Source: Yuukianura sp. NJ FZ-2021 (Eukaryota). From it: DNA of 64,000 nucleotides. The notes beneath the pieces are model-generated. The model made no database searches. It saw only the letters and a list, made by a program, of their open reading frames with translations, and was not told where the DNA came from. Each line of letters starts with the position of its first letter. Positions within the stretch are counted from its first letter, which is position 1. This document shows positions 1 to 64,000 of this stretch, one piece after another. Location of the stretch: contig CM102285.1 in the NCBI GenBank assembly GCA_046563655.1, forward strand, positions 1,736,001 to 1,800,000. The letters run 5' to 3'. Both the position numbers and the translations under genes were made by a program.

Positions 1-221
1 AACCAAATGAGAATATTGAATGCTGTGTGGAGTCCGGAAGATGAGTATGTCTGACTTTGCGGAGGCAAAATTTTGTGTAACTTTTTTGAAAACAAGGGTA
101 CGAATTTTGCTAGAATTTGTCTGTAGAGTAGAACGGGCAAAGTTAGGAAAATAAAAAGAAGAAATCCAACTCCGAGAGCAAATTTTGCTACTATTTTGAC
201 TACTGATTTGATGAAATCCAT
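1..221 (-). CDS. 5' end of a second WS/DGAT-like O-acyltransferase paralog (runs off the window edge)
   Basis: ATG at 221 reads MDFIKSVVKIVAKFALGVGFLLFIFLTLPVLLYRQILAKFVPLFSKKLHKILPPQSQTY..., nearly identical to the N-terminus of the 3093 gene. DNA 1-221 aligns to 2873-3093. Confidence 0.85.
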   Translation of the reverse strand, partial: MDFIKSVVKIVAKFALGVGFLLFIFLTLPVLLYRQILAKFVPLFSKKLHKILPPQSQTYSSSGLHTAFNILIW

Positions 222-1103
222 TGCAAAGTTAATTCGTGTTCTTATAGCTCTAAACTGCCTCTTGTCTGACTTGGATACAGCCCGTTGTGTACTTTTTACA
301 TCCACTTTCTAATTTCCTACTGCTAGGATACTTGTAAGACTACTTCTGTACTTGTACTTAATTTAGTAGTGTTTGTATGCAAGTAACTCAACCGGATTGG
401 TTGCGTCCTAAACGATATTTTGCTCAGTCTCAATACTAATGCTAAGGTTCTCAGTCCAACTACTGAGGTTTGCCTCTTTTTTTTTTTTGTAAAAGTGAAA
501 ACGAGAATTTGACTTTGACGTTTGTAGCGTTCCTAATTTATTCAAAACCGTCAAAAATAGTAAAATTTTCTAGATTAACGTTATGAAAACTTCTGATTGT
601 GCGAGATGGCAATATTTTTTTGGTTTCGGCTTTAATCAGGTACGATAACGAAATGAAGTTTTTCTGGACATGGCACATGGCAAAAAGCGAAAAAGAAATT
701 AATTTTTTCGAAAATTTTGACCAAAAAACTTAGAAAAAGTTTCACTGGCCCAGAAACGGAAATCTAACCACAAAGTTAGGTTACAAAACCTAAAATTTTC
801 TGGTTAGATTATATTATACCTAATAGATTTTTTAGATTATGCCTAACCTAATCTGGTAACATTGTTTTTTTGAAGAGCCGTTGAATTTCAGAGGTAGGAC
901 GGCCTCACTCGAGCGTTTTCAGCCCCTCACTTGGTTTTCGTTTTTCTTTACTTTATGCGGAGGTTAGAACAAATAAGCAATTTTTAAACTACGTTTTAAA
1001 CTAAAGTTTTGTTTGCGTTGTATGCTGATCTTTTTGTTTTTCTTCAAACCCGTCGTGACCATGACGACGCAGTTGGATTGACGTGACCTGCTCACTGGTA
1101 GTG
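1..1103. repeat. Copy A of a ~2.86 kb tandem duplication (matches 2873-~3957)
   Basis: Colinear similarity seen directly: acyltransferase 5' CDS, upstream region (e.g. ttaatcaggtacgataacgaa, gagccgttgaatttcagaggtaggacggc, gagcgttttcagcccctcactt) and the last ~34 codons of the NHE gene (1001-1103 vs 3855-3957). Confidence 0.9.
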
Positions 1104-1192
1104 CATGTTATCATAATTACGGGTAGATTATTGTAATTACTATACTTAATACTATACTATACTAAACCTGTACTTAATTATGTTAAACCTTC

Positions 1193-3093
1193 CTATGGAA
1201 CCAGTTCGTATTCAACGCCCGTTGAGCGGATAGTCTCGTCGAGCTCAGCTGCAATATAGTCAACAAATTCTATTGCACTTTCTTCCGTCGGACAAATTTT
1301 GCCATCTACTCCAATGCAGTAACGAAATGTTCCATTGTAAGATGCAATAGTCGCCGTCAGCCCTGTACAGATATACATTTCGTTATATCAAACCTTGCAA
1401 AGACGATATAAATAAGTATCGTCAGATTAATTATAGTGAATTCCCGTGCAAAATATTGTCGACCTTGGAAATTAATAATACTAGAGATCACTTTGAGATG
1501 AATCCGAAAACTGATTTTTAGTCAGGAGGTCAGCAGTTACTAATTATTAAAGAAAACCGCTTAGAAATCAGAGTAGTGGTTATTGAGTTATAAGCGTTAC
1601 AGACGGACGGACGGACAGACACGGACGGATGGACAGACGGGCAATACAATCCCTATCTGACGATACTAAATAATTATACATGCTGAGCAATATATTTGAT
1701 ATGTACTAGTTATTCACACGATATTTACAGATAACTAGGCTATTATCGATATTTTCTGTTTACCATAAGAACAACCGTTGATAGCATACTCCATGTCCTT
1801 CACCACATTTCCACCAATGGAAAATGCCTTTGTAGGTCCAGGAAACGCGCTAGCGACCACCGTATTAAGTCGGACAACCGGAAACATCCACCGCATTGGC
1901 AATGAACCAATGAATGCAGCCAACAGGAATCTAACTGCAGCCGATTTCGTTCGGCGCTCTGCATTTGCGTAGCGTTCAAGCAATGCCAATCTTTCATGGG
2001 CACTGGCAGCTCCGACTGGCAACGGTATGTCAAGGGTGTACCTTACAAATAAACAAGTCAGTTAAAATTACTAGTACTACTCTTCCAAAAAATTAAAATA
2101 TCTCCGTTTCTTTGTATACACTTTATTTGTAAGTTTCTGGGGGTGATTTGGCGAAAAAACTGCAGTGATACATCCCATTTCCTGTGGAATCGACTTCCCT
2201 TCGTTTTGAAGTTTTCTTCGTATTGCCCCTGTGAGCAGCCCAATCATCACGATGGACACGGACACGTTGAGTTTTGAACTCAACTGTTTGACTTGACCCA
2301 GGTCAAATGACCTTGACATTGGAAAGTATCTTACTCCGGTAAGATTGGAAGAATCAAAAATCATTGGAGTGGAATCCATTGAATTAAAAATGAGATTGAA
2401 GTAAGAGGAGATGAAATATAAGATGCGTCGGAAAAAATCCAAACACGATGTTCGCTGTTGTCGAAATTGAATTCGTTGCGGCTCGGAGTCCGCTACACGC
2501 ATCAAAACACCAAAAATTGCTTCGCCATCACACAAACTGTGGTGGAATTTGAAACAAATGAAGTGACAATCAGAGTTATCTCCGAATTCCAAAAATGTCG
2601 CTTCCCACGGACTGGATTTTTCTGGAAAAGGAGTCTGGAGCATGCGCTCGAACTGCGCATGCGCGTCAGCCTCTTGGTCCAAAGTGACGTGATGGATGTG
2701 TTTGTCCATGTCGAATGACTCCTCCCACTTCCAGAAGGCGTATCCACCAAACATAGTTGGATACTGCTGGAATTCGGGATAAACGAACTCACCCGAATCA
2801 TTCCGAACGAAAATGCACTTCGTTCGGAATCGTTCTTTTAGTAAATCACTGTTCAGTTTTCCTGAAACTTTGAACCAAATGAGAATATTTAGTGCTTTGT
2901 GGGGTCGGCAAGATAAGTATGTTTGACTCTGCGGAGGCAAAATTTTGTGTAACTTTTTTGAAAACAAGGGTACAAATTTTGCTAGAATTTGTCTGTAGAG
3001 TAGAACGGGCAAAGCTAGAAAAATGAATAGAAGAAATGCAACACCGAGAAGAAATTTTGCTACTAGTTTGACTATTGATTTGATGAAATCCAT
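1193..3093 (-). CDS. WS/DGAT-like (wax ester synthase/diacylglycerol O-acyltransferase family) protein, 3 exons
   Basis: Exons ~3093-2120, 2041-1764 and 1362-1193 join in frame at GT-AG sites. Features: N-terminal hydrophobic segment, catalytic motif KFHHSLCDG (HHxxxDG), PW motif (SSPWE), C-terminal 'SAFPGP...TIASYNG...IGVD' typical of the WS/DGAT C-terminal domain. Confidence 0.8.
1415..1667. mobile_element. Short non-autonomous element (DINE-1/Helentron-like or MITE) in acyltransferase intron 2
   Basis: 13-bp inverted repeat agtatcgtcagat (1415-1427) / atctgacgatact (1655-1667) enclosing a GGAC/AGAC microsatellite (~1598-1640). The same microsatellite recurs at ~19775-19801. Confidence 0.5.
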
Positions 3094-3854
3094 TGCAAGT
3101 TAATTAGTAGTGTTCTTATAGCTCTAAAATTGCCTCTTGTCTGGTAGTATTACTTGTAAGACTACTTTTGTAACTTGTACTTAATTTTTTGTTTTTTGTA
3201 AGAAGATAACTCAACCGGATTGAACCGGATTGGTTGCGTCATAACCGATGTTTTGCTCAATCTCACTACTAATGATAGGTTCGCAGTCCAAGTGCTAAAG
3301 TTTGTCAAAGTAAAGCAAAGTTTTTTTCTGGACATTGATGGTGGTTTTAACTTACTCAAAAGCGTCAAAAATAGTAAAATTTTTGTGATTTAAGTTATGA
3401 AAAATTCTGATTGTGCGAGATGGTAATATTTTTTTGGTTTTGGTTTTAATCAGGTACGATAACGAAAGGAAGCTTTTCAGGACATGGCACTTGCAAATTG
3501 TATTTTTCACTTGCATTGTACGGATATGCGTAATAGAATAATTTAAGGATTTAAATCTCTGACAGCACCTTAAATTTTCGAGGTTATTTTAAGAAATCTA
3601 AAATTTTCAGATTTAGGTTACAAAACCTAAAATTTTCACAGTTAGGTTCCAAAACCTAACATTTTTTGGTTAGATTATACTTAGCCTAATCTGGTAACAT
3701 TGTTTTTTGGAGAGCCGTTGAATTTCAGAGGTAGGACGGCATCGCTCGAGCGTTTTCAGCCCCTCACTTCGTTTTCGCTTGGTCATCATCCTCACTATAT
3801 GCGGAGGTTAGAAGTGTTAGAACAAATATGCTATAAGTTTAAACTACTTTTAAA

Positions 3855-6800
3855 CTAAAGTTTTGTTTGCGTTGTATGCTGATCTTCTTGTTTTTCTTCA
3901 GACCCGTGACCCTGACGACGCAGTTGGATTGACGTGACCTGCTCATTCGTAGTGGAAGCATTTGATGACTTCTTGCTCTCAATGTCCATCAGATCATGGT
4001 CCGTTTCTTCAGTCACTTCCTCTGGAATGGATACTCCAAACTGAGAGCCCCTTCTGGACAGGGCGGATGGACTCGTGGGCTGGTTGCCACCGTGGCTGTA
4101 GCCAACTGACATGTCGCCACTTTCAAAACTTCCGCCACCGGATGAGCCAATGGAATGTCTTGGTGACTGAAGGCGACCAGCAGCCTCCTGTCCAATCTGA
4201 CTCTGCACAGAGCCTCGTCTAGAACCAGCACCAGACGACGTCACGCTGTCTCGCTTATTGAAGAGACCAATCACAGTCGGCATTCGATCGTTACGATCAA
4301 GTCCACCTTTGAATGCAATAAAAAAAAATCATCAGTCACCTTCCGGATTTTTGGTACGTTGACTTTCTTTAACTAAATTAAGGTATTTTGCTATGCTAAG
4401 TAAATCATAATCAGGGTTGTCAAAAATATGTCCTAAAAAACTCCCAAAATATTGATAAAAATATATTTTTTTAAATCCCCCGAATATTTACTTATAATCC
4501 CAATTACGGGCGTAGGCAAATAAATGTTTGGTAAACAAAGACCCGGAAATATTTTGTTATTAACATTACGGGCATGGAGACTAAATATTTTTGACATCTC
4601 TGATTATAACCTAACTAATCCTAACGTTTTATAAAACTTTACCTAGGAATGTATTGGATGGAGAGTTGTAGGCGACGTAGTCTTTGTTGGACGACCACGC
4701 CGGAAACTCCTCTTGCCGAACACCACAGTTTCCATCTTCTTCGTCCCGTTTCCATGGCAACGTCGACTCTACCGGAGTCGTGGCTACTGTAAAGTTAAGC
4801 AAATGGACACATTTAGCACAAAATTAATACAAACGCTGAAATACTGCAAGTATTCTGTAACTAAGCAATACAATCCAAAACTTTCTGGGGTGCTTACAAT
4901 CTTCTTTTGGCGAACTTTTTCTGGATGATGAAGAAACCCCTAAAGATGGAAATAAAAAAAAGTTAATGGCAATTCGTATTTGAAAATCAAAAATTAACAT
5001 AAGTTTGAAAATGTAGGTGGAATAGTGTTATTAAATTTTGATTTTTTAGCATTAAATCAAGCTAATTTTTGAAGGCCTTTGTTAATTAATTTTTTGAATT
5101 ATTGTTTTAGTTTACAGCACAAAGGACATGAACGACAACACTTTTTGGTTACATGAAACTGTTAAGAAGTTACAAAATTCAAGGAAGCTTGGTTACAGTT
5201 TGGACGCCGCGAAATTATGAAATTTTTATCGTCAGTCGGTAAGTTCGTTAGTTTAGAATTTATTGAAAGTCTTTTTCTACAGTCCTTTTTAACTTTGAAA
5301 TAGTCAATTGTTGTGACAGTCCATCTGATTCAGAAGGAGTTTGCATGGTGAGTGTCATGTCGAATGAAGTTGGATTGTCGAAGTCAGTGAGTGACGGTGA
5401 CATTGAACTCATTCTTGTGTCTGTTGAGGGTCAGCCCACCTTGTTATGTCAGTTCCTAGAAGAGGTATGGTCATCGTCTGACATTGGTCATTGTCCCTGG
5501 TAACAGATGAACAATCTCAATTTCATTAACAACCTATTAATTTAGTTTCCGTTTTGTACTTTATAGTTCAAACAACACCGCTACCAGTACTATGCGTAGT
5601 AAATGGACAACAATGGACAATACTAAAAAGTTTGGTCAACATTGTTGACACCAACAATGGGTTACCCCAAAGGCCGAATTTGCTCTGGTCTCATGCAATG
5701 TCAACTGGGAAGTATCAAAAACTTTTGTCAAAGTTTGAAGTCTTAGAATCAATGTCAGGAGCATGCGCAGAGTGAAGTACTTTTCAATGTATATGCAGAA
5801 GATGCGCAGAATCGTTCCCAAGCTGCAGACGCAGAAAATTGTCCAAGCCCAGAAGACCCACCAGCAGTCAAGAATGTTAGTTGAGGTTTTTTGTAGCTGA
5901 AATTACGGAATCGACTCCGTTCGGCCGGGAGCGGCAACCGTTGAGACGGTGTCGTCACGGTGGAATTGGCCAAGTACTTGATTGCAGCCGAATCTCGTCG
6001 CCATGGTAACGAAATTTCAGTTACAGTTGGTGTGTCATCATAGTCCGAACTCCGACTGACCTGAGAGTAGCGTCTTCCGAAGTGTTTTTCTATTGGTTGA
6101 GACGGATGTGGAAAGGACTGTTCCATGAAGGACTTTTCGTTGCAAAATACACTAGCGTCGGACCAACGCCGTTCGTTGCAGTCCAACTGAAACTCATTTG
6201 CGCCTACTACATATAATATATAATAATATATGTAATAATATAATATCTAATAGAGAGGGCACAAGGTCAAAGGTCAATTTGTCATGACCCCCCCCCTCCT
6301 ACCCTCCTATCCTCTACTCCTGGGCAAAATGGCGCGAAAAAAGAACAACAAATTTTTGAATTCACAGGGTTAGGCTACATAAACTTACAAAAAAAATTTA
6401 GTAGTTAAAAAAATCTACAAATTTGAAATTGCAACACGCTCAAGGAGTGACAAAGCACGACCGTCATGGACAAACGTTTGGTAGGATTCAACATCCACCA
6501 TTTTCGAAATTTGGGGAAAAATTTTTTTCAAAATTTTGAAAAAAAAAACTTACGTGGACCGGCAATGAAGTAAATTCCTCCGTCATCATTATTACGCCGA
6601 CCTCCGGCTGCTCTTTGAAAGCGTTCATCGACCAAATTGAAAGATGGATTATCTGGAAGTAGGTTAATTAAGTTGTACATTTGAAAAAGACGTGAAAATT
6701 TGAGAAAAGTTTCGTAAAACATGCAATTTGGTTTTGCACATTTCCGGTTACAAAAAGCTTTTTCTTAACCTATGACCTCACGGCATACTTAAAGTTAGAT

Positions 6801-9800
6801 TAAGTTTTTAGTTTTTTGCAATTTTTTTGCTTACCTTTCCCATCATCATTATTATCAAACGTAACATGTCCGTTGTCTCGACCAGGATCCTATTCGTGCA
6901 ATTTACAATTAGCAATTTTTTTTTTCAAAATTTCTCAACTTTTTATAAAAATTTTCCACAATTTCATTTTCTCCCATTGTTTTTGTGCCTATGTCTGCAT
7001 CCACTTTCCTTTTGTTTTCCCAAAAGCTAGTTTTTAGCCTTCTATAATTAATACCTCACATGCGCTCAAGGCGTTAATTAGTTATGCACAGACTATACAT
7101 GCTTGAGCATAACAAAAACAAGTTAATCAAGAAATGTCCAGATTCCAGTAGTTTTAGTCACTGGCGCGAAACGTGCGAAATTTCAAATTTCGAAAGTGTC
7201 AAACCCCGAGGACATTATTTTAAAGTTAAAACTAAATTGGGATCATCCATTTGGCCTCAAAAGTCAACCAGCCGAGACCAAATTAATTTTTGATTCAACA
7301 TGCCCATGATTTGCATTTTGGACTTCTGAGCATGCGTTGTTAAATTTTTCACGGTTTAATGAAAACTGCTTAAGGCGCATGTCCAGGTTAAAACGCAGTG
7401 CAAAAGGCGTTGTCATTCCATTGTGCTACATTATGAAATTTGTTACAGAATTTTTCCAAAGTTTAAAAAAAAGTTAGACTAAACTGGAAATTTTTTGAAA
7501 CTGGTTTGGCTTGCTTTTGGTTAGAAGCTGAACATGAGCGTACGTCACAAACCGCTTCTGCGCAAGGACCTTCAAATGATAAAAAGTTAACAATTGCTAA
7601 CTTTTCGTTGTTTCTGGAAATATGTTGCGGTTTACAAGGTTTTTAAAACCTTGATTCTGCTGTGCAAAAAAGTGCGACAACATTTTTTTTTTAAAGTTAG
7701 ACACTCAAAAACTGGAAATTTCTTGAAACTGGTTTACTTATATTTGGAAAGCTGGGAATGGCCTGTTTTAAGAGTTTCTGCACATGTGAAAAGTTTTCAT
7801 AAAATTTTGATTTTAGGTCAAAGGTCAAAGCTCACTCACCCGTCCAGGTCTGCCTGGTCGTCTCCTAGTAACCATTTTCTTGGGCTGGATGGGCTGTCTG
7901 TAGCTGGCCATAGAAGACTCACCCAAATCAGTTTCATCAACAGCATGGCGACTGTAGCTCAGACGACGTTGCTACACAAAGGAATTAGAGCAAATGAGAT
8001 CAAAATCTGAAATGTTTCTTTTTGTTCTCTTAGGTTAAGGTAATGTTAGGCTAAGGTTAGGCTTTGTCTGGGTTAATTGACTAGAAAATTAGAAAAGTAG
8101 AACATCAAATGCGTTTTTGTCTTACACGACGCGATGGCTTGTAAAGTTCTTCTGCCAGAAGATGATGAATCTTGGCATCCGACATGTCTTTCTTGGTCAA
8201 ACTGTACTCAAGTTCCTGGAGATCCAAATTCCAAGAATCCTGAGTCTGCTGAAATCCGCCGGAACTAGTTTTAAAAAAATCAAATTTCAAAATTTTGAAA
8301 AAGTTAAACGATAATCTGCGGAGTTAAGGCCATGTCACACTCACCTTCCAGCCAAATTGTTTCCACTTTCAAATTGGTTGTTCCTGAGGAGAGTGGCCAT
8401 GGAGTCCTGTGACGTCATCTTGTTAAGCCCAGTGCCCACACTGCCGTTTTGTGCAGCCTTTTGCATGAGGTCAATGGCATCCTTCATGGTCAACTTGGAA
8501 TAGGTCTCCAAAATCTTAGGCTCCGCCCCCTTCATGTGGTCACGTACTAAGCATGGCCGAATGTATGTGTTGTCAATGTGTTTAATCCTAAAAATAGATA
8601 TTAAAATTAATCATATGCAACAATTTAATTACAGTAGTTGCAAGTTTTCGAGGTTACCACAAGTGCAGTTAGCTGTAAACCTCCGTAATTATTTTTTAGA
8701 AACTGGGTGTATACTAGGCTTAAGTCAATTAAAATGTCATTGTCGAGAAGGTGTGTAATCCATCAAAATCGTGGGTGTGTATTTTTGACACGTTTATTAT
8801 TTTTTTAGCGTTTTGCAAGTCAGCTGGGTGTGTATACTTACACACGTTTTTTAAAGTTTCGCAAATCAGCTGTGTATATGCCAGGCTTATGTTGAGTGTT
8901 TTTAGTGATCAATTTAGTTTGAACTGCGCTTAAAAAATACAAATTCTCGAAATCTGAAGAGAAATTTAATTCTAATGTTGCAAATTTAAGTTCTTTTGAA
9001 TTTATAGAACTTATAGATGAGAACCAGGCTTAAGTCGTAAATTTTTTTTCTCACTTCGGTATTAAACCAAACCTGTGTAACATTATGAAATCAAAGTTTT
9101 CTTGTTTTATTCACAGCATGCGAGGGTATGTATTGACCTTAAGACCTGCAAACATATTTAGAAACTTAAGGTGTGTAGATGGCTTAACACTTTTAATAGC
9201 CAAAAGCCGCCATTTTTTGGGGTCAAGGGTAAAACTCCTATGTAAAACTATGTAAAACTTGTTGCAAATCAATTACTAATTGTTAATTGATTTGCAACGG
9301 TGGTGGTAATCATTGAGAGGCTACCATGGAAGGTGAACACCTCCCAATCATCCTCCACAATAATAGTTTTATCTTTCGCTACTAACTAGAAGTGGATTTT
9401 AATCAAACAATACGAAGAGGTAATACACAAAACACTATCTCCATTGTTCTTAGTACTGAAGTACTCTTAGTAGATAGGAATTGGATGTTTTATCATTACG
9501 GGAAGTGTCACCTACACTAACTAACTTTTGCGTGTTTGTGTCATAATAACCTTAACATGATTGATTGAAAATTAATTGCAATAGTTAAATCGAACAATTA
9601 AAACTTACTTGGCGCGCAGATTGTAGTGACCGTAGGTTCCCAGGATGCTTTGCATGGCACTCATTGTATGGTCAAACAACTAAAAAATGAGACAAAAATA
9701 TACTAAAAATAACTTCAAAATAAAAAAAAACTTCAATTTTTTTGTGACTCAGTGTTTGGCGGAAACGGAAATGACTTATCTCGTCGGATGTGATTAACTA

Positions 9801-12800
9801 GTGACATTTCAATTGTTAAATTTAACAACTTTCAGATTCGCATTGTCAAATTTTTTTAATTTCATAACTTTGCAAACTTACGCGTTCGTGGATACGTTCA
9901 CTCATGGTAGGTTTGCGTTTTTCTGCGCGTGCAACTTTGAGCCACTTCACCAACGGCTTGATTGTCATTCCCTGCAAAGGCAAAATCGCCAATATAATAA
10001 CATATAATCTAATATTTATAATATCATATTATAAATGTGCTGTTTTTGGCGGGAATTAGTAGTTACCTGAACGAATACTGTGAAGAACACAACGCAGATT
10101 GTGGTGGTGATGAACATGTTGCGTACGTCATCCGGTATCATTGAATTGTGTTCTGGAATGAGCAGCGCAAGCGCAAAGGCCACCGCCCCACGCAACCCAC
10201 CGTAACACATCACAAATTGATCCACCGCTCCGAGGTGGTTCAGTCTAAAGTGATTCGCCAGTGCAGTGAGGATGACCACGCCTAAACAAGGTCAAAGGTC
10301 AATTTTAGGTGTTCGAATTCCAAAATACCGGTCTCTACAGAAGTAGTTCTTGAGTTTGGAAATGACCGCCAAGGAAACTTTAGTAGTTCCCTTGGTGTTC
10401 TTTTTAAAACTCGTCAACTACTTCTGTGCAGAACGATAGATTAATCCGAGGCACGTTATAATCTGTGCAAGCTAAACCAAGTTTAGGTAGGATTGGTCGA
10501 AACCATGGTTGATAAACAAAGAAAATACTTTTTCTTTAAAAGGTTAGTCAATAACTCGAGTTTTAAGTTTTTTGTGGAAAATGTTCAAAACTGAGTTCAC
10601 CCAGTTTCAATCGCCGTTGATGTCGTAAATGTAATTTAAAAAATTTACAGAGATGGCTTTTGAATTGACAAATTCAAAGTAGACTAGGGGTAAAAGGTAG
10701 AAAAAAAACTAAAAAGGTAGAAAGAATGTAGAAAATTTGTTTGACTCAAGACTTTTTAAAAACTCGAGTTATTGCCTAACCTGTCAAAGAGAAACTAACT
10801 TGTTGTCAAGACACCTTGGGTCGAAACGTAGTGTAAATTTGGTCAAATTTTGTAGAGTGGTGCTTATTAGTTGAAGTTTTTATGCTGGCAAGTAAGTCAG
10901 GAGATGTGAAAGGTCAAATTTACCTATAGATCTATGAAGTGTGCAGAATACGATGGTGAAGAAGATGAACCAGAAGTTCCACTCGTGATTGTCATTGATA
11001 GTACTCACACCTAGGAACATAAAGATGATCGTCTCTGACGAACTGCTCAGCATCTTCATGGCGTACTTGACAGTAGTGTGTGATTTTTGGGAAATGTTGG
11101 CTTCAACATAGTTTTTCATTGTAATTCCACAGAAAGTAATGCTGGATATCATAACAAACTTAAATTTTGGCACTGGATTATTTTTTGAAAATATTTTTTG
11201 CCAACTTACGCCAAAATGCCTGACATGTGGAATGTTTCTGCAGTGAGGTAGGAGAGGTAGGCCATCACAAAGACGAAGATTGGTTCAATCACTCTCGTGT
11301 GATTTGTGAAACGTGTGACAAAGCCGGTTAAAAAGCCCCAAATGATTCCAATGGCCGTCCCACCGAGAGCCACCACTGGAAACGAAACAATGCCTTTTCC
11401 CACTTCCGCGTAAGTCACGTTCTCTTCACCCATTAACACAAAGTTCTCAAAAGTGTGATACAAAACCTGAAAAAATTGAAAAATTCCAATTTTGTATAAT
11501 TAAAAAAACGATGCAAAGAAAACAGGAAATTTTTCTGGAGAGAAAATGTTTTGAAACTTTTTTTTGCCAGCTAAAGTGGATTGCCGTTCTTATTTTTTGT
11601 GAGAACAATTGACTAAAGAGCGGCAGGTTTCTGAAATTTCGAAATTTATTTCGAATGTTTCCCTTTTTCAATTGATTTTTTTGTCTAAAAATTTTTGAAA
11701 ACATGAATAGAATACTATGCTATAGAACCCCTGGCATATTTTTTCCATTTCAATTTTTTATCGGCTGAAATTTCTACCGCAGTGGCCGAAATTGGAATTT
11801 TGTTGACTAAATCGGAAGTTTTATTCCATGTATTTTTTCTATCAAAATTTTTGTGACAATTTAATACTTTTTCCTGTCTAGTTTTTCATTTTTTGGAAAA
11901 GGAACTGAAGAAAACCACAAGAAAATTGGACTTTACACGCACAGAAAAAACGGAGCAATGAAGTTGTAATTCTGGAACCTTATAATTCCATTGTTTCATT
12001 CACGTTCATCACAATTTTGCTGTTTGGACTTTTGCCAAAAAACGTTTTCGCTATTTTTTGCAAATTATATACCGTGCTACTTTTTTCTTGAAGAACTTAC
12101 GTAAAACATATTTTTTAGTTACGTATTTTTGGTCGATCTAGTTGATGTTCTCAAGTGATAACTTTAATAATGAAAAAGCCCTTCTAGCACTCCTATGCTT
12201 CTACTTCTAGAATGCAGCGAAAGTAGTTACGAATTGTAAGAAATTGTGGTAGTGGTCTACATAGGTACTTCCGCCACTGAAGGCTAGATTTTAGATTCTG
12301 ATATTCTCCAGAACTATTTCTCCACTATTCTGTCGTTTAATAAAATTCTGTGCTAAGGTACACGCGATTTGGACATAAATCCACCCATAAATACCCTTGA
12401 AAAATATGTTGAAATTGTTTACCTACCTACCTTTCTACGCCAACCTAACTTATTTTAGACTAACTTCGTATAACCTAAGCAGCAGGACTGCGTAATCCAG
12501 CTTTACTAACTTCCTAGTATGTCCGATTATTTACTTAGGTATGGCGTAGGTGAAATTTACCAAACTTAATCAACTAATCTTAATCAGTCTAAGTGAAAAA
12601 TAAGCGTCCGTTGTAGAATACCTTCCTATTAGGCTAGATTAGGTTAGGCATATTAGGTTAAGATTAGGTTGCGGACTTACCACAGTGACGGCGTCATTGA
12701 GAAGCGACTCTCCAAAGACTACGATATACAGAATTTCATTGACGTGAATTTCTTCAAAAACGGCAAGAACTGCTACTGGATCCACAGCAGAAATCAAGGC

Positions 12801-15800
12801 ACTGAACAGAAAAGTGTGCAAAATGTTCATTGTCAGTCCGATTGGGCCAAACATTCCCAACAAGTTCAAACCCCACAAGCTGGCACCTAAAAATAAAAAA
12901 AAATATTTCAAAAGTTTGAATTTAGTCACTCGAAATTTTTTTCCAGACAAAGTAACATTAAATTCCATTTTTTCAGGCAAAAACTACTTGCTGTTTTTGA
13001 AATTCTGTTGCGGCATTTATCTTTAAAATTTGAAAAAAGTTGAACAAAATGCACCCGCGAAAAAATCCTCCTCGTATAGTGTGCAATGTGGGAAAATTTG
13101 AAAAAAATGGATATCGCCGGGAAAAAGTTTTTCGAAGAAATTCAATTTCTTGCAAGTCCTTGCGAATTTACTTCCATTTCTTGTTGAAATACTTTGAAGA
13201 ATATTTGTGTGAGAATATTATTGTGCACTTTTAGAATTTTTTGTCTTATTTTTTCTTACCAATTGCAAAAGTGTTCCATAGCGTGCCGACGACTGCAAAT
13301 AGAAGAATTGTTCCTAAATTGCTGAAAAAGAGGCGATTGGGCATGAAGTATCCCGCGTCGAGGATAATAGGCGGCAGCATGTAGAAGAAGAAAGTGTCTG
13401 GGGTCAGAGGTTGACCGCCGAGTGGATTTGAAGTGTTGAACAGCAGCAGGCCAATTGCAATTCCAACCACAATTAGAAGGCACGACTCTGGGAAAATGTG
13501 GCTCAGTTTTGGCGCCATGTGAAACACTAAACAAACATTCAAACACTAATTAGGTCAAAGGTCAAGCATAATTGTTGTCAAATTTAACTAATTTTGATTG
13601 TTCACAAAGTCACAATAAATTTAGTAACGTATTCCACAATTTTTTTTGTACAACATCGGTAAAAATTTACAACAATTTTGACTTTTACTGGAAAATCGTA
13701 AACACAGGTTTTATAAATAGGTGAAATTTTTTTTTGAAAATTGGAACAAATTTTTTGTAGATAATTTGTATTGTACGAGACTCCTGACCTCAACCAATCA
13801 ACACCCACGTAAATTAGTGATTTCCGTTAATTATTGTCATAGTCTAATTAATTAGCTCTCTCACGCCCTCTGCCCTCAGATTAGTCATTTCAAGAACTTT
13901 GCCCTTCTGTGTAATTAAAAGTCTACGTCTCATATTATGTGAGTGTGATGCTCTCCACTTTTCTTGGTTTTGACGAACTGGTTTTGCGTGTTCTTGGTAA
14001 TACAAAACATTTCTTGATTGTTGACTCATTCTTGTATGTTTTTTCTTCTTCCCCTGCAAATTTTTTGCACATGAGCTTTTAATCTCTTACTTTGACGTGC
14101 GAAAACTGTACAACACGTACTTTGTACTATGAACTTGTGCAAAAATTTAACAAAAATCTTTGCAAAAAAGAAACAGCAGAGGGTGGCAGAAAAAGACAAT
14201 AGGTCAGGGATCTCACGTCAAGTGGAAAATTCTGAGGCCATTCTCCCCATTACACAGGACCATTGTGAGTCTACTTTTTAATAAACACATAGTGTTTATT
14301 ATAAGAAGTGCTAAAAAGCTGCGAAGAAGCCAATTTGTGAAGTTTTTCAAAATTTATTGACAAAATTACACAAAAAGTTATGACTTGTTTGACCTTAAGC
14401 TTTTGCCTACTAAAATTAACTTTGTGTTGCAATAAAATGTTTTAGGATGAATTTTTTAGTATTTAATGGTTTCAAAAAAATTATGTTATGAAACTGCTTT
14501 TCGAAAGAAGTGTTTAGAAATTTCCTTATTTTTTTGAAATTGGTGTTTTTAAAGTTAAGTAAAAAATGTATGACATCATGCGTTTGTTGACCTTTAAAGT
14601 TTAAATTTTCCAGAAGCGTAGTTTTCAAAAAATAATTGCTTGAGTTTGAAGTTAATGAAATTTTGATAATTAAATGAGACCTTGATAATGAGAAAATTTT
14701 AGTTAATTAATGAAAACCGGTTGGACGCGTCAGCTTTTAGTTCCGGTTGTCAAAACTTCGCAAATCGTAACAATTTGAGGAGAAAACAGGAACTCGAACA
14801 GTTTAAATTTTGCGAAATTTGATTCATTACGCCTGGGAGTTAAAAACTTTAGGAAAAGCATTGACCATAGGAGTTCACTGCATGAACCTACCCAAACATT
14901 TTGTTATTGAGGTTAAGCCATTTTTTTTATATCCATTTTTGCAACACGTTAATACTTTGTTACTAATTTGTAATTTGCAAATTCCTATAAGTTCCAAAGT
15001 TTTACAAAACCTGAAAAAAGATGTAACAAAATTTTTAGCTAAAAGTGCTAAAGCTTTAACTACAAGATTTTAACCATTTGAAAATCAAAATTTCGAAGAT
15101 TACAAAAATTCAAAAATTGTCAAATTTGAAAACAGAGGTTTACTTGAAACCGGAGCAAATCGAATTTGACACAAACCTCATACACTACGTTGCTGTCTGC
15201 TTTCTTTGCAATTTTTTTGCGATTTTGTGCAAAATGCAAACTTACTACGCAGTTGCACTGTTCAATCGTAAAGATCTCATTCAGCAATAAGTTTTCTTTA
15301 TACACACGTTTTGAACTTTAGTAAAACAGAGTCAGTAGAGCAGGAAGAAAATCCTTTTTCTTGCAATTTCTAAAAGCATGATACAAAAAAAATTAATTGT
15401 GTTTTGTATCACGCTTTGGTTTTTGGAACGAAATGTGCAAAATCAGAATATAACAAATTCCTGGAAACCTTGAAAACCATTCTTGGCAAAAACCCATTCC
15501 AAATTCATTTTAAATAACTTCAAACATAATAGAAACAAAAAAAGCTTAAAAAAACATTTCTAATTAACACAAGATTAATTTGGCGCTAAAAATCAATTAG
15601 TAGAAATTGTCAACTGAGATATCGTCAAGGCCAAGTCGTCAACTTAACAAATGCGTCGTTTTAAATTAGGAATGTCAATAATTTTTCATTTGTCATCAGT
15701 TTAATTGCCGTTCCACAAAAACATACTCGATACTGGGGGACATCATGTGATTAGTTTAGTAAGATTAATTATGATTACGATTGGGAAATCATAAATAGCA

Positions 15801-18800
15801 AATGTGCAAAATTAGCAAAAAGTACAGCTTTTTTGAGATTTACGAATTTGCCCAAATGGTGGCTGAATAAAATTTACTAAAAATAAAATTAAGTTATTTT
15901 TTAAACTTATTTTTAGGTATATTTTATGCAAACCAAAATCAGTTCCTTTTTTTAAAATTCTAATTTTTGACAAACAGCAGATGGAAAAGGACATGTTGCA
16001 AAGCCAATTTTAGAATTTTGGACAAATTTATACAGTTTCACATTCAACTTTATTTTGGTCGTTTTTTCCTTGTAAATTGTGTAATTCATCATAATGATTT
16101 TTCATGGCATTCCTCAGGTATTCCTATTATACTTTGCCAAAGTTGCAAATTTTTGCCAACTGGGCAAATTTTTGTTATTTTTAGCGGAAGGGTGGAATTG
16201 TAATGTAAAATATGCTAGTCAAACTTGACATTGAAGTCGATGTCAACCTTTACATACAATAAGAGATAAACCACAGATTTTGGGGGGAAAAAGTTGTGTA
16301 ACTTTGGTGACAGAATTTTTGCAAAACTGACAAATTGAGGAAATGCTTGAGATAAAAAAAAGTTTTAGCAAAAAAAAGTCAGAAATTTTCTGCAGGAACA
16401 CAAGTAGCATTAAAAAGAAAAATTGCGGAAATTTTTTAGATTTTTCTCCCAAGTTAGCCTTCGTCACAAGGCGTCAAGGCATTAGTTCATGCGAGATGAA
16501 AATTTCTGTGATTTTTAAATAGATATGCCTAATTAATGGGAACTGTTTTGCGGGCAAAATATGAAATTGGCCAATTTTTCCATGAAATTATGCCTAACTT
16601 CAATGAAATTCAAAAGTTAGTTGCATAAAACCTTATGCTACGACGTAATCTTACACGTTCGATTGTTCTAAACAGTTTCAATTAATAACTTAACACGTTC
16701 CGGGATTTGACAAGTTAATTAATCACAGATTATAACACGACCGTAGCATTTTGAAACAAAAGGCGTGAAATTCATTGTGTTCAAAATTACAACCGTAACA
16801 TTCCAGTCCAAAAATCAAACTTTTTGACCTTTTCTCGGTGTCAAAGCAGAGGTTTTGAAAATTTTCAACACCAAATATGGTAGCGCTTTTAGGAACATGA
16901 ATCATGCCATCAAGTGAAGTGATGTTTTTGGCAATTTCAAAGTTTACGGTTGAAGTGAAAAGTTGAAAATTTTTAACCTTTCATTGGCAAAACACGAATG
17001 CTCGCATGGAAAATTTTTTATAAAAACTTGAAACTTTTTCAGAAAGTTGAAGTCGATTTTAAAGTTGAAAACTTAACAAAAGATTAACTTGATAGGATTT
17101 TGCTCGCGAATTTTGAAGTTAACTTCATCCTATTGTCATTTTGAATTGAGTAATCTACTTTTCGGACACACTCGTGTTTTTTCAAACCTTTCACGGAAAA
17201 AAACGATGAGGCTTTGAAGTATGTTGAAGTCAATTGTATTTGGCGCCTGACCACTACATGATTGTTCAAAACGCGTCAACATGTGTAACCATTCACCCAA
17301 TTCGGTCACTTGTTGGCAAGGTCAGAGATCAAATCATGTCAACTTCATGTCCAACTATTTGTCATAATTTAAGAAAATTTACGAGCTATTGAATCCTCAG
17401 TATTTGTGGGATTTGCCAATTCAAACGCTAGCGTTTCAAATTTCAAAACTCAGACGCATTTGCACCAAAATTTAAGGAGAAAATTCGAAACACATTTCTC
17501 AAAATTTCAAAACAAAATGAAGTTAAAGTTTATGCACAAATTGAAAAGTTAAACGTTTATGACCATTTTTCATTTACTATCGATCACAACTTTGCTGCTT
17601 TTCTTAACTTGTAAGGTTTGCCTTAACATAACGCTTTTATTTTTCGCGTACCTAACATAGTACCTATATGCCCCTGACTCCGTTCCCATCCTTGATGACC
17701 TCTGAATGGTATCACTTTCAAAGGTCAACTACAACCTATCAATTATCAATCTGGGAAGGTAACCACCAAAAACTGCACATACTCCTACCCTGTCCTATAC
17801 ATTATGTACAGCCCCTCCAAAAAACTTATGCAAGAGTCACTCAACCCAAAGCCAAACTGTTTTTTTCCACGAACAGTTTCCAATTCCTGGTCAATAAGTG
17901 AATTTTACGACTAAACTGAATAGACTATAAACCGTATTGATTCGGACTTTCAGTTGACCTCTGACCTTTAGCTCAACTTATTCTTTTAGAGAACGGTGAA
18001 CCCTGATCTTCCGGCAACCAGTAAACAGACAAAAGGAATCGAAAAAAGACTTTCTCTTTGTCGAAACGGCGAAAGCAAATTTCCTCAAACCCACACTTTT
18101 CCTTTCGGATCAACATTCAGCTTCATATTTCATGGATGAGGCTTTATTTCGCCTCCTCAACACAAAAACAGCACGAGTTTCAAATCCCTTCTAAATAATT
18201 TCATCGCTACCACTCCCTGGAGTGGAGTTTAGCACGCGTCCATGGTAACCCAATGCTAAATCATGGTAACAAGCTCTCTTCCTGTCCAACTTTTGTGTTT
18301 CCAACCATTTTTATACTGCATCATGCGTCACCAAAAACATCTGATGAGCAGACCTGCCAAAAATAATTACTAAAACTAGCGAAATGTTTAAATAAATACA
18401 AAATTTACTGAAAAGGCTCAAAATAATTACGAATTTAACATTACAGGAATGGGAACTAAATATTTTTGGTACATCTGCTCATAAGTAAATTCAAGGATGC
18501 TAACAGTGAAATGAAAATGTTCAGTTCCAAGCTTTTAAAAAATGTTAAGATTTTGAAAATGTAAAAGCTTCAGTTGCATTGTTGAAAAAAAATGTGGAAA
18601 GTGAAACGTTTCATAGTTTGTGACCAAGTTAAGTTGGTGACTTATGATTTTTTTTGGATTACATGGCTCTAGTTACATAATTTTGTTAAGCTAGGTTAAC
18701 TTAGGCTTTCTCCAGGTTACGTTTATTAAGTTGCAAACTCACCAATTTTGGCCAAAGAGGCACAGAAAATCCATAGGGCAATTATGAAGGGCGTTTCCAC

Positions 18801-19040
18801 TCTTTCGAAGTCTATTTGAACAATTGTAATTCCATGCTCGTCTGCAGGTTCTCCTTCTCTCAGTAGATCATGTGGCGATCCGAAACTTGCTTCGCCGGCA
18901 ACTTTCCGAATGTAAATTGTAAACAAATAGTAACCTAGGATGATGTAGAAGTATCTTCTGGAATTCAGTGGTTTCAGACGACTACTGTCTTTGTCTTCAG
19001 TAGTTCCTGTCTTGTCAGTAGTTAGCTTAGTAGAGGTCAT
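3855..19040 (-). CDS. Sodium/hydrogen exchanger (SLC9A/CPA1, arthropod NHE2/NHE3-type), main isoform
   Basis: In-frame exons: 19040-18743, 13526-13260, 12886-12681, 11466-11210, 11141-10924, 10281-10067, 9971-9882, 9679-9609, 8587-8345, 8264-8126, 7971-7840, 6889-6835, 6652-6554, 4939-4898, 4786-4643, 4306-3855. Hallmark motifs: [79 protein letters not shown]. Ends in -TKL. Confidence 0.95.
4412..4602. mobile_element. hAT-like MITE (degenerate) in last NHE intron
   Basis: Imperfect TIRs cagggttgtcaaaaata / tatttttgacatctctg. Flanking 8-mers atcataat / attataac (6/8 match). The subterminal sequence is shared with the 18349-18477 element. Confidence 0.55.
5755..6203 (-). CDS. Putative alternative terminal exon of the NHE gene
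   Basis: AG acceptor at 6205-6204 is phase-compatible with the 6554 donor. ~149 open codons contain [13 protein letters not shown], resembling [13 protein letters not shown] of the 4786-4643 exon. Ends ...LCACS*. Confidence 0.6.
10530..10795. mobile_element. MITE/foldback element in NHE intron
   Basis: ~35-bp inverted repeat: aggttagtcaataactcgagttttaa (~10541-10566) vs ttaaaaactcgagttattgcctaacct (~10756-10782), with weaker similarity extending outward. Confidence 0.55.
18349..18477. mobile_element. hAT-like MITE (short, degenerate)
   Basis: TIR cagacctgccaaaaa / ttttggtacatctg. Flanks ctgatgag / ctcataag (6/8 match). The left end matches the 29797 element and the right end matches the 4412 element. 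Confidence 0.55.
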
Positions 19041-22000
19041 TTTGAAGTGAGAGGTCAAAGGGCGAGGTGATTCGTAGTGCTTAAACTATGAATTTTTACG
19101 AATTTTGATGAGGTTGTAACTTTCTGCGTTCGAAATTCTAGAGACAGTCAGATCCAATTTTCATGACCTGAAAAACAAACAAAAGTTTTAGAATGAGAGA
19201 AAGTGAAGAGTTTTGGGATTTCTAGAACGCAACGACGTCATAGCCTTTTTTTTCTAAAAAAGAAACAAGCGGGCTGAATGTTTTGAAATGCTTTTTTAAA
19301 TGGTGAACTTGTTTATGGTTTTAAGCGGGGGCTAAAAGGTACTTCAACTATAATGTTTTCCGTGTTTACGCACACGTATTGCATATTCAAAAATTTTATG
19401 TTACACTACACCTTCTTCCGTTTTTTTCTAAAAATTCACCACTTTGTTTGCAAAGCAGAAGTGATAAAGTAGCGAAATCGAGACGAGGTACTATCACAGT
19501 TCAACTAACACCGTTAATAAAATGTTTTCCAACTTTTAAAAAGGTGAAAAGTATTGATAAAAATAAATAGTAAAAGTTATAATCAAGCCGTTAATTTTTA
19601 CTAATTAATTATCTAATTTCGGATTTTCTATTAGCTTAAAAAGCAACCATTACATTGCTAGGTGTAAGAGTTAATAAAAAGTATAAAACAACAAAAGCAA
19701 TGAGTACATATTAAATCAAAACTCAAATGGAGAGCTGAAAAAAATGCAGCCACAACACGGCTGCAAGCGGTCGGCGGACAGACAGACGGACGGACAGACA
19801 GAAACTATGAAGCAGTCACACATCGTTGTAGAAATTAGAAAACCTCAAGTCATCAAACCCTCAAGATAGAAGATACCGTAAGACATTCACACTCACATGC
19901 ACTTTCACTGAAGTCTCCTTGTGCTAAAATTAGCTTCAAATACAATTCTTCCCCTTCATTTCCTTCTCTATTTCAACAACAACAGTCACTCTGTTCAACG
20001 TTTAAAAAAACTCTGAATGTTTTGGTCATCATTTCCTCATTCTACACCTTAGTGCCATAACCGAAAACTAAATAAAACCTAATTCACAAACAGGCTAAAC
20101 ATGTTTTAGGCTTGGCCTGTTTAGACTGTTCCAGGAAGCACACAGGCGCAAAAACCTAATTCAGTTTCAGTTGAAAATGAATCAAAAAAGTTGTTTCCTC
20201 GCTTTCTGATTCGATTCATTTTCATTAAAATAAACATTTGGACAAGATTAAAACAAAAGAACACGCGAATTCACTCTGCAAACAAAAAATACTCATAGCT
20301 TTGCACAAAACAGTTTTTCATTTTTTCATTTCAGAATTTCAACTGAAAGGACAATGCCACTACCATTACTACTGCTGTATCACTAAACAGTGTTCTTTTT
20401 GTGTCCATTTTGCACTACTTTTTTGAAAATCGAAATTTACCGCCACTTTTGCAATATTTAAACCCATTTCAAGGGAATTACTTTCTTGCTAAACTTATTG
20501 ACTAAGGTGGGACTTGGTTAATTATTTAAGCCTTCTTGGAAATGACACATCAAATGTCATTCCAGTTTGAACTCGCAAAAGGAATCGATAGAGAGGTGAC
20601 CTTCCGTTTCATGTAACCAAACAAACATTTCACAATTTACAAGAAAAAAGCGCAAAAATTTGAAAAAAAAAAGTTGATTCATAAATGTTTGATTTTACCT
20701 TGAAAAGTTTGCAAAAATAGAAGCCTTCCAAATGGCACGAAAAGTTTTGTTAAAAAATGTCGTGGGCCAATTTGTTTCTTCCAAAACCTCAAAATAATTT
20801 GCACAAAACACACAAATTTTCATGGGCAAAGTTTTTGCAAATTTGCAATTTCTTGCTGTTTTTGTGTCGTGTGAATGCGGAAAATGCACTTGACTTCTCA
20901 CAAACCTAAAGAAAAACCGTTATAAGGTCGACTGCACTTTGAAAAAAAAAATTATACCTTTAAGATTTTAGTCCCAAAACTTCTTTGCGAGTCTCCTACG
21001 CTTCAAAATTTTAACGTGTTTGCTGTTTATTTTTGGCAACTTTACAACTTTTTCAGAGTGCAAAACATTGCTAAGATTAGTCCAAAATGGAGGCAGTAGT
21101 TCACGAAGAGTGTTCAAATAAATAATAAAGACGTAGACACAGGAAGAACTTTTTGAAAAAACGGCAACTGATGAGCAAACGTTTAAATTCAAAAATAAAG
21201 TTAATGGCACTAATTTGCTTGGAAATGGTACTTGAAATTTCAAAAACTGAAATTTTATAAGACTTATTGTTGTAAAATTTTTGAACAAAGTGTGCCGGTT
21301 TGACTCGATATGTCTTTTCAGTTGAATCACTCGTAGGAGACTGTAGTAGAACAACCAAAACTATTGACCAAACGCTCGGCTGAGTTCGCACAAACCAAAA
21401 GCCACCTCTTTCACAGTTTGTACTTTTTAGGCGGAATAACTCGAGGGAATTCGCGTACAACCACAAGGGAATGCCAACAACATGTTCAACGTCACAGGAA
21501 ATAGCATATACATTATGTTATATTATATACAATAATGTAACAAAAATTCTAGATAATCAAGGTTTGTTGAATTTGATTTCCTTTAACAGGTTGAGTAATA
21601 CCTCATGTTTTTTTGATTTTGCGAAAAAAAGAGTGGCTTTCATTTCAGGGTAATGAAGTCATAACAATACAGGCGATTTTTTAAATTTTACGTACGAATT
21701 GGCACAAATTTTTGCTTTTATTTTTTTCATTTTTTGGTTGGGTTTTCTAAAGTAAAAATTATGATTTGTTAGAGATTCTTTTAGTGCGATTTTTTGAAAT
21801 TTGTGTTCAGAGCAAAATATATGTTTATATTATTTATGTTTAGCTAATGTAAAATTTAAACTTTTCTAATAATCCTTTTGATATAAACACATATAAAATA
21901 TTTAAATGAGTAACTGAATATAAAAATTTATGTAATTTTTTATATCATACATTTTTTTTTAGAGTTTTGTTGAAGCACAGTATATGCCCTTGTGAACTTT

Positions 22001-25000
22001 GAGTTTTATGAGGAAATGGGAGTCAGTGGAGCTTGACTGTTGCGACCCCACTGATTTCGTGCCAATTGAAATTGTAAAGTGAAATGACAATGGATTGGGA
22101 AGATGCAATTCAAATTCTAATCCAATTAAATTACTAACTAGAATCCGCGTAGTTTCCACGCATGCGCACATGCATCCACTGATTCTGACTATTCCTGTGT
22201 CTCAATCCCGTTTTATTGCATTCCATCAAAAATTTCACAATTGAGGCATACTGCAAATTATCAAAAGAGACTAACTTCTATTATAGTATTGTTATGTACA
22301 TGTAAGACACGATTTGGCGCTAACCAAAGGATCGATTTGAAATTCGCAGAATCCTGATACCTTTTTATGACTTTGTACTGACGATTCAGTCATACATGTT
22401 ACGTAGATGTAAATTTGCTTTGTTGCGGCATCATCTAACCAAACAAACGGCGCCTGATCTGCGTCTAAACTGAGATGACGCGTCCTCAGTTTATCAGAAA
22501 CGGAAACTCTTTTCTGAGTAATTTGAAATTTCAAAATTATTGATAAACTTTGAAAAGTGGCAGTATGCTCTTAAGTTGACTGGCTTTTTCCATCTGACTA
22601 CAATTGTGCATGCTTGCGTTGGAAAAGAATTTTTTTGAAAGTATACAAACATTTTTAAACATACTTGTTTAAACTATTTAGAAAAGTTCTAAATTGGTCT
22701 CAAGAAAAGGAAATTCCAGGGACTTCCTTATACCAATATTTTATGCCTTTCTACCAATTGTTTTGAAAAGCATTAAAATCATTACTAAAAATCTATTCAA
22801 AATTTTATGGACCATGAAACCTTTTGACACGCAATGGAGACGCGCCAAATTGCCTAAAAGTCACTTGCCTAAAAAAACTAAGTGGGTCACAGCGCATGAG
22901 CACTACTTGTTCCGGGATTGGATTTTGGAAAATCCAGATTTTCAATTTTGATTACAAATTGTTATCTAGTTTGTTCAATTTTTCCTTCTTTTTAACTTCA
23001 ATTTGATTTGAATCGTGTAAACACAGCCATTGACAGCCTATTATAGACTTTAACAACCAGAAATTAACTAAGAATGGAATTTGCAATTTCATTTTAAATT
23101 TTCAAAACTGGCAAAGTCACGGAGGGATGGTCAATGGTCACAGGAAATGTTATGGCGCAAATTTTCAAATCCAAAGTTCAATTGTTACACAAGGTGGATT
23201 AGCGGTAGCCAAAAGTCCAAAGTTCAAGAGGATTCAATATACGCTCTTCAATTTTTTTTTGTCAAAATCCACGATACGAAAACTTTAGTTGCATTAGTTT
23301 AAGCAAAAAAAAAACATAACCTAACAATTGTTGACGTGAACGCGATCATTGCAGTGCAGTAAGTTGAATTATCTGTCCAAAAAATTTTCAAGTGTTACAA
23401 CTTGAAAAAAAAAACGAAAATGATTGACGTTTTGGTTTCTGTTGAAATCGGGATATTCCCCGTTACGACTGAGATAAATTGAAAAAAATTCAAAATAAAA
23501 AATAATATGTGTTTTTTAAGTGTTTCAAATATTGACATTTCTACAGAACACTAAAATAGTCACAAGAATTAGAAGTGATACGCAGCACACCTTACGTGAT
23601 TTTGCACATTTCTTTTTCGATTTGTCCTCACTTTGCGTCATTATCGCACTTTTTTTTTCTTTTTACAACTTTTACAGTTTGTGACAAGTGCTATTCCGTA
23701 TCAAACCGAGATTTTTTTTTAACAAAATCCACGAGCTTCTGTTATCAATTTTTGAGTTTTGACAAAAAAAAAACTGTGCTACACATATAGTTGCACTTGA
23801 ATTTCAAAACACGTAAGCACCAAGACACGCAGACGACCTTCACAAAAATTTTCAGGACACACAAACTGTATAGATACAAACAAGTGAAATAAATAGCTAC
23901 ACAAAATTCCAAAATTCACGCATGTTTTTACTTTTAGCATTTTATATAATTTTTCAATTTCGACAACTTACAGATTTTTCGATAATTCAGAGCAATTGAA
24001 CAGATTTCGTTTTGTAATTTTTTCGAATCATGGTTCCTCCCTTTTAAAGTTGACATTTTTCAACTTCCTTAAAGCTACCGTTAAGATACCGTTCACCTAA
24101 CATTAACCGTAACCCATAGTATTTAGATCATAGGTCGCATTAAAATGAACAACAACTCCCACATTTCCGGTAAACCAAAACGCATGTGCATTGAAAGTCA
24201 AAGTTTAGTTAGCTTTTACATTACATTTAAGATACAATTAAGATTAAACCAAAATCCTATCACCGTTTTTTCAAATTCCATTAGCACCACTAGAAATGAC
24301 AAGACTACTCCCCACCCACTTGACACGTAAGATTAGTATACCCCCCCCCATCGAATAGCCCCCCCCCCCACCAATCGAATCCCCCCACCCCAAAACCTGT
24401 TTTCTAAAAACTAAAACAAAATACGTACAAGGATCACAGGCAGTCCGCTTGAAGATGGTGTGAGTATTTAGAAATAAGAAATTACATATGAACAAGTAAT
24501 TACATTTAAAATTACAACTAATTCATTAAGTAATTAACATTGTAATTTACTTTGTAATTACGTAGTAATTATGTACAATGTTTAAATTTTGCATTACACC
24601 AATTGTACACTATGTACAGACATAATGTGGTTTTATGTACACAGACTTTTACTGGATAAATTTCACTACTGAATGTTTTCCTGTAGGGAGCACAGCTCCT
24701 GCGCACGCGTCTTCAAATATTGACTTGCACCATAGTATCATGTCATGGCGTTTATATTTAAACCAGAACCAAACATAAACGTAATGTTTACACATAAAGC
24801 AAATTTAACAGTAGGCTTAAACGTATACCAAACATTACAGTACCGTAGGTCTAACCGTATACAAGCATAAGCACAGGTTTAAACATAAACCAAGCGTTGA
24901 ACAAATGTTTCAAGCGCTGAACATAGGTTTAGGCATAAATCCAGCCTAAACATATGTTCAACCATAAACGTAAGCGTTATGTCGTACATCCAACTTTAGT

Positions 25001-27188
25001 CTTAGGAATTAAGAGTGATGATTGTTTTACAAAGTAATTATAAATTTTGTTAACAAGAAATTGACAAGCGTGTAAACTATTTCTTTGGAAGAAACAAAAA
25101 ATTAATCAAATGTTTTTCAAATTTAAAACAATGGAATCATTAATACTGAATTCACATCTTATTTGTCAAAGTCAAAATTAAAACTTGTCAACATACTTTG
25201 AAGTCCACAAGAACAAAATGACTAATTTAGTGTAATTAGCATATCCCGTAAAAAGCCCAAGCACCATACAGTTAATTAATCTATGATTAATTATAATTTC
25301 CAAATAGGAATTACTCACAAAAAGGTTTTTAGCACCATGACGAAATCGATGTGCAAATTTACGCAATAATAGAACCGAAGAAACGCCGCCGCGCTTATTG
25401 TTGTTCGAATGTGTCACAACATACTATGTCATTTGGTAAACAACAAAACCTAAACGAAAATTATACCAACAAATACAGTTCATCAAATACAAAATGTTTT
25501 TGTAGTTCATTTTTTGTACAATTTGCATTCGTACAAGTAAATAGATTATACCATATTACAACTTAAATAAAGAATGTGTATCAAATCGCGTGTTTCGGTA
25601 AAAATTGTTTACCAAATGACATAAATGTTAGGAATGCGAATGACAGTGTAGCTGCACTTAAGCGCGGCGCACAACTCCTCCTATACTCTGACTTAGTTTA
25701 AAACCCCATTGTTACTATAAATATAGCATCCACCACCATTTTCTAAAAATGTTTTTGCTAAACAGTTTTTCTAAAAAACCGCTAAGGAACATTTTTTTTA
25801 GACTAAACGCGCGTCGATGTTTGAAATAATGATGCCAATTGGAGATTAGTTATGAAGGTGTCAGATCCTTTGCAAATTGAGTCCAGAGACTTCGTTCGAC
25901 TAGCGAATTCTGTCTTCTGGAGGATTTGCTTCAAGGATGACAAGGTTAAATTCAGGTACGTTTGTAACTCTGCATGGTATTGATTCCTTTGACATACATT
26001 ATGCAATATGTTTTAGTCATTTAAATTAAAGGAATTAGTTAAGTCAATTAACAACACATTTAATAAGTTTAGTAAAGATGACGGGAATTGGATTACTTTT
26101 TGAAGTTAAACTCTCACCAGCCCCCCATACCTTACTACAGATAGAACCATTTGAATTATCACATTTTTTTCAAATTTTAAACTTAACCGCCCATAAAATC
26201 TAAACTTTACACCGCACGTGCCGCAATTTAAAAAAAGCGGTAAAATTTGACTTTGAATTACCCCGCCCCCATTTCATACACGCGCCTTCATTCATTCCAT
26301 TTCTAACGCCCAAGCGCACTTAAACAAACCATTAAAAAGGTGCGAATTTGAATTTCCCGCATTTTTTTGAAGCGTTATGATTCTACCGTGATTTTTAAAA
26401 TCTACTTCAAATAATTCTTGAGATTTGCATTTGTAATTCGGGCAAGTTTGAAGAGACGCGCAGTGTCGTTTTTAAACCAAAAAAAAATTCAGAATGTGGA
26501 GAAAATTTAAAATTTGAAAGTGTTGCTTTTTGAAAAATTGCCCTAAAGTTCATTTTCTAAATTTTGAATTTTTTGAAATGACACTCTAGTGGTTAGGCCG
26601 TTTTGTAAATTCCTGTCACTCCTAAAGCGCACCCAAATTCTTCCCGCTAAAAGATGAATTTGGGATTGACAGTGACAAATTCCTTACTCATCTTAACTTA
26701 ATCATTAATGAAAGTTTTAGGCTCTTAACCTTGAGAAATTGACGAAAAACTAATTGTAGTAATTTAACAAATTTTAGTGTTAAATTGATTAAAAACGGAG
26801 AGAGACAATGGAAAATTGATGAATGGTTAAAGATGAAGGTGAATTGGCAAAAAAGTTGAAAATTTTGAATTATGACTTTCCCAGACACGACTCACAGTCT
26901 GTAAATTTAGTCAAGGTTCATGGAATACGGATCATCGTAGTAGTCCAGCATAGCACGAAGACAACTCATGTAAATGAAGAAGTTTATGAGCTGTGAAGTC
27001 AGGCGCTGTCCGGCTTTTGCTTCTGGTCTTCGTTGACGTCGTCTTCGGTCGGACCTGGTCGGTTTCTGAAGTTGCGCAGATTCGACAGAACTTCGTCCAA
27101 GGAGTTGCGCAGAGTCAGTAGCGTTGGTTCCGCTGGAAGGAGATAAGAGGTCAGGAAGAATTTGTCCAAATTCTAAGAAGAAGTGAGG

Positions 27189-30100
27189 TCAAGAGTAGTC
27201 TGTCGTCGTCACGTGAGATTTGAGCGGAATTCCAAGCGTCGCTGCTACAAGCCCATAGCGTTCAATCTGCATGGCATGGACACAGTGCCACCTAAAACAT
27301 GGTTCAATACATTGAATTCGTTTTTTTTTTCAAAAAATTAAAACTTTCTAAAATTTTGAAACAAAACAGTATATGCTCACCGGTCAGTCCGTGGATTGTA
27401 CTTTTCAACGGTATTGAGGAAATGTACGCCATCGAATCCTCCGAGGCAGTAAATCCTTCCAGAATTCACCGTCGTCCCAAAACTGCTTCTCGGAATGCTC
27501 ATGTTGGACACTTTAGACCACTGGCCACACATGATATCAAATCTAACAAGCCAAGCCAAAACATAAACATAATGCCTCAATTCAAAGATACATAGATTCA
27601 TACTCATATGTTAGATAGAGAAATGAGGTCACGAGGTCAATTGTCTATTTCCATACCTCTCTACGGTACGTAACCACAGCTTGCCGTTACACCCTCCCAT
27701 GACATAGATATGGCAGTCCATCACAGCAGCACTGAAATGATAACACAAATGTAAAATGTTGACATGGAGTTGTAGTTTATGAAAAAACGGATGTTGACGT
27801 TTGACCCGCGGGTAAAATTCAATGTACGTCATGATAGTAGTATTTCCTTGACTATAAGCCGCACTCATGTATAAGCCGCACCAAGAAATTCTCAAAAATA
27901 CCTTAATAGCGCGAAAACATGTAGTTTAAAACATGTGAACTGAGATTTCACACCTGGTTTCTTACTCTTGCGGTCAAGTTAATTTCTACATCAGTATAAC
28001 TCATAAGTTTTTAACGATGGATGTGACAGTCTTTCCAAAATGAAAAAAAAGAGACGGTCACTACGTAAGAAAACGCCAAAATGGCCTGAGCTAGAACGGG
28101 AATTGAGCAAATGGATTAGGGACAGGCGTGACATGAAAGCCCGGGTTCATGAAACGAAACAACTTCTCAATCCGGTGCAGAACCTCCGTTGGTCAGCCAC
28201 TGCCAGAAGACTGGTCAGAAAAGTTGGAACTTTTTCGCGCTTATGTGGCTGAAAAGAAGTGTCTGGGGTCAATCTCCACAAAAAACATGTTCAACATGGA
28301 CGAAGTTCCGTGTCGCACCAGAACCATTGCTGAAACGGGTCAAAAGGATGTCACATTGGTTACCACTGGCTCTGAGAAAAAAAGTTTCACGGTAATCTTG
28401 GCCGTAAGTGCTGAAGGGGAGAAATTGGTGGGATGGATTTGATGAATTGACACTAGATTAGAACAGTTTAACGTAGAGTCTAGTACGTTTTCACACAATT
28501 CCTACTCTTGATTAAAAAAAATCTGTAGTTTTCAGGAAAAGAGAAATTTTTTTTTTCAAAATTTTCCGAAATTTCTTAGATATGCCGCGGCTTGTAGTCA
28601 AGGAAATACGTAGTTTACTGACCTGTGAAACGCTCTTTCCTCATGCATTGGAGCCAGTGTCGTCCAATTACAAGTGATCGGATCATACTTTTCAACGGAA
28701 GATAAAAACCTAGCGTCGGACTCGTTTTTGCCACCGATTCCACCAATGGCGTACAACTCTCCAGTGTTGCTACAAACTGCTACGTGAGCTCGATGTGTTG
28801 ACATTGGCAGTGATTCGTTCCAACAGTCGCTTTTTTCGTCATAAACCTGCAACAAATCGAAAATTACATGAATACTTACAAAAAAAAATCCAACTTTCTC
28901 GAAATCTATCCTTCAGTCACAGAAACTTGCCAATTTTTGTAAGATTTTTTGAAACTTAACCCAAATTCGTTTTTCATGGGACTGTGAACTACGGCCACCG
29001 ACGACGTAAAGGCGCGTGTTGACGATAGCTGCTCCACATCCATGAACAGAAATTGGCAGTGGACTCAGAGCCGTCCAGCGGTTTTCCAGGATATTGTACC
29101 GCTCTACGGTGTTTACCGGAAATCCACAGTCTTGCCCTCCTGTTAAAAAAGAATTTGACCTTTGACCTTACAATTTTTACGAAACTTTATATTTTTAGGG
29201 AATAAGGATGTTGAAGTAAGTTACCAATGACATAGAGTGTATGTTTTTCAGACGCTGTTGCTGGATAGTAGCGACACTGCTTCATCGTCGGCACGACCGT
29301 CATTTCCAGCGATTCATTCGGACTAGTTGGCAGTGGCATTGGAATGCTGCATTTCCATCCGTCGTATCCCATCATGAAGCACTCCACGTTACTCAGACTC
29401 TGACCTTGAGATTCTCCACCCACGGCAAATATCACCTGAGTCAAAAAAATAATCAAAATTTTTCAAAATTTCAATTATTTTTGGATTAGTTTACTTTGAA
29501 ACTTACATCCTGTTGGTGGAAACATCTTCCGCGTACTGGACGTGACAGAGCCTCGTCTTCAACGTACTCAACCCCATCAAACTTCCTGGCAATGACGTGT
29601 GTCAACACACTCCTAATTAATTTCTCAATGACAGGAGAGGCCGTGACCACAGGATGTTGAATCACTTCAATTAAAACTTGTGGCATAATGTCCACCAGGT
29701 CAATTTTGTCCAGAAAAGAAACCAAGTGGGGAGTACGTTTTCCGGCGTCATGATTGGTCCACTCAAGTAGAGCCTAAAAAGTAGTCCACAAATTAGTAGA
29801 CCTGCCAAAAATATGTGCCAAAAACCAAAAAAAAATATTTATTTAATATTTACTATCCAAACTCAAAAATAGTTATCTAAATATTTTATTAAAATATTTA
29901 GATATTATAAAATATTATTTTATCTAAATATTTACTAAAATGGACAATATTTATGTGAAAAAAATGTTAATTGCGTTAAACAAGGTCGCAGAGCAGGAAG
30001 TTCGCTATCATTTACGAGATTTCCAAGTTTTTTTTTTCCCAAAAATCGGAAAACATCGCGTCAAGCGCTTTATGTTTTCAAAAATCGTCAAAAAATGTTG

Positions 30101-32268
30101 TAAAATATTTAGAATTTTCGTCAATATTTTGTATTCCCTTTTTTCCTACAAATATTTTTTTGTAAGATATTTTTATATTTAAATATTATATGTATTTGGC
30201 AGGTCTACAAATTAGTCTCAAAGTATTCCGGAATTAGGCTCATGCCAAAACCACTTTCTGATGCTCCGCAGCACTTGACCTTTTGAGATATAATTCGGGT
30301 GACCTACTTCGGAGAGAGAGTGACGTAGAGACTATAAAAAAGACTAAAATGGTTGCCCTTGCAGACAGGAGGACAAGAGAAAGTCGTGTTCCATTTGTTT
30401 GACGTTGCTTTCAACAAAATCAATATTTCATGCTCAAAGGCCACAAACCGAAAAAAAAATTTATGCAAAACCATTAAAAAAATTCTTTCGTCATTGCAGA
30501 ACATGCCGACCTACTTCCGCAATTTGTTAGAAAGAGGAAGTTGCGGAATTTTCAAATAGAAAAGCTAAGAAGATTTTACAAAAAGCAAATAACATTCTTC
30601 AAAAAAGGCTAAAAGCGCTGAGCTTCAGGATTTTCATGAGTTTCCGTTTTTTGAAATCCGAATGTAGGTCAAATCTTTTCATCTTGAAAATCAGAAAATC
30701 TAACAGAAATGGAGCCAAATTTCGAATTTTGATTTCTTCTAACCATGGACGTAACAAAAAATAATCGAATTTTGACTTAGGTTGAGCAACTTTTTCTTTA
30801 CGTTAACAAAAGTATCGAATTTTCTCAAAATATTAGTGTCAGGTTGAAAAATCTTAGAATTGTGTAGAAAATCAAAGAATTTTGTTGAAAAATATTAGAA
30901 AAACGTTCAAAAAATGTGTGAATTTTGTTGGAAAATAGAATTTTGTTCAAAAAATCATGGAATTGTGTTCAAAAACCTCAAAATTTGAATTTTCTGAAAC
31001 TCTAAGAAACAGACTCACCTTCAAGAGTTGTCCGTCATTATCACAGGCTAGATACGGCTCGTCCAGAAAAATGTTCAAGTACTCCGGCGACAGTTGGAGC
31101 CATTCCTCTCCCTCCATGGCTTCTCGGAAGTGTTCGATCGTGTAGTCCTTGGCAATTTGAGCCAAATCAAGGTGCAGTCGGAGTTGAGCCAATACAAAAA
31201 TTCCAAGACACGTTGATGGATTGAGATTTGTCGTGAGCCACCAGAGGCAGAGGTTCCGCAGAGACGGCAGTTGGAGCATGTCAGCAGCATCCAGCAGTCC
31301 ATCGACCAAGTGCTCATCAATCTAAAAATTTTGAAACCCAGGTTACAAAAACTGCTCAAAAATTTACATATTTTGACAAATCAAACTTTTTTGAAATGTT
31401 CACCTTGATTTTTCCAGTGTAGATGAAGTTGACAACGGCAAGTAAAACTTCAGATGAAATTTCATGAAACTTGACTTCTCCATTCTGAGCCTCTCTGAAA
31501 CCACAACTGAACATTTTCCTAGAAAGAGAAGACAAAAAAACTAACTCAATAAAAAAATATAAAATATAGTTTTTTTTTTAAATGAAGCTGAGAACCTTCG
31601 TACGTCACTTTATGAAAAGTCAAAAGTCACAAAAGCATATTTTATTTGCAACTACTCAGTCGTCCTTAGAAAGCGAAACTCAAAATTTAAATTGACGTCA
31701 AACTAAAAAGCAAGACTCACAAATAATGAATCAAATTAATTTTTCAATTCAATTCACGATATGAAGCACGACAAATGCTGAGCTGGACAAAAAGTAGGTC
31801 AAAAGCTGAATAAGGTCAAACTCAAAGTAGATTTTCATGATAAAAAACACAAAAATTTCAAATTTTTCAAGGTTTTTTAAAAATTTTCAAAATTTACCGG
31901 AAGTAAGGCGAAGCGGCAGCGAGAACGACTTTGTGAGCTGCGATCCGATGAGTCGAAGTGTCAACGCAAAGATTGACGTCGCAGAGGGACTCGTCGTCTC
32001 GCATTGCCTTCAAACTAGCGAGTAATTGGGAAGACATTTGTGAGTCGGAGAGATCTGGAAATTCAAACAAATCAAAATTTCAAAAAAGTTCAAAAAATGA
32101 GTCCAATTTTTGAAATCTCCAGCACTTACCTGTCCCTCCACCATTCGGTTTGTCAATTTCATCTTGTCCAGAACTGTCCAGTCCAGTCGTCTTTTGCGGT
32201 GATATTCGGCACAAACACGTTTTGCAGTCACCCACGTTCAAATTCCTCGTCCACCGACTACTGCTCAT
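27189..32268 (-). CDS. Kelch-like protein (BTB-BACK-Kelch, KLHL family)
   Basis: In-frame exons: 32268-32130, 32054-31898, 31518-31404, 31321-31019, 29773-29507, 29435-29225, 29139-28961, 28846-28623, 27731-27657, 27542-27381, 27291-27189. BTB: LCDVNL...AHKVVLAAASPYFRKMFS...NFIYTG. BACK: LLDAADMLQL...NLNPSTCLGI. Kelch repeats: IFAVGG, LYVIGG, LYVVGG, LYAIGG, IYVMGG, IYCLGG. Confidence 0.93.
27840..28610 (+). mobile_element. Internally deleted pogo/Tigger-like (Tc1/mariner superfamily) DNA transposon in a kelch intron
   Basis: TIRs gtatttccttgactataagccgc (27840-27862) / gcggcttgtagtcaaggaaatac (28587-28609), with TA near both ends. Frameshifted transposase fragments: KWPELERELSKWIRDRR (CENP-B-type HTH) and MFNMDEVP...TTGSEKKSFTVILAVSAEGEKL (DDE_1 N-terminal part). 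Confidence 0.85.
29797..30207. mobile_element. hAT-superfamily MITE with perfect 8-bp target-site duplication
   Basis: Perfect 13-bp TIR tagacctgccaaa / tttggcaggtcta. Identical 8-bp flanks caaattag (29789-29796 and 30208-30215). No coding capacity. Confidence 0.85.
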
Positions 32269-33799
32269 TTTTAAAAAAGATTTCCGAATTCCAATTCCAA
32301 ATTCAGCTGCTCAGTTACCTGAAATTTAAAAAAAATTGTCAGTCAAATCAACGTTTTCAGGCCACGCCTGGCTGTGATCCCATTTTAAAATTTAACTCAA
32401 AAATTTTAAATTCGGAAAACTTTTGAAAGTGGCTTAAAATATTTTCGCACGAAGCATCAAAAACATTTATTTAAAAATTTATTTTAAAAATTCGCATTTT
32501 TTGTGAATTTCCATTTGTATTTAAATTTAAGAAAAAACCAAGTTGGAAAATTTTTAAATTCTTGTATGCAGTAATTCCGAACTAGCAAAAATTCGATAAT
32601 TTCAAATCCCAAAATTTTGAAACTAAATTTTGAAAATTCTTACCCACAATCATATCCAATCATTCTTGAACGCTGACACACACCCGCACCCAAACACTAG
32701 GAACCCATTACCCTAACATTAACCCTAACCCCAAATTAACCTAGCACCCTCCGGAACATCCTAACTTATCAAGCACCTAAACCTGACTGGATCTGCCCAG
32801 TGTTTGGCAGTATGAAGACGCTTCGAGTATTAAATTGTGCTGCCCAAAATGATGTAGAAGCACGAGCACACATGACAAGAGGTGTCTGGAAGGCCCAGTT
32901 CCCCCGTGCCCTCATTTCCCCGTTTCTGGCAAAGCTGGATCCCCCCAAAACTAGGTCAATCAATTCCTCCCCCTTACGTCAACCTCACTATAGAACCAAA
33001 ACCTAGAAGAGTTCCTAAACCTATGGATTTAGTCCAATGTACACCACATTTTCCTATTCCCGTTTTCTTGCAAAATTTTTGCACTAGCTATAACTCGCTT
33101 TCTTGCTCGGACGTCAGTCGGAGGAAAAAGCAGGAAGACCTAGGCCTACTTTTCCCAAGTTCATTTCAAAAACGACCGCCGACCTTGAAACTTTGTAGTT
33201 TAACTTAAAAGCTGTTCCTTAATTCCTACTTATACTGCTTTGCCAAACATCCTGCTACTGGTTAATCAAAGTTATGGATCTATAAAAACTTAAAAAGTAA
33301 TCGAAAAGTAATCGGCAGTTGCAGTTTTACGATTGAAATAAGTAGTTAGATGGAAGAATAGCGTGGGGAAAAATGCCAAATCAGCATGAGATGAGGAAAT
33401 AAAAAAAATGAGTAGAGGAAATAATGTCGAATGTATCAAAAAGAACAATTTCCTACTCACATCCTTCACTTTGACCTTGCGACAGGAAAATGCAGAGAAA
33501 AGCGAAAATTCGATTTATTTTTCAATTTTTTGAATCCAGAATTTGATTTCCAATTCCATCTCTCTAGAATTCCGTAACATCAATTCATTCTTTCAATTCC
33601 GATGAAAAATTAGTTTTCCATTTCTTAAATTGTTTAAAAATTGAATTGGAAAATGGAAAATTCGTTTTCGAATTGAACTTTTAGCAGGAAATTATTGAAC
33701 TTAGCCGGAAATTTTTGAACGTTTAGCAGGAATAAAAAAAAACGATCAAGAAAAATCAAATGAAAAACAGGGCTGGAACTCCAACATGTACATCAGTAT

Positions 33800-35660
33800 T
33801 CCGTTAAACCTGCGTAGTATTACAAGGGCATTGCGCAACCGCAAGCGTTCCTATTCCTAACTATTTGTGTTCCGATTCCGAGGTTGTCAAGCATTGATAA
33901 TTAATTGTAAGTATGATTAGCTGCACAAGCTTTTCAGGATGACAAAAGTAGAACTGATACTGATTGGGGCGACTTTTTGAAGTGGATTTGCTGAAGCGAT
34001 TACAAATTACAAATTTGAATTTTGGAACCAAAAGTGTAAAGTATTGAAGAAAATGATTTAATGTCAACGCTATATGCTAATGTCACTAAAGTAAGCGTCG
34101 TATTACATGGCTTCAAATGCTAATCGATTAAGTTTTAATATCTAAACGTGCCTCCTGCATCCTCAATGGCCAATTTGAACCACGGTAAAACTGTAAAGTA
34201 ACTTGAATTTAGTGTGTACTTCATGCTAGGTAGCAAGTATTAGATGAAAAACTTTACTCTTTGTCATTTGGACATTGAAAAAGATAGATGTAATGGCATC
34301 AATAGCCATGTAAAGTCCATGTCAAGGTGGTTGCATAGCATATCTTATCTTGCGGGTAGTTCTGGAAGTACTACAAAACTGAAGCACTTTCAGTAAAGTT
34401 TGATACCGGTACTACCTACTATTACCTTACTTGGCTTTTTCTGCTTACTCGGTTTGCATGATCAATTCATTTAGGAACTCTGTATAAAATTTTATGACTG
34501 CGGGTTTAATGTCCAGTCGAACTCAAACTGTGTCCAAGGCACGACTTGCCACTTCCTCCAGTTGACATTCTATACCCTTTTCCACAATAAACGGAACGAA
34601 GGAGGAGTCGCCGTGTCTGGTGTCGTGCCGATCTGTGTCATTGGTATAACATACCATAGCGGTGATTAAAGTGACAAGTTGTGGACACGCCGCTGTTTGT
34701 TCAAACAAACTTCCGTTTGGATCCAGTTTCTAACTAAACACTACCAACTTTTTAGAAAAAGGGAGAAAACTGAAGTAAAAAGCGTCACGGCTAGTTAGTC
34801 TCCGGTACTCATAGTCTACTGTCCGTTATTTCATCGTTCCTGGAGGAGAATTTTTTCGAGGTACTAATTAGAAATTGTAAGTTGTAAAAGGTTACATTTT
34901 GTAACTTTTAGGTACACGGCTTCGACATTTTCTCAAAGGTCGCGTTTCTTAGTATTAACCATAATCTTCGAGAAAATGTCGAAGCCATCAAGAACTGTAG
35001 AAGCGCTTCAGTCACTACTGTGCTTGCATCCCGTGACTTATTATTCTCAAAAATCTTTTCAATTGCATTTCGCACGGGCAGTGGAACATAAATGTTCAAA
35101 TGTTTGTTCATTTCCTGAGCTACCGAAGTATCGACTTTCAATTGTGACAATCCAAACTTGAAGCTAAAAACTGACACTGACGAGTCAACCAGTGGTAGCA
35201 ATTAAATCATACTTTCTAATCCAGAATTAAATGTACAAGCGGCATCCATTCAACTGCAATAGAAATAAGAAACGTAAATTGCAAGTTCAACATACTTAGC
35301 AGAATGACCAAGGTCAAACTGAAGGTCAATTTTTAATTGCTGAATTCGGCCTTCATACTAGTTGAAGTCGACGTTAGTGGATTCTTGAATCTCGAAACCG
35401 AGTTCCCGTTGTCCTGCTTTGCTTAGTTCAATTTGAATTCTAGCGTCCTTGTTCCAATAACTACAATATTCAATAATCCACTTTATACAACTTCGCATGG
35501 CATAGAAAATGATGATGTTAATTGACAAAACTACTTACTCACTTCTTCATGCTGTTAAATTTTTAATTCCAGGGTGTCGTTCGATATTCCAATTATTCAA
35601 AAGCCGGATCAGCTGGGTCAACAACAACCACCACCTCTGTGTCCTTCCTGTCCTTAAAAG
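33800..35660 (-). pseudogene. Probable decayed multi-exon gene of unknown family
   Basis: Several protein-like segments bounded by AG/GT signals but interrupted by stops, e.g. KLDPNGSLFEQTAACPQLVTLITAM|gtatgt, MQPP*HGLYMAIDAITSIFFNVQMTK|gtaaag, LPWFKLAIEDAGGTFRY*NLID*HLKP, and ORF 34908-35201. No family recognised. Confidence 0.3.
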
Positions 35661-36226
35661 TGTCAATTGATTCCAGTCCGTCCAATTAAGTGTGTCCAGC
35701 AGAGCAGGAAGAACAACAAAGTCTAGAAAGTCACAATCAATTACTAATCACACACCTTAAATCCAATCCAGAAGATCCAAAGAACACAAGACCAAACCAC
35801 CGCCACCAACCAATACCCGCACACACACACTCACGCACCGTTTGCTTTAAAATAGTACGGAACTACATCTTCCCGTTGTGTCTTTACGGAGACTACTGAA
35901 ACTGAAGGAAGTATCGATCGATCCGCCAAAAATTTTGCACAAAGTTGCCCTATCCTTCTTTTGGCTCCGCTCAGCTGGTTTTGGTTGCAGACGTCACGTA
36001 GCATAGCAACAGACCGCTGGTGGTAGACTGTTAAAACTTTCACCATCTCGGCAGTACCTGCCCGTGTCCGTTTGGTGGCGCGAGAGTTCCTGGAGGAAAA
36101 CTCGCACTTTGGTGCAAAAAGTCGCGATTTTTGACAAAACTCGTCCAGTAGGTGCTGCCCTCTGCGTGGTGTGAACTCAACTACAAAAGGCCATTTGGAG
36201 TGTCTAGACAGAAGGAGTTCAATAAC

Positions 36227-39200
36227 ATGGAGGATATCGAACGAGTAGCTCCGGCGGACATAGAAGCCGTTCGTAAAAAATTTGCAACAACTTCTGCAAA
36301 CGCAGGTAACGAATGAAACCATGAAACATTCGCAAAGTAAACTCGGATTTAGCAAAAAGCTTTCATTTTGCAAACAAAAGCTTTACAAAAAGCTAACAAA
36401 AGGAACGGCCGTCCTCTCAAGTATTCTTGTCATGCTTATATCAGCCATTTTTGCAAAAAAAAAAACAAAAATTCGCACAGTGCCATTTTTCAAAAACCTG
36501 TTCTGTGGAACTCGTGGAATTAAGTGTGTGGAGTAGCACCAAAAGTGCAAATTAAGCAGAAGAATCATCGTTTTAAAAACGTTTTAGGCAAGGCGCGGGT
36601 TGAATCAAATTTAAAATTCTAGATTTAAATGTAAATTTGAACGTTTCATAACGACATCTGACTCCAACATAACATCGTTTCTGTACAGCAGCTTTTACCT
36701 TACGAGGTTATGATATGGAATGCATAACACAATTTGCAAATATTTTGTGAACGTTTAGTATGCATCTCGCACATGCCTCCAGGCGTGCAAATACTCCATT
36801 GGATTTTTAGCGCCAAATTCAATTCCTATTTACGCTTATTCGTTTCCCTTCGAATACTAAAAGCGGAGCCTTGTACTGAGAGGATCATGGACCAAAATTG
36901 TTTTCAATTTTTCATTAACGCTTAACGGAATGAATGTGACTTGAAATTTTATTGTTCATTTTTTCAAACAAAACTCAAAATAATTTCTTCCGTGCATTTC
37001 GTATTACTATTTTTTTTTACAGTTTTGTACAGGGTGCGCCAAAAATCTGTCGGAATTTTTTTTTTCTGACTTCCTTCTTTGCTCAACGGGGTTTTTATAA
37101 AAAACGACGTGCAAAATGGATCACGCTGTACAAAATTCGGTGTGAGATGTGAATATGACTAGAATTTTTATGTGAGGTGACAATATGAGAATACGAAATT
37201 AAAGCTTCCAAGTTATACTTCAGCAAAGGATGACAGCATTTTCCAGAATAACTTGACGATTACTCTTGGCATGTCACAGATCGAGAATGACTATATGCAT
37301 AATGCTAAGGGCTAACGCTAAGCCCACTTTTGACATCGACTGTCTACCAGAACTCATTGGCGCTAGAATATTTTGTAGAACTGATCATGGAAGATCCAAT
37401 TTGGAAATGTCATTGTCATAATTCTAATTCCCTGTGTCAAGGGAAGTCATAAAGACCAGAAGTGACAACTAACCCCCCTCCCCCTTCCCCCCTTTCAGAA
37501 CAAAACAAGTCAAATAATATGAGCATACTAAAAAGTATTTTTTCCACTTTGGTCACAAGGAAAGAACAGTTTTTGTTGTGTCTGATCTCGTTCTAACAAT
37601 TTCTTTGTTCTTTTTATGACTTTGTGTACAGTGTGTCCTGGAATTCAGAATGTCAGCTTATGTGCTACAGAGTCTGCAGAGAGTTTTGGCAGGAAAGAGG
37701 AAACGGCGACACTTGTTTGTAACTTTCTCCAAACTACTTTCACTTTTCTCTTTTATAACTTCTGGCCAAGCACTCATAAATTAGCTTTTCTTTTTGAACG
37801 AAAAAAAAGTATGAAAAAAAAAGTTGGATGAAACGAGCACTAACACCCCAATGTTGAAGTATGGAAAAAGAATGGTGCACTGGAACCCTTTTGAACATTT
37901 TTCATCCGAATTTTCCCGCTTGTACTTGTGCTCAACAGCAGAGCTTCCTGCTGCAGTTTGAAAATAAACTTCCCGCTTCCTTTTTTTCTTCAAATTCCTC
38001 CGTTCCAGCGGAGTAGACGTCCAGAGATTGCTATCTTGGGAAATACCGGTTCCGGTTCGGAAACAGTTTCATCGTACCGGTTTATGTTCAACCTGTACGC
38101 TAAACTTTAACTTTAATCTCTAGCATTTACAAAAACATTAAAAGTACAAAAAAAAATCAATTGCAACGTTAAAACTAAAATATTTTTAACGAGAAAAAAA
38201 AAATTAACGAGAAGTAACACAAAAAAAGTTTCACGAAAGTTATCAGTGCATGGATCTGTATTGAGGTTGCAGTGATATAGTGTATATTGATTCGGATTTA
38301 AATTTTTAAAAGTTCCGGTATCTCTGAAATTGATAGGGGACCTAGGTTTTTATTTTCTTAATTGTGAATTAGTTTATCGTACCGGTCTTGTTTCGGTTCG
38401 TTTCGTTCCGGTACAGTGGTGAACCATGTATACCGTAATGGAAGATTGAACGAGCAGCTTCCACCAAAGTTCAAGTGTCTCTAAAAATGGAAATGAATGG
38501 AGAATTCTTCTAGCATTCTTTCCGCTCCTATTTATTTATTTCCACATGCCAAATCCACTTTTTCATCGTCTGCTTTATGTCTTATCAACTTTTGTTTTAA
38601 CTCCTTTTTTAAAGAATTTTAGAACAAAATATAGTTCACAAGTGGAACCGAAAAAGTTACTTTTAGTTCTGGGGCAATTGAGAAAGGTCATGCCACTCAC
38701 TTTCAAAAATTCCAAAACTTAAAAGCTCTTCACTTTCAAGTTTTGTTTTATCTTCGGATGCTTTGAAACGAAACTTTTCCAAAACATCTAAACATTTTTT
38801 TTAAAAGTTTAGATGTGAAACTGAAAGATGAAAACTGTTTGAACAAAAAACTTTGTATAATCTTAATTGCTTGGCCCATTTGTTCATCCCTTTGGAATGT
38901 GCCTAAGTGTTAAAAGAAATGAGTCAGATGACGGACCTAAATCTTCCTGGGAAAAACAAGCAGATCACCCCCTCTTCATTTCACTTTTTCTCAAAATCCG
39001 TTTTCTTACAACTCAAAACTTCGTGATTTTGAATTTTCTCTAATATATAACATTTGGTAGCATTTTTTTAATGTAAACCTTTAAAAAAAACATTCAGCAC
39101 AAAGTGTTACAAAATGGAGTCATGGTCGATACAAAACGTAGTCAGGAAAAATTTGCGAAAAAATGAAACCTATAGAACATTAGGTTAACTGAAGATTAAA

Positions 39201-42200
39201 AATTGTGGAAAAAAAATGACACTCGACGCCGGATTCGAACCGGCACATACAGGATTATAAGCCCTGATGCTCTACCGTTGGAGCTAGCCGAGCTTAATTA
39301 ATTTCCAATTTTGTAAACTTAATGCTGATTTAACAAGAAAACTGATCAATAAATGGAAAAGATAAAGTGTGAATCATATTTTCATATCACATATCACATT
39401 GCTTCGGTGTGGCAAAGCTAGACTTGGGATTTCCTGTTTGTATCTTTTTTTTCTTTTTAATTTTCAAAATTCGAAAAATAGGTCAAATGAAACTGCAATT
39501 TCTTTCTAATTTTTTCTGTTTTTTTTTTCTGATTTCTTTTTATTTTTTTGTTTTTTAAAGGATTTACTTCAGCGGATCTGCAGCGAGTAAAGACTGACGA
39601 TCTGTGGATTCGGAGATTTATTGCATTGCGGGAAGGGGATGTGGATAAAGCTGCCAAGACGCTCCACGACACTTGTCAATGGCGCAAAGATTTCGGGGTC
39701 ATCGGTGAGTTCTGTTCTTATAACTTGCATTCTTTTGAGATTTAGGACGAAAAGCACTTTTCCACAAGGGGTAAAGTACTTTTCAAGGTGTCAGCAACGG
39801 TTATCTTCCGGACTCAGACTCCCACGAAAAGTCTCCTGCGATTCTAACAAAACCGAAAAAGACACCCCTAAAAACCGAAAAAGAGAGGCTACAAATCCTC
39901 TTAAATTAGTTTTAGTGGTGCTCCACAATTGATCTGACGACGCTGTTCTCTAACCTTTTAAACACACAATTCTCGCCATTTTGGACAATATGGTTTTGCT
40001 CACTAAAATTCAGAAGTACACTATTCCTTTGAGTCGCGGAATTCCTGTTTCATCCACTTACGATTTTAAACGTATTGAATTTTGTAAAAAAAAAATAAAA
40101 TAAAATTTGGGAACCAAATGGGGTAAAAAGTTAAATTTTTATCCATCCTTGGTTTTAAAATGTTGCGGTTTAGCTTTGCCTCAAAACATTGTTTGAACAG
40201 AGATTTTGAGCATGTTTCAAAACGTTTCTTTAAGCATGCCTTAAGATTTGGTTTGAACATGTTTGAACATCGGTAGCGTTTATGCCTAATTACGTCATTG
40301 CCCGTGAAATTTTTAGCTGAACTTTGCCTCTCTGTCCCGGAGGCATTGTTTTCGTCACGACTTGGCTTAGAATAGAGAAGAGGGAGCCCTTGGGACACTA
40401 TGCTCCATTCAAAAATTTAAAAATTTAAAATTTCCGCGCCTCCCCTCTTGCCTGCCAACCTTCAATTTTTGAAGTGATCCAGTTTCTTTACTTCTTGCTG
40501 CTAATTTATGATCTCCCGTGAGCCCCAACCATAAATTTCTCTCTGTCCCGTAGGGAAAATGACGGATTTCAAATGGGATCTTTACTGTTTAGAAGTCTGC
40601 TGCCTCCGCAAGGCAATTCCTTTTGTTTATTTACACAAGTTCAAATGCCTATAATTTAAAACCCAAGACTCAAAACACAACAATTCAACCTCCAAAGAAT
40701 CAAATTTCGAAAATCTTAATGGGCGGGAATTTCAAAATATCCGGGAGACACGCGTGGCTTCTTACTTGTGAGATTTGGAGAAAGTCCATATAAAGCATAA
40801 TAAACGAAATTGTTATTAAAGGATTTTCAGTAATGCCATTGCAGGTAACAAAAGTTGGAAAGTTGTTGCACAAAAGTTAGAAATGGAAATTTTGCGCATC
40901 ATTGTCTTTTGTTGATGTTTTTTGCGACGCATGGGCAATGAGTTCGCAAATTCGTGCAGTGTTTAATTAGAGAAATTCCAAGCACTTTAATTTTCCACCC
41001 TAAGAAACGCGAATCACCAAAAGATTTCAATCTCATTTCATTTTCTAAAACATTCCATGTACTTGTGCGAATAAAGACAAAGTGAATTTTTATTTTTTCA
41101 AAATTTCCCGCATTTAGTAGCACGCGAAACCTCCATTTTCGGAAATTAAATCCTGCAGTCCTTGAGTTGATCATGAACATTTTTTAATGCAAGTTTCTTT
41201 GAAGGTTAGTAGGAAACAAAACCACCAGCATTTTGTACAATGAATTCCAGTTCTTTAAAAAGTTGCGGTTTCATTTTTTTCAAAAACCTCGCTTTTTAAG
41301 AAATGTTGTTCTAGACAACTTTTGAAGTGAAAAATATCGTACAAAGCAGTTTGTTCAAAATGGTGGTTTTCAATTTGATTTAACATTTGCACTTTACCAA
41401 AAAAACTCGCCATGCAACTGGGATTTAAATTGATTTGACCCCTAGTTCTGCTTGTGAGATTTTTTGAATTGACCCGCGCCCAACTACGCTCCAGTTCTTT
41501 GTAACGAGATTTGAACATGACTCGAATTTAAATTTTCCCGCTGCTGTACGAGTAAAATTTTTCAAAATTTTCACAACAGCCAGCACAATCGTTTGGCTCC
41601 GTTTCAGGAACTGGACACGAAAGTTGGTGAAGCGAGAAATCAAAAAGGGTGCCAAGAATTGGTTTTCTGCTGGAATTAAATTGAGCGGGAACTTTAAAAA
41701 ATTTCGAAACTTTGCGTGTTCGCGTGGGAATTTCAAACTTTTCGGGCCAGAACCCTCTTTCCCGCCGCCGTTTGCCTAGTCTTATGGACGTTCATAAACA
41801 CAAGAGAGTAGGTTTAATGGACTCCACCGACTCCCAAAGTCGGTGGTCATTATCATAATGGACGCTGAAAGAGAACCTAACTTTAACCTTATCCTATTTT
41901 CAAACATTCCCACCAAAGACATTCTTCATCATTTCCCGCTCTAATGGATCTCACTTTACCCCCAACAGATCTAAATCATCAAACCATTTCTCAGAAGATG
42001 GTGGACCAAGGGACGCTGTTCATAAGGAACAAGGACAAGTGGGGCAAGGACATGCTCATCTTCAAGGCCAAGACACACACGAGAGGGGCCAATGACTTCG
42101 AAGAGATCAAGAAGTTCATTGTCTATTGGTTCGAGCGAATTGAGCGGTAAATTATCGTTTTTGAAATTTTGAAAAGTTTCTCACTCTGCCCCAGTGCGTT

Positions 42201-45200
42201 AAAATTTAAGCCTGAACTCTGCTTTGCTTCTAAGGTCAACGAAAAACAATGACAAGAAACAAAGTATGACTTCCATTTTTTTTTCAAAAATTGTTTTAAG
42301 CTTTAGTCATTCTTCTTAGCATAATATACAACATGCGTTCAAAATTCCGCGCCACAAACTAAACTAACTTACACACAACGTCACGTGATGAGCAATTTTT
42401 TGGATGTCACGTGATGGAAATTTTTCGTGAGCTTTCAGTGGAAATGTTTGGAGTGAATTTATTAGCTTTTAGGAAAAAAAAACACCTTAGGAAAACTCTT
42501 TTTCATTTTTATAAACTTTTTGTTAAATAACGCCTTCGAATTGAATGATGATGACATCAATCTCATTTCTCATCCGCGATTACTTTGTTCAGTGCTGTTT
42601 GAATTTTCGCGGTGAAAGTATGAAGACTTGAGTTAGAGTGTGACTCGCTTTTGACTTAAAAGCGAAATTGTGACGAAACCGATAGGAACCGCAGCTTTCA
42701 CTTTTCATTGTGTCAACTTTTACTTTTGGTAGGAAAAGTTGGAATTTGAAAAAGTTTGCTCTCACAGAGAAAGTTTGTGAGCCGTGCCAAGTTTTTGATC
42801 GGATTTTCCTACAAAACTTTTTTGCTAATGAGAAGGAAGAATGAGAGGAAAAAAGCCTCCAGGTGAAAATTCATTTTTCACAATTTCCGGTTCAATCGAC
42901 CGAAAACTTCAAAGTTTCCCGCCGCAAATGTCAAGGAAAAGCTTTTCCTGGTTCCTGGTCCCGCTTCGATCGTTTCACCACTATAAAAAATTTTTTGCTT
43001 GTGGTGTGTTTTTTAGTGTTACTTTTCAACTTGAACAATTTAGTTTGGTCTAATTTTGTCGTCTTTTACCTTTCTAGTCATCACTTTTATTTGCATTTAA
43101 ACAACTGTATAACACGGGAAAGCTAAACATACACTGGTTGATTTTTGCACAACTTTGAATTTTTTTTTCTCTGTTTGAGTTTCCTTTCAAATCGCTTTTG
43201 TGTATTTTCATGCTTTTTTGAAACACTCATATCAATAACTGAGAAATTGCCAAATTTTTGCTTGTGTGATGAAAAATTTGACGTTTTCACAGTTGAACAA
43301 ACTTTTCATAGTTTTATTGCATATAATTTATATGCTTGTCTTTTTTTTCTGGAAACAGCATGTAGCGGTTTGCTTTTGCTCAGATTAGGTTATGATATGT
43401 TGTGTTTAGCGTACAATCGTACGGTTTTTGATCAAGTTCTGGTTGCACTTATTTGTGTGGCTCCAGTTCCTGTAGCTCTATTTGCATGAGTTGTGTATCA
43501 ATTTCATTTTTTTAAACAATACCAGCTTAAAAATTAAAATCATTTTGTTCTTTGTGCATTCCTTTTTTTTTGTTAGTGTTTAATTATGTTAGATTTACCA
43601 AAAGTTTTATGTTTGCAGACTTACAAAAAGTGGACAAATTACCGTAGTTTTTGACATGAAAGACACCGGTTTAGCGAACATGGACATGGACTTTGTTCGC
43701 TACCTCATTTCACTACTGCAGCAGTACTACCCCTACTTCATCAACTACCTCCTCATCTACGAAATGCCTTGGATCCTCAAATGTAAGCAACCACACTCCG
43801 TTTTCTCTTTACTTTCACTTTTCAATTTAGAAAAAACGGGAAAGGAGTTCAAAATTATTTATAACTTGAGTGAATTATTCATTTCCTAGATTGTTTTTGT
43901 TTTCTTTTCCAGCGGCCTGGAACATCATCAAAACCATGTTGAACAAAAAGGAAGTCGAGAGAATCAAGTTTGTGGACAAGAAGACTATTAACGACTACAT
44001 TGACACTCAGAATCAACTTGTGGAATGGGGAGGCACTGACGCCTATGAGTATTCTTTTGAACCAGAGGTCAAGGCCACAAGAAAGCCCTCACTCAAAACA
44101 TTGTCGCTCAATAACAATCTATCATCTAGCGAAGATTCCAGCCCGGAAGGTAAAGCAGGACGGAGAGGAAAGGTTAGTGGCATTTGAATTATGTTGCCAT
44201 GGCAACACCGTTTTCTCGAAATGTTTTCCAACACGAAATAATTAGTTCGACTTCGCTTGGAAAAAATTATGCTCCTGCCTGCTCGAAACTTAATTTCAAA
44301 GTCGTCACATGACAAAGCGTTACACAAGCTCTCTCGACTTGAAAAATGAACCGATTTTCACACACGACACAACGAATTGATATCAGAGAGATGCGTAAGT
44401 TGAGACAAAAACTTAACAAATATATTTCATGTCTTTTCAGGTCCAATTTACAGATCGAGACGGAGCCATGGACGCTAGAAGCGTTGAGGTCACGGAGTCA
44501 CGCCGACGAAATGACGAGGTCAATGTCCCTCCGCAAATCCGACATCGGGCTGTTCGGCACAACGCATCGCCGGAATCTGGTGATACGTCTCCTTCCGTTC
44601 AAAGTAAGAAAAAGTTGTAAAATTTGCGACTGCGTAAACAAATTTTTTTATCACGAATTTTAGTCACGGTTTCCAGCCTTAAGAGCTTTGCACATGCGCA
44701 AAATTTCTTGCTCAAGCATAACTTTGCATAATTTTTTTTTGTTTAGACGCAACTGCGCAAACGCTGATCGAAACTAATGACGTCATTAATTTTACTTGGA
44801 ACGGAGAAGAGTTCCGTGGAGAAATTGACATTACAAATGTGTCCAGGGACAATGTTGCATTTAAGGTCAGTTTTAGTGACATTGAAAACAATATTTGTTA
44901 TAATACGAGCTTCATGATTCTATCCTGTGCTTAGATCAAAACAACATCTCCCGAGTCCTACCGAGTAGTTCCGTCCATCGGTATTGTGGCACCAGGAGCC
45001 GAGGCAATCGTGAATTTGGGCAGTTCTCGTGTCCTTCCCCGCAGTCACCGATTCCAAGTCCTCGCAGCCATCTTGCCACGTGACTTTGCACTTGAACAGG
45101 ACGAGAGTGATACTGGTACACTCGCAGATGAGTTTCCACGACTCAATGCTATGTGGAAGGTAGTAGGCAAAATCCCGCAGTTCTAAACTAAAAACTCAAA

Positions 45201-45824
45201 AATGGTTATTTTGGCTAACGAAAAAATTTCAAATTGTTTCAGTCGTCAATTGAGCGTAGAGTGCCAATCCAGTCGAAGCGGCTCCAGATCACAGTCAACG
45301 AAGGAAACAGCAGATCGACGCATGAAAATGTTAGTAACACCGGATCACCCCCACGGGGTGCCATGGTCACCATGAACGAAGGTGACATGCGCAAAGGACT
45401 TTTGGAATTAGAGCAAAAGGTTTGGAGAAACGCAACCGAAAAACTAATCTTGAGTTCTTGGAATATTTTGTAGCGATTTTTTACACAAAGGAATTCTTGA
45501 TTTTAGATTACTCGAAACATGAACGAAATGCTGGAAAGTTCGTTTAAAAAGCAGAAGATCATTCTTGGCATCATCCTCGCCTGTGTCGTCGTTTTCGGAC
45601 TTTTAGTCTACTTTACTATGCCGTCTGCAGTAGCACGTCAAGGGGTCAATGACTTCACGGGGTCATCTGGGTCATGTCCGGGTCAACTTAATCCTGGTCC
45701 TGGCTCAAATCCTAATCCTATTCCTGGATCTCCGAGTGCAGAAGGCTATGTTCCTGCCTCCCCGGTTCCAGAACCTCTTCCTGAAAGGATTCCAGACTAC
45801 AGTCGCAAGTGCGCCTGCTCCTAA
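36227..45824 (+). CDS. MOSPD2: Motile sperm domain-containing protein 2 (CRAL-TRIO + MSP + transmembrane)
   Basis: In-frame exons: 36227-36305, 39561-39704, 41969-42146, 43619-43782, 43913-44172, 44441-44603, 44747-44865, 44935-45159, 45243-45419, 45507-45824. CRAL-TRIO: DDLWIRRFI...WRKDFG, VVFDMKDTGLANMDMDF, YYPYFINYLLIYEMPWIL, EWGG. MSP: AFKIKTTSPESYRVVP. TM: IILGIILACVVVFGLLVYF. Confidence 0.9.
39220..39293 (-). tRNA. Atypical tRNA-like gene, anticodon TAT (Ile-decoding), intron-less, Lys-like body
   Basis: Cloverleaf GCTCGGC-TA-GCTC CAACGGTA GAGC-AT-CAGGG CTTATAA TCCTG-TATGT-GCCGG TTCGAAT CCGGC-GTCGAGT-G. Perfect B-box GGTTCGAATCC. An 8-T Pol III terminator starts 4 nt downstream (plus strand 39209-39216). 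Confidence 0.7.
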
Positions 45825-46712
45825 ACCTTGTCGAAATCATAATCAGCACCACTCCTGCGTCATGACTCATGACTAAACTTAAGCGAAAAACGACTAATTT
45901 GATTGTACAACTGAAAATAGGCTTCGAGAACTGCATTAACAATGAATTTGAAGTCAAAAATGTTACAAATAAAATGAATTTGGCTTAAACACATTTCCGA
46001 TTACTTGTGCTTGTGTGTCTCTGAAACACAAAAAAAAATGATGAATGTACAGAGTGGTATAGATGTAGAGGTATAGATTTTTGGAGGTGACAAAATTGAC
46101 ATTTCGTGCTGCTTCAATCAAAACTAAACTAAAGAAAGTGCTTTCATTTTTTATTCAGGTTTCACCATAGTTTGTCACACGGGGTGTTCAAAAAAATTTC
46201 GAGTTGACGGGTAAAATGGAGGTTGACGACGGTTGTGGAGAAAAGTGATTCTGTTCAAAAAAAAAAAGTACGAAAGAAATTGGAAATTAAATTTTTAAAA
46301 AAAGTAAAATTTTAGGTCATAAACATAAAATTGTGACAACTAGACGTTAGCCTAAAAGAGCGTAATATGCTTTCACTATTACGTTCTCAGAGCATAATCT
46401 GAAAATTCATCTGCTTCCAAGGAACAAATATAAAATCGATCAAATCTCGGCTCCAAAAATTTCTTCAGATTTTTTGGTTTTGATTTTTTTTTTGATTTTC
46501 TACATCTAGTATCTGTTCATCTTAAAAAAATCAAATTGAAACCTTATAATCATCAATTTCTCATTTTGAATTTCATAAGAAAGTAACCGCTTTCTACAAT
46601 CAGTTTTGACGCTAAACTTTCATTACATCAGGAAGTTTGAATTGACTGGTATGAGTAATAGTATATGCTAACATGAAAAAAGAAAGAAAAAGGTTTTCTA
46701 TGAAACCTATTT

Positions 46713-47337
46713 TACTGTTCATTTTTTTTTACTGTGCAGTTGTTGATAGCAATTTTTCGAGTGTCGCTCATAGAAACTGCTTAGGTTGAAGTGATTCAAA
46801 CAGATCCGCATGTATCCAAAATTTAACCGTTCTGCGTATATTTATTTTATTTTATTTATATATTATATATTATATTTATTTTATTTAAACTGCGCTGTTG
46901 TGCAGTTTCTGCGCTGTTGCGCAGTTTCTGCGCTGTTGCGCAGTTTCTGCGCTGTTGCGCAGTTTGTGCCTAACTATATAAATATTATATATATTAATAT
47001 TAGTTAATTTCATTTAATTATCTAATTACTTTTGTTTGGCACCAAAAAAAAATAATCGTAAAAAATAAGCCGATAAACTGAAACATACGTTCCCTCCAAA
47101 ATTAAAACTTTACGGTACCGCGACTTCGAGTGAAAGTGAGAAAGAGGAGCAGCTGCTGTCCCTTATTTAGAGAATCCACTGTACTCCGAAAACAAAATCG
47201 CATTTTAGGAAAGAAGAATTTTCTAAAGTTCAAGAAAATTTGATGATAAGTTTTCCTTAAGTCAACCTAATACGTTTCTAGGAGTGACGCTTGAAAAATT
47301 ACAATCAACAACTGCACAGTAAAAAAAATGAACAGTA
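46713..47337. mobile_element. MITE with ~75-bp terminal inverted repeats
   Basis: Arm tactgttcatttttttttactgtgcagttgttgat...ttaggttga (46713-46789) is the near reverse complement of tcaacctaa...atcaacaactgcacagtaaaaaaaatgaacagta (47262-47337). TA occurs at both termini. Confidence 0.75.
46890..46965. repeat. 4 x 19-bp tandem minisatellite ctgcgctgttgcgcagttt
   Basis: Four contiguous copies with one mismatch in total. Each unit is a small hairpin (ctgcgc-tgtt-gcgcag). It lies within AT-rich sequence inside the MITE. Confidence 0.9.
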
Positions 47338-47543
47338 GTTTTTATGACATTTAACTTTTATGATTCTCGTCCTGGTTTCCAAGGCAATACGGTAAATTTA
47401 GTTATTGTTAGTTGACTATAAAATGCAAACTACAATCCGACAAAAGTGGGAATTTTTTTTGAGCTACTTTCGTGAAGTTTAGTGCTGCTGCTGGTGATCT
47501 TGAACTTTTGACATTTCAAAAAGAAGAGGGAGAAAAATTGAAA

Positions 47544-49029
47544 ATGAGTGACTTACTTCCCCGCGGAACCCGTATTCAGGTTACAGAGACGCGTAAGTAA
47601 TCGCAAAAAATTCAGTCCTTTTTGGAAAAGGCCAAAGGTCACCAGGTCAAGGTCTATATTTTTGCAGATCGAGACGGGTCGATAGATTTACGTTCTATTG
47701 ATGTACAACCACTTCGATCATCACGCAACCCTGCTCCCGTTGAGAGAGCGACACCAATGCCGAAACCCAGAAGAAGCGTTTCTAGTCCAACAACATTTCG
47801 CGACTCTTCACCTACTAATGGTTTCAAAACACCCAAAATTTTAATCTTTTTCTGCTTTAAAACACATCAGCTTGATTAGTATTCGATTTCCACTAAATTT
47901 TTAAATCTTGCTTTTTTCTAGCATTGGAGCCTTACTTAATCGAGACAAATGATGTTGTCATGTTTGCATGGGACGAAGAAATTGACAAATTTAGTGGTGA
48001 CATTTACATCAAAAACGTTTCCGATGACATAGTAGCTTTTAAGGTAAAAAGTTTTAACAAATCTAACTTACTCAAAACTAATTTTAGCAGAACACATTAA
48101 AACTTGGATGTAATTTTTTGTAGCTGAAGTCCACGTCAATGTCGTACCAAGTTTTACCTGGGATTGGGATGATTGCGCCAGGAGCTGAAGGTACTGTAAA
48201 AGCAATAGCCTACGGTGCTGTAGATACTTCGAGACACAAATTCCAAGTGCTGGCAGCACCTATTCCGGATGACCTCAAGTTGACCCCGCATCAGCTCGAT
48301 CTCAACGAGGCGGAACCTTCTTACGCTGAGAATTTTGCAGAAGTCAACTCCTTATGGAAGGTATAATTCAGAATTATGAAATAAATCAGAAATTAAAATT
48401 CACAGAAATTGTGCAGCAATGTACCAAGTTTTTACAAATCTATATTTTGTTAAACTTTTTTTTAGAGATCTATTCAAAACAAAGTGCCAATGCAGACAAA
48501 GAGACTCCGTGTGGCCATTGAGCCAAGGCGATTGACCAACACTCGAAACCACTCTCCGCAGCATGCAACACCGTTTAGCAATGCTCCTGCAACCTGGAAT
48601 GAAGCTGAATATCGAAGACAAGTTGCTGAATTGGAGTCAAACGTAAGAAAAAACCGTTGAAATTTGAAATACTTTTTTTTAAAATTCGTTTTTTTTTTAC
48701 TAAATAACTAGTAATCCAATACCTCTTTGATTTAGCTGTCGTGGGAAGCGCATGACAAAGTAGAACGTGAAGTTCGGAAGCAAATGTGGCTGCTCGGACT
48801 GATTTTAGCATTTGTTCTTCTATTTGGCCTAATGATTTATTCTACATCGCCCTCAGAGGTCAAAGTTCACGATGCCATTAGTGCTTCGGGGTCAAGACCT
48901 GGTTTTCCATGTTCTCCTAATCCATCTAATCCGTCCGAGTCTTCTACCTTCGAGGCGTCCAATGCAGAAGCGTACTCGACAATTCCACAAAGAGTTCCTG
49001 AAAAACCTCAGACGTGCGCCGCGTCTTGA
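47544..49029 (+). CDS. Duplicated MSP-coiled-coil-TM half of MOSPD2 (stand-alone VAP-like paralog or alternative 3' exon block)
   Basis: Exons 47544-47592 (putative new first exon), 47668-47820, 47922-48043, 48124-48360, 48466-48642, 48736-49029 are all open and follow the intron layout of MOSPD2 exons 6-10. Homologous peptides: LIETNDVV, VAFK, GIGMIAPGAEG, HKFQVLAA, NSLWK, LGLILAFVLLFGLMIY, ending TCAAS*. Confidence 0.82.
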
Positions 49030-52000
49030 ATTTAGTTAAAAACAACCGTTGACATCGAATATTTAACATAAGTTACACAACCAAAGCATTTATGTTAAAA
49101 AAACTCTTAACAAGTCAACTATGAAAACGTTTTTCTCAATACCAAAAGTTTACAAAAGTTTCAACCTGATTAATGAAAGTACAAGATAAAACAAAAATAA
49201 ATACAAATCAAACCAAAGTTTAACGAATCTCTGCTGAATTTTATCTCTCGCCTATCTTTGTTTCGCACCGACACAAAAAATCGGTGTGCGGAATCACATA
49301 TTTTGAAGCAATCTCGGCATAGAAACGGAAAAAGGTCAAAGGTCAAGATAGTTTGAGTCGGAATGGCTTTTCATTGTTCAGAGAAAATTGAACGACTTTT
49401 AGGTTTAATGGGCGGGAAGCTCTAGAGATTAATTCCATTGTTTAAAAGTTACTACAAAAGAGAAATTACCAGCCTCCCCCGTTTTTGCCAAAAATTGTAA
49501 GGTTTTTGCGCCATCTCGACTCTGTCGCGCCAAGATTTTATCTTTCTTCTTCTATTCTTTCCCTTTGGTTTCCTTTGGTTGTCATTAGTTTTGAAAATGT
49601 CGCCTCAGATTGTGAAGCGACTTGAATTTCAAATGGAAACATCCATTCCCGCGCCTAACATTTTTTCTTATTCGAAGCATGTACAACTTTGACTTTCACT
49701 ATTCCGGTTTTCTCCTTCTATGCCAACTAGAGAATTGTGTCTCGTTTTCTAGCGTTATACGTTCTATAACGAACTAAAAGGATTCCACACTTTCCTTTTT
49801 TTTTTCAAAGCCCGCCAACACTGACTGGTACTACTTATTAGGAGCTAAGAAGATCTTGACTGAGACAAATGGAGGAAGCCATTTCCATTTCCCATTTCAA
49901 ATCCAATCCGCTCCTTTCCTTCTACCCGCCGGTCGTTTAACTTATATTTACTTTCACTTTTCTCTGCCTATGCACCGCTTTTTTTCTTGACAAAGGCATT
50001 TAGGAAATGAGGGCTGTGATTATTGGAAAAGCAAAAAGTGCTCGCAGCGCTCTGGAAGCGTCAAGATTCAAAATCTGACTTTTTCCAAGAATTCGGTGAC
50101 GTAATTCCTAAACATAGGCCTAAAAATTGTCGAACTTCAAAAAAGATCTAAAGCAAAAAAAAATATCTCAAAAACTCTTTTCCTTAGAAAACTTCTAACC
50201 TTAAAAAAGTCAAAAAAATTGAAACACGCGCTCCACTTGAAATTCAAAACACAAAAAAAAGTTCTTTGGTGTAGTGAAATGAGATCGCATTCGGACCTTG
50301 ATCTTTCTACGTCACGCGTCAAATTTCAATCATTGTAAAGTGGTTTCTGTTGTATGCCGTAATTTTTGAAATTGGAAAACATACTAGCATGGCACGCTGG
50401 ACTTGAAGTGTCAATTTTCAAATTCAATGTCAGCTCCGATTTCAAAAACGAGTCAGATTTTTTAGAAAAAGTGAAGGACGTTAGAACAAAATCTCACAGC
50501 AAATTGAAAACTCACCGCTGCAGAAAATTTCGCTGGTTTTGAAAATTTTGTTTTCCAAGATTTACCAAAAAGTTTTTTTTTAGTTTTCTCTTTCTGTATC
50601 TCTTTCGTTCGAAAATAAGCTGAATCGAAATGCTTTTAGAAATTGAAGCAAATAGTTTTGTGTTACTATCTGCATTGTGTTTCAAAAACGTGTTTATTTG
50701 GTGGTACTTTCCAATACATTTTGGGAACGGGAGAAACAAAGCTCTCAAATCCTTTTTTCTTATCCTTAGAGCTCCGAGACATGTGAAACGGACATATAGA
50801 GTCAAGTGCGGTGTTTTGTTTCTCAAATATCTCTAAAGAACATTTCTAAAAAACGAACATTTCAGAAAAACCAAGACCAAAAACCCATTTTCTAAGATTT
50901 TCTAAACAAAAAACGAGTTCCATTATACCAGAAACTACTAGCCGTACTAAAGTCTTCTCTCAATTCAAATCCGACAGTCTCAAGCGCTTCTTAACTTCAC
51001 TCCTTTTTTCTTAAAAAAGAAAGGAAAAGAAAGTGGAAAAAACTGGAAGGCAAAGTTTTAATCTCTTTTTGGTTCAAATTTCAGCAAGGCGGTTCCCGCC
51101 ACTGCTTGATTTAGGTCATTACGTAAAGTCTAACCTTCGCACACGCGGCGTTCCACGGTACTAAAAGTCTTACTAAAGCTATAAGTGCTACATATTGACT
51201 TTCATGTTACACAATAGCCTGCGCCGGTCTATAAATATAGGTTAGGCTAACATAACCTTTGGAATCTAAAACTAGACCGTTTCCAATCTTTTTTTTTTGT
51301 TTTTGAGAAAAACGAGCTGTTTTTGATCTTGTTCTCTTTTCTTTTTCTAGCGTTAAAAGGAAACGGGCTACTCAATTTGCTGTTTCTGGCGTTTTCTCCA
51401 GCTTCGTTTTTTTTCCTCATGCAGTTACGCGGGCACCACGGGATCGCAAAAACATTTTTCTTTCCGCTGGGAGTGAGTCTGAGTTATTGATTTCTATGCT
51501 ATTTTCGGTCCAATTCACACCAGCCGCAGCGGCCATGCACAGGAATTGGAGAAACCCAAGGCAAGAAGATCATAATGACACAAGAGATCTTCTCGGACTG
51601 GATCATATCACGGCGTAGTCAGTCATCATTAGCGGCTCGCAAAAGCTCGTTGCTCCTAACAACGGACCTAAACTCATCAAATCGTCATACAAGTCTCGCG
51701 CTAGAGAACAAAGGAAGCTGCTATTTTGTTTTAGGACTTATGAGAGGATGAGAATCCAAACTTTTTCAAACTTTGCCGGACTTTTTTTCTTCGAGCTTTT
51801 CAGCTTTTCTCGTCAGAAGACAATGACACCAACTTTCTGTCATTTGTCCTGCTCTTCCAGCTCCCTTTTTGATTAAATGACAAATGTGTAGACTTTATCT
51901 CACGTTCCAGCAGTCCTTCTGGCGACGACAGCTTGTTAGTCTTTGATTAATATCAATTCTTATTCGAACTTTTACTTTTACTCGAATAACGTTAATCATT

Positions 52001-55000
52001 TTATCACATCAAATCTAAAAGCTTACTTAAAAAATTAATTCCAGCAACTTACTTCTAAAGTTCAAAAGTTACTTGCGGATTGTCATCACATTTTTAAAAA
52101 TTCAGGAATTTCAAGATTTTCATTTCGGATGCATTTGAACAAGAGTTTTTAAAACAAAAAAAAATCAGTATCTGAAAACAGGGTTTTCTCTTTCCAGAAA
52201 CAAATTTTGTGTCCTCGTAGTTACAAATCCTTCGAATATTGAAAATCGATTAAAAAGCTTGTTAAATTTGTATGTTAGAAATGTTGATATTACACGGTAA
52301 AATTCGGGTTGGTGAAAACTTGAATTTTCTGTTTCACTTTTCCCGCCAAGGTTTTCCATTTTCTTGTGCTTGATTGTTTCCTCGTCAAGTACCAGCAGGA
52401 GAACAACAAAGGAATTGACAAAGAAAGCTGAAAGTTTTTAAAGGAAACTTTCACTTCGACTTTCCCTTTGCACCGTAAAATGTGTAGCGACGACCGTAAA
52501 CTATTGTTTCTCTGCACGACCTCATTTTCTTCTTCCGTCGTCGCAAACTGTGCTGCACGGCTCCTTGGACGAGGTCACACTGTGTGCTCCACGGTCACAA
52601 AGCAGCACGCCGTGACTGTGACCCTAAGCTTCTGTTGGGCTTTAATCCCCAGGCCCTTAGTTTATATCTTTTTACGAACAATTAATTGAGCAATTAACTT
52701 CTCAAAACTTTCACTGTCAGTCACAGCATGAGAGAAAGTTTTTCAAAAAAAAGTTTTGGCTTAACTCCATCCATGTTCCTTTAATGACGTAATACGTTCA
52801 GAAGGAATTTTTTTTTACAGAATTTTGAAAAGAAATTAACTGCTGTTCTTTATATGCTTCAAAATGTCACAACACAAAAATAAATTATACATGGTTGCAA
52901 AAAATTGAAGAGAAAAATTGTTCGAATTTTAAGGTTTTAAATTTTGTGCTTCGAAAACAGCATTTTTGTTGTTCTGTTCTTCTTCTGAGGTTATTTCGTC
53001 ATCTTATAAATAAAATTTCAGTAAATCAGAATTCAGTATGCACATAACAGTTAACCTGTTTGTCATAAATTTTTGTAAAACAAGTTTTTTAAAAAGAATC
53101 ATTGCTGTCAACAGCAAAAGTTGTTAAAGATAATGATTTTTTTATTACACGTCCTTCATTTCTATAATTTTAATTAAATTGCTACTCCCTCCTTTTCTGT
53201 TCCTAAACTTGCAGCTTTTTCAAAAAATTTAAAATTCAAACAACATTATTATTTTAACTTAACTTATTTTAAAAATTAATTAAAATTATTCAATGTTTTA
53301 CTGTTAAAAGAGCCCACACACCCTTTCTTCGGATTATCGCACTTTCTCCATAATAAATAAGGTACATTATCTCCATGTTCTTAAATATTTTTTAGAATTG
53401 TTCTGGCTCAAATTTTCAAAACAAAATTTCCACAAAAGCGCCCAAGTTAGCCACAACTTTTGATCTTATTAACTGTAAATTTCGTACTCATAAATATAGG
53501 AGCAAACTACGCGCCAAATTTAAAGTTACGGTTAAAGTTGAGCTTAAAAGTTAAGGATAAGATTAGGGTTTTAGAGTAAAAGTTAAAATTAAACTTAAAG
53601 CATAGGTTAAAACATTACATGAAATTTTGATTTTGATTAAAACATTACAAAATTTTGACTAACTCTCAAGCCCTACTTGCAATTTCACGACAACACCAAG
53701 AGCCATTTCAAAATTTCGAAATCAAAGTTGAAATAGATTTTCAAAGATTTAAAATATTTGAGAAAGTTGGGACCTACATTTGAATTCTTCAAAAATTTAA
53801 AATTACGCGCTCTCTTATCTCTCTTCTCTTTTTCTTACTGTACACAAATCAATCAATGATTTTTCCGTTTTTTCAATTTTTCTCTCGAAACTGTCGAGGT
53901 AGAGCAAAAAAGCAGGCGCAAAAATATGGCGAAACATTTTTTCTTCTTCCTTTTTTTCAAAAATCTTTTCAAAAGGATTTCTTTTAGGACTTTCGAAAAC
54001 GTTTTGCTTTTTTTTCACTCTCGAAACATTTTTCTTCCTTTCCACAAAACGACACAGAAGAGCACCATTGCAACATGACGATGCATAAATTTCAAATTTT
54101 CAAAAAACTTTAGGTTTCAAAATTTCAAAAAAAAATCTTACCACTTTATTCTATTTTTTTCTCTAATTTTTTTTTTACTATTCAAAAGCATTATCTCCAC
54201 CTCTTCTTTTCCATTTTCTCTTAGAGATCATTTTCTTCAAGTCTCTCTTTTTTTATTTACAATTTTGCACAACTTTTTTTTGCACTTTTTCTAAAATGAC
54301 GATAGGTGATAACAAAATATGCGACAAAAAAGAAATGTTATTGTAGCGGGATATATTGCGAGATCTGTTTGAGGCTGTATGTGTATCGGCGGCTATGGAT
54401 TTTAAATTTAGCGCGTATACGCTCTTCGCGTCAAATTTGAAAATTTACAATATTGTCGTTCATTCGCAAAATCTGAAAGAAACGGCACCTGACTGACTCA
54501 AATTCGGTGGTTTAAAAACTGTTTTCTTTTCTTACAAAACATGAGCAGAACCTCGATTTTACAAATTTTGTGACTAAGCTTTAAAATATAGTTTTTAGAA
54601 AACTTTAGACTGCGGGATTTTTTAAAATAAACGTCTCGGAAGCGGGTGGGAAGTTTTGAATCGCTATGCGTTAGCGGGAAACTTTCCAAACAGGCGGACT
54701 ATATGTACAGATACGCGTTGGCGGGAAAATTTAAATCACACCTACTACCTACTATATACAACTTCGTTTTTGAAAAAAAAGTTCGTCTAAAAAATCGATC
54801 GAAGCTCTCGCATTTTCTTTATAACTCTCCGATTTCCTCTAATGACCCGAGCCACAAAAAGTTGAGCCATTAATATCCTCCGCCCCTCTAAGATTGTCCA
54901 TTAAAATAGCATTTGACATTTCAAATGTCCCGCGCACTCTCTTTTTTCTTTATATAATTTTAGGCTACTTATAGACTTCCTAAACCGTAAAAAGATATCG

Positions 55001-55898
55001 GAAAGAACTATTATTGATCGATGAGATTTTAAGCTTGAAGCAATGGGCGTTTTAGTTGGAGAGAAAGAATAAAGACTTTCTCAATTTCCAAAAAAAGAAT
55101 CATGAAAACTCAAAGCAAAAAGCTTAGACTTTTCCATAATTAACTCCCAGAACAAGCACAAGAGAGGAAAAAATGAATTTGAAACTTTTGCGCCAAAAAA
55201 CTTTTTTATGAAGCTCCAAAATGAACTTTTCAACGATTATTTCATTTGCGAGCCAAAAAATGGTCTTGCGAGATCATACTTCTCTATGCTCCCTTCCAGG
55301 TTCCACCCAACGGCCTCTCTTATTTACATTTTAGACATAATTAACTTAAAGTTTCATTTAAATTAAAGTTTAAATTTCGCTCCTAAACTTATCCTTACAA
55401 ACTCTTAGCAATTACCCAACAAGCGAGATTGACAACTCCGAGCGCTCATTAATTGATTTACTTTTAGGAACTTTGGAAAAAATGGGAATGGATTGTTTGA
55501 ATGCGCAATTCTTGTCTGTGACCTTAACATTTAAACTGAAAAAAGCGCGAAAGAAATTTCAAATTCAACTTTCGACTAACGCGCTCGTATTTCGTATCAT
55601 GCTTTTTCCATAACCCCGATTATTTTTTTCATTTTCCGTTGCCCAAAACCCTAACATGATACATGAAACGGATCTTATCCGAAATGTTGGCCTTCGCGCG
55701 AGACATGCAAACCATAAACAAAAACGCGAGTGAAGAGGGATATGATGTCGAAGATGAAAAATTTCCAAAACAACAACTGTACGTTAGAGACCCATATGCA
55801 TCATGTATCTTTTCAAATCTTTAAAAAATGTTAACATTTCCCTCCGCAATCCATTCTCGTCGTTATGTACATTCCAGACACAACAGCAGTAACGTGTC

Positions 55899-56288
55899 CA
55901 GGGTTCGCCCAACCCCAGTTCCGTACCCCACCCGCTCAAGGTAAAAAAAAATGGCGGGAAATTACAAATGTTGTATTTTTATACTTTAATTCCATAATTT
56001 TCAAAATCAAAAACGGGTAAGTGGATTGGTTAAAAAATCATACTAAATTTTTTACGAAATATTTTCAATTTATATTTCCCCGGTCTAAAGTTCGAAGGAA
56101 TTTGTTAACACTACACAGTTTGTAGTGTTATCATTGCCAGTGTTGCACCCAATTTAGTTAAAATTCGTAATTATTGCCTTATGTAAAAATGCGAAAATAT
56201 TGTGAACCGAATAAAAACTGAAAACCCCGATGGAAATTTGACCACCCGTGTGGGTTTCACTTATAACCCGGGTATTTGGCGAACCCTG
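55899..56288. mobile_element. Possible hAT-like MITE
   Basis: 11-bp TIR cagggttcgcc / ggcgaaccctg with subterminal acccg-type motifs. No target-site duplication is visible. Confidence 0.45.
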
Positions 56289-58565
56289 ATCCTTGAACAG
56301 TTTGTAGCAACGTTAAGTGTACGTCCAGAATCACGACGGACGAGAATGGATCCAAAACGCAAAAAGATGATTACGATAACCCATTCTCCTGAGAAGTGTA
56401 ACTTTGGAATTCATTTTTGGTAAAGCCAACTCTGCATTGTTACTCACGACAAGGTTACCATTACAAGGAGAAGGTGAGGTTTGAAATGACCCTTGACACA
56501 CATTCAATCATTCTCCAAACCAGAAAGTTCAGATTCAAATCAGGATTTTGAAATTTACGCGCCCCGCTTTTCCGCACCACAAAACTCCCGGAAACTGTAA
56601 TTTATCAGTCACAAATGTCCAGACTTTGGCGAAAATTATGTGAGTTCTTATTCGCATACTAATTTTACAACTTTATTTTTGGTAGTTAGAACTTTAGTAA
56701 GTCGGCAATTTAGGTACTCCAAAAAAACTTAAGTTCAGAAAACAAATGCTAATGAAATCCTTAAATGTTAAACTTTTCCAGCCGGTTTTGAATTTTAATA
56801 GAAAGAGCAATGGCGCAAAAATTTGAAATGCAAAAACGTACTTACAGGGCAAACATACACAGTCACTCGGCCTATGTATCTTATTATTGTTCAACTTTTG
56901 AAATCTCATGTTCTTATTATCAACTTTTCGAATTTTACTTCCTAAACCTATTTCAAGATTTTCACGTCGCGCTAAAGTCGCGTGAAATCCAAGTAATCAG
57001 AATAGACTTAAAATTTGGGCTTTCTGTCCTTTTTGATTTCTGTTCTACAGTTTAAAAATCCTAAAAATTTAACAATTTACGCACAGCTTGCGCAAATTTT
57101 TTACTGTTTCATGGCAGTGATCAGCAGAAGGAACCGTTTTTGACATTATAACAAACTGTTTACGTTTGAAGCTGTTTTAATTTCACATTTTTTGCGCGCC
57201 TTGAAGAAAATCAAATTTAAATTTTTAGCAGGAACTAAAACTATGATTCAAAAATGATGGGCTGACACAATAGTTATTTTAAATCATCTAAACAATCAAT
57301 TTCTTAAACAAACAAAAAAGTTTTTCAAATGACTCACTCATTCAAATTACATCTCTCAAATTGGTAAAAGAACAATACCTAAAATTATTGATGTGTCAAT
57401 CAATCATAAACTTAAAAAGACAATAAATGACTCCATGACTCAAAACCAAATTTTTCCATTCCATTTTTGCCATTACCACCCGATGTTTCAAACTTTTTGC
57501 AATTTCAGATGTGACCTTTCACCTATCGCTAAATTCATTTCGCGCTTTGTCAAATTTATCATTGGTGACTCTGCAATTAGCTTACAACATTCATGACACT
57601 ATCCCAATTTCGGCAATTTGAATCAACTTGCAACTCTAAACTTTTATAACTACCCGTTTTGAAATTGAACACTTGAAATTGTTTTGGTTGTTTTTTGAAA
57701 AACTGTTTCAGTCTATATACTATCTGTTCCTGTTTGAATTTTTTGAAAAGTAGAACCAATCTGTTTTTGAAAAAACTGATTTCTGGAAGGATGCTGATTG
57801 TAAAATTATTTGAACCTAAAAACTGACATTGTACGGATATGGCACAAGGTCGAAACTTAACTTTTTAAGAAAATTGAATCACTGCAGAATTGAGTCAGCT
57901 TTTTTTAAGTTTGAAACTTGAACGGCGAAGGTCATTTTTTGCAGTGGAAAATTTAAAATTTAAATTCGCGCGGATTACGTAACCCTCTGCACATTTTAGC
58001 ACGTCTGTCCTAATGTCTGTTAATAATATTACTTTAGCCTTTAACAAATCTTCCCATGACCCATTACAAACACTTAACGCAATGACAGCGCGAAATTGCA
58101 AAAAAAACTCATCGTCTTCAATTAAAGTGACGAATGGGACGCTGTTGTGGCGGTGGCCAATTCTAAATTAAATCCAATCACACTCTGTCTCATGCTCACT
58201 TGAAATTTTTCTGCAAAGAAACATCAACTTATGTCTTAAAATTTCGGGAATTCAAAACTTAACACTTCAAAAATCTAAAACCTAAACTAAAATTAACATT
58301 TAAACTAACTTTACAAAACTAGGTTGATTGAATCAGTTGTTGCAAACAAAGTTCTTGTAGAGGTCAGAGGTCATTATCAAAAATTAAAGAAATTGCGACG
58401 AAACTAAGCGATAAACCCAAGTTTAAACGCGTTTTCAGTTGGACTCGATCTGGAACTGAGGAGATTAAAAATTACGTTGATGCGGCGCAGTAGAAGCGGC
58501 GGAGTGTTGAGATTTGAGTTGTGCGCAGGCAGAAGGAGTGCGCAGTCGTCGAGCCCATCCGTCTA

Positions 58566-58811
<246 letters not shown>

Positions 58812-61800
58812 TTAAAACCTTATCAATCTTTATCATACATAATTCGTATATATTCGTATTTTCGTATATTCGTATATATATATATGGGTATATAATCGAG
58901 ATATTTATTTCAAGGGTTGGCTTCAGGCGGCTCATATGTCTAAAAATCTAATTTCCCGCCATATTCCGAAAATTTGCTCACAGTCAACATGTCGAACTTT
59001 GAATTATGAGCCTTTCTCTTCGTCACGTAATTTCTAACCTCAAAAACCGCTAACAACTGCAACTGTCACTTTGAGACAAAGTGGACCAAAGTGTCTCAAA
59101 AAGTTCGCTAAAGCAACAAACAAAAGAGTGCAGTGCGTTACGAAAATGTCTGCTTTTAGAGTTGGGTCAAGGCCCTTTCCAATTTCAAAATCCTTTTCAC
59201 TTCTCTTCTCTCGGGAAATCAAATTTCAATTTAATTAGAAACAAAGGCCAGTTTCCTTCCTTCTTAAGAAACAAGCAGCTCCCTACAAAAGAACCTTTTG
59301 TCAATTGAATTTAATGACAAACTTATCTTCCAGAAAGTGGTCCAAACAGGGTATCTGGAAAGAACTTCTATACTCCAGACATTTCAATTGGACAACAGCG
59401 CGCCAAAATTCAAAGACACAAAACAGTCATAGCAAAGCAACTTCTGTTCAAACGAGTTCTTAAATCATGATCAACAAAGGGCAAAAACAAAGCAATTGAA
59501 TTCTGGCAGTACCAACTACTGCCATTTCTGTCGGCTGGAAATAAATTTGGTCACAAAAATAAAAAAAAAACTACCAGTCCCAGTTATTTTTTTTAATTTC
59601 AAAATTTACCCGCCTTTCTCCTAAATTTTAAATTTAGGCAAGGGGAAACGGAAGTAAATCCTCAAGTAAGGAAGAAAGTAGAACAACTTTCTTGGCAGCA
59701 AGAGTCGAGGCTTTGTAATGAAATGGTTCCCCAGACTTTGGTCGGATAAGACCCTATTATCATTAAATGTCTCCTCTGTCTCTCCAAAATTCAAACTTTC
59801 CCGCGCTTACAATTCCTGGCGTTTTCAAAGTTTCCATGTCCCTCGAGTGCCGTTAAAAGGCGGAACGGACTTCAACCCAACAGCATTTCATCTGATTCCG
59901 TTCTTCCGTTCCGCATCCATTGTTTTCGGTTATGCAAATTACACTAAAGTTAAGCAAAGAGCACTGAGCCATGGTACATCTTTTAAAAAACCGCGCCAAA
60001 ACATTATTTACTTTCCCGCCAGTCTGTACCCACTTTCCCCAAAACAACAAAACTACTTTCACCTTATTTATGCTTTTACTTAATTGGAATCAATGGATCG
60101 TGGTGTTTCATTTCAAAAACAATCTCTTTCCAAACTCATTCCAAAATTTGAAATTCTAAAAGCACGGAGAAAAAAAACCAATAGAATTTTAGCACTTTCC
60201 AATTGAATTCCACAAAAAAGGAAGCTCGAACTGCAAGAATTTTCAAACTAAAAAGAGAAAGCACGCCGAGTTTGGAATTCTGCTTCTGCTTGAACTTATT
60301 TATTGTTTTCCAGTTGATTTATAGACTATTTCGCACCAGTTTTTTCGCACACGACATTCAATTCCGCTGAATTGGCAAAGACAAAGCTTCTGTTCGTTCA
60401 TCCACTTCGGTCCAAGACGGATCGGGCTGAGATGAGCACACTACTTTCTCCTATAGGAATTGAATTTTTCTGTTCTAAAAACTAAAGAAAACACAGTGGA
60501 AGTGGCTAGTTTCAAACTGCACCTGTAGCCATTCCAATTTCAAAGTTCCATTTTCAAAATCTTTTCCCACCAAAAACATTTGAAACTTTCAAGTTCCATT
60601 TTCAAATCCCTTTTCCCCATAGTAAAAACGGAAATGGAGGTAAAACGGTGAATGACTTTGGAAGAAATGTAATGAAAGTAAATGGTAATGATAGCAACTC
60701 TTGTTCCTTCCGCCCAACTTATCACCGTGACAACCGTTGTTACGTTAGCATCGCCCATAACCAAGATCCAAAAGCTTCAGACCTAAAGAAATGATTTTTT
60801 ATGTCCAGAAAATTTTTGCCACCGAGTGTTGAATTTCTGTTCCAAAAAGTTCAAAAATTGTAAATTTCAAATTTATGGAGAGGAGTTGCACCTTACAAGT
60901 CACAATGCAATGCAAATGCCGAAAAAATTATTTTAGTACAGAAAAAAGGAAAAAAAAATGAATTCAACCAATATTCGGAAACATTCAAGAATTTTAGATC
61001 CTGTTTTTCAGAAGAACGAGCTACGCACTTAAATGCGACCAAGATGGAAAGCGTAAATTTGGATTTTGGCGGTTTCCTTTTTCCATCTCAATTTTTTTTT
61101 AAACGAAAATTCAATTGAACTCGTCCTTTTCAATAACATGGAGTCCAACAAGGGACTTTAGAGTAGGTTGAAGTGCCAAGAAACTCGTTCTATTGTTCCC
61201 GCCGTTCATTCCAGGTCCTAGCTCATGTACACAATAGACCAAGAGAGAGAAAGTTTTTGGCGAACAGTGTAGAATTTATTGAAAGTCATTTTGTTGGCGC
61301 GCGGCTTTTCAAATTCTAAGAAAAATAATAAGAACCTGCTCAGTCCTCTTCAATTGCCAAGAAAATCAAACATGATTTGGGACAGGACCGGCAAATAAAA
61401 AAAATCCACCTAAAGAAAAGACGTTTCTCAAAATTTTTTGGCACTTTTGAAACTCCTCTTTTTTTTCCCGCTTTTTTTGAATTGTCCGTCGGAAATGATT
61501 TGGAAGAAAATTGGACCAGACACCTTGCCTCCTTGTCAGTGATCACAAGGACCAGATAAGAAGGCTGCCAAAAACGCTGATGGTCAGAATCTCTCTTTTT
61601 CCGGGGTTACAAAAAACCTTATTGCAATTTCCGCGCGCCAGTTCAAATTTCGACTAGTGTCAACCGTGTCATAATTTCCGCTCTAAAAGACTCCTCCTTA
61701 CAAGAAACAAAATTGCACATCTCTGCCAAAATCTCAATTCAAAAAAATCTTCTGTCTTAATCTTTTATGTCGTCAAAAATCTTTGTCGTTTTCAGTCCCA

Positions 61801-62042
61801 ACAGACTGTGCACCTCCGACGGAATTTTGTGCAATTTTTATCACTTTTCCCTTTCACTGCCAAAATGTCAAATTTCAAAAGAAACTAGAAGGGAGATAAC
61901 AAAAACTTCTTCAAAAATTCACTTTTAAAAACTACGTACTTCGCAAGCTACGCTAAATTTTTCATTCACATCAGCTTTAAAAAATTTCTCTTTAAGGTGT
62001 GCGGACACCCTGGAAACTGGGGGTCAAAATGCCGCTGTAACA

Positions 62043-62339
62043 CATGAAATGAAAAATGATCTGGGACATCGTAGAAAGGTCGTACAATGACCCACAACAT
62101 ATCAAACTTTAGGAAAAGACTTGATCTAGTTTCTCGCTAAAAAAAATTACAAAGTTTTAGTTCCATCTATGTAAATATGGAGGTGGAATGTTTGGGTCCA
62201 TTTTTTTACAGTTACAACTAAAATTTTGTAATTTTTTTTTAGCGAGAAACTAGATCAAGTCTTTTCCTAAAGTTTGATACATTGTGGGTCACTGTATGAC
62301 ATTCCTACGCTGACCCAGACCGTTTTTCAATTTCAATGT
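62043..62339. repeat. Long inverted repeat (foldback/MITE-like), ~120-bp arms with ~53-nt spacer
   Basis: Arm 62043-62162 pairs with 62216-62339. The inner part atcaaactttaggaaaagacttgatctagtttctcgctaaaaaaaa is perfectly complementary. Confidence 0.85.
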
Positions 62340-64000
62340 CGCAGCCTCAGAAAAATTGTTGACAAAACCCAGACGACGGCAACCGAACTTGTGTCTTGTG
62401 TATTTTGTTTGTTTGAAAGTGCATACTTTTTTTGATCATCTTTGCACTGATCCTTTTTCACCACTCACGAGGGTGTTTCTTTTTGTCGATGTCTGCATCT
62501 TTTACTAACTGCAAAAACTCGGTTATCGTGGTTACTAAATTTAACGATTATTGTTTATTAGACGCATAACACACGTCCTTAAATCTTTGCAATTTTTTTT
62601 TGAAAAAGTATTTTGAATCAAGTATGGAAGGTATATTATCAGCTACATTTGAAGTGAGAAACAATGCCCTATGCTATGCAATGTCCATTTCCGTCCAATC
62701 ATCTTCCTTAAATCAAAATCCAACAATTTTCAAGCACTTCCATCCGCATTTCCTCACGCATTTCACGCTCATCATCTGAAAAAACGCTGTAGGTTCGATC
62801 CCCCGTGTGGTCAAATCCCACCACAACAAAAAAAAACAATTGAAGTCCAATCAATCCATCAATCTGCCTCAGCTAGCTTCAAGCAATCTCAAAACAATTC
62901 TCTCCTTAGAAAAGCTGAACTAAAAAATTCAAACTTCAGTGAACAATAGAAAGCACTGTGGCTTTTCAAAAATATTCGCACCATAATCCTAAATTCAAAA
63001 GTTTCAAATCCCCCAACGCGCAAATCTCTGCCACTGGCTATCTCAACATAACGTTTCAAATTTCAAATCCTCAAAACTCGCGCCATACTTACGCTTATGA
63101 ACATGAACAAAAACATTTTGAAAATGAGAACAGAACCACGCATCGACCGACCGGACGAAAGCAATTGTCATCTCGTTACTTTTGATCCTCGTGCAAAAAT
63201 CTAATCTTATTTTATACGTATGCGCACAAATTGCGAATTCTTCTACATTCTACTCCGCATCTGCGCATACTTCTGCCTGGCAAATCCTCTTAAGCTTTAA
63301 AACCATAATACTTATACCTGATCTTACACAAATTTCATTTGTTATAAAAAACGCTTCCGCACAAGCACCTATTGTTTAAAATTTCCCACTGAAAAAAAAG
63401 TAGATCTGCACTTTAAGCACATTCCCTTTCAATGGAATTTGGTAATGGAAGTAGAACGAGAGTTCAGTAACCACGTAACCATTGAGTAACCATTCATAGT
63501 AACCATGCTCATCCTCATTAACTCAATAGCCTACACTACACTCTCCCTTCCTCATAAAATCATCGTCTTCCCTCTTGCTAGCACTCGTTCCATTGTTGTT
63601 GTTGCGTGCAGAGTTCTGCACATGCGCACAGCTCTCGGCCTCAATCTATTAATAGCCTCAAGACCTCCCAGTGCTCATCAGTCTATTGTTAAGTTATTCT
63701 TGGCATACCGTAATCTATTGTTAGACCCTGAATTCAATTACAAGCCGCACTGGAACGTTTTGAGACTTCCAGCACGGTGCTGACTGGCAGCAACACAATG
63801 ACGATAACGTGCAAAACCAAAAAATTCCTCAAAGGAACGTGCTCTGTGTTTTGATTCTTCGAATAGCCCTGTTGGCATTTACTATTTATAACCTCAAGTC
63901 AAAATACCGTAAACGTTCTGGTAAAACCCCAAAATACTCGAAACGCTTAAAACTCATACACTGCTAACCTAACGGTATTCAAACTGTATCTATCATTATA

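Follow-up and report, generated by a model that had tools for sequence, protein, structure and literature searches.

A probable stop-codon readthrough extension at a conserved UGA-C in a springtail BTB-BACK-kelch gene

Introduction

Does the UGA that closes a kelch-repeat reading frame in the springtail Yuukianura sp. NJ FZ-2021 end every copy of the protein, or is it passed by some ribosomes to give a longer form? The DNA analyzed, referred to below as the window, is a stretch of 64,000 nucleotides (assembly GCA_046563655.1, contig CM102285.1, positions 1,736,001 to 1,800,000). An earlier note on the window had proposed readthrough at this stop, citing Drosophila kelch as a precedent. In the available portions of PMC5100048 and PMC13278127, UGA-C is described as the leakiest stop context and as enriched among ancient readthrough genes. 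From the comparison of orthologous sequences, we consider it highly probable (about 0.88) that programmed UGA-C readthrough yields a longer BTB-BACK-kelch isoform.

Results

The gene was modeled with 11 exons on the minus strand (32268..27189), all introns being GT-AG, and the model encodes a 644-aa BTB-BACK-kelch (KLHL) protein. Its features, and those of the sequence behind the stop, are listed in the order of transcription.

32130..32268, minus strand: exon 1, with the ATG at 32268; the N-terminus matches the Allacma and Orchesella orthologues
31019..32054, minus strand: exons 2-4 (32054-31898, 31518-31404, 31321-31019), encoding BTB and the start of BACK
29507..29773, minus strand: exon 5, remainder of BACK
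27381..29435, minus strand: exons 6-10 (29435-29225, 29139-28961, 28846-28623, 27731-27657, 27542-27381), kelch propeller
27192..27291, minus strand: exon 11, coding portion before the first stop; terminus ...DYS, compared with ...DYS in Allacma and ...DFS in Orchesella dallaii
27188..27191, minus strand: first stop and 3' base, TGA-C, conserved across the window and 8 orthologous loci
26910..27188, minus strand: putative readthrough extension of 93 codons, frame 0, with 0 stops
27138..27188, minus strand: N block PHFFLEFGQILPDLLSP, an acidic amphipathic segment with the consensus P-x3-L-E-F-G-E-x-I-E-x-I-x-S-P
27024..27047, minus strand: Arg cluster, part of the basic patch before the C block
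26946..26999, minus strand: C block TSQLINFFIYMSCLRAML, predicted to form a hydrophobic helix in which a Tyr and a Cys are invariant (pN/pS 0.37, 9 loci)
26907..26909, minus strand: second stop, TAA-A, at which conservation stops

Membership of the KLHL family (BTB, BACK and six kelch repeats) was found from three sources. Pfam matched BACK and Kelch_1 on the window exons and all of BTB, BACK and Kelch on the Allacma protein, and the propeller in a model of the orthologous locus L003 had a six-bladed strand pattern with pLDDT >90. The nearest named relatives of the window protein are those of the springtails Allacma fusca (68% identical) and Orchesella dallaii (67%); both of these proteins terminate at the equivalent residue. 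This stretch is single-copy in the source genome.

As the earlier note had described, the kelch frame ends ...TTTDYS before the TGA (27191-27189), the next bases are CCT, and 93 sense codons follow up to the TAA (26909-26907), encoding an extension peptide identical to the one given there. The extension is also GC-richer than its flanks, at 0.48 compared with 0.23 for the last intron and 0.32 beyond the second stop, the last coding exon having a GC content of 0.52. The proposed chance of roughly 1% for such a frame was close to the mark: when the bases of the extension were shuffled 100,000 times, 1.5% of the shuffles stayed open for 93 codons. Taken in the window alone, this openness is weak evidence and is not significant across thousands of genes.

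Contigs for comparison came from one metagenome scan, which returned 49 loci. Of these, 8 are close (79-94% identity to exon 10), 11 are cockroach/termite-like, and the remaining 30, at 32-62% identity, are distant and encode other kelch proteins. All conservation counts refer to the window plus the 8 close orthologous loci (n=9), the 30 distant loci being left out. The alignment of orthologous 3' regions, which had been suggested as a check on the readthrough proposal, bore it out, with TGA-C in 9/9 loci, 0 stops in frame 0 and two blocks that evolve as protein. All 8 close loci have 85-123 open codons after TGA-C, and the other sense frames of the tail contain 2-13 stops each in the window and these loci. 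According to shuffles, the chance of an open tail is 0.001-0.029 per locus; such probabilities cannot simply be multiplied, as the nine tail sequences share ancestry.

Selection on the encoded peptide was apparent from identity by codon position and from pN/pS, the latter given as uncorrected proportions with synonymous sites saturated among the nine sequences (pS ~0.8). For the N block (17 codons, ungapped and anchored on the stop), identity in 7 loci was 0.71/0.87/0.36 at the three codon positions and pN/pS was 0.28 in frame 0 vs 1.07 and 2.75 in the other frames; these figures omit L019 and L022, in which the block is poorly kept, and pN/pS is 0.50 with all 9. The C block (15 codons around Y-x-S-C, present in 9/9 loci) gave 0.62/0.81/0.35 and a pN/pS of 0.37. 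The last coding exon, used as positive control, gave 0.75/0.82/0.38 and 0.26, and the region behind the second stop was at chance level (0.26/0.28/0.25, pN/pS 1.04). Over the whole tail selection was weaker than in the blocks (pN/pS 0.58-0.77), and the middle of the tail varies among loci in length and sequence while always keeping the frame. Protein-level selection thus acts on the N and C blocks, and the stop, its context and the frame are conserved.

Three of the contigs (L003, L006 and L022) carry no introns and are therefore taken as transcripts; in each of them the TGA and the tail are contiguous. Searching 1.84 billion proteins with a tail profile returned 5 matches, all in this kelch-like family: two derive from the L004 and L005 contigs, judging by sequence and length, and three are further relatives with both blocks. 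A Trp at the stop position of three profile-matched proteins, which would suggest a sense codon, was rejected, since the gene caller had used a code in which TGA is Trp; in two of these proteins it read through the second TGA as well. Within the source genome the tail matched only itself below E 0.1, Pfam had no family for the tail or for the +1 frame, and the ESM Atlas gave no usable match. The 11 cockroach/termite-like loci (L008-L018), so labeled from the likeness of their C-terminus to Periplaneta and Diploptera, have TGA-T, followed by 44 open codons in 9 loci and by 21 in L017; in L018 the frame stays open as far as the contig reaches. Post-stop substitutions in 5 of them were 26 synonymous and 67 non-synonymous, and the pre-stop control looked equally neutral (18 and 40).

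The kinship with Drosophila kelch that the earlier note had implied did not hold. In a quick IQ-TREE run of 38 rows, from which Drosophila Kelch itself is absent, the three springtail proteins cluster with those of cockroaches, thrips and malacostracans (11 rows, SH-aLRT 100), followed by a hemichordate, and no dipteran rows of this tree fall inside the 11-row clade. A separate KLHL2/3-type gene, L064, lies elsewhere in the source genome, its best natural PDB matches being KLHL3 and KLHL2. For the kelch domain of L003, KLHL12, KEAP1 and KLHL20 lead the PDB matches, and KLHL2/3 are absent from the best 60 of 109. Pointing the opposite way, the BACK exon of the window gene best matches KLHL3, among few BACK entries in the PDB. 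If Drosophila Kelch is the KLHL2/3 orthologue, which we take it to be, then the window gene is not the orthologue of Drosophila kelch. The fly gene serves here only as an analogy, and the springtail tail looks like an independent gain.

All 10 more distant orthologues that were inspected (cockroaches, decapods, thrips and a hemichordate among them by name) end shortly after the last kelch strand. As these proteins terminate near the same place, the UGA is taken as the ancestral end of the protein rather than a recent nonsense change; springtails appear to have gained the tail at a terminal stop that was already old.

Other ways of obtaining a conserved frame behind a stop were weighed against these data. 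If the UGA encoded selenocysteine, the long form would be a selenoprotein, in keeping with a stop that is always TGA and never TAA or TAG and with the presence of tRNA-Sec and SepSecS in the source genome. However, a SECIS pattern-and-pairing scan was negative in all nine downstream regions (0/9), the 3' UTR measures only 155-357 nt for L003, L005 and L006, and an Rfam scan of the 9 loci at E<=5 returned no SECIS. The pattern scan did recover 2/2 of the best RF00031 matches of the source genome, control sites that follow SelT-like and thioredoxin-reductase-like frames with an in-frame TGA (labels assigned by reading the translations). No relative has Cys at the stop position, a redox motif is absent, and we regard selenocysteine as highly improbable. 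Slightly more room is left for splicing, in which a micro-intron or an alternative acceptor would skip the stop and the tail would be an ordinary part of an alternative exon. In 3/9 loci (L003, L004 and L007) 42 nt could be removed in frame between a GT at -21 and an AG at +18, both in phase 0, but no donor/acceptor pair is common to all loci, and the first 30 nt of L005 contain no AG. The candidate GT and AG derive from His-Val and Glu codons, the residues lost with such an intron are conserved coding sequence in Allacma and Orchesella, and the stop is retained in the three transcript contigs, including one of the loci with the 42-nt option. A 40-nt GT..polypyrimidine-AG candidate in the window (27212-27173) would join a 57-codon +1 frame (27172-27002), but its AG does not have the phase needed for frame 0, and the +1 frame, interrupted by stops in relatives, was rejected. 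Skipping of the stop by splicing is accordingly considered very unlikely.

A-to-I editing, by which some transcripts would carry UGI, read as Trp, would give the same product by another mechanism and leave an identical evolutionary signature, with minority edits masked in consensus contigs. The TGA is nevertheless unedited in 3/3 transcript contigs and a conserved duplex across the stop is not significant (19 of 200 shuffles were as stable), leaving editing little credibility. Instead of belonging to a mature protein, the tail might also be a separate small ORF reached by reinitiation, a trace of antisense coding or, as in AMD1, a segment that stalls ribosomes, and it would be surprising if any of these applied. 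The earliest Met of the tail occurs at residue 4-87 and, in 7/9 loci, only after the conserved N block, which argues against reinitiation, and every antisense frame contains 1-9 stops in all 9 loci. Hydrophobic readthrough tails are BAG6 clients, and this tail, being hydrophobic, might exert an effect while still nascent or serve as a degron of the BAG6 type; the distance from the Cys to the second stop varies, contrary to a stall fixed at that stop, and a stalling or degron role would itself require readthrough.

For programmed readthrough, the following course is proposed. For most ribosomes the UGA would end translation at the 644-aa protein, while a fraction, at the weak UGA-C(C), would insert a near-cognate amino acid and continue for 93 codons to give a 738-aa isoform. 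Near-cognate residues at UGA are Trp, Cys or Arg, and BTB-BACK-kelch proteins are, by family, Cullin3 substrate adaptors. We infer that ribosomes do pass the UGA by near-cognate decoding, at a modest rate. Around the stop, T at -3, TGA and C at +4 occur in 9/9 loci, and C at +5 in 8/9 (TGA-CC). Across the loci, no conserved 3' stimulatory RNA structure was found, with no consensus pairs and z-scores of -1.7 to +0.9. A weak hairpin near the stop was equalled by 19-35 of 200 shuffles, and the third-position bases of a possible GGNGA/UCNCC stem pair in only 4/7 loci. The signal would then be the primary sequence context rather than a hairpin.

From the stop onwards, the tail opens with an amphipathic acidic segment, whose net charge is -2 to -4 in 8/9 loci, and continues with a linker, a basic patch, a hydrophobic Tyr/Cys helix and 6-25 variable residues. 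The Arg cluster, which had been likened to a nuclear localization signal, is kept in 9/9 loci as a basic patch (5-10 K/R in 21 residues) with no fixed motif. The best-conserved parts are the predicted acidic helix after the stop and the predicted hydrophobic Tyr/Cys helix, for which a nuclear localization signal does not account. AlphaFold2, applied to L003 read through the stop, gave a confident propeller, disorder over residues 330-385 (pLDDT <50) and a helix at 387-411 (pLDDT 70-81). The maximum Kyte-Doolittle value over 19 residues was 0.97-1.46 in 7/9 loci and 0.01-0.28 in L005 and L006. The predicted C-block helix is thus a marginal candidate for a membrane span in 7 loci and too polar for one in the other 2; its invariant Cys lies 6 to 25 residues ahead of the second stop, depending on the locus. 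Given such a helix, at no fixed distance from the stop, tail anchoring, a terminal motif and stalling are all less likely than a peripheral anchor or a helix that binds a partner.

The architecture of the tail suggests that it retargets the adaptor. Peripheral membrane attachment, through the basic patch and a hydrophobic or S-acylated helix, is one tentative role, and docking on a protein partner is put forward just as tentatively; a degron and nuclear import both seem improbable. A broader reading, offered as speculation, is that a second KLHL branch gained readthrough independently as a targeting switch for a Cullin3 adaptor. The long isoform would be pinned to a membrane or partner through a lineage-specific basic patch and a possibly S-acylated Tyr/Cys helix, the tail being selected for its hydrophobic near-terminal helix. 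If this is true, one mRNA would supply both a free and an anchored ubiquitin ligase and, unlike in typical insect tails, selection would favor a hydrophobic helix that quality control would normally destroy.

Discussion

The springtail gene resembles the readthrough genes of Drosophila and Anopheles, as characterized in the available part of PMC5100048, in its conserved TGA-C, in purifying selection that is weaker on ORF2 than on ORF1, and in its pancrustacean host. The exclusions applied by Jungreis et al. (splicing, downstream ATG, opposite strand, SECIS and recent nonsense change; same portion of PMC5100048) were passed here with simpler tools. Unlike the genes in that portion of the paper, the present one has a springtail host and a tail without match outside these animals. 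With a leaky stop kept, an ORF2 under selection and the alternatives unsupported, its placement among the conserved pancrustacean readthrough genes is well supported at the level of sequence.

The closest analogy is Drosophila kelch, for which the accessible text of Hudson et al. (10.1101/2020.06.22.165522) likewise describes an ORF1-UGA-ORF2 arrangement in a BTB-BACK-kelch Cullin3 adaptor, in which a UGA follows the propeller and the frame continues beyond it. The springtail gene differs in belonging to another KLHL subfamily and in a tail of 93 aa, compared with 782 aa in kelch. In the same text, a conserved stem-loop lies 8 nt past the kelch stop, whereas none was significant in the springtail gene, and kelch readthrough is under neuron-specific regulation. 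As with the PTS1-adding readthrough of AGAP010769/CG1969, reported in the available part of PMC5100048, the springtail tail may change the destination of the protein. Unlike PTS1 tails, its C-terminal residues differ among loci, with no PTS1 or fixed terminal motif, and the conserved element is an internal helix. Fly readthrough tails are disordered and depleted of hydrophobic residues, as far as the accessible text of PMC13278127 describes them, and the springtail tail, with its predicted hydrophobic near-terminal helix, would be atypical in comparison.

The locus adds a deep and clean candidate case in a non-insect hexapod, in keeping with the suggestion that readthrough is abundant across the Pancrustacea. 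The available part of PMC5100048 contains 0 mentions of springtail or hexapod, and our search of the open-access literature, from which subscription journals are mostly missing, found no paper on springtail readthrough. A second KLHL gene with a UGA-gated tail, unrelated to that of fly kelch, suggests that E3 adaptors may have been retargeted repeatedly in this manner. The function of a short tail with two defined blocks should also be easier to probe than that of the 782-aa ORF2 of kelch. In their protein records, the annotated Allacma and Orchesella dallaii orthologues end at the first stop, and these annotations probably miss an isoform.

Sequence downstream of the first stop

Two features were located downstream of the first stop of the BTB-BACK-kelch gene:
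27172-27002, minus strand: open +1 frame of 57 codons
27112-27103 and 27079-27070, minus strand: 10-nt direct repeat, copies 33 nt apart

The +1 frame is preceded by a polypyrimidine-AG at 27173 and was not conserved in relatives. The repeat encodes SAQL twice in the linker of the candidate readthrough tail and is an in-frame micro-duplication. In the 11 cockroach/termite-like orthologous loci (L008-L018), the first stop is TGA-T, followed by 44 open codons (132 nt) in nine; a clear coding signal was not found in these 132 nt.

Other loci of the genome

L057, minus strand: SelT-like exons with in-frame TGA and SECIS-like element
L058, minus strand, upstream of a SECIS-like element: thioredoxin-reductase-like frame (translation read by eye)
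L064:1710-1755 (G000:C2, near 6.595 Mb): stop region of a KLHL2/3-type (kelch-like) gene

The SelT-like locus served as positive control. The L058 frame, with the SECIS-like element 3' of it, ends in Asn-Cys-TGA-Ala-stop, whereas the usual C-terminal motif of thioredoxin reductase is Gly-Cys-Sec-Gly.

The apparent terminus of the KLHL2/3-type gene is TAA-G, with another TAA two codons on, so that kelch-type readthrough appears to be absent there. GTAAGC overlaps this stop and could be a splice donor.

Other genes in the window

From the look of their translations, we take three further features to resemble the following:
2077-3099, minus strand: wax-ester/acyltransferase-like ORF
10880-19085, minus strand: Na+/H+ exchanger-like exons
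43870-44663, plus strand: CRAL-TRIO/MSP-like exons
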